NCBI GenBank assembly: GCA_964016885.1
Contig: OZ024740.1
Location: 218,922,001 to 218,986,000 of the forward strand
Reading direction: 5' to 3'
Source: Eledone cirrhosa
Taxonomy: Eukaryota
Length of the DNA stretch: 64,000 nt
In this document: positions 1 to 64,000 of the stretch, one piece after another
How the letters are laid out: the number at the start of each line of letters is the position of its first letter
Position numbering within the stretch: position 1 is the first letter of the stretch
The notes under the pieces: generated by a model
Seen by the model: only the letters and a program-made list of their open reading frames with translations
Database searches by the model: none
Told to the model about the DNA's origin: nothing
Translations under genes and position numbers: made by a program

Positions 1-705
1 TATATATATTGCTATCCTTAATATTTCAATAATATTCTTAAATAATTTTCAGCTGCGATATACATTTATTTCACTTTACAATATTCTAATTAAAATACAT
101 ATCAAACCAAACCAAACTTTACATTTCTTGGGTAATTCTAATCCAAGTTAAATCTCATTCTAAATTCTGCTGTGGTTATATAGAATGATACTTAAAAATA
201 CACACAAAATATTTTATAAAATTGTATACCTTTTATATGCATTCTTATTGGTTAGGTCTTTCCTTTTTCTTATATTTTTAAATGTCCTATTTTGTTTATA
301 ATTTATAATTTCTTTAATGTTACTTTATCTTTTGGTTGGTCTACAGCTCTTTATTAATTGAGGTAACTGGAAATTTTAACCCAAGTTTTTACTACAGTAA
401 GCAATATGTACATCAATATTTTTGTTGTATATATATGTCACCACTTTCCAATTGGCTGATGAACGAGGTGGCAATAACATCAACTTGTTTCTGGAACTTC
501 TGTGTACCTAAGGTATATGCTAGTTTGCCATGTGTTTCACATAATATACACATACACTCACACAGTCTGTGGTGCTGAGACCACTAAACATGGGAGTACT
601 CAATGCATGGAGAGATGCAGAGTGGGTATAGAAATAGGCAAAATCCCAATCGCGGCTCCAATCTGAAACCACTTGGTGCTGCGGTCGGGATTCAACCTAT
701 TTATA

Positions 706-915
706 TATATATATTTAATTACATAATAAACAACACAATATAATTATTCCATTTCCAAAGGTTTCAGGAGACTAGATGATCCTTACAGAAATGTCCAGCT
801 CATTCATCAGATGAAATAGTGATAACTTTTTTATATTGAGTTGTTTATTATGTAATTAAATAGCTCTCTACTATACAGAGCACTCTTCTTTCCTTTACCT
901 TTTCTATGGAAATAC
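706..915. mobile_element. Hammerhead-bearing inverted-tail element, family 1, copy 1
   Basis: Inverted arms TTTAATTACATAATAAACAAC / GTTGTTTATTATGTAATTAAA; 3' tail (TAGCTCT...AGAGCACTCT...CCTTTACC) is shared with 5833-6070. Confidence 0.6.
745..818 (-). ncRNA. Degenerate type I hammerhead ribozyme motif
   Basis: Minus strand: TATTTCAT-CTGATGA-ATGAGCTGGA...TCTAGTCTCCT-GAAA-CCTTTGG-AA-ATGGAATA. Stems I, II and III all form, but the conserved U16.1 position is A. Confidence 0.6.
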
Positions 916-2429
916 TTAACACACATATATATATATAAACCACCATTCTATGTTTGTTTTTCCATGCAACTGGACAGATCTCACTACTCATAACGAAAAA
1001 CAGGTGTTCAAATAATATCTCATGGTATTTGTGCTGGCAAAATTACAAAGAATTCCTTGTTACTCTAGCCAATATAAATGCAGTGAACTAGTTACTCGCT
1101 AGTTTGGAAATAAGTAACCCAATAATGCTATTTTTCATCAAACACGATAGAATAAAAAAATTACTTTATTAAAATTTATTAGTATAATTGAAAACGTGTA
1201 ATTAACAGAAAGAACATTAGACTCCAACCTTAAAATATAACAACCAGCAATGATTTATAAACCCCGATAATACAAACAGTTTGTGTTTATTTGTAAAACT
1301 TTTCAAGATCATCTACATTAAATATTGCTAATTTTAAATAGTTGATTTGAAAAAAAAAATTAAATGGTGTCATTCATTTTTTTTAACCAAATTAATTTTT
1401 AGATTTTTTAATAACCCAGCAAGGTTTTATTTAAACCTGAAGGCAATATTAAAAGCCAATTTAGCTATCTAAGAGCAACACTATATTTTATAAAAATGAA
1501 TACCTTAAGTACATACTGTTTATACAGCAGCAATAACCTGTAAGTGTATACAATGGAATTTCATTATGTTCATACATTTTAACAGGTAGATTTATTAAAG
1601 TGAATTAAAATTGTAAATAATACAACAAAATTTTATTTCCTATACTCTCTTAATTCTGTAAAGCAAGGTAATAACCTCACATTCTATACCATTTTAGTCT
1701 ATTTATTAGAAGCTAAATACAACAAATAATTATATTAACACATTACAATGGAAGGGTCAAGTATAATGAAGGTTCTACTTAGTAATAAAATGGAAATGCT
1801 AATAATAACTGGCATTGGCAGCAACAGAAGAATAAGTAGATTGCAACATTGTTTTAAAGAAAATAATACTTCTAACGGATACTTGACACTAACATAACAT
1901 TAAACACAAATATAGCACAATTATGACACTAACAATAAGTACCAGGATTTTGCCAAATTGACTGGTTTTTCCAATTCTTCCAATTTAAATCTCCAACAAT
2001 CTGCCATAGAGATAAGTTCATCGAAGTAATAAAAAAAAAGACATAAAATCTAATTGTTCAATTTCTAATCTGAAGATTTAACAATATTTAACATTAGTGT
2101 CTTATCAAAAGTGAGCACCACCACATATCCATGGACTAAAATGTAGATTCTCCTCACCATAAAACTGAAATTAATAGTTTACATGCAGAACGACCAGTAA
2201 AAAGTATGCCAGAAAGTCTTCAATAAACTAACTACATTAAAAAAAAAAAAAAAAAAAGACATTTTGTTTTGAACAGTGGCAGACATATCTTATTCAGTAA
2301 ACACCCAACATTTTAACAGATATGAAAAGAATCAGGGCCAGCTATTATTAATCAGTGCAATAATAAAAAAAAAGCCTGTCCTGCAGCCAGAGTCTTATTA
2401 GGCCAAAGCTTATCCCAGTCTCATTGGCA

Positions 2430-2621
2430 TTGACCCTTTAGCATTCACATTTCTCTATATATACTATTATATTTTCATGGTAAAGGCATATCAAATCTAT
2501 GAGATTTTGAAAGTATTTATTTTGAGAACAAAATTGTAACATCAGTTTGAGCGACCAGTTACAGCCAGTTTCAACAGAAAGAGGTAGAGAATTCTGGCCG
2601 GTTGGTACATTAAAGAGTTAA
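2430..2621. mobile_element. piggyBac-type MITE family A, orientation B, inserted in a SINE
   Basis: Degenerate CCCTTTAGCATT...TAAAGAG TIRs and TTAA; body shared with the other copies. Confidence 0.75.
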
Positions 2622-5600
2622 GCAACTGAGAACACAAATACCCCAACTCTCCTGCCAGATGAAACACTGTGAAGATTAACTGTCAGCTGAGTGAACTAGA
2701 GCAACATGAAGTATTTTGCTCAAGGTCGCAACATGCTGCCTTATGATCGTGAGCTCTACACACTAACAACTACGCTGCATGCCTTCACAATGAATATGGA
2801 ATTTCAAATTATCTTCTTGAAATTTATGTAACCTTTTTATTTTATTAACAACAACTGAGATTGTTCATACTGTCATTTATCATTGTTATTTGGTCAGCAC
2901 CATATATTAAAGCCACTTGAGCAAGGGACTTCATTTCAATTTTTGGTTGTTTCACTTTGATCATTAATATCCATGTGAAATACATAAGTCCTATAATATC
3001 CCCTTCCTTAGTAATGTAATTTAGCAATGTAATTTCAACTTGAATTTGAATCATCATGGGTTCAATAGAATAAGTATAAGCAAGATACAAAGGGTTAGCC
3101 CTGCAAACGCCATGATTGAGGCCATTTTTAAGAACGTTTTATAGCTACATGCCTTTCTTATCACCAACCCTTTTAGACATCTCTTACAACATGCAATGCA
3201 GCTATTCTAAACCACCTACACAGAGGATCGACACTGAATAATAGAGTATAAACAAGATATTGAATTCATTATACTGAGTACAAATTTGGCCTTGTATAAT
3301 GTCAAAAGAAATAATTATCCTCATTTTTTTTTTGTTGTTGTTCCAATGCTGGAGGCTTAGGCTGCTGCTTATCCTGGTTTAATCAGCATTAAGTGCCAGA
3401 ATACAAGACCCCAGACAGGACACCAGTCCACCACAAGGTTAACTCCCAGCTGAGTATACTGGAACAATGTAAAATGAAGTATTGTGATAAAGAACACAAC
3501 ATGCCACTTGGTCCAGGAATCAAACCTATAACATTGTGATCATTAGTCCAACACTTGGCCACTTGCCTTTCGCAACTATCCTCATTACAATAATTTGGTC
3601 CACCATATCAATGTGTGCAAAGATTGCATTATCCTTAATACTGGCCCTGTTCAGGATTTTTGGGTTAAAACCCTAAAAGGTGGGGAAACATTGTTTTGAT
3701 TTTGTTTTTAATATACCACAAACTTCTACATTTTAATTCAACTGAAGTCTATTAATTTCCAATAAATGTTGAAAATACTGAAATCTACTAACTAACTAAC
3801 TGGAAGAAAGAGTGAAACATAAAATAGAGTCTATAAGCAACAAATATTATTAAAAGTTTGATGTATTCTTAATGGATTATCACTATAAAAATATATAAGA
3901 TTGCATGATATCCTTCCTATAATCTTCGTAGTATATGGCATATAAATTAGCATGTAATTAACATTTATTTCAAAAGAATAACATTTTAGAAATAATAAAC
4001 GTCTAAATAGAAAATAGAAAAAGTATAAGAAATAGAAAACAGAATACATTTTCATATATAAAAATAAAACAATAAAAATTTAACAGATTACTTTATAAAC
4101 TTTTGGCTATGATTACTAAATAAATAATTCAATTTTTGTTTATTGGGACAAACCTAATAAGAATGATACTGTCGTTGATTTCAGTGGCATCAAATAAGGA
4201 CTGAAAAAGAAGTCAGCCTTTCAGTGCCACAGATAATTAAATATTGTTGTTGCAAGTCCAGGCACTTGTAGCTGTGTAACCTAAGAGTACTGTAAAGACA
4301 AACTCACTGCATTGATAGAGCCATAGAAAGACGGAATAATCAAGAGGGAAGAAAACAGATTAAAGACTATGTTTTTAAAGAGTTGATTGCAAAAAAAAAA
4401 TAATGTTAAACATATCCATAAAACATTTTCGTTTTCAAATTGAACACAAGAAATTAATAAACATTTTATTTTTTGGAATAAGAAAAAGAAATTGAAATGA
4501 AAATACTATATATAAAACTAGTCACCATCAAAATAGTTTACCTTAAATCTAAAAAAAAATCCAATAAAAAAAAAAAAAAATCCCATAAAAAAGAAACATT
4601 TGTAAATCATCATCATTTAACGTCTGCTTTCCCTGCTAGCAAGGGTTGAAAATCATAGTCATACAAGCACATTAATCTATCTTTAATTCTGCTCTCTTAA
4701 ACCAAACTAAGTATTCCATAACTTACCTCCAATGTAATTACCCTTAAATACAAACAGATATTTTCTCAGACAATTACTCATAGCCACACTACAAAAACAG
4801 ACACAAATAGTTCCTTAACACTTTAGAAATTTTGATTTATAAACTCATCTAGAACAGACAAATATTTTCAGTGGTCTTAACTCTTTATAATACAAAATCA
4901 TGTTATAAAGTGTTCCTTTTAAAATTGAAACCTAACCTAATTTCATGTAAGAAGCTTTTGTTGTTTCAAATACCAGCTTCAGCATCAAAGTTAGTTATAT
5001 TACAAAATCCTTCCAATTTCTAGATTATTTTCAAAATGAACAGAAAATCAAATAACGGATTTTATTAGAAATATGGTGACAAAAGGGTTAAAACTGTTTA
5101 GTTTTACATAACACCCAAATATACCATGGATAATAATATATAAGGTACCACCTACCAACAAAGGCAGTTAATGGTTAATAATTCTAGACAATCATGATTG
5201 TAATCTTATTTGATTAAGTTGATTCTGAATAACATATATAACAAATGGAATAAATATCTTTCTCTTACTCTATTAAACCTGCCAGAATATAGAATTCATA
5301 GCAATAACGCAAGTTAGAAGAACACTTTTGAGAAAATATTGGAAAATCTATTTTCTGGTCAATAATTAATAAACAAAAGTCCACCAGAAATAATAATAAA
5401 AAAAAAATTACATTCACATTTGCATATGAATATATATATATATATTCATATTCACATTTCCATTTTTGCATATAGTAAATAAAATGAATGGGATGTTAGA
5501 TATTGGTTTATGATCAACATGGAATATAGGGGTATAACAAACAACAACAAAGACACCTGAATTAAATTTTAGCAATTAACAGATGGGGGTCACTTCAGAT

Positions 5601-5832
5601 CATTACATCTTAGTTAAAAAAAAAAAAGAAGCCAAGCAAGCAGGCATTGACTAGCAAATGTCTGGATCAAATAGCACAGCAGCACCAAGATGTCAACAGC
5701 AAAACTAACAGCATCACCACTAACAACAATTAGACATGCTTTGTTGTTGTTGTTGTTTTTTTACCAAAGGGAGACAATTTATAACCTACCAAAGAGCTAG
5801 AGAATAAATAATCTAAATCTTTTCATTTGTAA

Positions 5833-6070
5833 TATATATATTTAATTATGTAATAAACAACACAATACAATTATTCCATTTACCAATAGAGCTCAATAGA
5901 GACGCCTGAAATCGTTCATCAGAAAGGAAAATTTAAGACGTCTCTATTGAGCTTGCCTGTCATCGTGAAACCTTTGGTAAATGGAATAATTGAATTGTGT
6001 TTATTACATAATTAAATAGCTCTGTAGTATACATAGAGCACTCTCCCTTCCTTTACCCTTTTTACGAAAC
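5833..6070. mobile_element. Hammerhead-bearing inverted-tail element, family 1, copy 2 (ribozyme split between strands)
   Basis: Inverted arms about 5841-5886 and 5974-6016, plus inner AGCTCAATAGAGACG/CGTCTCTATTGAGCT. CTGATGA on minus at 5916-22; GAAACCTTTGGTA on plus at 5967-79. Confidence 0.65.
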
Positions 6071-6378
6071 CAATTAAACGAACAACAAACTATTTAAAAA
6101 ATATAGAAATATCACACACACATACATACAACACACACAGTGTCACCAAGTAAAACATATTGTCATTTTATAATGTTTAACTAGAGGTTGTCTGGGATAA
6201 AATGATTTAATATTAAATTGTTCTGATATGAAAATTATATAACTGAAATCTTTACAATAATATTATCATGTTAGACAATGACAAGCAACCTTAATAAATT
6301 TTATTCAAGAAAATAATAACAGGGAACAATCTTTTAATACAATATATATTATGTTAAGAGTTATGAATGTAAATATGA

Positions 6379-6948
6379 CTAGCAGTGGTACCCGGCGTTG
6401 CACGGGATAAGGTATTGTGAAATATATAACCGCCTTAGCTAAGCTTAGTATTGTCACAACCACGGCTGGCAAAGAAGTAAGGGTCTAGTGGTACGTAAGT
6501 AAGCAACACTGTGGCTTAAAACGTGAGGAAGAAGTTGTATGCACTTACCAACTGTTTGGGGAATTAGTGTGAGATTTATCTTGAGCAAGGGTGGCAGAAT
6601 AACCGGAAGCAACAGACAGACATATTATAAGGGCGCATTCTGGACGCAGAGCGAATAGTAGGAAGTGACATAATGCAGACAGCCAGACATAGACAGATAT
6701 TATAAGGGCACGATGTTATATGTATGTATCTATCTAAAAAGAGAAAGACTAAGAATTATAGAGAGAGACATCGCTAAATCGCCTAATGCAGTCCCTAGGG
6801 CATTGAAAATTTGAAATTTTTTTTGCTCAGAACACTCCCTGAAACATATTACATGTGTAAAGTTTGAAAACAGTCGGTTGCGTGCTTCTCTAGTTTTAGG
6901 GATTCAAACTCACACAGACAGAGACATCCTCAGTTTTATATATATAGA
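6379..6948 (-). mobile_element. Non-autonomous Helitron
   Basis: Minus strand starts TCTATATATATAAAA, ends CTAG after the hairpin CCCGTGCAACGCCGGG, and sits between host A and T; internal ACAG repeats. Confidence 0.8.
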
Positions 6949-8770
6949 TGATTCAAATTGAGAGGGATATGTCACATGTAGTAGTAGATGGACCAGAGTA
7001 GTGTTATATGGACTAGATTAGGGAAATCCTCCCCACAAGACAAAAGTATTAACTAAATTCTAATTTTATCAGAACAGCATATTTTACATGAAACAGAGGA
7101 CAGTGTGATTGTGAAAGAGAGAGGAGCTTAAAATGTTAATATGAGGATGCATGCAGTAAACTACCATACACACACACATTTAACAAGCTTCTCTCTATAA
7201 TTCTTAGTCTTTCTCTTTTTAGATAGATACATACATATCTACTAACAAGATATTGGTTAGCCCAAGGCTATAGAAATAAATACTTGCTCAAGGTGCTACA
7301 CAGTGGGTTGGAACCTAAAACCATGTTTGTAAAGCCAACTTCCTAATTATGCAACCATGACTTCACTTATATAATCTGATAATTAAAAGGGGTTGTGACT
7401 GTGCTTAACTCAATCCTCCATATTTTTTTAACACTGAAATTTGAAGGTGAAGCTCTGGCTAATTTAATAAGTTGGGAACAGTAAAGTAACTTCCTGTGAG
7501 AGATGGTACACATTTAAAACCATCTTGTATCTAAACTATAGTCATCATATTAGTTCTTTTATAGTTTTCTCTTTCTCTTATATACTAAATTGTTCGACAC
7601 TCGTCCACTCCTATACAAACCTACAGAACATAGTTTTATGATTTTTTAAATTATAACTATACTTATCTATATTTAGTAGATAACATCTAGGAAGTACTCT
7701 TAATTAACTTGTTTGAAAAAAAATTGAACCCCCAGTCTTTCAAACAATTAAGCTTTCACAAAGAAAGAATAAAAAAGAATAACTGATGGCTACATTAAAA
7801 ATGACATTACTTTTTAAACTACTAATATAATTACTCTTCTAATATTTTTTTTTTTTTACAGAAACTATAATGAAATAGATTATTAAACAAAACAAAAATG
7901 TTATATGATAGTTAGATTATCAAACAAATATTAACAACCAGTCACTTCAACATTATTAAATTGTTACTGGGTTAAAAATGAATCTAAGAACAAAACTTCT
8001 CAATGAAACACACTATCAGAATTTCCGAGTAAAATATATATTTATCTAAATAAATAACCTTATCAAAACTAGATTTGAAATAGTTGACAAGGGAAATACC
8101 AGTAGTTAATTTTATAAATAAATAATATATTATATAGTTGGACAGCTAATAAGACAGTGACTGTCTTAATTTAAATTATCTTAACAAATACGAAAAGGTA
8201 CAAACATTCACAAATACTTCATGCAAATAATGCCTTTACGCTGAGCAGATCAAGCATTGTAGATAAATAGTGTTTCCTGAAAGAAACTTTATTCAAGACA
8301 TTATCAGAAAAATATTTTGACAAAGAATTGTTTTAAAAACTATTTCTATTACAAAACATCAAATAGTCCAATTAACTAATGACATTACAAGATCAACACT
8401 AAACACCTATTTATTTTCCAGTTTAGAATACGAACCAATAACATATCTCAAATACATACAGTATCTATGAAATTAAAAACTATTTTCATCACTAAATATT
8501 TGATTTAATTAGTGCTATTATTAATAAGCATTATGTCCAAATATTTACTTGTAGTGGTGAAAGATTTATAGCCATTGTAATAGATGTAAATATATTACAA
8601 TGTAAAGAAAATTATACAAAAGATAACTTTGTAGTTTAATATACAGAAGAAAAGCTGTTTAAGAATTAACAATTTTGAACTTTAAAAACAGTAAGTTCAG
8701 AAAGTATTTTTTCTTTCATGTCAACAGAAATGGAAACTCAAAGAAACAATATGTAACATATTCAACTTAC

Positions 8771-8910
8771 CGATTATGATCTGGACCTATCATAGAAAAC
8801 TTATAATCAGCTTGTATTTTATTTTGCTGCAGAAATTGATGGAGTCTGCTCTTAGCATTCTCCAGTGTCCAGTTGCCGTGAATACTAGCATTCAAGTCAA
8901 GATCTTCTGA
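8771..8910 (-). CDS. DHX9: DHX9 coding exon 5 (start of dsRBD2)
   Basis: ctcttcAG|SEDLDLNASIHGNWTLENAKSRLHQFLQQNKIQADYKFSMIGPDHN(R)|GTAAGT; the HGNWTLENAK and GPDHNR motifs are characteristic of DHX9. The next exon was not found in 1-8770. Confidence 0.96.
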
Positions 8911-10426
8911 CTGAAGAGATAAAAATATTATAAATCTTAATTATAAATATATTTAACAGTTTCTAATTTAGGTATAAGATCAGCAATTTGAGAAGACCGG
9001 CAGTTGGAGGATGGGTGAAGTTGACCTTAGTGGGATGTGAAGTCAGAGACAGGGGTAATGAATGTGGAGTAACAGAAAAGGCTGGAAACAGCAGAAATAA
9101 GAATGGTCTGGTTGATGAGTGAAGTATTGCTGAGAGAGAGGAAGACAATCAATGAAGTGCAGAGGAGCAAGTGATGAATGTTGTGAAGAGAAATGGAATG
9201 CGATGGCTGGATCATATGTTGAGGAAGAATGACTGGATGAGAGGAGTGATGGAAATAGAGGATGGGGAAGATCTAGAAAGACATGGCTAAAAATGATGGG
9301 AGAAGAAATTAAAGCTGGTGAGGGGGCTGCAGACAATAAGGAAAAGTGGAGAAGCTAGTCATGGACAGGCAGGGCTAACCTCTGTTTTAGCAAAGAAAAT
9401 GGCCTTAAAATATTTATCATGAGCAAATAAGAGAGCCTCTACAGTTGCTCAACCTGCTAGATTTTAGCCTATTGTCATAGAAAGAGAAGGACATGTTAGA
9501 TGATGGAATCTTACATTTACAGTATCATATGTGTATGTGTGAGATGTCTAACCCATGCAAGCATGGAAAAATAGATGTTAAACAGTGATATCTTATGATT
9601 TATTGAGGTACTTTGATGATTTGAAATTTGAAATGTAATCTAAATGCAGAAATCACTATAAATAATATATTTTCTAAAGCTATAATTATTTATAGCTATT
9701 ACTGTATTTGGATTCCAATATTTCAAGTTTCAAATCATCCAAGCAGCTTCATAAATCATAAAATTTGTTTACTTCTGGCTTTAGCTCCTAATTTAACAAA
9801 AAAAAATTTTTTTTAATTATCAAACATGTTTTTATTATTATTTTCCTTTCATTCAATATATCAACCAAAGTTAACATAATAATTATTTCTAAGGCCAATT
9901 AATTTATTTTTTAGAGCAAATGAGGGGTGGAGATAATTGACTGGTACTTTATAGACCATGGAAGGAAGGAATGGTAAAGCTGACTATGGCAAGATTTGAA
10001 CTCAACATAAATAAATATCATTAAATATTTTTCAGGCACTCAAATGATTTTGCTATCATCATCACTGTATAACATCCATTTTTCCATGCTTGCATGGGTT
10101 AGAAGAGTTCTCCAACTGTGAAACAAGCCAGATCAAGTTCTTACAGGGCTGATTTTGGCTGGCTTCTATGGCTGGATGCCCTTTCTAATGCCAACCACAT
10201 TTACAGTTTGGACTGGGGGCTGGGTAACTTATCTGGTGATGGGTAGGGTGTTAGGACATGGGTGCAGTATTAGGACGTGGGAGATGTATGGAAGAGGGAG
10301 GTGGTGCATACTAGATGCATGCTTCAACCCTTGTCCCCTTGCCCATGGGAAGGCAGGTCTTCTGCTAACCCAATAATAATTAAACTTTAACAGCATAAAC
10401 TCGGAAAAATAATGAAAAATAATTAC

Positions 10427-10527
10427 TTCTTCCAATTTCCTTTTTTCTGCAAGGCGGTCCAAATAACTCATTGGTGGGCCTCTTTGATAAGCAGGAATAT
10501 CTCGATTAGCATCTAATCCTGGAAAAG
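10427..10527 (-). CDS. DHX9: DHX9 coding exon 4 (linker)
   Basis: (S)FPGLDANRDIPAYQRGPPMSYLDRLAEKRKLEE|GTAATT; phase 1-0 fits both neighbours. Acceptor is ambiguous (exon start 10527 or 10518). Confidence 0.8.
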
Positions 10528-11349
10528 CTATCAAGAAAATATTAAAAATAAATTCTTCATTAACAAATTATTTATCTTTTTAATGTGAAATACTGTATAT
10601 ACTCATATGTAAGCCACAGCAATAAATAAGTCCCCCTCCCCCACCCAACCTGGCATTTACAATATTTTGGCAGCAATTTTTCACCTGTATATCAGTTACG
10701 TGTTTCTTTCTGTAAATACTGTTTGCAATTTCGCTTGTGGTTGTTTTTCATTTGCTCATTAGCATATATTCAATGAAAGACACTATCATTTTCTCATTCA
10801 TTTTGAAAATAAGAGTTTGAGAGATTTAGCAATATAAATAAGTTTCTTCTTATGAATGTGGTGGTTGGAACATAACTTAAAAGTACTTATAAAATTGATA
10901 GTTTTAAAGTGTTTATTTATCTAAAAAGCTGTTTTGTATCAAAGAACCAGAGGAGGTTTCAGGCAGTGTGGAATCAAAAGAAAATGTTTAGCTAAAATAA
11001 CCACAATGACTACGAGGGCAGTCTAGCAAAATCCCAGAACTATAGCTATCACAGTAATGTGTTAAAAGACAGATTAAGCAATGCCTTTAAATCATCACAC
11101 TTCAAAGATTGATAATTTATGTGGCATGTGATGGACATTAGGCTTATAGTCAGCTAATAGAAAACTATGCATACAATATGTTTCAAACTCCTGGAAGTCA
11201 ATTTTCTTTTTTGTGCAGGACACTATCAATATATATTTGTTGGTAGTGTGAAATCTTATTGTGTAGATCTTCTTGAGAGCCATTTCCCAACCTTCCATCC
11301 CCACCAATACACCTTGCAATGACGCTTAGGTGGAATGAGAGGGGGGGTT

Positions 11350-11945
11350 ATCCTACTGTAGATCTGGAGAAGGCCTTTGGCAGGAACCCATGCTCAGTAA
11401 TCTAGTAGGCCCTGCACAAGCCATGTATGAAGGTGCAACTAGCAGTCAGAGTTGGCAATGGATACAGTGATGTATTTGAAGTGAGGTAGAGTCCACCAGG
11501 GCTCTGTCCCTGACACTACTTCTGTTTATCATTGTCCATAAGGCCATCAATGAAGAGTTTAAAACTGGCACTCCATGGGACCTCTTGTAAGCTGATGCAC
11601 TAGTCCTTATAGCAGAATCCGTAGAAGAGTTAGAGGTCAAATTTCAAGCATGGAAGAACCTAGAATTGAAAAGCCTAAAAGTAAACTTAGCAAAGACAAA
11701 AGTATTCAGTAAGAAAGAGGGCAGGAAACTAATATCAGAAAAAAATTTGGCATAAAAGGAACTGAATGTAGTGTGCAAGAAAGAAGACTGTTGGTATGGA
11801 CATGTGGTGCGTATGGAAGATGGTTGCTGCATAAATAAGTGCAGAGAAGTCTCAGTGATTGGGACCTGTAGAAAACTTGGGATGAAGTAATGAAAATTGA
11901 CCTTAAGAAGTTAAATCTCACAACAGAGGTGACAAAGGTATGTGA
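11350..11945 (+). mobile_element. RTE LINE fragment
   Basis: VDLEKAF, VGVHQG-like, WDLL*ADALVL, VNLAKTKV and WYGHVVRMEDG motifs; similar to 44330-45830. Confidence 0.75.
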
Positions 11946-13324
11946 TCTGACATATTACTGCACACCCCACCCCATCCTATCCATGCCACCACCCTAGTAT
12001 CACTTCTTATCCATTTCTTCTTCCCTTCTCTATTGCACCATAGTTGCCACCCTGCTTCACTACTACTCCTCAGCAGCTTCCCCCCTTTAAGTCCCTCTAT
12101 TGTACTCTAGTGGCTACTTTCCCGACCCCAGTGCACCCCACTCTGCCAATACCCTTGCCACTTCCACTGAACTACTCTCCTGATCACCACTACAACAGAT
12201 TAGGTATTTTCACTATCACTACATCCCCTATGCTATCAGGTCACCTCTTCCTCTCCTATTCATGACTATAACAAACCCCCCTTCCCTTCCACCTCAGCAG
12301 AGAGGGCTGTTCTGTTGGGACAATAACCGACAACTTCTGTAGTGCCAGTGCCACAAAAATGCACTCAGTACACCTTGTAAGATGGTTGGTCATAAGAATG
12401 GTACGCCCAGTAGAAACCATGTCTAAAAGAATTCAGAGGACCCTTCAGCTGTGCCAATGAGGCACAGTGTTGGCAATCTACATGATAAACACACCCAGTA
12501 CATGCTGTAAAGTGGTTGGTGGTAGGAAAGGCATCCAACCTTAGAAAGCTTGCCAAATAAAGGGTGGGGAGGCCTCCACAGTTCTGTCAATACATGACAA
12601 CCTCCCCAGTGCTGGTGTCACGATAAAAAAGCACTTGGTAGAGTGTGGGACCATATGCAAGGTGCTTAGCCTGTCTGGGATGTCAATAATGTGCTTCAAT
12701 ACTAACTCGGTTTGTGAAGACCCATTTATCCTTTGTTAGCAGGGAAAGTAGAAATTAAATAATGTTGATATTCATCATCATCATACATCGGTTTTTCCAT
12801 ACTAGCATGGGTTAGACAAGTTATCACATTATGAGACATGTCAGGTCAGGTGACCCCCCAAGTCTTGCTGATAAGGATCTGTAATTTGGCTTAATTTCTA
12901 CAGCTGGATGCCCTTTCTAATACAGTGTGGATTGGGTGCTTTTTATCATGGCACTAAAATGACCATATAATAGGGTGGATTGGGTACTTTTTTGTCATGT
13001 CACAAACACAACCACCTTAAAGGGTAGACTAGGCGCTTTTTGTAGTGTCACCAATATGACCGCTTTACAAGATGGACTGGGTGCTTTTGTTGTTGCACAT
13101 GATCAGTGGATTTAGTGCTTTTTGTTGTGGCAACAGTATTATGGGAGATTAGATCTAGAGCGTATCCAGCTTTCATGCTAGTATGCATGGGTTGACTATT
13201 GAGAGAATATTAAATATGACCAACATGCCCTACATGCTCACTAATCTACTTTGTGTGTGTGTGTCTAAATTTCAAACTGAGATCAAGGCTTGGTAGCTAT
13301 CTCGTGTAATTTTAAATGCCTGTA

Positions 13325-13450
13325 AAAACTGTGACTTATCTATGAGTATATATAATGATATATAGAAAAAACTGACTTATCTATGAGTATATATAATGAT
13401 ATATAGAAAAAACTGTGACTTATCTAAGAGTACATATATATGATATATAG
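13325..13450. repeat. Minisatellite, about 41 bp x3
   Basis: AAAAACTGTGACTTATCTATGAGTATATATAATGATATATAG repeated three times. Confidence 0.9.
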
Positions 13451-13465
13451 ACACACTAAACTTAC

Positions 13466-13562
13466 AGCCACCAGAAGATATTCCAGAATCGGTCATATCA
13501 TCTGCAGATGTGTCATTTCCAGACACAGTTTCTGCTGTCCCAGCACCCATGCCAACAGTTAA
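13466..13562 (-). CDS. DHX9: DHX9 coding exon 3 (low-complexity linker)
   Basis: ctctctttcAG|LTVGMGAGTAETVSGNDTSADDMTDSGISSGG+T|GTAAGT; 97 nt, open in the expected frame, phase 0-1. Confidence 0.8.
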
Positions 13563-14554
13563 CTGAAAGAGAGAATAAATAATTATAACTGTACCATTAT
13601 CATATTTCTAGTTGTAAAATTTGGAAATTATTTTCTGGCTGCTATCATTAATAATGTAGTAGACCACTATTGTTTTACTTAAACACAAATATATTCAAGT
13701 TTTGAAGTAGTGAATTACAAGATGCAATGTATAACATATCTTTTGTAACAACTAGTAAGGAAAACTATCTACAAGTTAATCTGAAAATGTCTACTGAAAG
13801 GAGTTAAAGGAATATAAATTTCTTCACATATATGAGGCATATAAACCCATCGAATGGAAAAAGATGGGTATTGGCACATATGTGCTGACACCTATCTTTT
13901 TATTTAGTCAAAAAGTTACGGCAAAGCCTTCTATTTCAATTTCAAACTCTACTTGCTGCTTTCTAAACATATTTCCTATAAATGATATGTATAATTAGTC
14001 TGATATCAATTGAATTAGTACTCAACAAGAATGAGTCTTAATTTAAAAAGAAAAAGGAATGTAAGTACAGTATATATTAATATACAAAATGTTTTGAATG
14101 CAAGTAATTGTGGTATTAACTTTGAATGTTTCAGTATTTTATTGTCACAAGTCGGGATTACACAATTTTTGCATAAAAAAAAAAAAAATCAAAATAAAAT
14201 AAGACCTATTTTGATCAATTTTGTTCTATTCACTTTGTCTGGATCTGTACTTCATAAGCTAAACTAAATCATAACAGTATGTCTTTGGCACATAAGAAGT
14301 AGGAGTTAAGAGACATCATAGTGTGTTTTTAGACAGTACAAGGTTGGACCTCAAATTTTTCAGGTATTTTAGTAAGAGCCTCAGTTCTATCATGAAAAGC
14401 AACATGTTCAAGAACATAATGCATCACCTTATCCAGGTGTCACACATGGCACTAAAATATATATATATAAAAAATAAAACAAATAATGCCAAACATTTAA
14501 TTACAAGGTAAATCTATTTTCTAAAGGAAGACGAAAGTTGATATTACTACTTAC

Positions 14555-14689
14555 AGTAGGCACTTCTGATTGTTGAACCTGTCCCTGCCGAACTAAGTAC
14601 TGGACAAAATCCCGAGCAGCATTTGCCTGGGAATCTTTCTTACTGGTTGAATTACCAACCCCAATGTAATCAAAAGTATCAACTCGAAT
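14555..14689 (-). CDS. DHX9: DHX9 coding exon 2 (dsRBD1 C-terminal half)
   Basis: ttttcAG|IRVDTFDYIGVGNSTSKKDSQANAARDFVQYLVRQGQVQQSEVPT|GTAAGT; 135 nt, phase 0-0; GNSTxKKDxQxNAARDF motif. Not in the ORF track. Confidence 0.96.
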
Positions 14690-17600
14690 CTGAAAATTAA
14701 AAAGAAATAATAGTATTTTATAAGTGGGTTTTAGTTGCCTATAATATTATTCTGCTTCTTATGATATGTGTTTGTGTTCTGTCACAATGAAACAATGTTA
14801 TTTATGAAGGTCTATAAATTTATGCATAAAAATGAAAAAGATAAGAACATTTATAAAATATGCAATTTCCATGAATTGTTTAAAAATATTGTTAATTTTT
14901 AGCTGAGTTTCAATATCTTTACATTTCTTATACCCATATTGAAACAAAGTATATAAACTATGGAGAGATCGTAGTACAAATCTATCAAAATTATAGTTTT
15001 CACTCACAAAACATGGCTGGCTAAAGTAATGGGATTGAACCTAAACCCACATGGTTGCAAAACAAACATTTTAACCACATAGCCATGACTGAGCCTACAG
15101 GCATTGTAGTTTGAAACACTGTTTTAAGACACTATAATACGAGTTGATGTATTCATAAAACAACTAAAAGATATAAAATATCATCATCATCATTTTACAT
15201 CCGCTTTTCCCTGCTTGCAAGGGTATATATATATATATATATAGGAATTAATGAAGTCAGACAGACCCCACAGCCACAGTGGAGGTAACTTGTCTAAAAG
15301 AACAGTGACTAAATAGAAAATATCGACATGCTAGCATGGAAAAATGAACGTTAAATGATGATGATGACAGATAGTAAAGCAACCTCTTCCGTCCTGCTAC
15401 AAACAACCATTTTAGTGATGGTGGTATGATAAAATACATCCAGCCTATGCTGTAAATGGATGGTGATAGGAAGGATGTTGCTCAATCATAAAAAAAATCA
15501 TTAAATAAGTAAGATAGAAACAACAAAAATGTGTGACTTTGCTAGTGTGCCAGATGATAAATGCAACAGGTGGTGCACCACTGAGTCCTACCCAACCCAT
15601 ACAAGCATAGACAAAAGATAATGACCATATGCACAATTGTTATAAAAAAAATTTCTATTTGCTTGATGTTATGCATATCTATCCGGTTTAATTCACTGGC
15701 TTCTGCAGTCAGCAGAAATTCTTCAACAGAACTGAAAGGTTTTTACATGTAGTTATAGCCCTTAAACCTCTGGTCCCAGACCAAAGCAACAATAGATGAA
15801 GAATTTGCTGCATATTTATTTTCCAGGTAGAAAATGTGTGGCATTTAAAAGCAGGCATACTTTTATTATTATCATCATCATCTTATACTAGCATGGAGGA
15901 ATGAGTTCTTAATAGGAGCTACTGTCCTAAGTAGGTTGGGGAACATCGTTCCATACAACTAAATGCTCTTTCTAATAATGTAGACCACTTTACAGAGTGT
16001 ACTGAGTGCATTTTATAGTGGCACCAGCCAAAATAATCCTGGAAAGCCAATCATATGAAGTATAAAAATTTATCTGCATCTGTAAAATGGTACCCAGGGT
16101 GCTTTTTTCTATCATTTAAAATGCTTACACTGGGTGCAGCAGAGAGTCAAAGATAATTAGAATACAACTCATTTCAACTGCTGCAATTAATAAAAAAATT
16201 CCTCTTTTAAAATAATATTTCAGTTTTTCATTACTTGTTTAACTTAACATCTTGAATGATTTAGCAGGAAATATCTAAAAAAGAATAGGGTTGTTAATTC
16301 AAATATTCATAATATCTTTACTCGTAGACAGATAGCTGTGAAAATTTGCAGTATTACAGTAAAGAGTTCGAAGTTTAATTATGATGCACTCATAGAGCTG
16401 TTTTGTACTTTTCGACAATATCTTGCCAATGTGGCTTGATATTAAGAATTAAAGACAAAGAGAAGTTGCTATTAACATATAATCATCTACTATATATAAA
16501 TATACAAGTTTGTTACTAAATATTAAATATGTTCAAATTTGTAGATAGCACAAAATACTTGATGCCAGTAGCTTAAAAAATGTGACAACTCATGCCAGCA
16601 TAGAAAACCTAACAAAACCATCCAACAACAAGCAAAAAAAATGTTTATCTCTACAAGGAGCCTCCCACTATGTTAAGGGCTCCCAAACTTTTACTGTCAT
16701 TTCTTATTTTTTAGCAGAAATATTCCTAATTTATTTATTTATTTATGATTTTTTTTTTTTTAGGAAATATAGCTATGGTTTATAAATATATATTTGTACA
16801 AAAGCAGTAAAAGATTTAACCTAAGTTACATAAGTATGTAAATAAACACACTTAACATGCCTTTCATGTATCGCTCCATGGACTGAAAGGGAGTCAATGT
16901 CAGATCATTCCCTTTTATTCAGTCCATGGAATAATATGTAAAAAAAAATACAGAAGTCAGTGTATTTATCTTAACACATATACAGCTTTGGTTAAATCTG
17001 GTCCTGTCTCTATACAGATATATATTTATTGTAAATCTCAGCTGTTTAGAGCACTATTTACTATACTTGAAAATACACCGATCCAAATATAAGCCAACAC
17101 CCTATTTTATGTTTGAGAAATGGGCAAAGATCCAATCACTGTTAAGCCGAGGCAGCTAATCAACACATGTTTAAATGGTGTGGTTTTGAAATTCTCCAGA
17201 GTATAGAATATATTTATATTTCTTTCTAAGTTTCACAGCTCCATTATGTAATGCTTTTTTTTACCATTTCATCTGTTTTACAGTTTCAACAAATTTCTTG
17301 AATTTTTGTTTAGTTCTGGCCACTCACATGCTTGGATTAGTTGAAAATAGGAGATTGAGAACTTTATATAGGGATTCATAGAGTAGAAAAGGGAGGGAGA
17401 TACAAGTTTGAGAGAGGGGATGCAGAATGAGAGAAGGAAGAGAGTGAGAACAATAAAACACGTTAGAAGTAAGATTGAATACTATTACATCAAAGAAAAC
17501 CAGTCGGCATGCATGTATGTGTATTTTCAAAGGAATGCAAAAATAACACTAATGACAATGTATTAAATGTAAAAAACGGTTTCCTTGTAAAATAATAACT

Positions 17601-17784
17601 CTAGATATTTTAGCACCTCATTTACATAGAATTTGAAGTTTGTGAAAATCGTCAAAATATTGACTCCAAACATATATCTCCTTTAAACCAAACACTACCA
17701 TCTTAAGGAAGAATACATTAACACTCAATGTCCTGTACCACATTACACATTAAAAATCTTTATACTCTGATACTGCAAATTTTC

Positions 17785-18150
17785 ACAATGGCAGTGAGAC
17801 ATGGGCATTGTGTGCAGAGGACCTGCGCAGACTGGAGAGGAACAAAGCATGCATGCTCCATTGGATGTGTAATAGTAATATAAGTGAACGGGAAAGCATA
17901 AATGAACTAAGTGAGAAATTAGGAATAAGAGGGATCAGATGCTGTTTACTCAAGAGAAGACTACGTTGGTATGGTCACGTGATGTGCATGAAAGACGACA
18001 GCTGTATAAAAAAGTGCAGGGCGATCAAAATTGATGGAAGTTACAGAGTAAGTAGACCCAGAAAAACCTGGGACGATTTGATAAATTCCGACCTTACACA
18101 CACCTCTCTAAGATAATGTCACTGGACCGAGATCTATGGCGCTACTCAGT
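17785..18150 (+). mobile_element. RTE LINE 3' fragment
   Basis: ORF 17808-18116 contains RRLRWYGHV and RPRKTW, preceded by GSETW. Confidence 0.8.
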
Positions 18151-21100
18151 AATACAGAACACCCGCCTTGCCTATGTACATAGCGAAACCTACAGTCAGT
18201 AGGCACTTCTTAACCAAATATACACCCCCATCCCACTACCTCTACTCTGATGATGATGATGATGATCAGTCTAGTGGTAAATATACTATAAACATTTAAA
18301 ATAACAAACCCAGCTCTGTTTTCTAATCTTGATCCCTATCACCAGAAAAATGGCAGCATGATAGTATTGTAGCTTCTGTCATTAAAACACCCAAGAAACC
18401 TATGAGAAGTAACCTCATAGGGGGCTGGCTAAAACTGCGCAGTTATATATATATAAGGCATAACAACAAAAACAAAACTCACTGACAAGAAACAAAACCT
18501 AATATTTATCACTTCTAAACATATCACAATCTTTGAGAGTCTCTCATGAGAACACCACCATGTCTATCATTGTTAAAACATTAGATTCCTCCTTAGAAAT
18601 AAGGACCACTGATCCCTGACCAGTTGTTAAAACACTACAACACACAAATACGACCTACAATGGAGTACTGCTCACATCTATGGAACAGTGAGGTGATTCA
18701 GTTACACATACACACATGCTAAACACTACTCTATCAACTAAAAAGATTATTTCAGCAATTCCTAACTCAGGCGTGCTGGGTTTTTTCCCCTGCCTGCATC
18801 ATTTATCACTAAAGCTCTTCTCTATTAGATAACTACTTATGCTGTCTCATCTCCCAAACCCCGCCCGAAACATCCAGTGGATCATTCTAGTGTCATTTCG
18901 TTCCATCTTTCATTATATCTTCTTCATTCAGTGCCCAATGTCATACTACCAAGCAGTGTGACATTTTGTACAGAAGCAACACAATTTACTTTCCAGTCAG
19001 AGAGAAATCAACTCAGCATTGCCAACAGGAGCAATAGTTCATAGAACAAGTACCATTTGTCCTTACTCTGGTTATTATACTTTCACAGTAAACACAACAA
19101 ACACCTCCACTGCTAATTATGTCATCTTGACAGTCACACACAATCATATTATTTTACACTTGTTTTCTATGTTGGTAGGGGTTGAGTATATTGTTATCGT
19201 ACAAGTTAGTTCTTATTTGAAGTTACTACCTTTTGAAACAGGTTGGAGGGCCACATCTTATTCATATGGTCCATTTTAGGCAGTTTCTATGGCTGAATGC
19301 CCTTCCTAACGCAAGTGTAGTGCGCATATTCTATATTGGCACAAGCACTAGAAAAACGTCAGTACATTTATAACTAATGTCTCCATTAGTTCAAGGTAAT
19401 TGAGTGAAAAAATAGTAGTTGGGTGAGTGAATGAAGGGAGAAAGTGTATGATGAGAGAAACAGTGATTGGGTTGAGATGGTAATATGAATGGAGTAATGG
19501 AAGAAGCATATTAATTGTAGGAATAATAGAAGGGAGACAGTGATGGCAGCTACATGCTTGCCAATAAAAATGAATGACAAATAGTAATAGAGGTGGGTGG
19601 TGATAAAGAAGAGTGATGCATTTCTATACATATTTCAATTTTCCTCAAAACCAATTCAAAATAGTTCTAAATAAATTGCTATCTTCTGTCACCTGCTCTT
19701 TTCAGCCAAGGAGAGAGAGATAGAGAAAGAGAGTGTCCCTGTCCTAATACATTATAAACCAAGATCTAACAAACAAATCCCCTGAGGCTTCTTGATAAAA
19801 AAAAATCAAAAAAAATCAATGTCTCACCCTCCTTCCATCTCATTAGAACATGAGAACTGTATAAGAAAACTGCCACTTGAAAATTTGGTTTACAAATTTT
19901 TAAAACTAAAGAGAAAGATACTTGCAGGAAATAAAAGAAAAACCAAGAAAAACACACAATACACTAACCAATATATTTTATCATGGCAAGAAGTCTAAGA
20001 AACTAATATGAAAATGCTCATAACGTAAAAGAAAAAACTACATATGATTATATTTTCAGTCTCCACCCCACCCCCTCTCAAATTTCAAAATAACACCCAA
20101 ATAATATCATTCAGGGCATATATAAAAAAAAAAAAAATCATAAAAATGAAATCACTTATCCAGAAGTATTGAAAAAAAAAAAAAAAGAATTACTAGTATC
20201 TTTTAAAACGACTGACTGAAATTAAAACAAGAATATGAATGAATGTATGAAGTTCATGGATAAAGATAGAGACAAACAGATTAAGGTTTTTCGCAGATGT
20301 TATAAAAGATCAAGTATATGACTGAACTATAGTAACAGATAAGGTTAATGGGATGTAATGAGAAGAGAATTTTAACACTTCACAATAGAAATGTTAGAAT
20401 TCTCTACTTAATCATGGTACATTAACATTATCTTTTCATTTTATTGCTGTGACTTTTGTCAACACTAGTTTCAGTATTTAACTCTGGGTAGAAAACAACA
20501 CATGCATTTCTCCCCAGTAAGAAGGTTAACTAGAAATAAATTGGCAGAAGGCAGTGAACTGACAACCTTGCAGTATTTTTTTCCAGCTCTCTGCACCCTG
20601 AGTTGAAATTCTACCAAGATTAATATCGTTGCCCTTCATCCTTCAGATCTGATAAAATAAGGTATTAGTCCAGGGCAGTAGATTATTAGATGTGTTAGAG
20701 TATCAGATGAGATGTTTTGTGGTATATATTCCATCTCTTTGTTGTGTTTAAATACTGATGTGGCTTATGCCATCACTAGGTTTTAACACCACCACCTGGC
20801 CCTCAGCATTCAGGCCATGTCTTGCATTTGGAGATACCTTTATCCCCCCCTTCTTCCCAGTTTTCAAGGCTCTTTTACTTAAACAATATAAAAGAGAAAT
20901 TTCTCTAACTTTACTGACATGACTTGTGCCAACAGACACCAACACCTGTGTCCTTGAACTCTAGTGTTTAACTCAGAGTAAGAAACAATATACATTTAGA
21001 TTTGTTCCCACAATAGACAATTAAAAAATAATGTAAAAATTGAATTACTAAATTATATTTCCTAGCTAGAGGACATTGTCTCAAAATGTCCTTTAGTTTT

Positions 21101-23153
21101 TAGTTTCTACAGCTAGATGCTTTTCCTAAAGTCAGCTACTTTTCAGAGTATACTGGGTACATTTTATTGTGGCATTAACACAAGATAGAAAGATTGTCAT
21201 GTCATTAATACAAGAGATGAGACTTTTCTACCTTATGTAGTTAACATTTGAGCATCAAGGACCTTAAGTAATGTTCCAAGTGTATTTTGTAGTGCCACAA
21301 ACACTAGAAAGGTTGCCTTGTTGCAAGGCAAGTTTATAAACAGCAATATAGATCCATATTTCCCAAGTGTCTTAATAGAATTTAATAAACAAATTTGTGG
21401 GTTTTTTTTAAAAATATGAATAAACTCTTTCTAAAACAATTCTTGTTTCATTTAATGTCTTATTAAAATTAGGATGGTAGGGATTATCCATAAAATAGTT
21501 ATAGGTTCTGCAATTTGTGGAAAATCATGTGTAAGGTTTCTACAACAAAATAAATCTAGGAACTAATAATTTAGATGATATACACAGACCACTGATTCAT
21601 ATTCTTAGCCATTATAATGTGTTAGATGGCTCTATAAATTACATTTGGGTAACCATTTCAGTTTGTGTCAAAAGACAACTTCTCTGTACTCAATATGACC
21701 ATATGGCCTGTCTAGAATGTCAGTGGCTCCGTTTCAGTACTGACTTGGTTTATGTAGACCTGTCCAACCCTTGCTAGCAGGGAAGTGAACGTTAAATGAT
21801 GATGAATACCATTGGAAATGCTAGTTTTCGAACAATGAAATGTGATTTAGATTTATATTCAGTTATACAGAGAAATAAGGTTACAATACAACAGAATTTG
21901 AACCAATGAGCAAGTCTCCTGGTTTAGTAAAGTTAATGTGTGGAAAGCATGTTTAAATAAAAAGATATGGATGTGTCACAAAGGGGGTTTACTTTGCAGC
22001 CACATTGTACAGCACTTCAGTATCTTTTACCAATAACATATAAGTCAATTTAGGTAAAGAGATACTGTGCAGAAGCCTGGCATATAAATATAGATCCTTG
22101 TCATTTCTATGACTATTTTTCTATGCTTGCATGGGTTGATTGAATCTTCTCCAGTGCAGAGTACCTCTACTTGTGTTGTTTTGTCATTTCCTTTATGAGA
22201 TCCCACGTCCTGTGATCAGCTTTCACAACTTCTGCCCAAGACTTCCTAATTTTATCTCTACCACTTGGAACTCCTGGCCCTTCTTCAACCAACAATCATC
22301 ACCCACATGCATTATGTGTTTGGACCAACACAATAACTAATTCCACATGCCTAGATTTTCCCTCAGCTCATCTGCAATTTGTCGTTTGTGCACATCTAAA
22401 TAATTATTTAGGTATGTGTTGTATATATCCAGTTTAGAATAGGTATACTGTATCCATATGTATTGTTAGAGGCGACTAAAAGGTTTGGTATCAGTAAGGG
22501 CATCTGGCAGTAAAACATTGCTACAATGATCAGCATGAAGCCTAACCTCTGCTTTAGTTGGGAAAATAGCCTTAAAACAGTGTATGTGTGTGTGTGTTTA
22601 ACAAATTTATATCAACATAAGATTGAAAAATGGTGCTTTACAGAGAAAGTTCTTTGGATTTAGGTAGAAATAAGGTGAACCACTGACCCATTGGAAACCT
22701 GTAAATAATGATGATATTGTTCACTAATTACTAAAGAAAACAAGTATTTTTAACGATGATAGGTGCTAAATAAGGAACATATTTGGAATAAGCCAGAGAA
22801 TGGGAATAATTTGAGGTGGAGAGGTTTTTTGTTGGGGGTGGGTGTTGAGGTTCTGATACAAGTGGCATTCCAAATGGTGGAGTATATCTACAACTTGTAA
22901 ATCACTGTGGGAAAAAGAACTAAGCAAAAGAGTTTTCAACATTCAATGTCTCACATACACATCATTACTTATAACACCACTTTAAAGAGAACAAATAATT
23001 TTTTTAATTTATGAAAACAGGAAAGATGGTAAAACTTGGCAAATATAGGCATACTTAGATACTTTTATAGCCTTTTTTCGGGGGGTGCTTAATAAAAAAA
23101 ATATTTTAGATCAATTCTATTTTTCAATTTAAATAAGGTAAAATTTTACTTAC

Positions 23154-23264
23154 TTCACATTTGAACCGAGGCTTATGTTTCGGTCCACCAGTGTTGAATT
23201 CGTAAACAGGAGTAACCTTCTGTTTACCACACCAAGCATATAAAAACTGCTTGATATCTCCCAT
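23154..23264 (-). CDS. DHX9: DHX9 / RNA helicase A, first coding exon (dsRBD1 N-terminal half); the exon also has 5 nt of 5'UTR, starting at 23269
   Basis: Translates MGDIKQFLYAWCGKQKVTPVYEFNTGGPKHKPRFKCE, matching the DHX9 N-terminus (MGDVKNFLYAWCGK...). ttttcAG acceptor before 23269; GTAAGT donor after 23154; phase 0. Confidence 0.96.
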
Positions 23265-23647
23265 ATTCGCTGAAAATAATAAATATATAGTTAAATAAAA
23301 GTTATTTCTAATTAGCAAAAAAAAAAAAAAAAAACATCCTCCTCCTCATTGTTTTTACATCTAAATTGGCCCTTTATTTTATCAACCCTTGAAAGTAGAC
23401 CATAACAGGATTTGAACTAAGAGCAGAGCAAGTTGGAACAAATACCACAATGCATGTCTGATGCACTAATAACTGCCAATTCGTGACCTGGAAAACTTTA
23501 ACCCTGCCCCAAAACATGTTTATCTCAATGATGCAAAACACCTATTTTAAACAGTTTCTATTTAAATTAAAATTTTGCATTTTATGTTACAAATGCCATC
23601 TTAATGAAACAATATTAGTAAATCCCTCTAAATTCTCCATCTATTAA

Positions 23648-23878
23648 TTAACCCTTTTGTTACCAATTTGGCCAAAACCAGCTCTGGTTCTATGGAATAA
23701 AGTCACCCATTTTAAAGGTTTGCAATTTATAAAAATCTTCCAATATAATTTTATATAAGAACCTTACATTAAGTTACAATCTTAGTAATGAAATAATATT
23801 TTTACTAAATCCCTCAAAATTCTTCATTAATTAATTGAAAGAGTATTTTATTAGAAATGTGGTAATGAAAGGGTTAAA
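23648..23878. mobile_element. piggyBac-type MITE family B
   Basis: TTAACCCTTTTGTTACCA...TGGTAATGAAAGGGTTAA; decayed relatives near 4880-5090, 29690-29900, 49840-50080 and 57410. Confidence 0.7.
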
Positions 23879-25269
23879 AAATACCAAGTATTTAATGAGA
23901 AATATGGTAATGAATGGTTTAAATGTCAACAACTCATCTGCAATGTGAAGTGACATCTATTTTCTAGGTGGTGATAGAAGCACATTTAAAATTACATATA
24001 TAGCAAGGCTTGAGTTCAGCACATCTCAAACGATAAGCTCTATACTATCAAATTTTAACACACAGAGGGAGAAGAGTTAGGACCAAATGGACACACCAGA
24101 GCATAAGCAGATTGTATACAATTGCTGTGTTGTGTTCTTATACAAAAACTGAAAAATAGTTACAAGTTTTTTGGATTTTTTAAAAAGTTTTTAATAATCA
24201 TCCAAATTGAAAATATTTATTTAGAATTCGTAAAACAAAAGATAAGAGTAGAGATATATCTCAGCTATGCACCATGGACAAGGTGATAAGACATTCATTG
24301 CATTAGCCATTTCACCTCACAGGACTCTTTCCTCTGGTGCAATGATTTGATTTGGCAAAGGAAAATGGCAGAACACTGGAGGTCTCAATAGTGACCACTA
24401 AAAATGGAATCTACATCCAAGATAAGTTGCAGGAAAAAATAGGCCAAATTTATTTTATTTGTGAAAAAATTTTTGGAGAGATTTTTATAACAAGAAGCAT
24501 CTCTTATAATAGGCACAAGCATGGCTGTGTGATTATGAAGTTCATTTTGCAACTGCTTGGTTTTGGGTTTGGTCCCACAGCATGGCACCTTGAACACATG
24601 TTTACTACAACCTTGAACCAACCAATGTCTTGTGAGTTAAATTTAGTAGACAGAAACAGTGCAAAAGCCCATTATGCAGTCACATGTGTTCATAATTATT
24701 GTGTCCTGTAACTAGTAGCTTGATAAATAGATGAAATAAGACTTAAAAATAAGTACTTGAGAAAGTATAATCTAAATCATAGGTGTCTCAGCATGGAAGC
24801 AGTCCAATGACTGAAAGAAACTAATAAATAAATATATTGCATTCTATCAAATGAATATATCAGTACAATATAGTAGTTAATATTTTGTGTCCTCAGATAA
24901 ATCAGTTTTCCTGTTGCAGCTGGCCTAACTAGTCTCAATTATTGATAGTGGTTGGCAATAAAAGAGCATCTAATTATAAAGCAACTATTCCTCCCCAATT
25001 ATTCACAACTTTAACCCTTTCTTTACCATATTCCTAATGAAAGACAACCTATAAAGTTACAAATCATTTAAAAAATAATCAACAATTTGGAGGGATTTAG
25101 TAAAATAACTAATTTTCTCACCCATTGCTCCATCTCCCCTAGTAGTTTACTGCTGCTCCTTATTTGTCTGGCAGTTGCCCACCTATATCGCAACTAGCCC
25201 TCATATCTGGTGGCCGTATCACTATTCGCCACCTGTGACCAGCTCTCTAGCAGAAAAGCTCTGCTGAGA

Positions 25270-25655
25270 AAAAATATGATAACGAATACAAGTGGTCAAA
25301 ATGGAGCTCCTCCAAAGGGTCTTTAGAGAAACGTTTCACAATAGAGTGTGCAACTCGGAGATCAGAGTCACTCCAGGTAGAGCTGCTACTTCTCTGAATT
25401 GAGAGATCACAGCTCCGATACTATGGACATGTGGTTAGAATGTCTCATTGCTGGTCAAATTTTATGGGGAAAACCAACTGGCTGGAAACCCAGGGGGTAG
25501 ACCCTGAGCAAGATGTTTGGATAACATCCATGAGCTTGGCTGATCTCACTTGAGGATCCAGCTGGATCAGTTGCAGATGGTTGCTTCTGACAGGACCCGC
25601 TGGAAGTAATGTTTGAGGACTCTGCTCCCACAACCCTCTTAGGAATAAGATGAAT
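25270..25655 (+). mobile_element. LINE 3' fragment (RTE-like)
   Basis: Degenerate LLLRIERSQLRYYGHVVRM and GRPxxRW-like motifs. Confidence 0.6.
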
Positions 25656-27319
25656 GCATAGAGAAGAGAAAAGAGAGAGACACACACATATAGATATATG
25701 ACATGCTTCCTTACAGTTTTCCCCATATCAAATTCACTAACAAGACATTGGCCAGCATGTGACTATACAAGTAGGCACTTGCCTAGTGTGCCATGCAATG
25801 GGATAGAACTGCAAAGCAAACTTCTTAACCACATTGTCATGTGAATTAGATAAAAAAAGCATTTGGACTGAAGATTGTATAAAATTGAAATTAAAAATCT
25901 CTTTTACAAGTTTATTATTAATCCTTCCATAAATGACAAAAAGCCCAAGTCAGCATTAAGTTGATATGGTGCTATTCTACAGCTAAGTAAACTGAAGTAT
26001 TTAAAAAAAAATTTTGTCAGAGTGAAAAGGGCAGTGGTCATGACCCTTCCCAGGCCTCCAAGATTAGTAGGAGGGTGAGAGGAAGATATCCTCCAACCAG
26101 AATGGTTTCAATAGAGTTGACTCAGAATCAGGGGTTTAAACCAGATTACAGATTAAATAGACCACAGCAAAATTTGAACTCAGAATGCAGAAAATTAGAA
26201 GAAATGCTTTAACAATTCTGCCAACCCACCTACTTGGACTGGTACTTTATTTTATCAACTCTGAAAGAATGAAAGGCAGTGACCACAGTGGGATTTGAAT
26301 TCAGAACTATCTCTCTCTCTCTCACATACAACTCTACCAATTCACTTTAAGTTTTAAGTGACATATCTAAATGGATATTGAACTAAATCAGTTCAATGAT
26401 ATACACTGGTCCTTTTCACCTCTATATTTAGGAATCAAGGACGTGAAAATATTTTCTAGCAATTATGTTAAAATGTCAAATTTCCATCCAGCAATTGTTT
26501 TACAAGTTGCATTATAGCTATTTCATAATGGTAGCTAAAACACCAATATATCTAGACTACATAAAATAATATAATCTCAATGATGACAGCAACATGATTT
26601 GAATTTTGAATAATCAATATTACTTTCTGTGTATCTTTAAAATCACACTACACCATCATGATAATGTACATTATTTTTCACTGAATATGCTTATTAAACT
26701 CTAATCAAAATCTGTATCAAAACCAAAGTATGGTAGATGTTGCTGGGTTACCCCAATCAACTCTGCTTCAACAGACCTATAGCAGCTAACTGAAGCATTT
26801 TGCTAGCATAGCCAGTTGACTTAACAGTTACTTATGACAGGTAAAACAAGTACAGAGAAGTCACAAACAGATTTGGGTTTAATGTGGCACTGGCGCCACT
26901 AAATATGGTTGGGTAAGAAAGTGACAGTGCTATAACTGTTCAAATTACTATTCTATCTTATACATGATTTTTTAACCTGATTATTTTCTGTAATAAGTTG
27001 AACAAAGTTGGATATTTGCTTCAGGAGTTAATTGTCTTATGGCCATATATATCGTTCTAAAAGTAATTTATAAGATAATACAATGCCTGTGTTAGTGATT
27101 GAATCCATGAGAAAATACATAAACTATTATTTTAAATTGTTGAATAATTAACACCAATCTTAGATTTTACACTACTTTCTAATAATCTTTTACAAATTGT
27201 CACAAATAGAATTTATGTATTACTAATAAAACTAAAATAATGATATATTTTAACTTTTTACAGTTGAGTCAAATCTCAATCACATGAAATTAGTTGTGTG
27301 TGTGTTAGAGAGTCAGTTG

Positions 27320-27512
27320 CTTGCGGGGATTGGCAGTATCAGTAGAGGGTTGGATGCCATGCTTTGCAGCACAGTTACGTCCCTTTACGGACTGAGTTCA
27401 AATCCCGCCGAGGTTAACTTTGCCTTTCATCCTTACGGGGGTCGATAAAATAAAGTACCAGTAATACACTGGGTAATTGCTGGCCTTGTGCCAAAAGTAG
27501 AAACAATTATTG
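27320..27512 (+). mobile_element. tRNA-type SINE
   Basis: A-box-like TGGCAGTATCAGT, B-box GAGTTCAAATCCC, central GCCTTTCATCCTTACGGGGTCGATAAAATAAAGTACCAG. Close copies at 31950-32070, 39590-39720, 54870-54935, 60565-60645 and 60705-60815. Confidence 0.8.
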
Positions 27513-28266
27513 TTCTATAAAAACACAGTCATTATATATTTATTGTCCAATATAGTACATGTGAATGGGGGGATTAATTCTAGAAAATTATACACAATAT
27601 ACATTACACATCCCTAGTGAGGTGTGCTCTGGTTTCTTCTAAGACAAAAAATATTGATTTTTCTTATATTTGAAAGATATCATTTGCATTAGCCTCATAC
27701 AGCACTATTTATTTTATCAACCCTCAGAGGAAAGAAATGCATAATTAATTAGAGCAAATTTGAAATCAGATCAGTTAACTACCTAGCTAGATACAGTAAA
27801 AATCCACTCTAGGGCTCTACTTAAACAATCTTCTACAACCATCATATTAGGATTGGGTTTTTAGTTACAATACAAGCAATAACTGCATTTTTCTCATATA
27901 TAAGATGCTCTTTTAACCCCCAAATTTGGTGTCAAAAACTGCCCCTTCTATATACTAAAGGTATTATATAATCTAAAGTCTAAAGTCTTGTGGTCATCAG
28001 GGTGGTGCTTATCCCAGTTTCCATGGCATGAAGCAACTAAGAGTACAAGACCACCTCTCATGGACAGGATGTCAGCTCATTGCAGAGTTAAAACCCCCAG
28101 CAATTGCTGGTACGCATTTTCAGCTGAGTATACTGGAACAACGTGCAATGATGTGTTTTGCTCAAGAACACAACACACAACCCAGCCCAGGAATCGAATC
28201 CACGATATTATGGTTATAAGTCTAACACCTCCATTATATAACAGTATATGTATGTATGTGTGTGTA

Positions 28267-28302
<36 letters not shown>

Positions 28303-29261
28303 CATATATATATATTCTATACACAAACCGTGTATGAGTAGAGTTGGATATTTAACTCTTTTGATACCAAACTGCCCCTGGATATGATACAAAATCTGTT
28401 TTTTAAAGGAAGAGGTTATGTAGCTGGTAAGAGTGTCAGACACCATGAGTTGTGGCCCGAGTTAAGACAATTTGAAATCTTTTCCACCATCAATTGTTAA
28501 AAAACAAATTAAAATCATTTAGTCGTCCATTTGTAATGTGTGTTACACTTTAGTTACATACACACATACCTACATGTAAATACATAAACAGATACAGACT
28601 ACAGAAGGGGCTGGTGAAACGCTATAGCGATGTGTGTAGCGTCCCTTTAGGGTTCACTGGCTACATACCCTATTCGTTTTTTAAAACCTGTCATAATTTT
28701 ATGTAAGAACCTCTGGTGTTATGAATAATGGTTTCTGATTTAGGCACAAGGTGAACAATGTTGGGGTTATTGGTATTTTATTTTTATTGACCCCTTAAGG
28801 ATGAAAAGTAAAGGTAATCTCAAAGGGATTTGAACTCAGAACGTTTAGGGATGTAACTATGCTGCAGAGCATGTTGTCTGACACTCTACTGATACTGCCA
28901 ATCCATTACCCTGCTTAATAATAAAGCCATTTGAATTACTAAATACTTCCAAATACTTTGTCAAAAATTGTTTGAAAATCATAGGCATTGTGAGTGTTTC
29001 AAGAGAGATATGGTAATAAAAGTATATTATATAGGCATGCAAATTCTAATTCATTTTAATACCAATATTTTTTCCTTCTAAATGACAACTAAAAAAAAGA
29101 AAAAAGAAAAAAGGAATTATAAGTAATAGGCATGGATGAAAGTATTTGTAAATATATGATAATCAATGTTCAACACAGAGCAAAATAACTCTTTTGAACC
29201 CTTATGTGTCTGTAAAAATACTTTAAATGTTAGATTGAATTTTTGTTTAAATAAAAATCCT

Positions 29262-29479
29262 TTAACCCTTTAGCATTTAAACCGGTTGTATCTAGCCAGA
29301 ATTCTCTCACCTCTTTCTGTACAAACTGGCTGTAATAGGTCACTCATACTTATATTAAGGTATTGTTCTCAAAATGAATAACATCAAAATCTCATAGATT
29401 TGATATTATGTGAGATAAGGCCTTTACCACGAAAATACAATAGTATGTATATAGAGTAATGTAAATGCTAAAGGGTTAA
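29262..29479. mobile_element. piggyBac-type MITE family A, orientation A
   Basis: TTAA-CCCTTTAGCATTTA...TAAATGCTAAAGGG-TTAA. Confidence 0.88.
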
Positions 29480-30235
29480 GGTGTCTTATAAACCAATGCA
29501 GCTTATATCTAAAAACTGGTTTGTTCATACAAATGTTTATAGTATTTGGTGAACAGATTGTGAAAATATGCAGTAAACTAAGGTAAAGACCTAATTTATG
29601 GAATGCAGTCATAATGCTGTTTTGTACTTTTCAAGAATCTTTTTCTAATGCAGTACAGGATGTTAAAAGATAAGATGGATTTAATGTTTTTGATACAAAC
29701 AAGCAAAAACCCATCTCTGGTTCTATGAAACAAAACCACTAAAGTGTTTCTATTTAAAATTAAAACTTTCCAATTTTAAACAACAATTGAAATGCCATCT
29801 TAATAACCAATATAATAATTTCAGTAAATCCTTCTAAATTCTTCATTAATTAATTAAAATACAGTGTATGTCATCAGAAATATGGTTATGAAAAGGTTAA
29901 GATTTCATGAAGCAAAGCCATTACACAAATTAATGTAAAAAAAAAAAAAAAAAGCAAATGTTAATTTTCTATAAAAAAACAAACAAAAATCTGTGCTATT
30001 GATTGAAACAAGATAATGTGTAACCAGTGAATATCAAGATTTGATCAACTAACTGCTGTTCTTATTATCTTCAAAGTTTTGGACAAGAAATGCATTAATT
30101 GTTAGTTGTAAGACATGTATCAATTGTTAAATGTATATAACTAATTATAAGAGACTAGTAAAAACCCGTTTCTACGCTGCCGGTAAAATACACACACACA
30201 TAAACCAGAAAAATAACTATGTATTAATATATATA

Positions 30236-30541
30236 CAGTTGTCCCCAGGTATTCGCAGGGATTACGTTCCTAGAGCACCCGCGAATATTGGACGTGGTCC
30301 ATAAAAATGCCTATAAACGTCAAAATATAACAAAAAAAGATGGAGCATCTTATGCGAAGGGACATCCAAAAAGGCTGGCAAATACAATATATTGTTATTA
30401 ATAATTTACCTTTAAAAAAATATATATTGCCATGAAAAAAATCGCAGAAGATATTTACGATTCCGTGAATATGTGGTGGTTTCCATGAACAATTATTAGT
30501 TAGGTTCTAAGGGAAATTCCGCGAATGCTGGGAGTCCACTG
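30236..30541. mobile_element. pogo/Tigger-type MITE
   Basis: TA-CAGTTGTCCCCAGGTATTCGC...GCGAATGCTGGGAGTCCACTG-TA. Confidence 0.7.
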
Positions 30542-32442
30542 TATACATTTTATACAAATGGGTGATTTGCACACAACAATGGAAAACATTTGTAAACTTC
30601 CTAACGAAAAATTTTGAAATATGTCAATTTGTTAGGACGAGATTGTTCAATAACAATCTGCCTGAATAGTCTGTATAGCTTTTGTACAAATATTTGGCTG
30701 TGTGGTTTAGGGTTTGATCCCAGTGTGATACTTTGGGTGTCCTTTCTAACTCTGGACTGACCAATCCAATGCCTTAAATGAATTTGGTAGACAGAAATTG
30801 TAGGAAGCCTGTTATACATACACACATATGCATGTGTATGTATAGCCCTGTATCAGAAGTATGTGGTGACATTTGTTTAAGGCCCTCATAAACAATACAA
30901 CCTGTAGTTTAGTGGTTTTGACAAACATGCCTCAAAAATAAAGAACTTATAAACCAGAATAAAATGAAAATAGAGAAAGAACACAACTTCTTTAGTTCTG
31001 GTGTCATGATAAAATTCATCTTCTAAACTGTGAAGTGGTTGTACTATGGGCATCATCCAACCATGTCAAAAATTGAAATAATGGTCTCCTAACTTTGTCC
31101 TAATTGAACAACATAACACATACCAACATGGAAAATCAGATATAAAATGATGATAACAACTGAGCTGCAATAAACATTGTTAATTGTAATTTTATTTCTT
31201 AAGCTTTATGAAACAATCCCCTTGCTCATAGTTGCTTCATATCTAACAAGGTCATAGGACATGAGGCTCTAAGCAATAAAGTTTTTAAGTGCTAGAGCTG
31301 ATATCAAACCAGCCAAAAGCAACCTTGGTTCAATGAAATAAAAACTACCCATTTTAATTCTTAATATCCTGTAATGATTTAACAGAAAATATCTACATAA
31401 AGATTGAGAAAATTTGCAGTAAAGGACTAATTTTTAATGTAATGCAATCATAGTGCTGCTTTGTACTTTTCAAGAATGACTTATGTGGCTTCAAACTGTA
31501 CAGGATGTTCAGAGTTAAAGGGTCTCTATTTAAATTAAAATCTCCCAACAATTTTATATAAGAACCATATGTTAAGTTACTATCTTACTAATGAAATAAT
31601 TTTAAGACATCCCTCAAAAACGCTTATTAATTATTTGAAATAGAGTATTTAATTAGTCCCAGGTTGTGATTGCACATCAACTTGCAGTTTTCCAAAAAAT
31701 TATTAAAAATAATCTAAGAGATATTTTGATAAAATCTGCTTTATTTACTGTCTGGATCAAAAACTAAACTAAAACTAGTCAAGCTTTAGCTCAAAAGGGG
31801 TGGGAAGCAAAAGGTACATTTTGTCACTGAAAGAGTTCACTCAAAGTAATTACTACTCAGTTCAACGCAGCCTAATTGCATGAACCTAACTGCAATCAGG
31901 TTCTTTGTTACTTTCAAATAAACTATTTATCTTTTTATGGCCCTTGCCATTCTGAGTTCAAATCCCACCGAGGTTAACTTTGCTTTTCATCCTTATGGGG
32001 TCGATAAAATAAAGTACCAGTAATACAATGGGTAATTGCTGGCCTTGTGCCAAAAGTAGAAACAATTATTACTGATCTATTGAAGGTAGTGGATTTGCAG
32101 TGCCGGTAGAAAATCAGACAAAATGCTTTGCAATATTTAGTTACGAGATTCTATGTTCTGAGTTCAAATTCTGCAAAGGTTATTTTAGGGTGGTGAATTG
32201 GCAGTATAGGTAAAGTGTTGGACAAATGGTTTTGCAGTAATTAGTTACAACTTTCTATGTTCTGAGGTCAACTTTGCCTTTCAGCCTTCCAGGATTGATA
32301 ATGAACCAGTTAAGTATAGGGATCAATATAATCAATATTCTCCTCCCCACCAAATTGCTGACCTTATGCCAACATTAGAAAGAACTATTATTGGTCTATA
32401 AACTTGATCCCCTGCAATTTTTCTTTCACATCTTAGCAACAA

Positions 32443-32644
32443 TTAACCCTTTAGCATTTAAACTGGCCATATCCAACCAGAATTCTCTCACCTCTTTCTG
32501 TTCAAACCAGCCATAATGATGTTATGGTATTGTTCTCAAAATAAATAATATCAAAATCTCATAGATTTGATATAATGTGAGATAAAGCCTTTACCACAAA
32601 AATACAATAGTAAATATAGAGTAATATAAATGCTAAAGGGTTAA
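32443..32644. mobile_element. piggyBac-type MITE family A, orientation A
   Basis: Same TIRs and TTAA duplication. Confidence 0.88.
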
Positions 32645-34259
32645 TACAACTGATCAGAAAATTATTTTTGTTTTAGTTAAAGGTTTCAACCAATATTAGA
32701 TATAACTTGTGATAGAGGGTCTAGTCCTTAGATTTGTAACAATATAGGGAATGTTTATAATTAGAAACATGTATAAAACTAAATACAGAGATTACATAGG
32801 AAAAAAGAATTTAGGATTTTGTTTGCATGAAAATAAAGACTGACATGTATTTTTTCTCATGTGAAGCAATGGATAATATAAAATTTGAAAGATCAAATAT
32901 TGATTTTAAATGCTAGTAATGAAGATAAGATAAGCAATTGCCAAAACAAAACTTAGTTTGTCAATCAAGTTAACACTACCATCCAATAAAATATATTTTG
33001 TTGCAAGTATTTGAATCAGCTCTGTCTGGTTTAAGGATAACTTCACCTCCCGCCCCATAACGTCAGAAACCCTGAAAAGTGTCATGAGCACTGTCCTTCC
33101 TCCTAACTGATTAAAAAATTTTTTTTTCATATACTGTTCCATAACATTATCGCTGAGACTCACAGAGGAGATGACGAAGTAACGTGCATCGATGAGGGTC
33201 ACAGAGATGATGAAGGAATGTGCATTGCTGAGGCTCACTGAGATGACAAAGGAATGTAGCAAGTGGAGAACTGAAAAGGTCCCATCCAAGCATGGAAAAA
33301 CGGACTTAAAAACATTGATGATGATGATATCCAGATCATAACATTTAAATATTTCATCAAGTGAACCACAATTTTGTTGCTCAAACAATTACTTTATTAT
33401 GACTAGATACAACTATCTTCAATATAAGTAACTGGTGTTTTATTTAAATTATATAAGATGCCATGCAAGCATGGACGATGGATGTTAAACAATGATGATG
33501 ATGGTGAAGATGCCTTCACTACATTTTTTTCTTTTATGATAACTTTCTAAAGCTTCATTCTAAAAGGTGTTGCTAATTGAATCATTTACTACAACGTAAA
33601 TATTCACCTGTCATTTCAGTCATATAATAAATAAACAACAAAAGAAATTATGAATTTGTTCATTTTCCTACTTTTTCATGTTTAATTTAAGTTAGCAGCT
33701 GTAGGCTGAATTTAATTATGTTGATTGGAGCAGAAATACACCACTGAATCACTGCCAAAGTGGATGTTGATCAAAGTAGTTCTCCAGAACAATGTTTCCT
33801 AAAGTAGGTTCCACAAGATAAAGATTCTTTTTATATGAATATATTCTCTCTCTAATTCTTGTTTCATTTAATGGCTTATTAAAACTATGGTACTGAGAAT
33901 TATCTGTAAAATAGGTTCCATAACAAAATAAGTTTGTCAACCAATTCTAGAAAGAACATATTCTTTTATTCTAGAGGCAATTTTGTCTTTTTAGCTGTAG
34001 GAAAGATATCAAAATTTAACCTTTATCTTTTAAATAATGGCAGTTGCTATTTTAGACACAAGGCAAGCAATTGCAAGGGAGGAAAAAGTCAATTAAATTG
34101 ACCCTAGTAGTACTACAACCCCGGAAGAGTGAAAGTTGATTTTGGCATGATTTGAACCCAGAATGTAAATAGCCGTAACTAAATACCACAAGGTATTTTG
34201 TCAATTGATCCTATGCACTGCACTTAAGTCATAATAATAACAAGAAACAAAACAGAGCC

Positions 34260-34312
<53 letters not shown>

Positions 34313-35386
34313 GAAACATAGATCCCTGGCCTGCCTGAGAGATCAGTGGTTCTGCTTCAGTACTGACTTGGTTTATGTAGACCTGATCAACCCTTACCAG
34401 CAGGGAAAGTGGACGTTAAAACGATGATGATGTATATATACATATATATAATATTCATTTTATGTAAGAATTATTAAGTCTGTACATGAAACTATTGCTG
34501 TCAGAATATTAATTAATTTTTTCCCCTTTAATTTGGCTGAAAATAAAAATAAGGAAAAACTAATTGTAATTAAATTATTATTGATTATAGCTGGTGCAGC
34601 TAGCTAACTGTATTGAATAAATAAATAAAATAAAATTGTTGAAAAACATCGTTTCATCATATAAGCTGATTCATCTTTAGGTTTTAAAAAACATTAAATG
34701 GAAAAGTATTAGACATTGGCTGCTGAAAGGAAATCTCAGGAGTAACTGCTAACATTTCTGTCAGCCAACAAAGTGATTAATGAACAACTCATGAACAGCA
34801 GGGAGGGAATAGCTAGCATTCAAACTATTTCAAAACAAATGACAGCAAAATAACTATTGGTCCCTGACACATAAAAGAAAGTAATTCCCTTTAATATTTC
34901 ATCTAGAACCCCCCTTTTCAAAAATAACCCAATTCTTTTAATCAGGACATTAATCACGAACAACACTAATGTCTTCACACTTCTTCCTCCTCCTTCTCTC
35001 CAAATGGTTCTGTAGAAAAGATCAATACCTCCCAACCTCTCTCAGAAACACTATCATTATGATTGTACTCTGCTCACTCAAGCATAGCAGTCAGTAAGTG
35101 GTCAAAGAAGGTGCTTCTATATTCTATATTAATTAACTATCAAAAATAGTGTAATCAAATCTTGGCATAGATTTTTCTAATAGTCGACCATCACATTTGT
35201 TATATATATATAAAGCATTTTCCATCAACATTTAATGAGAAAAGGTGTTCATTTCAAAATTAATATAACTATTTTCTATACATAACATGATAGAAAATCT
35301 AAAAATTTCCAGTTATTTTCAGCATGAATTAAATTTAAAGAATATATATATATATATAGTCAACACTTACAACGTATATATATATA

Positions 35387-35462
35387 CAGGGTGTCCCTCC
35401 AAAATTGCATACACACTTCAACAGCATTCTAATATGTGTATACATTTTTGGGGGACATCCTG
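35387..35462. mobile_element. 76-bp Tc1/mariner-type palindromic MITE
   Basis: TA-CAGGGTGTCCCTCCAAAATTGCATACAC...GTGTATACATTTTTGGGGGACATCCTG-TA. Confidence 0.75.
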
Positions 35463-35470
35463 TATGTATG

Positions 35471-35518
<48 letters not shown>

Positions 35519-37569
35519 AAACCCTGCCGTCGAATAGTAAGAAATTAATCAGGGCTACTTTTTAAAAGTAAGCTTATCTTCGCTACTCAAACTTAGGAGT
35601 TTAATACAACACATCAGTGTTTCCTCGAAGAGGGTTCCGTGCTTTTAAATATTTAATTTTAAAAATTTATTATTTTTTTTCTTTATATGAATAAATTCTC
35701 TTTCTAAAAACAAGGTTTGCTTAATAATGTCTTTTTAAAACTGGAGTGGGGGGTTATGGGGGACCCATATATATAATTTTGAAAAAAAATCGTATAAAGG
35801 TTCCTTCCGTGACAAAATAAATTGGGGAACCACTGTTTTAGGATAATCACCTTAGTCAAACATGATTATTTGTGTTGGTTAAAATCTAATAAGAAAACAA
35901 AATCCATGTCAGATATGTGTGCCGTGCGGTAAAGGGAATATAACATTTTGGATAACATATAGTGCATTGCCTGCTATATATAACAGCATATATACGGAAG
36001 GTGCTGCTCTATATTGTCATATTACTCAAAGGAACGAAGTATGGCGAAGGAAACAGATACAGTGAAATTCCGTTATAACGAAATTCACAGGGTATAAAAA
36101 AAATATTTATAAGGAGATCGACCTAACACATCGAGCGTGTGGTCGGGATTTGACCAAATTTCGGAATTTTACCTGTATATATAAAATGGAATTTACGACA
36201 CTTCAAAAATCAGGGCAAATTTAAATGAATCAGAATGGGAATGCCTACCGTATACAGTAAATAGAAAATAGGGCATAACTACAGTTCTGTGTGTGTTCTC
36301 CCCACCACCTCTTCCGAAAGCGAAAGTTTATCATCATTCCTTTTTGTTAATGTTTTATTACAGAACACTTTCTATCTGTATTTGTAAACGTAAACCCAGG
36401 AATGTTTTATCGTGACTTCAAGAGGAATGTTGATATGTTGATAACAGTTTTTAAATAAGAACGTAACCTCTACAACTGTGAATTAGTGATTTATTCATTT
36501 TACATAATCTTATTTTAACCCTCTGAAAACCTATGTAAAATTTCATTAAAACATACACATTATTAAGAAAGTTTTGAGGAAAGAAAATCAGAGCGGGGGT
36601 GGGAGGGATTAAACTGTACTTAATCAAAAATAGCAAAGGAAAAAAAAAAAAATTTTAGAATTAATATAATAGAAACAATATCGATTAAAAAAAAAAATCA
36701 CACAAAACGACATTGAAAAATTTGTCATATACCGGAAAAAAATAAACTAATGTGGAGAATGCGAAACAAAAAAAAAACAAAGGAGAGAAAGATATAACTA
36801 AAGTAGAACCTGACCCCTTCACACCTCAGCCCCGTTATCATCACTACGAACAATTAATAGAAATTAACAAAATCCAAAATGTGGGATTTCCCTGAATTAC
36901 AAAACAAAATCGTCAGTAGGCGGAAATACACCTAGATGACATTCAGCTTGGTGACTCAAATATTTCTTTAACTTAATGGTAATATTTATCTTGTTATTAA
37001 TTAAATTCAAATAGATTAATTGCAAAATAATAGCATTAATTTTTCAATGTGTCCTGAGATCTGGAAATCTTAAGTACACCATTCTGAGAAAGTAGTATCC
37101 ATTTGCAGAAAAATTTCCAGAAATAAAGGTTTAATTTTAAAATAATAAAAAAAAAAAAAAAAAAGTTAAAGTTTATATTAAAAAAGAAAAAAAAAACAAA
37201 CAATAGAAAATAGAATCCGCAAGAAAATTCACTGGTTGTAGGTGTAATGTATGCAAATGTTACAAATTGAAGAATAGGAAACCCTTTAAATGTAGAGGTT
37301 TGTAATTAATAATCACTCTTTCCAAAACACACACACGCAAGCTGAGATGGGGGGGGGGTGCAAACAAACAAGAGGGTTAGATTGGGAAGAAATTGTGACT
37401 CCGATCAAAAGTACATTTGTTTTCATCCTTTCTTTCCGAAGCAACACCAGTTGAGACTCACCCAAGAATGGTTGCATACCTTCAGTTTTCCGTTGAATCC
37501 CCGTGGTGGAAGAAGGAAAAAAAAAAGAGAAACGGCTGTCGAGGCTGGCCACTTGGACGATTTGTTTAC

Positions 37570-37760
37570 CTTTGGCTTAAATGACACAAGCCCCCAGTAC
37601 AAGAAAGTAAAGTTGAAGAGGCTGAAAGAGGCGGTGACACTATATATCCGTATAACAATAACGATATCGCACGGCAGCGAGAGAGGGCGACACCAGAGTC
37701 AGACCCGGACTGAGCAGAAATGCATTTGTAGCTGCAGTGACGGCGGCAGGAGGAAAGATG
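37570..37760 (-). promoter_or_regulatory. Candidate promoter and non-coding first exon of DHX9
   Basis: Local GC/CpG island in a CpG-poor window; pyrimidine-rich ATCTTTCCTCC initiator-like start near 37757; AAAG|GTAAAC donor at 37570/37569. The ATG exon has its own acceptor, so an upstream exon is required. Confidence 0.5.
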
Positions 37761-38640
37761 ACGATTGATACAACAACGTAAGCAGAGTACACAACAAACC
37801 TCTACAACGGTGGGCGCAGTAACTCATTACCGAACAACACTCACGCAAACATACTGACAAAAGAATGCAGCACTACTGTATGCAGTAGAAGAAGCAAATT
37901 CACCCGCACATGAAGTATCAATAATCAATTGAGTAATAAATTGAAAAAGAGTGCCAGTAAAACGTACAGGCCGAACATCGCTAGTTAACTGCAGTTGTCA
38001 GTTAAGATTAGCAGGGAAAGGAACAGAAATAAGGTGGATTTTCTTAATACATGATACTTATTCTTACTTAACCGGGAGAGACTAGTTAACTATTTCGATT
38101 TTATTATACAAACTCATAGGAGAAATAACATTTGCCAATTCAGAAAGATTTTAAAAAGTTAGGTATCAAATACATATATAGAAATTCATAAGAGTGAATA
38201 AATTGTTTTTAAAATAAATAAATATATATAAAAGTAACGGTTCATGGTTACTAGAAAAATCTTAGCTTCAACAAGACATTTTTTTCTATTATTGTGTAAC
38301 TTATTTTTCACACTGAAAAAAGTTTCATACTCATTCTAATTATCATATGGTAGTAATACAACATTTATAATTCATACATGGCATTTATGTAATTATATAT
38401 AACAGCAGGGTAAATAAGAAAATAACAGAATTAGCAAAATCCAAAATCCATTTTGTAAAAGCATTCTTTTAAAATTCGAAATTACTGAATTATTAATTAG
38501 TAGGATTATATATATATATATATATATATACACATGTATATATAAACTACAAATTAGTGACTGATTTAGTGAAAGTGAAAGGGAAAATAATATTTACAAT
38601 ATTGTAGTTTACTTCGTTAATGCATTTATATACTGTAGAT

Positions 38641-38770
38641 CAGTCCTGGGCAAACTGAATTGCACGCCTAATTTCAAAATTGCCTTGAATTTTTTAATAG
38701 TGCGGCCCGCTTTATGATGAGCTACGTCCCATGCGGCCCACTTCTCGAAAAATGTTGCCCATGCCGGCTG
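38641..38770. mobile_element. hAT MITE, same family as 53282-53445 in the opposite orientation
   Basis: CAGTCCTGGGCAAACTG...TGCGGCCC...GTTGCCCATGCC. Confidence 0.7.
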
Positions 38771-41700
38771 AATACATACTTGTAGTAGGTTAAGCGTGAA
38801 CTCGGAATTTTTTCATCGTGCTTTCCAATTCCATGTTGATAATGAATAATAATACCATTAAGACAATATCATAGATATTTTTCTACGAGATCACAATGCT
38901 ATTTCTACAATTAAGGATGGTTGTAAAATAAACATTTAAAAATATATATTTCAACATAATCGTAATGCACACCTTCAAAAGCGTTTCTGCAAAATTTCAA
39001 TAACAAATATGCACTTTTAAGAGTGTCGGGAAGGGGACACTAAACTGTAATATATATCATCATTTAACGTCCATTTTCCACGCTAGCATGGGTGTTATAT
39101 ATATACATATATAACCAATTGCACCCTAAACAAAGGTTAGAATATAGTAGCAGGTGTTTACATTGATGAAGGTGGTTGGAACACGTGTTCATGAGAATGC
39201 GAAACTACATAAATCAGTCATTACTTTTATTATCATTATCCTCATCATAAATAATTATTTCATAATTGCCACACATATTCCAATGCAGTTTTTATAATAC
39301 CCCCTTCGTTTGTGGCAGAATATATTATTGTTATCTATTTAATAGTTTTTTATAGTTATCGTTAATTAGACTAAACGCAAGTTCACCAGATTTCAATTTT
39401 TTTTTTATATTTTGCTCCTCACCACCCAGACATCTTCGCCCCTTGTGGACAATAAAATTAATTATTTTTATTAATATTACAAATGAAAAACAATAGTTTG
39501 AGTAAATTTTGTAGAGATGCGAATTTTTACGTTCCTATTCAATGCTAGATTGAGTTCAGAGCTCCCTACCCTCGACATGCGAAACTTATTCGGCTAACTT
39601 AATCCCACCGACGTCAAGTGTATTTTCATTTTTACGGGGTCGATGAATAAAGTACCAGTCAAGTACTAAGGTCGATTTAATCGGCACCGACACCTTCCAA
39701 ATTTCTGGCCTTGAGCTTACCTCTATTAGAAAATTCTTCTTGTCATAGAAGAATGGAATTTTACTAAAATGTAAACGTCAGGTATATCAGAATTTCTAAC
39801 ATTAGATGCAATATTTAATGACTACAGTGCACGCCATATATGCATTCACTTACAAATAAATTGCCGTTATGCAGCTATAATAATATATCTATCTCTTCTT
39901 GTTGCTTTAACAAAAACGCAATTGTAGAAACTAGCCGGCCATCTTTGACTGTTGCAAATCAAGCAGTCGGTATTTATTTTACCTATGTCATCTCCAAATA
40001 TCACTTGTATTACACGAATATTGTTCGTGGGGCGATTTGTTTTCTAATAAATAACCACAACGATGACGAAAAGAATACCTAACAAACACGATTGAACAAA
40101 CATGCAGAAACTGTAGGTAAAATTATCCAGCCATCCACCCACGTGTATATACACGGGAAGATATTTTGTTTGATAAAACTCTACGGATAAAATATATTAA
40201 AAACATACTTTATATAAGCAACAATACACAACTCTAGAAATATATTTTATGTAAACTATGTTAACATTAAACCAGGTTTATAAAATAAATGTTATTACAA
40301 TGATAATAAACAGGAGAGGGGCATCATAAAATTATTTCAGTTCACATCATTTCCTTAATTTATTAAATGTTTTTTTTATTTAAAACAACGTAATATTTCC
40401 TACATTTCTCCGTTTTCTTCTTCCTTTAAACTCAAATAATTCCAAGACAAATATATGTATACATATATATATATATGTGTGTGTGTGTTTGAGCCTATAT
40501 GTACATTTTAATTAAACTTATTGTTTGAAGTATATATATTAAAACGTTTTTCACAATCTCGACTTTTTAATATCGCCGTCCTGTAGTACATTATATAGTT
40601 ATACTCTTCTCTGCTGTGCAATACAAAGTATGAACATACATATGTACACAAGAGATACTTTCGAATGGAGTAAATTTTAAAAAATGACGTTATTTTAGAT
40701 ACTCACTTCAAATCGCAATGCAAGTCGACGTTTGCAATGAAACCATTTACATAAAGTTGACAGCAAGATGGCGATTTCCTTTAACTCGTTCAATAACGGT
40801 GTCCAAGGGGAGCTAACTTATATCAACATCTCATTTAATATAATGATGATGTTGAAAAGGAATATTATGTAAAAATACAACCCGGAGAAATAGTTTTCAT
40901 ATTGCAATCAATTTTATCTTAAATAATATTCTTGATGTTCACTTAATAAATACCTTTAGCATAGAAATGCTTATTAAATTTTCAAGACACCATTTTTGTT
41001 GTTGCTCAGGTTACCATTTTACATATTTGTTCGTTTCTTTATTACGGAAATACGTTTTTTTTTTTAGAAATTACCTGATATATTAAATACACTTCATGGA
41101 AAAATGCTAATCTCAATCTATATTTTGAGTAAACTAAGTGTTTTATTTTTGTTTTGTTTTAATATTTTTTTGTTAACAACGGAGGGGAAAAAACTAAACA
41201 CCATATCTGATATTTCAAAGAAGTACATTCAATGTTAGTTTGTTAGTTGTATATAAATAAACTAGTGTTGGAAAGCGTATAAATAGCATTCAGCTGTACA
41301 AGAGAGGATATTTTTTTCCCGTACAAAGGATCTCTTTTGTCATTGCTGTTGTCACCAGCAATTATTCAATGAAGTGTATTCATCTACGCCTACCTACTCT
41401 GACAGTGTCGACCAGCTATGAGGTGAAAAACCAGCCGCTCTTTCTCTCATATTATTAGTCCACTTACATACATCTGGTAACTAGATACTAGATCCTACCG
41501 TATACATTATATCATCTGAAGAAGTTTCTCAACTTCAATAAAGAATCTCGACCTGCTAGAAATAGCAGCCAAGTCTCCCTTACATTATACCTTATCATCT
41601 TGAAAAGGAAGAAGGATTTATTGAATAATGTATTCCATAATACGCACTGGCCGGCGGAAGGAGATGATGGTCATGTCTGGAATGGGTTTGATCAGTGAAG

Positions 41701-41855
41701 CATGACCTGAGGCTAAACAACAACAATCTTTGGTTGTAATGATTGTATTTGTATGCCTTAGTTTAAATTATATATATATATATATATTAGTATGTACACG
41801 TACATACATATATGTATACCGACATATATCGTTTCATTTTTTCCGTTTATATATA

Positions 41856-42073
41856 TATTGTTTATTACGTAAGTTACAATGCTTCATGTGAACCACTGGT
41901 ATATATATATATATATTATATATATATATATACCAGTGGTTCACATGAAGCATATATATATATATATATATATAGCGTATATACGTAAGTCACAATGCTT
42001 CATGTGAACCACTGGTATATATATATATACCAGTGATTCACATGAAGCATTGTGACTTATGTAATAAACAATA
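41856..42073. repeat. Double palindrome: four alternating-orientation copies of one unit separated by (TA)n
   Basis: ATGCTTCATGTGAACCACTGG-(TA)n-CCAGTGGTTCACATGAAGCAT occurs twice, with one substitution in the second. Confidence 0.9.
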
Positions 42074-42075
42074 AG

Positions 42076-42418
42076 GTGTTCGGAAAGGCGGTATAATGCA
42101 GATAGAACTATAAAGGTGGTACTGGGGTAAAACGATGATCAAATAAAACAAAATAATGTTTTTACCCTATATTTCTTCATGATATTTCAAGGTAAAGGCC
42201 CTACTTCTCAAATGAACGTAGAAAAACGAGTCATTCTGTTCTTACCAACTTTGTGAAAAGTTCGTGAGAACAAAACGTCTCAAAAAGAATGTCTTTAACT
42301 TGAAATTTCCTGAAGAAATATAGAGTAAAAACATTATTTTGTTTTATGAGTTATGTCATCGCGTTACCCCAGTATCATGTTTATATTTCTATCCGCATTG
42401 TACCGACTTTCCGAACAC
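42076..42418. mobile_element. Tc1-type MITE with about 130-bp imperfect TIRs
   Basis: GTGTTCGGAAAG...TTTCAAGGTAAAG versus CTTTAACTTGAAA...CTTTCCGAACAC-TA. Confidence 0.72.
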
Positions 42419-45229
42419 TATATATATACATATATATATAGCGATTATTTGTTTAGTCGAGGTGGTGAGTTGATTGAATTGGTGCGTATGTGCTCACTTG
42501 TAGCTTGTTGTGTGATACAGTGTGACCAGAGGTTGCATATGTGCAAGTAAGTGTTCAATAAGATGATGACGATATTGATAGTTCCTTGATCACGCAGAAA
42601 ATGAATATATCTAAATGAACCACGATGACACCAAACCGCCATATCATTAATTTATTGAAAATAACTCACGCTTAAGCTATACGAAAAATAGACAAGAATT
42701 ATGAATGTTATTTGTTTGTTTGTAAAAGTAGAATTGAATTGTATTTACCAAGAAAAATTCATGAACTTCACTGTCTTGGTTAAGAGAGAGACCAAGAGAT
42801 AGAGATTGAGTGAAAGAGAGAGTAAGAGTTTGTAACACTCCGAAGGGGTCTGTAGAAAGCAAATGTTTTACATGTTTACTCTATCAAGAACTGCACGCCG
42901 CTTGATCTAAGACACTATTTATATATGTTGCTTCCTCTGTCTCCTTGTCGTCCACTCTCAGTTTTGTTTACACCCGAAAGGAGATAACCCAGAAAGTGAT
43001 CGTTAAATGTCACCCAGGGTTCAAGAGGTGTGGACAGATTTCGCTTCTGGAAGGTGTCTGAGGACTCTGCTATCACAACTCCTGGTAGAAGGAGGCAGGA
43101 ATTGAACTCAGAATGCACAGATATATATATCTATATATGCCTATTAGTAAATCCAGCCCTATATACTTATAAGTCAAATTGATAAGTTAACATACAAACC
43201 AAATAGATTTTCTCACCAGAAGTTGAGATAGACTGTTGGTTATAAACACAAGATTCCTCTCTAATGAGGAGTACACCTCCCAACATAATCTAGTAGTTAG
43301 CAACTTTAGAGTTGGAGCCATATGATCTTGGAGAAGAAGGACATGGGAGCTGAGGGAGCCCTTAGCTGGTGTCAACTTCAGGGATGCCCTGCATGATGCT
43401 AATGATAGTAAGAAAGATGAATTAGATGCAACATGGAAGAACAGTAGGGATTACTGAGAGACAACTTCCTGAAGGTCACAGACAAGAACTGTGACTGAAA
43501 CGAGGCACTAGGAAGACAGGGGACAACATGGTGGTGGAATAGTAGTATGGATGAGGCAATGAATGGTAAATGACAGGCATGGAAAAACTGGTTATGTCGG
43601 CAAAGATGAGAACAATACTATAAAGCTAGGAGAGGAGTCAGACACCAGTTACATTTTGCCAGGAGGGAAGTGGAAAGTAAGAAGTTTGCACATGTCCTAT
43701 ACCATAAAAATGTAAGGTGTGAAGTATTCCGTATTTCAAGGCAGTGTGTTATGGAAAATCAAGATGGAGAGAAGTGTACCTAAAATAACAGTGGTACACT
43801 TGCCCTCACTTATGTGGAAAACAAAAAAAGAAGCATGGAAGAGTCATTATAAGAGTCTGATGAATGAGGAAAATACATGTGAGAGGTAAGGCTTACTCCA
43901 GGTGGACCCAATAAAGAGGCCGGTCATTTAAATAAACATCAGCATGGTAGGTAAGGCAAGCAAGGATATGAAAACAGGCAAATCAGCTGGATCATCAGGA
44001 ATAGTTACTAAGATACTGAAAGTATCTGGTGGACCACATTTTAACCATGGGTGTAGTAAATCAGGTAATATGGGATAATGTAATACCTAGTGACTGGTAT
44101 AGCATAATTATCATCAACTGCTACAAGGGCAAGGGAGATGCACTAGACAAAAGAAGTTAGAGAGGCATCCGTTTAATGGACCAGGTCATGAAGCTATTGA
44201 AGGAAAAAGTTAACCTAAATGAAATACAGATTGGGTTTGTACCAGGTAGAGGTACCATGATGCCCTCTTCTTTATGAGACAACTGCAGGAGAATTACTTA
44301 GGAAAAAGAAAGCCCCTCTACCTAGGATTTGTTGACCCAGAGAAAGCTTTTGATAGTGCACCTCATTCCATAATCTTGTGAGCTCTTAGATAACTAGGGG
44401 TAGATGAATAGCTGGTGAGGGCATGTACAGAGGTGCAGTCAGCAAAGTGAGAATTAACAATGAGTATAGTGATGAGTTTAGAATGCAGGTGGGGATCCAT
44501 CAGAGCTCTGTTTATTATAGACATCCAGGTCATAATAGAGGAGTTTAAGACATGGCTGCCCATGAGAACTTCTATATGTGAATGACTTGGTTCTCATAGC
44601 TGAATTCACTCAAGAACTAGACATTCTAGGGTTAGAGGTAAAATCTAGAATCAAAAGCTTCAAAATTAACTTACCAAAGACTAAAGTCCTAGTAAGCAGG
44701 ACCCTGATTCTCTCAAGGAAATGACTATGCTCAATATACTAAAAAGTAGTTGGTAGAAATTTCATATAGTATACAAAATGTAAACTATGGGTAGTCTAAC
44801 AAAGAATATAGACTTTGGAGTCTAACAAAGAATATAGACAGGGAGTCTAACAAAGAATATAGACTTTGTATGAAGCAGATGCACAAGAACAGTAAGTAGC
44901 AATAACTTACATGAAAAGGCTCTATCAGATGGTTCACTAGAATTAGTTCACAGCTTCTGTTACTAAGGTGATTAAAGGAGTTATTGGAGTGGATGCTCTC
45001 AAAGTGCAGTAGCTAGAGTGATAACTAAGCAGAAAAAGTACAGAGAGACCTCTGCTGACAACAAAGGGTTTCTCTCTCAAGATGAAAGACACAGAGTAGG
45101 GTGCTTGTGTACAAACTGCAATGCTGCATGGAAGTGAGACTTGGACTTGGAACACAGAGGATATGTAAAGAAATTAGGTTAGCATGCTCTGGTGGATGTG
45201 TAATAGCAGTGTGTATGAACAGCGAAGCA

Positions 45230-45445
45230 TTAACCCTTTAGCATTTAAACCGGCTGTATCCGACCAGAATCTTCTCACCTCTTTCTGTTCAAACTGGCCA
45301 TAACCAGCTGCTCATACTTATGTTAAAGTATTGTTCTCAAAATAAATAATATTAAAATCTCATAGATTCGATTTTATGTAAGATAAAGTGTTTACCATGA
45401 AAATGCAATAGTAAATATAGAGTAATGTAAATGCTAAGGGGTTAA
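45230..45445. mobile_element. piggyBac-type MITE family A, orientation A, inserted in the RTE LINE
   Basis: TIRs and TTAA; removing it restores the LINE sequence GAAGCATTAATGAACTG (compare about 17892-17910). Confidence 0.88.
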
Positions 45446-45466
45446 TGAACTGAGAGAAAAGCTATA

Positions 45467-45664
45467 TGAGGGTCGACTGAAAAGTTCATAAGCTGACTAT
45501 GAAGGAGCGATGTTAGTGCTGTGAAATCTTGCATGCATTAATTTCAACTCTTATTATTAATAACTGCATTGTTTCTTTCTAGGGACTATGTTTAAAAATA
45601 AACCTCATTTGGTCATTCCATGAGATTATCTTGGCTAGTCTATGAACATTTCAGTTGACCCTCA
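45467..45664. mobile_element. mariner-type MITE inserted in the RTE LINE
   Basis: TA-TGAGGGTCGACTGAAAAGTTCATA...TATGAACATTTCAGTTGACCCTCA-TA. Confidence 0.82.
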
Positions 45665-46213
45665 TATATAAGAGGGATTAGATGTAGTGTACACGACTGC
45701 ACTGGTATGGACATGTGATGTGCATGGAAGATGGCAGTGACATAAAGAAGTGCGGAGCTATCAAAGTTGATAAAACACATAGAAGAGGAAGACGCAAGAA
45801 AACTCGGGAGGATGTAGTGAAGGCTGACCTCTGGCAATATGCTGCATGACAGAAGATACACCTTCCCATGTGAATGGGATGAAACAAGCATGGAGACAGC
45901 AGAGAGGTGAAATGATATTTATGCTCCTGCCAACAGGCTTCTCACTTTCACCTGCTTCCTTTGTCCACTTTCCTTACTTTAATTCTCCCTCCTCCAACTA
46001 TCCCTTCCTTTTACTATCTAAGTTCCCCTCCATTTACATTCTTCACCCGCTTCATTGTCCAACCTATGTCAACATATTCTGACTCCTACCTACCCACATC
46101 CTTGATTCACCCATGTCATGACAAAAAAAAAAATCACCTATAAGGTGATAGTGCAGGAGTCATGATTCAAGTTACAGCAATATGGAAGACATACATAATA
46201 TGAAAGAGTACTA

Positions 46214-46470
46214 GTGGAATGTTCCAGTCAAAACTCCAATAAAATGAAGCATAACAAACCAGATACAATGATATGGGGCAGGGAAAAGAAGGCATGCACA
46301 GTAGTGGAAGTTAGCTGCTCAGCAGTTGCCAATATAATATTAAAGATTAGCAAAAAGGAGAATATCTATGCAGAACTAATGAGGAATCTGCAGATACTCT
46401 ACCTTGACTATACCTTCAGATTTATACCTGTGATCATTAGGGCTCTGGGATATGTTACTCCCTTCAAGCT
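46214..46470 (+). mobile_element. Restriction-like endonuclease domain relic of an early-branching (R4/NeSL/CRE-type) non-LTR element
   Basis: HNKPDxMIW...VVEVS...K.NIY...IPVIIRALGYV fits the PD-(D/E)xK RLE motif pattern. Confidence 0.7.
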
Positions 46471-46808
46471 GCCTAGGGTAGATATTTGCATCTGCAACAA
46501 CTAATAAGTCCTATGTATGACCCACAATATCTGTTTCGTTCAGGACAGATGTAATGATGATATTGGTGGAGGTGGTTTGTATGTCACAGCATTTTACACC
46601 TCTTGGTAGGCAACTAATGAGCTTGTGTTATACTTCACAAAGTAAGTGGTGCCTTTATGTCAGATCAGCCACCATTGTGCTTGACTGCTGGCCTGTGTTA
46701 TTGGATAGATTCAGTAGGACTCTAGGGTGGCTTTTGAGAACAACTTTGCTCTGCCCACTCTGTGACCAGTACCTCTTGTCCAGCTAGCCAAATAGGAGAG
46801 CCTTGGGT

Positions 46809-46855
<47 letters not shown>

Positions 46856-47286
46856 TAAGCAATTCCCAGGAGAGCTGGATAGAAGAAGGTCTTCAGAAAA
46901 GACCCCTCCCCCCTCAAGCAAGTGTTTTGGCCCTTAACTTCTTATACTCTAAGGGGATCAGGCCACATTCAGGTCATGACTCTTGGGTGCCCTTCTGCTG
47001 ACATTTAGCCATTTAGATATCAGAGACTTGCTGTATATTTAAACCATAAGGAGATTTTGTTGACTGGATCTAGTTGGAACTCCTTTCCATTGCCTCTGCG
47101 TTTACACTTATATTTAAATTCTTTCTTGACTTTGGAAAAATAACATTTGTAGTCATAGTAATGGTGAGATATCAACAGCATCACCATTGCTGCCAACACT
47201 ACAATTTAGACTCACTCAGGCCATATAAAGTTATTCATAAATTTATTCCAATTTTGTATAAATTCATATGACCTTTGCAATTATTT

Positions 47287-47375
47287 ACTGTACGTATATA
47301 CTGTACATATATACTGTACATATTTACTGTACATATATACTGTACATATATACTGTACATATATACTGTACATAT
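47287..47375. repeat. 14-bp tandem repeat (TACTGTACATATA-type), about 6 copies
   Basis: Read directly. Confidence 0.88.
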
Positions 47376-47851
47376 GCTCTGCTTTGGATTACTAAAATGA
47401 ATTTGGAATGGTTGATGTCATCGAGTGATTAAATCCAATTGCATCATTATTGGCTGATTGGAGTGTAGATTACACAACCATAGTTGGTTAATGCCTCATA
47501 AAAAATGATATATATATATATTAACTAACAACTCTCTCTTTCTTCTGTCTTTTGACGAATGTCTATTTAGATTTCCCTTCTTCCAGCATTGCCATTTGCA
47601 CAATTTGTCTGCTCTGTAACCTGTCCTGTTTTCAGTTGAATGACACTCACTTATTGTCCCTTGTTTCTATGTTGTGTGGTCTCATACGCATCTTTCTTGC
47701 AGCTTGTTCTAAGCTGTCATGCAATCTATGCTTAATATTATGCAATACCTCCTTTATGCACAAAACTGCACTTCCCAGGTAGTGACTGAAGAGGAAAGGA
47801 GATGCTTCTGTTCATTCATTCCATTTATTTTATTTTTTTCTTGTGCAACTT

Positions 47852-47879
<28 letters not shown>

Positions 47880-47887
<8 letters not shown>

Positions 47888-48426
47888 CTAAAAGTCTGTG
47901 ATTGCTGCTTGCTTTTCTGTAATGTAATACAGCCAAAAGAGCGCATAATGGGAAAATACATTAAAAGAAGGTTGCCCCTGAAATGGACAACTGGAATAAA
48001 ACAAGTTTTGTGAGGTACAGGTTTTTTCCGGGTATCTTCATAAATAGAGAGAGAGAGAAGGATAGAGAGAGAGAGAAGGATAGAGAGAAAGAGATAGTGG
48101 TTGTGAGAGAGAAACATAAAGAGAAGGCGAATAAAAGAGAGAGAGCTGGTGGAGTTGTTGTGCATATATATATGTAAGTGTGTGTGTGTCTATGACCAGT
48201 GTATATAGACCACAGACACCCACACACACATATAAATATGTATATAAACACACACATTTATATATATATACATATATACATGTAGTCATATGGGCCTTCC
48301 AGTTTCATTTCACATTATATACATGTCTGTGTATATTTTAATTATTTAAAAATTATTTCTAAGTGAACATGATTTTTTTAAAATATTTTGAAGTGAACGT
48401 GACCCAGTGGGTCATGGGTGGTCTAG
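47880..48426 (+). mobile_element. Helitron-like non-autonomous element
   Basis: 3' hairpin TGACCCAGTGGGTCA then CTAG|T at 48423-27. The 5' end is uncertain (TATATTACTAAAAG within a TA repeat). Confidence 0.5.
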
Positions 48427-50439
48427 TATATATATAATATAAAACGTTGTCCTTCACAAAGAAATCTTCATTACTAGCAGAAATGGTACAGAATCAGATG
48501 CTTTAACATATTTAACTTCATTCTTCTACATTTGAATTTAAACTCTGTTACTCAACTTTTTTATTTCTCTGTCTCTATCTATAGTCAAAACATAATAGAT
48601 ACTAGTACTGGTAACATACTGAGGGATGAATTCAATCAGCTACTCTACCCTGCTTCAATTTATTTAAAATTATGCCAATCTAAGAAATCATTATTACTGC
48701 TGTCATTGACCTATCGTTATCGATACCATAAATCAAAGTTGCCAGAGATTATTGATATTGTTCACTATTTACATTTTATGTTAAATTTATATTGGCTATA
48801 AGTAATGCATCATCAGTTATTGGTGTTAGCTCTTTGTAATTCCGTAGCACATTAATGTCACCTTCTAGCTAAGTTATTGTACTTCTGCCTGATATTGATA
48901 GCACTTGTATTTCTTCCGGTGGTTTTGAGTTCAATTAATTTATAACTGCTCACATTCTTATCACTTCATCATTTTCTACATCATGACATATTGAGAATTT
49001 ATTAATATATTTTGATTTCTGGGCTATATCGAAGCAAATATTACAAGAAACAACAATGTTTTATCCACAATTTAAATGAAGCACTTGTTTTCTATATTAT
49101 CATTCAAGTTTGAATTTAAAGAAAAATTAAATTTCTATAGCTCATGACATTTCTGGAGCTTCCAAACCTTGTGAGATGGGGTGGAAGATGGAACCACAGA
49201 TTATGAGCTCTTGTAGTCAGAAGCATCAGATCAAGATATGTACTTATTTTTAGACCAGAAACCCGTTCTGGGTGCTTAAAAACAGAGTGGGTTTCATTAT
49301 ACCTTATCTGAATGCTATTTTTTTTCTGTTTTAGTTTGAGATGAAAGAACAGAGCCCATGACACTTTCTATTGCCTCTAAGACTGATGGGAAGGCTAGAG
49401 AGAAAGATATCTTCAAACTGGAGACTAATAAGGGTTTTGGGGTGGGGTCTCTATTAAACCTGGTCTGAAGGCTTATGACAGAGTCAACTTCACTAAACCT
49501 GGTCTGAAAACCTTTTTTTTTAACTGGTGAGAGGAGGGATGATGGGAACCAGGAAAGAAGATATCTTCAAACTGGAGATCTGTTTTGAATGTTTGCAACA
49601 GATTAGATTCCACTAGAGATACCCAAAGACCAGTTGGTGTTGTTAAAACGGGTGATGAATTAAATCTATGACCTAAGTAAGCCACAGCAGGATTTGAACT
49701 TGAAGCAAAGAGTTGGAGCAATTGCCCAGGACTGGTACATTATTTTATGAACTTCAAAAGAACAAAAGACAAAATATGCCTCAGTAAAATTTGAATTCAG
49801 ATTGCAGAGAACCATTTTATAACAGAGTGAACATCAGAAAACTTTAATCGTTTTGTGACTATATTTCTAATGAAATACACTCTATTTGATTTATGACCAA
49901 TTTTGAGGGATCTACTAAAATTATTAATTATTTTATTACTAAGATAGTAACTTGATAGATGGTCCTTATATAAAATTATCTTAAACGACTTTAATATAAA
50001 TAGGAACCCTCTGCAATAGGTGGTTTTGTTTCACAGGACCAGAGCCAGTTTTGGCCAGATTGGTTTCAAAAGGGCTGAACTAGAACTTTCTAAAATAGTT
50101 TGTTGTTAACCTTTTCCATCGATTATTTTATTTTCTATTTTGCTGTTATTTAAAATATTTTTTCAGTAAACCAATTTTGGGGCTTCTCACATAATTCCTG
50201 GAAAGTGAGAAGTATTTTGAGAAGAAGGGCATCCTATAATCACAAATCCATCATTGGCTGTCAAGACCTTAGACCAGCGTTTCTCAACCTTTTTACCCTT
50301 GTAAAACCCTTGAAATAGTTTTCATGTCCCAGGAAACACATGCAGAAAAATTGTTATACACCATTATTAATATCTATCTCTTTTATTTATTTATCATAGT
50401 TCATGTGGTAAACATAATATATTTTTTTGGATAACTAGT

Positions 50440-50669
50440 TTAACCCTTTAGCATTTACATTACTCTATATATATACGATTGTATTTTCGCGGTAAAGGCT
50501 TTATCTCTCATAGTATCTCACATAATGTCAAATCTATGAGATTTTGATATTATTTATTTTGAGAATAATACTTTAACATCAGTGTGAGTGACTGGTTACA
50601 GCCAGTTTGAACAGAAAGGGGTGAGAGAATTCTGGCTGGATATGGCCGGTTTAAATGCTAAAGGGTTAA
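50440..50669. mobile_element. piggyBac-type MITE family A, orientation B
   Basis: TIRs and TTAA at both ends. Confidence 0.88.
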
Positions 50670-51124
50670 GGAAAAAATAACCCCCCTTTTTTATTGGCAA
50701 TGCAAAAAAAACAAATCATACTGTTCCTTTATAAGACCTCACACTGAGGTTTTCATTCACAAAAAACTGTAAACACATACATACAAAAATAAACAAATAA
50801 CCAGCATCACATATGTATTGTTATCTAACCCACGTTAGCATGGAAAAATGGACGTTAAACAGTGATGATGATGACATATAATACATATAAACAGAGAGAA
50901 TGCAGTTAGCTATTACAATAACTTATCATTTATTGACAATGTTGAAAAGATAAATCAAGATAAAATGTCTGATGAACAAAATATATAGGCCAAGGAAATG
51001 TTATTTTCAAAATCGATTTAGTTAGTGAAATTTGCTCCTCTAATGTGAAACCTGTGCTTGTATTTTGCTACACAAACACTTAATTTGAAGTCAAACTTAA
51101 GATAAACACACACGGATTTCATGT

Positions 51125-51333
51125 TTAACCCTTTAGCATTTACATTACTCTATATTTACTATTATATTTTCATGGTAAAGGCTTTATCTCACATAATATC
51201 GAATCTACGAGGTTTTGATGTTATTTATTTTGAGAACAATACCTTAACATCAGTATGAGCAGCCAATTACGACCGATTTGAACAGAAAGAGGTGTGCAAA
51301 TTCTGTCCGGATATGGCTGGTTTAAATGCTAAA
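51125..51333. mobile_element. piggyBac-type MITE family A, orientation B, right end clipped
   Basis: Left TTAACCCTTTAGCATT is intact; right TIR lacks GGG. Confidence 0.82.
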
Positions 51334-52099
51334 TGTAAAAGGAGACAATTTTTGTTTTTGCTTTTGACACTTGTTAAATAAGAAAAGGTTTGCTCTCACA
51401 TGTAAGAGGTTGAAAACTGCAGCAATATATTTGTTACTTTTCTATAAATGGTAGGAACTCTTCTTTTATAGAAATCCAAAACTTGTCCAGAAATAGGCCA
51501 GTAAATCTCATCTTGAGTGTACAATCAGGCTGCAGCTCACAAAGTTCTTCTTTTACTTTTAAAGTCAAGTTCTCAGTATGGCCAGAAGATTACATGTGGG
51601 GAAAATGATGTTTCTGTATGTCCTTCAACATACATACAACATAATACAGACTTCAAAAAAGGAACATGACATTTGTTTGTCACACTTATATTGATATATA
51701 TAATATATATAGTTATTTTTTGGCTTGTTTATGTGTATGTGTATTTTACTGGCAGTATAGTGACAGGTAACAGCCTAGTTTAAAATAATATAAGAGGTTG
51801 AAGTCTTCAAGGATTTTCCAACAATATGTTGTATGTGTATCGTAAAATTATGAATACAAAATTATACAAAAATTACTCAAAAATACATTAGCTTATTCGT
51901 CACTGTTCCCCGGAACCCTAGCGACCTCTTGCCGAACCTTATGGTTTTGGGGAACACCAGTTGAAAAACACTGCCCTAGACTGATATACTAGCTGAACCC
52001 CACCTCTCATAGGCTCTGACTCTTGCAAGCCATATCTGTGATGCAATTTTGTTTCCTAGATGAAGCTATTTTTCAATTTATGAGTGCTACAAATGTCTT

Positions 52100-52430
52100 G
52101 AAATTTTAATATGCTTGGGAAAACAGGAGGGTATGAACATAAAATAGAAAATACTTCAACTAGTAGAGCAAAGTCTTTGAAAGAAATATATCCCACCCTC
52201 CCATGCATATCTGTCGTTGTACGTAAAAGGAGAGTAAGATTTGCTGGCCATTGCCATTATGCCACCTCTGTGCTCTGGAAACCACAAGTAGTCACTAATA
52301 ACAGGAGGTACAAGCTCTCCTATCCTGATGTCATTCTGGTATTGAAATCCAGGACTTGGCAACGGCAATGAACGACAGACCTAGGTGGAGATCAATTGTT
52401 GAGTTGGTTTCGGCTGAGGCCACTAGATAG
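52100..52430 (+). mobile_element. LINE 3' fragment (RTE-like)
   Basis: ORF 52111-52371 contains RKRRVRFAGHC, followed by AMNDRPRW. Confidence 0.6.
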
Positions 52431-52669
52431 TGAGAGCAAAGTCTATTCTTAAAAAATGAAGATTAACCATAGCGAAATATGTCTGGAGTTGTCTCCTACA
52501 TTTATCAGAATAATACAAATAATAATAGCCATTGTCTTTTCCACATAGACTATTTATTTCTATTAATTCTCCATTCATTTATCCTTTCATTACTGTATTT
52601 CTAATGATAAATACTGTACTTAGTTATTGAAGAATTTGGAGGAATTTACTACATTTATTAAAAGCAGTC

Positions 52670-53060
52670 CACACTGTCAGGTAGTAGTGCTGGTGTTACA
52701 GCAAAAAAGCACCAAATTCACCCTCTAAGATAGTAGTGCCAGAGTCACGATAAAATGGTTCCAGTCCACACTGTAAGGTAGTAGTATTGGTGCCACATGA
52801 AAAAGCACCCAGTCAATCCTGTAAGGTGGTAGTGCTGGTGCTACAGCAAAAAGCACCTAGTTCACCCTGTATGATGGTAGTACCAGAGTCATGACAAAAT
52901 ACTCCCAGTACATGCTGTAAAGAGGTTGGCATTAGGAAGGGCATCCAGCTGTAGAAACTAAACCACAATAGCAACATACAAACAAGATGTGGTCATCTGA
53001 CTAAGCTAGCTTCAGTATGTGACAACCTGTCTAACACATGCAAGCATGGAAAATACGTGG
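52670..53060 (+). repeat. SINE-like element with an internal roughly 50-bp tandem array
   Basis: Repeated AAAAGCACCCAGT...CTGTAAGGTGGTAGTGCTGGTG units, then GGCATTAGGAAGGGCATCCAGCTGTAGAAAC and a GCATGGAAAA tail; inverted relative at 12780-13140. Confidence 0.65.
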
Positions 53061-53075
53061 TGGTGATGGTGGTGG

Positions 53076-53174
<99 letters not shown>

Positions 53175-53212
53175 GGAGGAGGAGGAGGAGGAGGAGGAGG
53201 AGGAGGAGGAGG
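53058..53212. repeat. Compound (GGT)n(GAT)n(GAG)n microsatellite
   Basis: Read directly; an expanded SINE tail. Confidence 0.95.
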
Positions 53213-53267
53213 ATTTTATGAAGATGACATTTGTAACACAACAAAAGATATGATGGAAGATTTTAAT

Positions 53268-53668
53268 TTAACCCTTTAGCACACGCATGGGCAACCTTTT
53301 TCGAGCAGTGGGCCACATGGGATGTGGTTTATCATATGGCGGGCTGCACTACTAAAAAATTCAAGGCCATTTTGGAATTAGGAGTGCCATTCAGAAAGCC
53401 AAATAGGTCGCATGCAGCTCACGGGTCGCAGTTTTCCCATGACTGCTTTAGCATTTACATTACTCTATATATACTATTGTATTTTCATGGTACAGGCTTT
53501 ACCTCACATATTTATCTCATATAATATTGAATCTATGAGATTGTGATGTTATTAATTTCGAGAACAATACCTTAACATCACTATGAATGGCCAGTTATGG
53601 CCAGTTTGAACTGAAACAGGTGAGGGAATTCTGGCTGAATAGAGCCGGTTTAAATGCTAAAGGGTTAA
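53268..53668. mobile_element. piggyBac-type MITE family A, orientation B, left TIR disrupted by a hAT MITE
   Basis: TTAACCCTTTAGCA[insert]CTTTAGCATTTACAT...GGGTTAA. Confidence 0.85.
53282..53445. mobile_element. hAT MITE
   Basis: Perfect 8-bp TSD CTTTAGCA; TIRs CACGCATGGGCAAC / GTTTTCCCATGACTG; related inverted copy at 38641-38770. Confidence 0.85.
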
Positions 53669-53919
53669 ACTGAACTTTTTAAAAATAAGTGTTATTGTTT
53701 CATAGAACCAGAAGCAGTTTTGGACGGGTTGGTGTCAGAAGTGCTAAATATGGTAACATAAACTTGTCTGCTGCTTTTCATGTTGGTGTACCTGAGTAAT
53801 TTGTCCAAGCAATTGATTCTCTAAAAAATATGAAGGTGACTTCTCAAAATTATCCTATTCTCCAGATCTTAGAAAATCAATATATTTTCTTTATCATGGG
53901 GAATTATATCTGGAAACTA

Positions 53920-53925
53920 TTGTTG

Positions 53926-53960
<35 letters not shown>

Positions 53961-53998
53961 TTGCTGCTGTTGCTGCTGTTGCTGCTGTTGTTGTTGTT
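53920..53998. repeat. (TGT/TGC)n microsatellite
   Basis: Read directly. Confidence 0.92.
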
Positions 53999-54168
53999 TA
54001 ACTCCAAGTCAGTCTTATTTGAACAAACCTATTACCAAAGACATTCCAAGCATGATCTCCTCAACTTTCTTTTATATACATGTAGCAAGTATGGATCAGG
54101 AGAATGTAATGTGCAAGGAAAACATTAGCAAGAAAAGGCTTGCAAGATCCAATTCTAACTGATCTGGA

Positions 54169-54313
54169 ACCCTTTAGCATTTATATTACTCTATATTTAC
54201 TATTATGTTTTCATGTATAACATAAATCGGAGTGGTCAGTTACAACTGGTTTGAACAGCAAGAGGTGAGAGAATTCTGGCTGGATATTGGCAGTTTAAAT
54301 GCTAAAGGGTTGA
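54169..54313. mobile_element. piggyBac-type MITE family A, internally deleted, orientation B
   Basis: CCCTTTAGCATTT...AAATGCTAAAGGGTTGA. Confidence 0.75.
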
Positions 54314-54496
54314 ATGTAAATTCTCCTTTTATAACTTATCCCAGTACAGTGGAAGGAAAATGTATTAGAGGTAAGCTAGAGAAGACATCAGCAGAGATGA
54401 CGAAAGTTGATCTCAGAATATTAAACCTCACAAAGGAGATGAATTGAAAATACAAATAGAAAGACACTGTGGTGAAGAGGAATCATTCAATTCATG

Positions 54497-54862
54497 TGCA
54501 ACAACAATCCTGAGCACCTTTTTCATTTCCATGCCTACAAAGTCAGAAAACAGCACAGCTCCCATGACTTTTGGAAACATTTTTTCACATTCAGAATTGC
54601 TGAAGCATGGAGCAAACTACCTGCATCAGTTGTTAGCTGCCGAGATACTGCATCCTTTAAAACCTCCATGCTTCCTGAAATTCGCCAACACTACACCTGA
54701 TATTCCCCCTCCATAAACACGCACACATGTATATCATGATTCAAGCACTGTTCACTTTCCTGACATTTGTACATTATTCTATGTACTATACATGCACCTT
54801 TGACGAGTTGTAGTGCACCTGAGTACTGTACACAATAATTTCATTATTATTATTATTATTAT
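54497..54862 (+). mobile_element. CR1-type LINE 3' end with (ATT)n tail
   Basis: HAYKV...KHFFTFRIAEAWSKLPASVV...SFK is the typical CR1 ORF2 C-terminus; 3'UTR ends in ATTATTATT. Confidence 0.75.
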
Positions 54863-56589
54863 AAAAAGATCAAATAAAGTACCAGTAATACACTGGGATA
54901 ATTGCTGGCCTTGTGCCAAAAGTAGAAACAATTGTTATAAAAAGATCATACGTTTCATGTCGGCTCTTCCACGTTGACATGTGTTAGATGGAACTTTTTG
55001 AGGCAATGTTTTACAGCTGGATGTCCTTCCTGACATCAACCCTTTCAGTTAGTTCTTACAACATGCAGAAATACAGTGTATCTATTCTAAACCGGCACAC
55101 ACAGCAATCATCATCATCATCATCATCACCACCATTTTTACATTGGTTTTTCCACACTTGCAGGGGTTGGACAAGTCCTTTTAAGCACAGCATCTCTTCA
55201 CTCACCGCGTTTCTCTGTGAGTTTCAGTGATTTGAGAGTAAAAAAAAATATGAATGTAAAAATGATAATGATGATGACTACATTATTATGGTAGTATGTA
55301 ATTTGAGGGAGATGTTAGTAGTTAGTTCTAGCAAGAACAGCAACCTCAAAAAGGTATTCTCATTAGCTATTCTGGAAACAGAAATGGCTTCTTTTTGAAG
55401 AAACGAAGAATAGGAAGCTTTCACTAGATTAATATGATGTCCCTGCTCATAGAATAACTATAAAATTTCTCTTCTAATTTGAGGTTTCTGAAGAGTTACA
55501 ATATTTCAGTTTTATTTAGTATTTTTTCAATAAACATGTCATAATTCAAAGTGATTTATGCAAACACATATACTTATGCACACACACACACACACACACA
55601 CATGCAAGCACACACAAACACACTCGCACATATACATACACACACAAACACACACCCAACTCACACACAAACACACATACACAAACATAAACACGCATAT
55701 ATACATACCATACTTAGAAACACACACAATTACCAAAATGATAACTATTAGGATGATATGTATGGCTTAGAAGACACTACTTTAGTTATTTAGTTGTGTT
55801 AGTTATCATGGTTTAGATTATTCTAGAAAACTGTCTTAAAACTACTACTGGTACTCATCTTACAAAAGAAATATAATATCCACATTAAATTACTGAAATC
55901 TTTGAATTATGTATTTGATTGCATATATGACCCACAGGCATATAAGACTCCACCCTTCAGTTTAGGTAATTGCAGGTATTATGGAAATGTGCAGCTAGAG
56001 TATATCAGAAGAGAAAAAAAAAAATGAAAAAACATGCAGCTAGATGGTAAGTAAAATTATACTAATAATAATGGTTTCTACATTTGGAACAAGGCCAGCA
56101 ATTTGAAGGGGATTTTGTAATTTGTATGTAAGAGCTGAAGCTATAACATTAAACATTTTATAAAATCTAGATACCAGTAGGGATGAGAATGCTTGTAAGT
56201 CAGAAAATCACACAAAAGAATCAGTCAGAACATTGGCGGGCCATCTGAGGAAGGAGCCCCGTGAGGTGGGTGGCTGTTGCAGTGGGTGTTGCTGGTTATA
56301 ATCTGCAGAAATGCTTTTGTGGTCTTATCCATGGGAGACAGCCCCATTACTACCGCACCCTAGGCCAGAGCCTAATCACGCTCCCCCTTCCCCCTCTCAT
56401 TATTCCATGACACTAGAGCCCTTGCCTTTCCCTTCCTTTTCTGTTTTTGTTTTATATTTTCTTATTTTAGATTCCATTCTTTCTTCTCAATCTAAAAAAA
56501 ATTTTTTTCTTTTTCCATTAAATTGTTTTTACTATAAATGGAAAAAATGAAATTTCATTTCTCACTCTTAGTACAGCTGTTACTTAAAT

Positions 56590-57135
56590 ATAAGTATGTA
56601 TACGTACATACATATATGTATACAGACGTACAGGAGTATGTATATATATACATACATGCACACACATATATATGTATGTATGGGTTTATCGAACATTTAT
56701 AATAATGTTCGGTTTGTTTGTAAACAAACATCCCGAATTAAGCCGTACAGTGTTCAGCAACTATCGTTAGGGCAACGATCGTTTTCAGTATACCCGGCCG
56801 ACTAACTCACTCGATATGCAAATTAGGCTGCTCAGCATAAGGAAAGTATATACTTTCAAACGTTCAATCGACTGACAGGAAGGTATACGATGCTGATGAC
56901 AGCTAATAAGCTAGAAACTAGTTTATCGTTCCTTTGTCAGTGTTGAACAAAAGGGCAACGATGGTTGCCGAACACTGTACGGCTTAATTCGGGATGTTTG
57001 TTTACAAACAAACCGAACATTATTATAAATGTTCGATAAACCCATACATACATATATATATGTGTGCATGTATGTATGTATATACATACTACTGTACGTC
57101 TGTATATATATATGTATGTACGTATACATACTTAT
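56590..57135. mobile_element. Inverted-repeat element enclosing a hammerhead motif (probable Penelope-like or retrozyme relic)
   Basis: About 180-bp near-identical inverted arms (56590-56768 and 56955-57135) ending in TA/TATG microsatellite; hammerhead motif in the spacer. Confidence 0.7.
56862..56948 (+). ncRNA. Type I hammerhead ribozyme motif (minimal, palindromic stem III)
   Basis: Stem I ACGATG(56887-92)/TATCGT(56924-29); CTGATGA at 56893-99; stem II cAGCT-aata-AGCTa; GAAA at 56914-17; stem III palindrome ACTAGT; GUU triplet at 56921-23. Stem I extends via AAGG/CCTT, ACTGACA/TGTCAGT and GTTCAAT/GTTGAAC. Confidence 0.82.
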
Positions 57136-58172
57136 GTTTTTACTATCATAGACATCAATTTACTACTGTTAATTAAACATGTATGGAGTTAGACTAGGTA
57201 GAAATATTGGTACTCTATAGTGTCTTGGTAAACATTAGCCTACCAAATTGGATGATATTTTTAGACTTTTTCAATTTAAAAAACTATGGAAAAGTGCACG
57301 TGAACTCATATGCAGTATATTTATGTGTACTAAACATTTGTTTAGTCTCACTGTGAGGATTTTAACCATGAACATATTGCAGCTACTTCAGCAACTGGGA
57401 CAAGAGCTGTTAAACCTTTTGTTACCAATTTCTATTGAAAGACACTAAGTATCATATATATTCTTTTAAAATTTGAAAATTTTGAAGATTTCAAAGGATT
57501 TAGTAATATAACCAACTTTCTCATGATTAAACTGATGTTTGAAATATAATTTAACAAATGTTCTTACATAAAATTATGATTGGCCGATTTTCAGATAAAT
57601 ATATGCAGTTATACAGAAAACCCACCTTCGCTTACATACAAACTTAAACCTACAGTCAGTAGGCATCTCTTAACCCAATATACACCCCACCCCACACACC
57701 CTACCCCATCCTCCCATTTCCGTCCACTGTAAAGTAGGTGACACAGTAAAACGGCTCCCAGTCCATACTGTAAATGTGGTTGGTGTTAGGAAGGGCATCC
57801 ATCTGTAGAAAACCTGCCAGAAATAGTTCTGTACGAACGAGACATGGTCATCCAACCAATCTTGCCTCAAGTGGGACAATTCCCATGCTAGCATGGAAGA
57901 TAGATGTTAACCGATGATGATGATGATGATGATTACTAATTTTCTTCTTCCTGATTTGTTACCATTCACACCAGTTTTTAGAAATTCTCTGTGCTTTGCC
58001 TCATGTAAGCTGCATTTCCCTTAACTCCTTTTCAATTCTTTTATGTTAGTTTTTCTTTAGCTATTTAGACTTTTGCTTTCCATATGGTGTCCATCTTAAT
58101 TCTACCTTTGGTAACCTTCTTTGGTTCATTCTCAGTCCATGCCTTAACCAATAGAATCACCAGTGTTTTATT

Positions 58173-58399
58173 TTAACCCTTTAATGTTCAAACCGTCCAA
58201 AACCGGCCAGAATTCTCTACCTCTTTCTATTGAAACTGGCTGTAACTGGTCGCGCAAACTGATGTTAAGGTATTGTTCTCAAAATAAATACTTTCAAAAT
58301 CTCATAGATTCAATATTATGTGAGATATTATGTGAGGTAAAGTTTTTACCATGAAAATATAATAGTATATATAGAGTAATGTGAATGCTAAAGGGTTAA
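58173..58399. mobile_element. piggyBac-type MITE family A, orientation A
   Basis: TTAACCCTTTA...GCTAAAGGGTTAA. Confidence 0.85.
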
Positions 58400-58660
58400 G
58401 GACACACTATTGCAACAAGTTTTGTGGTACAATCAAAAGGGTTAATGTATTTCACTGTCATTACAGATCTTCAACCCTATTTACATCTGGATACAGAGGT
58501 ATAGAAATCAATATCTTATAGGAGTTTGTAAACAAAAGAATCATGGTGGAGACCTATTAATGTTAAGTGACATGTTCACAGATTAAAACTGTTGATATGA
58601 ACATGCCCAAAACTGCCTCAATTCTATGATGACAAGTCTCTTATCTTTAAGTATTTATAC

Positions 58661-58876
58661 TTAACCCTTTAGCATTTACATTACTCTATATTTACTATTG
58701 CATTTTCATGGTAAAAGCTTTATCTCACATGATATTGAATCTATGATATTTTGATATTATTTATTTTGAGAACAATACCTTAACATCAGTATGACTGGCC
58801 AGTTACAGCCCATTTGAACAGAAAGAGGTGATAGAATTCTGGCCAGATACAGCTGGTTTAAATGCTAAAGGGTTAA
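58661..58876. mobile_element. piggyBac-type MITE family A, orientation B
   Basis: Perfect TIRs and TTAA. Confidence 0.88.
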
Positions 58877-61321
58877 ATGTAAAATAATGTTGTAGAAGAA
58901 TATTTTTGTTAAGTTATGTACTGAGTACCATTTTATTTTATTAATATAGTTAATTATTTTCCTAAATTCCTTCAAATTGTTGATAATTTACAAACTGAAT
59001 TGAAAAACAGGTGGTGACATTTTCATTAGAAATCACCACCACCACCACCACCACCATCCTCCTCCTCCTCCTCTTCCTCCTCATCATCATCATCTTTACA
59101 TTTGTTTTTCTATGCTTGCATGGGTTGGACGGGTCCTTCTCAGCACAGCATCTCTCCACTTGCCACGTTCCTTCATCATCTCCTCTGTGTGTCTCAGTGA
59201 TTTGGGGTCAGCTCTCAATATCTCTGAAAACAGGTCTTTCTTAATCTACTGCTTCTGGGATTTTCTTGCACTTCTTTCACCATCAATCATCACCCTTGCG
59301 TATTACATGTCTGTACCAATGCAGTTTTCTCTCTTGCACACCACTTCGGATTCCTCTTACATCCAGCATCTCCCTCAGCTTATCCAAGCTCTGCTTTCTC
59401 TCACACTTACATTGTACATCCGACGAAGCATAGAAATATGGTAATGAAAAAGTTAAATATTTACAGTGAGACTAAATGTGTGTTTATTACACATAAACAT
59501 GTTATATATGGGTTCATATACACCTTTATTGTGAATCACTCTGTATTAGTGTTATTACTAATTTAAAAAAAATCTGGCTTTATATGCTCGATAAAAATCC
59601 TGCTATTTCCATGCGTAGTACAGTAGTTTCGTGATGGCATGGTATGACAAACTGTTCTATGGCATTACCAATGCAGTGGTTTTGAAATTGATTGATATAT
59701 ATTTCAACAATGGGAAAGCACAACCATCCAACTTAGTGGACTACCATGAACTACAGGTGGCATAAATAGTAATTGAAACTGAAATGAAAGATGCAAATGG
59801 AAGCTCAGCTTAACTGAAAAATGAACAGAATCATATGCCATCAGATATGGTACTAAATCTTCGAATTTAACCAAATATAAGATAGGTGAATTCTTTGAAA
59901 ATCAATCGGAAATATATCTTGCTCACAGCTATAATTTCTACTTTGCTAGCATTAATCTTCTCACTAACATATTAATATCCTGTAATCTATAGCAGAAAGA
60001 ATTGAAATGCTGGAAAGGGAATCTGATTATTAAATTGTGCACCTTAAAATTTAAGCTATCACTGGTAAGACCTCAACAAACAGTACATCGATATACTTAT
60101 ATGAATAGGCGTGTTATGTCTCTGTGTGTATGTGTGTGTATATGTGTGTGTAGATGTGTGTGTTTGTGTGTGTGCAGGAATAAATACTTATATATGTATA
60201 CACATACTCAAACACACTTACACACAAGCACACACACACACACTCACACTCGCACATGCATATCAAGCAATAAATTTGTATTTATGTATATCCAATTATG
60301 TATATGAATATACAAATCACTATCATTATAATAATCATCATCATGATCATAATGATGATGATGATGATGATCATCATCATCATCATCAATCAAATATTAC
60401 TTGTAGACATCAGTTTTAGCATATTTTCTATGGTTGGATGCCCATCTGATTGTCAACCCCATCACAGAGTATACTGGGTACATTTTATCATGTTCTAAAG
60501 AGCCCTTTCTACCCTACATTATGTGGATTGGTAGATGGTCAGACGCCATGGTTTCCAACATAGAGTCTGAGTTCAATTCCCGCTGAGGTTAACTTTGCCT
60601 CCTTATGGGGTCGATAAAATAAAGCACCAGTAATACATTGGGATAATCAACTTTTTACAGGGTTTACTGGGTACATTTGATCATTTTCTAAAGAAAGAGA
60701 CTTTTAAATCCCGTCGAGGTTAACTTTGCCTTTCATCCTTACGGGGTCGATAAAATAAAGTACCAGTAATACACTGGGATAATTGCTGGCCTTGTGCCAA
60801 AAGTAGAAACAATTATATCTGCTCAATCATCAACCTTTTACAGAGTATACTGGGAACATTTTATCATGGCACCAGCATTAAAGAGGTTACCTTGCCCTTG
60901 GCAAGACTAAAGATGGCTTCCTACTCTATGTTGGCTTTATTTATTCATTCAAAGCACCACTGCATTGTCTTATCCCCAGTAGATAGAAGAGAGGGTAATA
61001 GAGAGAGAGTAATGGAAGAGAGGCTGTGGCAGGAGTGAGAGGGTGGTAGAGGAGAGAGTAATGGAAGAAAGAGATTAATGAATAGCTACATGATGATTGT
61101 TGGTAAGAAAATTCTGTAAAAACAGCTTGAGTGGTGTGATTGAGAACAGTGTGAAAAAAACACTTGAGTGTGATAGGTTACTCCAAAGTAAGAGAGAGAG
61201 AGAGAGGGAGAGAGGGAGAGAAAGAGAGAGAAAAAGAGAGGGAGAGATACATAGATAGAGATAGATAGATAGATAGATATAGAGAGAGAAAGAAAGAGAG
61301 AGGGAGAGATAGATAGATATG

Positions 61322-64000
61322 TTTCTTTTATTTGCCACTAGGGCATCAAAAGTGGGACAAGTACAAAGGGGGGAGTTTACACAAAAAGGCGTCCTCAATA
61401 AGGAGGAGGCAATAACAAAATATAAAAATAAAATAAGATATAACAAAAAATAAAATTTATAACAAAATCCTCAATAGAGAGGAGGCGCCTTGGGGGGGCG
61501 CACACACCCCCGAAAAAGTGTGCAACCCTTCTCCTCAGGAGCACAGAGAAGGGGTGCTCCCTTGGTCTTTCATCTTCCTCACCTATAGTCTGATGTAGAG
61601 TGAAGGCCCATTCACACGGGCCATTCTCGCCACTTTCACCCATCTTTCATAGAAACGGCTGGGGTGCAGCACCTCTCTCTCCATCCTGATCCTTCTTCCG
61701 AAATGATAACGGAAGAAACGGACCAGTTGTTGGCCAGAGAGAAAGGTGCCCGACCTCAGTCCTTTCAGACGCGTCCACCATACAACCTCTTTCGCCATGG
61801 CTATTACGCACAGAAACACCGCCTCTGCTTCATCTTTGAAGGGGGGAGGCGGCTTGATCATTACAATAGACTCGGTGGTCAACCGGATCGGTCCCACCCT
61901 TGACAGCAGTTGTTCGACATAGCCCCACAGATCGGCTACGCCCGAGCATTGTACCAATGCGTGTGCAACGGTTTCCTCGTCGCACACGCATCTGGGACAG
62001 ATCTTTTTGGCGGGGTCCCTACCCGGGCGCCCGTGTCTGTAGAGCCTTTCTCGAACGGGTAAAGCCCCTCGGTAGCACTGCCAGGCCAGGGACTTCTGGA
62101 AGTTGTCCATAGGTTCCGGGCTGAATGTCCTACCGAACAGGCTGGCCAGTTCGTCCTCCTCCATGTCTAGGGCTTCTCCGAGGGCGTCGTCGCACCTGCT
62201 GCGTACCAGCCCTCTATAGAATGTTGCGGTGGAGTCTCCACTGATAACCGGATCCGCCTGCCAGAGGGCGGTGAGCGCCTGGGCACACTCAGTGTGCCAG
62301 GCGCCCAGTTTTCTCGGTCTTTGCTTGACCCAGGATTGCAGCTCGGTGAGTGAGACGAGTCTGGGAAAGGTTCGTCTCACAAACGAGGCCCACACCGGTT
62401 GTCCGGTGAGGAATACGTAGAGGTGCCGTAGCCTTAATGCGTGTTTACGCATCATTAGCCACGGCATCCCCAGCCCTCCTTTCGAAGGGTGTTGACAGCA
62501 GATGGATCTCCTCACCATAGGAGCCCGCCTCTTCTAAAGGAATTGGAAGAGCGCGCGCTCCATCTTGGTGAGGGTTTCCCTTGGGCAGGGCACTACGGTC
62601 AGGCGGTAGTAGATGACGGACATTATGTAGGTGTTCGCCACCTCTGCCCGACCTTTCAGGGATAGTTTGCAACTGGCCCACTTCTGGCTCAGTGCAAACA
62701 CCCTGTTCGTAACCTCCGCCCAGTTTTTCTCCACCTGGAGGTCCGGTCCGAACCAGACCCCGAGCAACTTCACCGGGCCCTCCGTCCAGCGTCCGACGAC
62801 GCCATCGGAGGGCATCGGTCTGCCCCTCCACGTGCCGAGTTGCAAACCGATCGACTTGTCCCGGTTCAGCTTAGCCCCTGTGAACTTTTCGTACTCCTCC
62901 AGTAAGGTGCCGACCGCCTCGATTTCAGAGGCCGTCGACACCATCACTGTCACGTCATCGGCGTAGGCCGACACCGCTTTCCGCAATCCCGGTTCCAAAG
63001 GGATGACCTGCAACAACTCCAACTTCCGCAGTAGTGGCTCGAGAGTCAACACATACAGAAGGGAGGAGAGAGGGCACCCTTGTCGGATGGACCGCGCGAT
63101 TTTGAACAGCTCCGAGAGGTAGCCGTTCACCTTGACCCTAGAGCAGATGCGGCTGCTGTGCATAGCAGTGATCCAGCCCCTGAAAACGGGTCCGAAGCCT
63201 GCCGCCGCTAGCACCGCATCCAGGTAACCATGGTTGACCCTATCGAACGCCTTAGATTGATCCAAGTTGATCAGAGCCCCACCAAAGCCGGGTTCGTTCC
63301 CAACCCTCTCTATGATGTATCGCATGAGGTGGAGGTTGTCATGGATGGACCTGGACGGGATAGCGCATGTCTGCGCATCTCCCACCAGGTTGCCCACGAC
63401 AAGCGCCAACCTCTTTGCTAGCACCTTGGCCAAAATCTGTAACTCTGTATTTAGCAGAGTTATGGGCCTGAAGTTACTTATTTCGTCCCCCTTGTTCTCG
63501 TCCTTCCTCACTAGCGTGACTACGCCCTTGGTCACAGTACAGGGAATTCTCTCGTTCTGTTGCCAGTTGCAGTAGACCGCCTCGAGGAGATCGGGGAACA
63601 AGTCCGGCATAGCTAGATATAATTCGTAAGGAAGACCATCGAGACCCGGGGATTTGCGTTTGCCGCATTGGCTCAGCACGTCCTCTATCTCAGCGGCCGA
63701 AATCGGCTCCTCGCAGGACTTCGCCTCCCTGTCCGAGAGGCGCGGCAGGCCGTCGAGGTATGGACCGAAGTCCACGTTCCCAACCGGCTCCCCGCCCCTC
63801 CCGAACAGTCGGGCAAAGTGCCTTTGAAAGGCCTCACACATCTGCTTAGGCTCAAGAATCGCCCGTCCATCCAGGTCTCGCAAAGACCGGATGGTGGATT
63901 TAGTTCCACTGTTGGCCTCTGTCACGCGGGCCCAGCTAACAGCTTTAGTCCCCTCGTTCCCTAGAGCACGTATTTTACTTCGGACAACGCAGCCTTCGTG
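61322..64000 (-). mobile_element. Tx1-clade (L1 group) non-LTR retrotransposon, 3' part, young
   Basis: GC-rich; ORF2 has RT motifs SPGLDGLPYELY, FRPITLLN, LDQSKAFDRV, QGCPLS and AYADDV, then GGLG and a C-terminal CPRC...HALVQC zinc finger; 3'UTR with AATAAA near 61327-32 abutting (TATC)n/(TC)n. Confidence 0.92.
61583..64000 (-). pseudogene. Tx1 ORF2 (reverse transcriptase plus C-terminal zinc finger) with one premature stop
   Basis: Open from 64000 (HEGCVVRSK...). ORFs 62534-63925 and 61583-62518 are in the same frame, separated by TAG at 62534-36 where FLW is expected. Confidence 0.9.

What the first reader, a model, noticed from the sequence alone, without database searches (positions are those of the whole stretch)
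5840..6017. Hammerhead split into halves on opposite strands of an inverted repeat in a DHX9 intron
Seen: the minus strand carries the 5' half TTCCTTT-CTGATGA-ACGATttCAGGCgtctctattgagct. The plus strand carries the overlapping 3' half gtctctattgagcttGCCTGtcATCGT-GAAA-CCtttGG-TA-AATGGAA. Joined at the shared segment they give a complete type I hammerhead: stem II ACGAT/ATCGT plus CAGGC/GCCTG, stem III ACC-UUU-GGU, a GUA site, and stem I UUCCUUU/AAUGGAA. Inference: template switching during insertion produced two truncated inverted copies, so neither strand now holds a whole ribozyme.
Basis: partly seen in the sequence, partly recalled or inferred. Interest (0 to 1): 0.72.

Follow-up and report, generated by a model that had tools for sequence, protein, structure and literature searches.

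The report
Decayed Penelope stub, broken hammerhead
The two ribozyme halves are really there, but they are the ends of one of hundreds of back-to-back copies of a known kind of jumping gene, and this copy most likely lost its working ribozyme by ordinary truncation and a small deletion, so it is ordinary genomic debris in an intron.

Summary
Observation confirmed, novelty not. Window 5839-6069 is one insertion of a dispersed repeat (665 exact matches to a 30-mer) in a 16-kb DHX9 intron. It is the hammerhead-bearing end (pLTR) of a Hydra-clade Penelope-like element: the repeat flanks RT/GIY-YIG frames with Hydra motifs. Head-to-head arms with a one-sided tail are the family norm (17 of 24 insertions, tail on one arm in 15) and are published for Penelope-like elements. 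The minus arm is not 3'-truncated: it runs on through GUA and stem I, and lacks only about 20 nt around GAAA, a junction unique in the genome. The plus arm is 5'-truncated. Whole hammerheads exist elsewhere (53 sequences). Neither arm is whole in 5 of 17 fold-backs. The DHX9-strand RNA is predicted to be one long hairpin. Caveats: reads confirm both flanks but not the interior, Rfam gives no hammerhead match, cleavage is untested. The scan already noted this layout on other DNA of this genome.

The parts
5832..5841 (.). short (TA)n target remnant at the left end
   Evidence: sequence; contigs join left flank to arm with 0 differences
5839..5936 (-). minus arm: pLTR copy from -14 to about +97 (first base of the core = 0), ends at the family's first fixed end, no tail
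5916..5922 (-). hammerhead core CUGAUGA, preceded by stem I 5' strand and followed by stem II 5' strand
5886..5890 (-). internal deletion junction: about 20 nt (stem II 3' strand, GAAA, stem III 5' strand) replaced by 3 nt, making a short direct repeat
   Evidence: alignment; junction 18-mer unique in G000; not covered by reads
5874..5883 (-). GUA cleavage triplet and stem I 3' strand retained on the minus arm
5930..5938 (.). head-to-head joint with short microhomology; L002 has the same joint but for one letter, with the tail on the other arm
5933..6069 (+). plus arm: 5'-truncated pLTR copy from about +12 to +152
5967..5986 (+). GAAA, 3-bp stem III with UUU loop, GUA (5977-5979), stem I 3' strand
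6019..6069 (+). one-sided tail, about 8 nt short of the family's second fixed end and without (TA)n behind it
   Evidence: contigs join tail to right flank
8770..8913 (-). DHX9 exon (aa 158-205 of P0001) upstream of the host intron
702..932 (.). second, more decayed fold-back copy of the same family in the same intron

Best explanation
This is a short head-to-head insertion of the hammerhead-bearing end of a Hydra-clade Penelope-like retroelement in a DHX9 intron, likely made when the element's enzyme cut both strands of a TA repeat and primed two reverse transcripts, and likely dead as a ribozyme because one arm is 5'-truncated and the other lost about 20 nt of the core. Shown: family membership, two fixed outer ends (about +97 and +160), link to RT/endonuclease frames, the lesions on each arm. 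Inferred: one cDNA began at each fixed site on uncleaved RNA, the two were joined at their 3' ends by microhomology, and the deletion arose during or after insertion by microhomology-guided slippage or repair. Predicted: the DHX9 pre-mRNA folds the locus into one long hairpin and is not cleaved there.
For: Family: 85 matches from 40 of 604 candidates scored; 665 exact 30-mer matches, control 0. Layout: of 24 insertions taken in genome order, 17 are head-to-head and 15 of these have the tail on one arm; 26 of 68 outer ends fall at +159/160 and 29 at +92 to +98. Source: family arms lie within the same 10-kb stretch as one endonuclease type in 8 of 20 stretches versus 1 of 24 controls (p 0.006); 9 of the 20 were picked after seeing co-location, the 11 picked by rank give 5 of 11 (p 0.007). 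L181 reads (TA)n, inverted pLTR with tail, truncated RT/EN frame, UTR, pLTR, (TA)43. Hydra motifs DKT, CxCX5C, CxxC, CxH present (defined in PMC8557442 section 11). Two primings: in L206, L209, L222 the arms share little or no sequence, which self-copying cannot give. Uncleaved template: 0 of 68 inner ends at the cleavage position +59, nearest +55, as in PMC11167929. Decay is common: neither arm whole in 5 of 17 fold-backs; 5' core on one arm and 3' core on the other in 3 of 19 insertions. Hairpin; forcing the hammerhead fold inside the fold-backs L002 and L017 costs 77 and 93 kcal/mol, against 0.9-7.2 for the motif alone.
Against: The interior 5888-5959 has no contig at 99% and no listed piece spans the element, so the deletion is unverified. 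Rfam finds no hammerhead model in the window or in 4 loci with whole motifs; the lowest-energy folds of whole copies are not the hammerhead fold and z is near 0. Pfam names no RT or GIY-YIG in 5 of 5 fragments of the linked frame; no intact full-length source element was found. For overlapping arms such as this one, self-copying followed by a flip of the central spacer cannot be excluded. The two rare letters both improve stem II of the join, which chance decay would seldom do (my rough estimate, post hoc).
Confidence: 0.88

Rival explanations
1. Same element, but made by self-priming: one cDNA folded back on a microhomology and copied itself, with the central spacer flipped later.
For: Joint has short microhomology and recurs in L002. 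Arms of one insertion are more alike (94.2%, n 30) than arms of different ones (91.1%, n 1954 non-independent pairs). Tail-on-longer and tail-on-shorter arms are about equally common (5 and 6 of 17), as flips would give.
Against: As it stands each arm holds sequence the other lacks (-14 to +11; +98 to +152). Insertions with non-overlapping arms (L206, L209) cannot be self-copies. Arm likeness also follows from one source RNA.
Confidence: 0.2
2. The split is an assembly artefact: hairpin DNA was misread and the true allele keeps a whole core on the minus arm.
For: No contig of the three best holders is listed across 5888-5959 at high identity; the junction makes a short direct repeat inside a strong hairpin.
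Against: Depth is only 4-8, the tool warns that holes prove nothing, both flanks match with 0 differences, and similar small internal deletions occur in other copies (L039, L093, L110).
Confidence: 0.1
3. A functional split or switchable ribozyme: DHX9-strand and antisense RNAs assemble an active hammerhead in trans, or a flip of the spacer 5905-5938 puts a whole hammerhead on the plus strand.
For: The halves do complement each other in sequence, and two rare letters improve stem II. The spacer lies between 15-bp perfect inverted repeats.
Against: Sense and antisense RNAs pair fully (232 of 232 bases, -403 kcal/mol); each strand alone is a long hairpin; the lesion is single-copy; the same split state arises in other decayed copies.
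Confidence: 0.02
4. A MITE or non-LTR retrozyme rather than a Penelope end.
For: Short, palindromic, high-copy, non-coding, with a type I hammerhead.
Against: The inverted repeat is internal sequence with variable inner ends and unequal outer ends, not fixed terminal repeats; no tandem array here; arms flank Hydra RT/EN frames.
Confidence: 0.03

Closest known systems
Insertions of endonuclease-bearing Penelope-like elements: inverted 5'-truncated pLTR plus one-sided tail (PMC8557442 passages; PMC3846280 passages)
   Same: Head-to-head arms, tail on one end, (TA)n target, microhomology joint, copies disabled by small microhomology deletions.
   Different: Tail is about 63 nt, not 30-40; this copy is pLTR only, with no coding part.
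Hydra clade, e.g. Hydra-1_Obim (PMC8557442 section 11 and supplement passages)
   Same: DKT, CxCX5C linker, CxxC and CxH, (TA)n target, canonical hammerhead; the RT fragments resemble Hydra-1_Obim by eye; a 12-nt tail motif occurs twice in the paper's Hydra sequences.
   Different: Hammerhead sequence differs from that listed for Hydra-1_Obim (0 hits for this family's 3' core in the supplement), stem II is much longer, UTR is kilobases of microsatellite; so another family of the clade.
Poseidon element PAc of Anolis (PMC11167929, parts 1-2 of 4 read)
   Same: Two reverse-transcription start sites define the tail; both strands are cut and extended; uncleaved RNA is the main template.
   Different: Other clade; shown in vitro there, inferred from copy ends here.
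Type I hammerheads in pLTRs (PMC4209133 passages) and non-LTR retrozymes (10.64898/2026.07.22.740005, part 1 of 5)
   Same: Type I core in a pLTR.
   Different: Stem III is 3 bp with a non-palindromic loop, not the minimal form; no tandem array.

Membership tests
Type I hammerhead (family copies) | CUGANGA, GAAA and NUH in type I order on one strand | tested here: met
Type I hammerhead (family copies) | Stems I-III pair and covary | tested here: inconclusive
   90.3% of cells pair, 7 of 23 pairs change on both sides, slid controls 32-51%, but rows were chosen for pairing (45 of 53 used plus the two window arms) and are related; two sister families keep the fold with other stems and fold into it as lowest energy
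Type I hammerhead (family copies) | Match to an Rfam hammerhead model | tested here: not met
   none in the window or in 5 loci at E up to 10
Type I hammerhead (family copies) | Self-cleavage after GUA | not testable with these tools
   needs an assay
Type I hammerhead (this locus) | Whole core on one strand | tested here: not met
Endonuclease-bearing Penelope-like element | pLTR linked to RT plus C-terminal GIY-YIG frame | tested here: met
   for the family, not this copy; Pfam names no domain, assignment rests on motifs and likeness to the paper's Hydra alignment
Endonuclease-bearing Penelope-like element | Inverted 5'-truncated copy at the 5' end and one-sided tail | tested here: met
   this locus and 15 of 17 fold-backs
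Endonuclease-bearing Penelope-like element | Target-site duplication | tested here: inconclusive
   TA repeat at left, right end shortened and without TA repeat
Hydra clade | DKT in place of DKG; CxCX5C linker; CxxC and CxH in the endonuclease | tested here: met
   (L200, L192, L183)
Hydra clade | RWK motif near the N-terminus | tested here: inconclusive
   not found in the 5 fragments scanned, which do not clearly reach that region
Hydra clade | Placement in an RT tree | not tested
   no reference sequences held as data; compared by eye only
Hydra clade | Insertion into (TA)n | tested here: met
   loci printed
Non-LTR retrozyme | Tandem units each with a whole hammerhead | tested here: not met
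   no tandem array at the locus

The most novel reading that the evidence does not exclude
The locus is a switchable ribozyme: a flip of the 34-bp spacer between its inner inverted repeats, or pairing of DHX9 intron RNA with an antisense transcript, assembles a hammerhead with a better stem II than the family's and cuts RNA at the gene of the helicase that handles inverted-repeat RNA.
Probability: 0.02. Interest if true: 0.75.

Novelty: new member of a known kind. Interest (0 to 1): 0.14.

Why it matters
The locus itself matters little: it is one decayed copy. The family is of modest use: hundreds of short copies with two sharp outer ends and no inner end at the cleavage site fit the in vitro model of two internal start sites on uncleaved RNA, here in a second clade, and give a ready set for testing how the two arms are joined. 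If the split form did cleave, it would be an unreported type of natural ribozyme (one search for such a thing, listed nothing of the kind among 12 of 26 papers shown), but the evidence is against it.

Tried and rejected
Link to a Neptune-like frame in L113: rejected, it is another family nested in this family's TA tract, and its own copy L114 ends without this pLTR. Twenty long GIY-YIG loci belong to other families; one (L072) has a family copy 3.8 kb away, taken as background. Search for copies that run past the tail into coding sequence: 2 matches, both ending in TA repeats. Rfam: no hammerhead match. Pfam on the linked frame: nothing; its 120 listed homologues are unnamed or hypothetical. 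Sequencing runs: no RNA holder listed, so expression and cleavage were not examined; RAD-seq runs X5-X7 barely touch the locus. The second core-like 12-mer at 456-467 has no hammerhead 3' half nearby. RNA editing as the source of the rare G on the minus arm: a single A-to-G change, no cluster. Look-ups of earlier notes by sequence and nearby place gave nothing relevant. The joined or flipped form of this locus was not folded; natural whole copies were used instead. Paper searches: (listings only, except the five papers cited). Supplements were seen only for PMC8557442, as passages.

Full report
Observation. The letters are as described. The minus strand has the stem I 5' strand, the core at 5922-5916 and the start of stem II; the plus strand has GAAA at 5967-5970, a 3-bp stem III, GUA at 5977-5979 and the stem I 3' strand. 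They sit in a long inverted repeat that folds at -87 kcal/mol, z -9.87. The host is a DHX9 gene on the minus strand: five exons map in the window, the last at 8913-8770, and the next lies about 7.6 kb before the window, so the intron is about 16.4 kb. Named DHX9 hits are molluscan.

What it is. The stretch has many relatives in its genome: 85 matches from 40 of 604 candidates scored and 665 exact matches to a 30-mer of the 3' half. Numbering from the first base of the core, copies end at two fixed places, about +97 and +160, each usually followed by a TA repeat. Of 24 insertions taken in genome order (30 loci, duplicates merged), 17 are head-to-head pairs within 40 nt, and in 15 of them one arm stops at the first end and the other carries the tail.

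Why neither strand is whole. Two separate lesions. The plus arm is 5'-truncated. The minus arm runs on through GUA and stem I but lacks about 20 nt around GAAA; that junction occurs once in the genome. Neither arm is whole in 5 of 17 fold-backs, and the same 5'-here, 3'-there state appears in 3 of 19 insertions, this one included.

Is it a hammerhead? The core, order and stems are right, sister families keep the fold with different stems and adopt it as their lowest-energy fold, and for three family copies the fold lies 0.9-7.2 kcal/mol above the optimum. Pair counts favour the structure, but the rows were selected for pairing. Rfam has no matching model. Activity is untested.

Source element. 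Walking upstream led through a microsatellite-rich UTR to an endonuclease fragment. A first apparent link, in L113, was a nested insertion of another family and was dropped. Stretches around the linked endonuclease hold family arms in 8 of 20 cases against 1 of 24 controls; for the 11 chosen by rank alone, 5 of 11. L181 shows the textbook order: TA repeat, inverted pLTR with tail, truncated RT/endonuclease frame, UTR, pLTR, TA repeat. The frames carry DKT, CxCX5C, CxxC and CxH, the marks of the Hydra clade (PMC8557442 section 11), and resemble Hydra-1_Obim by eye. No intact source copy was found.

Mechanism. Most likely both strands of a TA repeat were cut, a cDNA was primed from each, one at each fixed site, and their 3' ends were joined by microhomology. 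This is inferred. It fits the Anolis element, which extends both strands and starts at two sites that bound the tail (PMC11167929), and it is required for copies whose arms do not overlap (L206, L209). None of 68 inner ends lies at the cleavage position, so uncleaved RNA was likely the template. Self-priming plus a later flip of the spacer remains possible for overlapping arms. In any fold-back the ribozyme strand is buried: forcing the fold costs 77-93 kcal/mol. The DHX9 transcript carries the arm without GAAA inside such a hairpin and is predicted not to be cut.

Limits. Contigs of public runs match both flanks into the arms with no differences, but none is listed across the interior; these runs may include the source sample. 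No RNA run was listed. The supplements of four of the five papers were not seen.

Verdict. A real but ordinary feature: a decayed head-to-head end of a Hydra-clade Penelope-like element, a layout already in print (PMC8557442, PMC3846280) and already noted by this scan on other DNA of this genome. New member of a known kind; interest 0.14.

Noticed in passing
window 702-932: Second, more decayed fold-back of the same family in the same DHX9 intron, with the tail on the plus arm.
   Followed up: partly
family fold-backs: Inner ends cluster at -2 to +3, the start of the core (21 of 68), the rest scatter from -72 to +131; half of the set was selected for likeness to the window, and overlap at joints blurs the ends.
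   Followed up: partly
window 6017-6045: The tail holds a small hairpin whose 12-nt 3' part also occurs twice in the published Hydra sequences from other phyla.
   Followed up: partly
L085:3795-5990 and L077: Other Penelope-like families in this genome show whole coding fragments as head-to-head pairs; L085 has a minimal hammerhead, unequal ends and TA flanks.
   Followed up: partly
L097:2041-2120, L107:1945-2013, L165, L193: Sister families: one swaps stem II entirely while keeping stems I and III, one changes stem I on both sides.
   Followed up: partly
window 6718-6766 and 7190-7238: Perfect 49-nt inverted repeat 423 nt apart, inside or beside another repeat that starts near 6378; its start looks Helitron-like to me (recalled, no call).
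   Followed up: no
G000:C2:142.03-142.33 Mb (L032-L034, L095-L101): A family copy with its flanks is repeated at least seven times in both orientations, as part of a segmental array.
   Followed up: no
L113:5000-8600: Three-level nesting: another Penelope-like family and a second short element sit in the TA tracts of this family's UTR.
   Followed up: partly

Follow-up and report, generated by a model that had tools for sequence, protein, structure and literature searches.

The hammerhead motif at 56862-56948 (+) of the window, the whole 64,000-nt stretch of Eledone cirrhosa DNA analyzed here, probably serves a ~430-nt non-LTR retrozyme as its processing module; the copy in the window is a complete two-armed insertion, likely made in trans by a Penelope-like reverse transcriptase (RT)/endonuclease. 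By each feature that we examined in the DNA, the element is a non-LTR retrozyme, and it behaves like a non-autonomous Penelope-like element. The non-LTR retrozyme class and its proposed mobilization by Penelope are both already published. What the family offers is evidence bearing on which enzyme reverse-transcribes animal retrozymes, previously argued from homology and co-occurrence; the single window copy on its own is of little importance.

Every hammerhead element described in an earlier note on this DNA (stems, CUGAUGA, GAAA and GUU) lies where it had been placed by sequence inspection. On the plus strand, a UAU bulge (56884-56886) sits directly 5' of the first strand of stem I (56887-56892), which leads into the catalytic core CUGAUGA (56893-56899). 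Stem II (56900-56913) consists of a C56900-A56913 mismatch, three pairs and a UAAUAA hexaloop, and includes the sequence AGCU-AAUA-AGCU (56901-56912). The core GAAA (56914-56917) and the palindromic stem III ACUAGU (56917-56922) follow, together spanning 56914-56922. U56923 of the GUU triplet occupies H17, a U in 62 of 63 subfamily-A copies, and cleavage is predicted 3' of it. The 3' strand of stem I (56924-56929) begins with U56924, where C is commoner (56 of 63 copies). An outer helix adds 4+7+7 = 18 pairs (z = -4.05; 0 of 200 shuffles fold as well), in agreement with the ~18 further stem I pairs claimed before. CUGANGA, GAAA and NUH thus occur in order with stems I-III, as in a type I hammerhead; at the base of stem II the standard, typically G-C, pair is replaced by C-A in subfamily A, to which the window copy belongs. 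As a sequence motif the window hammerhead is confirmed as real. Self-cleavage is predicted for the family, and is probably weak or dead in the window copy.

Rfam models align with the motif at low score. A 101-nt stretch gave a sole match, to Hammerhead_HH9 (RF02275) at 56875-56946 (18.2 bits, E = 0.018), so that the hammerhead match that the earlier note looked for was obtained with HH9 only and fell short of the gathering score of 52; a typical family copy scores 20.7 bits against the same threshold. Scanning 6 kb (E <= 10) returned microsatellite-driven miRNA matches and no hammerhead, and four loci of other subfamilies gave nothing at gathering level. Because the HH9 alignment puts the core, the stem I bulge (which falls on the HH9 internal loop) and the stem II hexaloop in register, we assign the motif to the canonical metazoan type I form, with a 6-bp helix I, a 4-position helix II with hexaloop and a 2-bp helix III (Cervera and de la Pena, PMC4209133). 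In the terms given by the available text of that paper, the earlier label 'minimal type I' does not hold. The family departs from HH9 in its score (18-21 bits versus 52), its 2-bp stem III and its mismatched stem II base. The minimum-energy fold predicted for the hammerhead region differs from the active fold: in predicted folding, A56913 of subfamily A permits a competing hairpin that sequesters GAAAC, and U56924 lengthens this hairpin in the window copy.

The motif is one part of a ~430-nt non-coding unit, repeated head to tail, with one type I hammerhead in each repeat. Tandem periods are 429, 484, 466 and 422-430 nt. The units contain no ATG frame over 68 aa, and no RT plus GIY-YIG ORF between pseudo-LTRs. 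Searching the 3.0-Gb genome at the DNA level yielded 1,652 candidates, of which 40 were scored. The pattern CTGATGA N6-24 GAAACTAGT has 23,731 genomic matches (10 in the reversed control) and a second, disjoint pattern 17,042 (40 in the reversed control), giving 40,773 exact cores versus 50 in controls; among the matches listed, 100 per pattern, all resembled the subfamilies described below. The paralogues anticipated in the earlier note number in the tens of thousands, and the reading of the window motif as a lone decayed hammerhead is rejected, since it lies within a multi-copy tandem unit. If each core represents one unit, the ribozyme load is, by rough inference, about 0.6% of the genome, and it is missed by Rfam thresholds.

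Subfamily A, with 911 exact cores, is a minor one against tens of thousands. Its identity to subfamily B (484 nt) is 75%, to C (466 nt) 61% and to D (422-430 nt) 90%. The stem II base is C-A in A, U-U in B and D and G-C in C, and the cleavage triplet varies among GUU, GUA and GUC across subfamilies; these natural variants of stem II and of the triplet are offered for comparison. The mismatch at 56900/56913 was noted correctly before, but because it is common to all of subfamily A (911 exact matches) while sister subfamilies carry U-U or G-C, it is a subfamily-wide state and not decay of the window copy. A further family, E (310 nt), was located by position and not through genome searches. At L065:6134-8502 it forms a two-armed insertion in which 6/6 full units are identical; it has U-U at the stem II base, and its identity to A (0.47) is close to that of shuffled sequence (0.44). 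Relatives of family E, about 70-77% similar, occur at L042 and L069, and a descriptor scan found at least four more hammerhead-like families with other stems (at L022, L024, L083, L084, L106, L109, L111 and L129). Predicted circular monomers are highly self-paired (z -4.8 to -11.7, 25 shuffles each, in part through self-complementary microsatellite tracts). Insertions are dispersed and multi-copy, lack LTRs and show target duplications longer than 4 bp, as in non-LTR retrozymes. The earlier suggestion of a non-coding retroelement is borne out in this form: a tandem unit with dispersed copies, of the non-LTR retrozyme or Penelope-linked kind.

Comparison of lineages argues that the hammerhead has been maintained as a structure. 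Among 11 natural variants, both sides change in 11 of 16 pairs and 93% of cells are paired; the covariation score is 0.532 versus 0.224 for shuffled alignments, and slid controls are all <= 0.15. The covariation foreseen among paralogues is thus present, in rows that are related, represent about five lineages and were mostly retrieved via the core pattern, so that independent subfamilies are few and the cores partly selected by the search. Stems covary and the core is invariant between subfamilies only ~60% identical. Family E retains core, bulge and hexaloop, with the stem III palindrome ACGCGU in place of ACUAGU. Retention of a palindrome through compensatory change is what pairing of two ribozymes via stem III would predict, and the palindromic stem III reported earlier is present and, as modeled, would fit cleavage in dimers. 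In predicted folding, a double hammerhead gains 4.6-9.1 kcal/mol over two monomers folded in stems I+II, but the minimum-energy structure is a different one, and a natural tandem forms the inter-unit helix with a probability of ~0. In published systems, the natural triplets that cleave fast are GUC and GUA (PMC3138052). The axolotl HHR_Amex2, with U-U at the stem II base, cleaves, and does so better as a dimer; circular RNA and dimer cleavage are reported for retrozymes in the same source (PMC7229834). In the available text of a Xenopus study, 8/9 predicted retrozyme dimers did not cleave (Li et al., bioRxiv 10.64898/2026.07.22.740005).

Inserted copies present a different picture. In 22 of 30 copies that were chosen without regard to the core and span it fully (8 were dropped as truncated or internally deleted), 5/242 core sites are changed, against 18/902 other sites. 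Core and non-core sites have changed equally, so selection is visible between source lineages and not on inserted copies, which to judge from these counts decay neutrally. Preferential conservation of the core among paralogues, as proposed earlier, is accordingly seen between subfamilies but not among dispersed copies. Variation of at least 10% occurs at N7, 10.1, 11.1 and H17 and at 0/11 catalytic positions (four contig runs, one study), where about one would be expected, a difference that is not significant alone.

In the window, the hammerhead lies in the loop between the two halves of an inverted repeat (183 nt, 96%; 56586-56768 / 56957-57139), and a 12-nt direct repeat flanks the insertion, neither of which the earlier note mentions: the left target-site duplication at 56524-56535 shares its last 2 nt with the element end, and the right at 57135-57146 shares its first. 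With units numbered so that CUGAUGA begins at +1, alignment to a natural monomer resolves two arms. The minus arm (56534-56768, -) covers unit ~+65 to +305, ends at what we call the long 3' end and has no hammerhead. The plus arm (56778-57135, +) runs from +304 to +429 and then from +1 to +249, ends at the short 3' end and carries the hammerhead. About 50 nt between the short and long 3' ends form a tail that is found on the minus arm only (56534-56585, -), and the arms meet head to head at 56769-56779 (+), where a short filler repeats unit ~+60 to +70. Both arms carry a variant that was absent from all other examined copies of subfamily A (2 vs 68), as well as a 4-nt deletion that is rare (4 vs 61), which argues that they were copied from the same template variant. 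Upstream of the ribozyme, the motif ATGCAAAT (56816-56823, +), which we take to be octamer-like, is kept in subfamilies A-D and was not seen in the family E unit; it could possibly serve as an internal promoter element. The plus arm also has a private 11-nt deletion near 56823-56835. Given a single ribozyme and this deletion, activity of the window copy in vivo is unlikely. It was likely dead on arrival or is very slow, probably because of its single ribozyme, its GUU triplet and the competing hairpin.

The same footprint recurs across the family. In subfamily A (56 loci, from 60 minus 4 duplicates), 76 of the 100 3' ends of arms lie in two intervals that make up 6% of the unit, +243-258 (39 ends) and +299-309 (37 ends), and 53 of these 76 run into (TA)n. 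There are 33 head-to-head pairs; both ends lie at the fixed sites in 21, the other 12 having at least one end elsewhere, and 20 of the 21 clean pairs combine a short with a long end (p = 1e-5). Subfamily D, whose loci were chosen on a stretch outside the core, shows the combination in 11 of 12 clean pairs (14 pairs, 30 loci; p = 0.003), as do 8/8 hand-picked B/C insertions; one E insertion agrees. The tail is on one end only. Target duplications of 10-12 nt are clear, that is, non-microsatellite, at 3 of 33 pairs including the window; at the other pairs (TA)n masks any duplication or there is none. The insertions also include partial tandems, copies truncated at the 5' end and inverted 5' copies, and 5' ends are scattered over the unit in subfamilies A and D. 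The long site itself (+300 to +308) has 7 of 152 5' ends versus 3.2, a weak and post hoc excess (p = 0.04). A separate cluster of 5' ends (10 of 152, A and D loci) coincides with a self-complementary hairpin at +286 to +292.

We propose the following sequence of events. Tandem source copies would be transcribed as multimers. Pairing between neighboring hammerheads, by way of the palindromic stem III, would let them excise monomers, to be circularized by a host ligase. A Penelope protein would nick an AT-rich target on both strands, with the nicks about 9-12 nt apart, and the same RNA variant would be primed from one nick at the short site (+249/254) and from the other at the long site (+305). 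The cDNAs would then pass through the ribozyme junction, stop variably and be joined head to head. On the template, in a sample of D arms chosen without the core, 26 of 30 read through the predicted cleavage site; 4 of 30 end within +31 to +40, versus roughly 1 expected, one of them at the cleavage site itself. The read-through indicates that the template is mostly not a cleaved linear monomer, and it fits a ligated circle and an uncleaved multimer alike; on balance we lean slightly toward the circle. Somewhat more speculative, and short of an even prospect in our judgment, is the idea that a Penelope protein, acting as a dimer and encoded by an unrelated element, assigns each nicked strand one of two fixed start sites on a ribozyme-made RNA circle, which is copied through its ligated junction. 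If this is true, Penelope machinery is parasitized through RNA shape and not through shared sequence, and the genome records the mode of retrozyme insertion. The genome holds over 40,000 copies and several independent families, along with an intact, young 709-aa protein of the Hydra clade, which makes the partner and the circular template directly testable.

Alternatively, uncleaved linear multimers could be what is mobilized, the subfamily A hammerhead being nearly inert and carried as an inherited structure. The C-A mismatch, GUU triplet and competing hairpin of subfamily A, its minor status (911 cores against tens of thousands) and the neutrally decaying core of dispersed copies all suit such a scenario, and a lizard element inserts in vitro without need for hammerhead cleavage (PMC11167929). 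An invariant core with stems that covary across subfamilies ~60% identical, and the compensatory change that preserves the family E palindrome, are harder to reconcile with an idle ribozyme, and we regard this alternative as rather unlikely. It departs from our preferred series of steps only at cleavage and circularization, and concerns mainly subfamily A.

Autonomous Penelope-like elements in the same genome point to the mobilizer. The genome has 10,596 GIY-YIG candidates, of which 150 were scored as endonuclease candidates and 50 loci inspected. Elements with an RT, a zinc-finger linker and GIY-YIG were read as Neptune-type, a presumed clade label that leans on the published linker description, not on a tree. 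Short plus long two-arm insertions in (TA)n occur in 15 of 15 pairs of Neptune-type and 12 of 15 pairs of Hydra-type autonomous elements, in a set from which two microsatellite-only rows and one duplicate were dropped and in which most loci were selected on the long end. Since autonomous elements share the footprint, a Penelope RT/endonuclease is the likely mobilizer of the units, as far as insertion structure can tell. Duplication length does not separate Hydra from Neptune because it is masked by (TA)n. Published observations are consistent with this assignment: Penelope-like elements form partial tandems and an inverted 5'-truncated copy, with a tail usually on one end (Craig et al., bioRxiv 2021.04.23.441226), and in vitro a Penelope protein cleaves AT-rich DNA on both strands, extends the two strands and initiates internally at two sites, which bound the tail (Frangieh et al., PMC11167929). 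The footprint thus matches Penelope chemistry in base-level start sites and clean target duplication, with candidate open-frame proteins in the same genome.

The sampled autonomous elements carry hammerhead-like motifs of their own, different from those of the units. A young, abundant Hydra-clade family with an intact 709-aa ORF (L130:1501-3627 (-) and L124-L135) has an altered core, CAGAAGA, with U-U at the stem II base and a longer stem III. Hammerheads of Neptune-type elements (L104, L105, L113, L115, L074 and L098) have a U3-A8 covariant core, as described in Schistosoma (PMC4209133). No autonomous partner with sequence homology to the units was found in the 50 endonuclease loci or in six element references, and no retrozyme-Penelope head-to-head chimera was convincing. 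A Hydra-type RT fragment that abuts L006 is best read as the insertion site; its identification as Naiad was rejected, since the DKT and CxCX5C motifs and the C-terminal endonuclease of a related full ORF fit Hydra.

One could envision that the unit is the detached pseudo-LTR of an unsampled autonomous Penelope-like element and that its copies are 5'-truncated insertions of that element. Such an origin would account for a two-end footprint identical to that of autonomous elements, has a parallel in the pseudo-LTR homology of 24/57 Xenopus retrozyme families (Li et al. 2026), and has room in a survey that scored 150 of 10,596 endonuclease candidates and inspected 50 loci. The unit nevertheless closes on itself head to tail and forms arrays of up to 31 units without an ORF, and the sampled autonomous elements have different hammerheads and no sequence in common with it; we therefore consider this origin for present-day copies improbable. 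A past origin of the unit from a pseudo-LTR is compatible with mobilization of a self-contained retrozyme in trans.

Long arrays raise the question of spread as satellite DNA by recombination at the DNA level. They hold recurrent variants, two of which were probed and are absent from 10 other loci, and show a partial 7-unit periodicity in one array and a 2-unit periodicity in another. In a 31-unit array (L061-L062), 8 of 14 variable columns recur among units, which leaves its production in one pass round a single monomer circle unsupported. Short arrays are homogeneous, as in the six identical E units. The recurrent variants, with the two probed missing elsewhere, indicate either local growth of the array after insertion or a multimeric source, and arrays probably do grow locally after insertion. 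A satellite model covers this growth only. As a mode of spread it is refuted by the dispersed copies, whose 3' ends are fixed and 5' ends variable and which show inversions and target duplications; the 31-unit array itself, like a 14-unit array (L063), ends with one short and one long end, and we give the model very little credence. Still less credible is a MITE or foldback DNA transposon bounded by terminal inverted repeats of 183 bp, which the long inverted repeat and 12-nt flanking duplication of the ~600-bp window feature would suggest, for arm lengths and the inversion point vary between all loci, many copies have a single arm or form direct tandems, and the ends differ by a fixed tail instead of forming symmetric terminal repeats. 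Co-option of the window copy by the host as a regulatory hairpin or ribozyme is just as hard to credit: a transcript across the locus would fold as a 183-bp hairpin, but the copy shows private decay (the 11-nt deletion), its relatives decay neutrally, and the ORF list of the window holds only retroelement-like and low-complexity frames, with no gene recognized near the insertion.

Among known systems, the family is closest to the metazoan non-LTR retrozymes of coral, mussel and axolotl (Cervera and de la Pena 2020, PMC7229834). Both are AT-rich non-coding tandems with one canonical type I hammerhead per unit, self-paired predicted circles and large duplications, and the U-U stem II base has its counterpart in HHR_Amex2. 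The units here are longer (430-484 nt versus about 170-400), and subfamily A combines C-A with GUU. The main text of that paper names Penelope-like elements as strong candidates for retrozyme reverse transcription, and we found no two-armed short plus long footprint for retrozymes described there. With the Hydra and Neptune clades, as characterized in the available sources, the family shares partial tandems, 5' truncation, an inverted 5' copy, a one-end tail, (TA)n targets and a hammerhead upstream of the 3' ends. It differs in lacking an ORF, in its canonical rather than minimal hammerhead, in a tail of 50-70 rather than 30-40 nt and in having no sequence in common with the sampled elements. 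Non-autonomous Chlamys elements such as MRC1 generally resemble an autonomous family at the 3' end, unlike the units here, and belong to a clade mostly without hammerheads (Craig et al. 2021). Li, Clavereau and Pollet (2026; bioRxiv 10.64898/2026.07.22.740005), who treat animal retrozymes as Penelope derivatives, arrive at the same mobilizer for 31 vertebrates, 3 insects and a coral, on the grounds of co-occurrence and homology to pseudo-LTRs, where our evidence is a footprint without homology. The giant squid genome paper reports 235 Rfam hammerhead hits, with no analysis of them in the text available (PMC6962438). We found no published description of this retrozyme family, of cephalopod retrozymes or of a two-site retrozyme footprint, which supplements, Dfam or Repbase may cover; the earlier description of the element as possibly undescribed agrees with the literature that we searched.

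Several observations concern the genomic surroundings. Retrozymes and Hydra and Neptune elements are nested in each other's (TA)n tracts and form clusters (e.g. L009, L065, L146, L174 and L189). A LINE fragment at 17754-18116 (+) of the window, presumably RTE-like, has counterparts beside several other loci that we inspected. A 12-nt motif is shared by window positions 52935 and 57789 (+), inside a dispersed repeat that looks SINE-like to us. At 61583-64000 (-), the window contains a GC-rich ORF2, in two frames of 488 and 316 aa, from a non-LTR retrotransposon that we take to be Tx1-like.

Follow-up and report, generated by a model that had tools for sequence, protein, structure and literature searches.

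The question raised by this locus is what kind of mobile sequence carries a hammerhead ribozyme motif between two long inverted arms, and which machinery moves it. The locus lies in a window of 64,000 nucleotides (the whole stretch analysed: Eledone cirrhosa contig OZ024740.1, positions 218,922,001 to 218,986,000, forward strand) belonging to a 3.0-Gb genome, and positions given below are those of the window unless another locus is named. The initial annotation had read 56590-57135 as probably an insertion of Penelope-like or retrozyme type with the look of a MITE, a main call supported by the ends of the insertion, by tandem arrays and by the arm lengths of related copies.

An inverted-repeat search returned paired repeats at 56586-56768 and 56957-57139 (183 nt, 96%); on recount 176 of the 183 positions matched and one of the mismatches lay past the end of the element, so the true arms are 56590-56768 and 56957-57135, 179 bp with 6 mismatches. 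The near-identical arms described earlier are thus real, with the right arm starting at 56957 and not at 56955, and the nested hairpins reported with them (GAACATT/AATGTTC and GTTTGTTT/AAACAAAC) are present in the sequence. With monomer positions counted from the hammerhead cut site, the insertion resolves into an inverted left piece (monomer 270 back to 34), a joint and a forward piece. The left piece consists of a 55-nt tail (56534-56589, minus strand, monomer ~216-270), which stops at the downstream end point of the family (B), and the left arm (56590-56768, minus strand), which repeats in inverted orientation the stretch downstream of the ribozyme (monomer 34-215), as had been proposed, and which ends 33 nt short of the cut site and so is without ribozyme. 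The joint holds 9 nt of filler (56769-56777, plus strand, read from the sequence); 56769-56779 repeats 56952-56962, the filler itself matching 56952-56960, and it is likely the product of a short template switch. The forward piece (56778-57135, plus strand, monomer 269-425 then 1-215) has an 11-nt deletion after 56836, crosses the cut site, includes the right arm (56957-57135, plus strand, monomer 34-215, with nested hairpins and a TA/CA-rich stretch) and ends at the upstream end point (A), such that this copy carries B on the left and A on the right. The fold-back has a folding energy of -337.5 kcal/mol (z = -35 against shuffles).

The whole insertion spans 56534-57135 and is wider than first called, the left inverted piece running 56 nt further, to 56534; the TA/TATG ends noted earlier are accordingly not the termini of a terminal inverted repeat. 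A target site duplication (TSD), previously reported as not clear, flanks the whole insertion: TGTTTTTACTAT occurs on the plus strand at 56524-56535, where its last 2 bases are common to the end of the element, and at 57135-57146, where its first base is, with no third site in the window. The duplication is unambiguous over 9 bp and reaches 12 bp if the bases common to the ends of the element are counted. The target was AT-rich, non-microsatellite DNA and not (TA)n, and GC content over 56001-58000 was 0.35. No ORF of at least 120 aa in the window ORF list overlaps the insertion, in agreement with the earlier statement that it holds no real ORF, and no terminal direct repeats beyond the TSD were found by repeat search and monomer alignment. 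This copy is 93% identical to the family majority, and its two arms have four minority variants in common, one of which was absent from 329 other occurrences. Elsewhere in the window, a second fold-back repeat was observed at 58172-58877 (arms 58219-58327/58721-58829, 88%, and 58325-58400/58660-58735, 91%), with related pieces at 54168-54320; the hammerhead pattern had no match in 58172-58877 when the window was searched. A GC-rich stretch at 61583-62870 (minus strand) holds ORFs of 316 and 141 aa, which by eye we take to resemble the 3' part of a LINE.

The hammerhead reported between the arms was recovered by pattern search as a single match in the window (56887-56929, cut site 56923/56924; 0 of 100 shuffles), within a type I hammerhead with extended stem I at 56862-56948 (plus strand, pattern search and alignment). 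On the plus strand it is composed of stem I (56887-56892/56924-56929), the CUGAUGA box (56893-56899), a C.A mismatch at the base of stem II (56900/56913), a stem II of 4 bp (56901-56904/56909-56912), the GAAA box (56914-56917) and the palindrome ACUAGU (56917-56922), with the cut predicted after a GUU triplet (56923). The features of a type I hammerhead, namely CUGANGA and GAAA boxes, NUH triplet, stems I and II and a palindromic helix III, are therefore present. The G10.1-C11.1 pair closing stem II is absent (C.A in the window subfamily, U.U in the main subfamily), so that cleavage may be weak. An Rfam search gave 0 hits at the gathering threshold and no hammerhead family among 64 weak hits; its microRNA hits were set aside as TA/CA-repeat matches below threshold.

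The 78 loci selected with the arm motif yielded 93 pieces that span the ribozyme, and 71 of these have an intact core. Common variants fell at N7, at the H of the triplet, in loop II, at one stem I position (A-U or G-U) and at the pair closing stem II (U.U or C.A), and the common subfamily changes missed all 11 invariant core positions; the base next to the cut is U in the window copy and C in 92 of the 93 sampled copies. In 16 aligned rows 98% of hammerhead stem cells were paired, with no double-sided covariation and with the shuffle control not beaten, and the structure is thus compatible with these data but not proven by them. The GAACATT/AATGTTC hairpin changes on both sides between subfamilies (by eye, 8 rows). 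Hammerheads with a short palindromic helix III are expected to cut as dimers (PMC4209133), and from its palindromic 2-bp stem III this hammerhead is predicted to cut only when dimeric, as it would be in tandem arrays.

The window locus is one slightly decayed copy among tens of thousands. A degenerate core pattern had 27,334 exact matches genome-wide (control, 0), the 35-mer of the window subfamily 600 exact matches and the arm 31-mer 2,849 matches; the core search yielded 2,076 candidates, of which 40 were scored. The repeating unit is a protein-less, head-to-tail monomer of ~430 nt that carries a single type I hammerhead; its length was 413-433 nt over 16 loci and reaches about 500 nt in related subfamilies. 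It is found as single, tandem and head-to-head copies, the tandem arrays including locus L011 and, elsewhere, runs of 5-8 cores spaced 420-500 nt. The circular monomer fold had z = -10.7, and -5.2 without its TA-rich part (40 shuffles each). Inside a 28-nt block that is invariant in 8 of 8 aligned representatives lies the octamer ATGCAAAT (56816-56823, plus strand), which we take to be a candidate promoter element; it was intact in 130 of 155 copies, about equal to the neighbouring 8-mers, and since it is no better kept than these its promoter role is only a lead.

Insertion architecture was scored in 78 loci picked by the arm motif: 44 were head-to-head, 32 of single orientation and 2 other, and 57 of the 78 were longer than one monomer. 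Arm length, which the initial annotation had proposed to compare among copies, varied, the shorter arm measuring between 24 and 450 nt in the 44 head-to-head insertions and the 32 single-orientation loci having no inverted arm. Copies of the unit show variable 5' truncation and stop at two fixed points 55 nt apart, at monomer 215 (A) and 270 (B), usually in (TA)n. At site A, 56 of 180 occurrences ran into (AT)n-like DNA, 92 continued and 32 were unclassified, many of the latter being variant continuations of the unit; at site B the corresponding counts were 42, 70 and 20 of 132. After 15 of the 44 head-to-head insertions had been left out for at least one unclassified end, the end pairs of the remaining 29 were 28 A+B, 1 A+A and 0 B+B, an excess of A+B over independent choice of ends (p = 5.6e-8). 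A TSD of about 12 bp was read in L047 and of 13 bp in L020, and none was readable in (TA)n targets. In three sequencing runs of one sample, of unrecorded type and behaving like genomic DNA, 37-48 contigs per run had a (TA)n loose end at 56533, from other copies.

Divergence between the two outer arms of an insertion was 6.1% of sites, and shuffled pairs gave 9.4% (83 pairs, taken from 225 loci in a sample that mixes subfamilies; 0 of 1000 shuffles), and the 83 pairs had ~10 times more rare variants in common than shuffled pairs; in a cruder test on 60-nt segments the arms were no more alike than random copies (0.928 vs 0.924). As judged from sequence, a common template is the simplest reading for the arms of one insertion, and gene conversion after insertion could also make them alike. 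Copies were often observed in the (TA)n that terminates another element of Penelope-like or hammerhead type, and the flanks of L003, L050, L058, L093, L155 and L225 are pile-ups of elements with one common target type.

The pieces also bear on whether the RNA template was cut. The arm 31-mer was present in 88 pieces; 66 of these cross the cut site, and the other 22 end between positions 25 and 96, none of them within 5 nt of the cut; over all 175 pieces, one stops that close. This read-through indicates that linear self-cut monomers are not the usual template, and uncut multimers and circles both fit. An excess of 5' ends at the cut site was sought genome-wide and rejected, 13 clean breaks being found there and 12 at a control position 10 nt further downstream, the 20-mers of the two sites being about equally frequent (36 vs 33) and two of the 13 breaks being internal deletions and two a single locus. 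For 3' breaks at the cut site there were 2 matches in one search and 23 (control 4) in another, counts obtained without positional control and made up of a mixture of chance, deletions and chimeras.

Two loci, L257 (identical to L040; reverse strand near 1536) and L273, are chimeric insertions of two hammerhead families, in which the 5' part comes from a window-type ribozyme and ends precisely at the cut site of that ribozyme, and the 3' part comes from another hammerhead-like motif and begins precisely at the cut site predicted for that motif. Having variants in common, the two probably descend from one event, and they are possibly the record of cleavage followed by ligation, or of a template jump; the junctions are one hint of cleavage in vivo. 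The partner hammerhead-like motif (L155:2113, L099) had 1,707 matches genome-wide and reads UUGAAAA, a U3-A8 swap; its copies also end in (TA)n, and most copies listed have GCAA in place of GAAA, which makes the activity of the partner motif itself doubtful.

Candidate mobilisers were sought through GIY-YIG sequences (10,596 candidates, 150 of which were scored), and a Pfam scan of 20 ORFs identified ORFs with both RT and GIY-YIG domains of up to 938 aa in the genome. Two autonomous Penelope-like families were recovered (L082, L087-L089 and L093, 3' of the ORF; L084, L091 and L096), each having hammerheads of its own and a pair of 3' ends that lie 55-65 nt from each other and lead into (TA)n; in one of the two families there are two hammerhead motifs, each beginning with UUGA, with a spacing of about 180 nt. 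The retrozyme unit was not the element's own end at any of the 40 GIY-YIG loci inspected (20 + 20, of the 10,596 candidates), and two of the 40 have a copy of the retrozyme family nearby, separate from the ORF. Nor was an autonomous parent found among 50 loci of divergent subfamilies (30 + 20) or by flank clustering, and in the loci examined no RT or GIY-YIG ORF lay in the unit or continuous with it. Of the two settings in which the initial annotation had suggested looking for the unit, tandem arrays were found and continuity with GIY-YIG/RT ORFs was not, in the loci sampled. The ORFs near copies L092, L093, L131 and L225 were rejected as parents, these copies sitting in (TA)n beside separate elements, and a 4.5-kb pair at L221 was set aside as a local duplication around unrelated DNA. 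Since no parent was found in the sampled loci, the Penelope partner is inferred from the insertion signature and not identified.

The window insertion is, with high confidence, a ~430-nt protein-less non-LTR retrozyme, most likely copied in trans by a Penelope-like RT and GIY-YIG endonuclease. The mechanism proposed here is modelled on an Anolis Penelope-like element, in which both strands are cut and extended, two internal start sites define the tail and uncut RNA is the main substrate (PMC11167929, in its passages on the reaction), and on the described pattern of Penelope-like insertions, with one-sided tail, inverted copies and microsatellite target bias (PMC8557442, in its passages on insertion structure). 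Transcription of tandem arrays, perhaps driven by a promoter inside the unit that contains the octamer, would yield multimeric RNA, and the RNA would be bound by a Penelope protein which, probably as a dimer, would nick both target strands 9-12 bp apart. With an uncut multimer or a circle as template, reverse transcription from one target strand would begin at internal site A and that from the opposite strand at internal site B, and the two cDNAs would be joined mid-insertion through short homologies; such a double start and joining would leave an inverted arm, a one-sided tail and a TSD. A more far-reaching proposal, which we put forward tentatively and consider doubtful as a whole, is that in octopus-like genomes more than 27,000 hammerhead RNAs with their own conserved octamer promoter are expressed as circles, that a Penelope protein, acting as a dimer, copies a single RNA two times, once from each of two fixed starts, each head-to-head insertion recording both halves of one reaction, and that products of different families are sometimes joined cut site to cut site and then retrotransposed, as in L257 and L273. 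If this were true, these chimeras would be a genomic record of in vivo cleavage and ligation.

Three other origins were weighed. The window copy might be only the truncated ribozyme-bearing end, or pseudo-LTR, of an autonomous Penelope-like element and not an independently amplifying retrozyme; its anatomy equals that of the autonomous elements in this genome, and with 40 of 10,596 GIY-YIG candidates inspected a parent could have been missed. Against this origin, which we consider improbable, copies continue 5' into another copy of the unit and not into an ORF (the 66 of 88 pieces crossing the cut site), pure tandem arrays occur, 57 of 78 insertions exceed one monomer, and the ORFs near copies belong to separate elements, so that, of the two, a non-autonomous retrozyme with Penelope-type ends is better supported than a remnant of an ORF-bearing element. 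Mobilisation by a LINE, the inversion being made by twin priming on one linear RNA, agrees with the window copy taken by itself, where the inverted piece has its outer end at template position 270, next to position 269 at which the forward piece begins, and where a 9-12 bp TSD is accompanied by a few bases of homology to the target. It does not fit the family: forward pieces of other head-to-head copies start all around the monomer, inverted and forward pieces end at one pair of fixed points in the A+B pattern, and no poly(A) or other LINE-type 3' end was seen in the copies examined. Twin priming is largely refuted by the fixed A+B ends and is held to be very improbable. Near-perfect arms and the lack of an ORF would also suit a MITE with 180-bp terminal inverted repeats and a hammerhead-like motif arisen by chance, an origin to which we assign next to no probability: the arms are not terminal, the left piece having 56 extra bases, the variation in arm length (24-450 nt for the shorter arm, with 32 of 78 loci lacking an inverted arm) shows that the family is not a MITE, tandem arrays exist, and no fixed terminal inverted repeats with a constant TSD were found across copies. 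The initial annotation had named fixed terminal inverted repeats with an unconserved ribozyme as what would speak against its call; what was found is variable arms and a core intact in 71 of 93 pieces.

A further reading, compatible with the preferred origin as a retrozyme moved by a Penelope-like protein, concerns function and not origin: the window copy might work as a fold-back RNA locus, serving as ADAR or Dicer substrate or as precursor of a circular RNA. Either strand would be expected to form a duplex of ~179 bp, which agrees with the long double-stranded stem foreseen in the initial annotation, where a circular precursor had been suggested as well; the latter part is weaker, the one hammerhead, which needs a partner, being unable to release a monomer by itself. 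The insertion carries this one hammerhead only (pattern search), and a single weak hammerhead of dimer type makes it a poor circular-RNA precursor by itself. The dimer-type stem III, the U next to the cut and the 11-nt deletion upstream also speak against such a role, as do the lack of an A-to-G excess in this copy, 93% identical to the family majority, and of an identified host gene around it. We therefore consider a working fold-back RNA locus unlikely, if less so than any of the three other origins, and the copy is probably inert apart from the 179-bp duplex if transcribed. A-to-G hyperediting was looked for and rejected, with none seen in the window copy and 2 of 404 segments passing a loose screen. 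The head-to-head copy at L251:1288-1747, which starts at the cut site, weakly suggests reverse transcription of an edited RNA: read on the locus strand, one of its arms shows 4 A-to-G changes and the opposite arm 5 T-to-C changes.

Known animal non-LTR retrozymes have repeats of 350-390 bp in mussel and 330/350 bp in axolotl (PMC7229834; 10.64898/2026.07.22.740005, each for the species data it gives). As far as the relevant sections of these sources describe them, the present family is like them in having a short, protein-less, AT-rich unit that bears one type I hammerhead and occurs alone or in tandem, in its TSD of more than 4 bp, strongly folded monomer and thousands of copies, and in sharing its genome with Penelope-like elements. 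Axolotl HHR_Amex2 likewise has a mismatch at the base of stem II, in its case U.U (PMC7229834). The unit is head-to-tail and within ~150-450 bp, without coding capacity or LTR, with GC below 50% and a TSD of more than 4 bp; by this sequence-level definition, the window copy is a new member of the animal non-LTR retrozymes. An active retrozyme is defined by two or more consecutive units with complete hammerheads (10.64898/2026.07.22.740005, in its definitions), and the window copy, having one hammerhead, falls outside that definition; consecutive complete hammerhead units are present in the family (L011 and other arrays) and absent in this copy. Unlike in the animal retrozymes, cleavage, expression and circles are here only predicted from sequence, and unlike in retrozymes as described, more than half of the sampled insertions are head-to-head with a one-sided tail ('tail' has 0 occurrences and 'inverted' 1 in the accessible text of 10.64898/2026.07.22.740005). 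A literature search found no published report of this hammerhead family, and supplements of papers may still list cephalopod hammerheads.

In the respects covered by excerpts of PMC8557442, PMC11167929 and PMC4209133, the family resembles the endonuclease-bearing Penelope-like elements (Penelope/Poseidon, Neptune, Naiad) in its hammerhead, whose palindromic helix III is small, in its 5'-truncated copies, partial tandems and neighbouring inverted copy, in a one-end tail set by two starts and, for the family, in (TA)n targets. Unlike them, the unit has no RT or GIY-YIG ORF, and it has no homology to any sampled autonomous pseudo-LTR (40 loci). The tail measures 55 nt here against 30-40 bp published for Penelope-like elements, and the family lacks the G10.1-C11.1 pair, unlike Penelope-like hammerheads, both comparisons being with the elements that these excerpts describe.

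Newt satellite 2 is driven by an snRNA-type promoter with an octamer. An octamer motif is conserved in the window family, as in newt satellite 2, with a candidate promoter role only. Unlike that satellite, a tandem hammerhead repeat cutting as a dimer (PMC7229834, section on the newt repeat), the copies here are mostly dispersed and have Penelope-type ends.

The published case for Penelope-like mobilisation of retrozymes is made from shared ribozymes, co-occurrence and phylogeny. Insertion ends are independent evidence at the level of mechanism, naming two start sites, A and B, and the family bears on which machinery moves animal retrozymes and whether self-cleavage is needed. The A+B asymmetry, arms of the same lineage and read-through of the cut site make the question of mobilisation testable, and long double-stranded RNA could arise in quantity from the thousands of fold-back copies.
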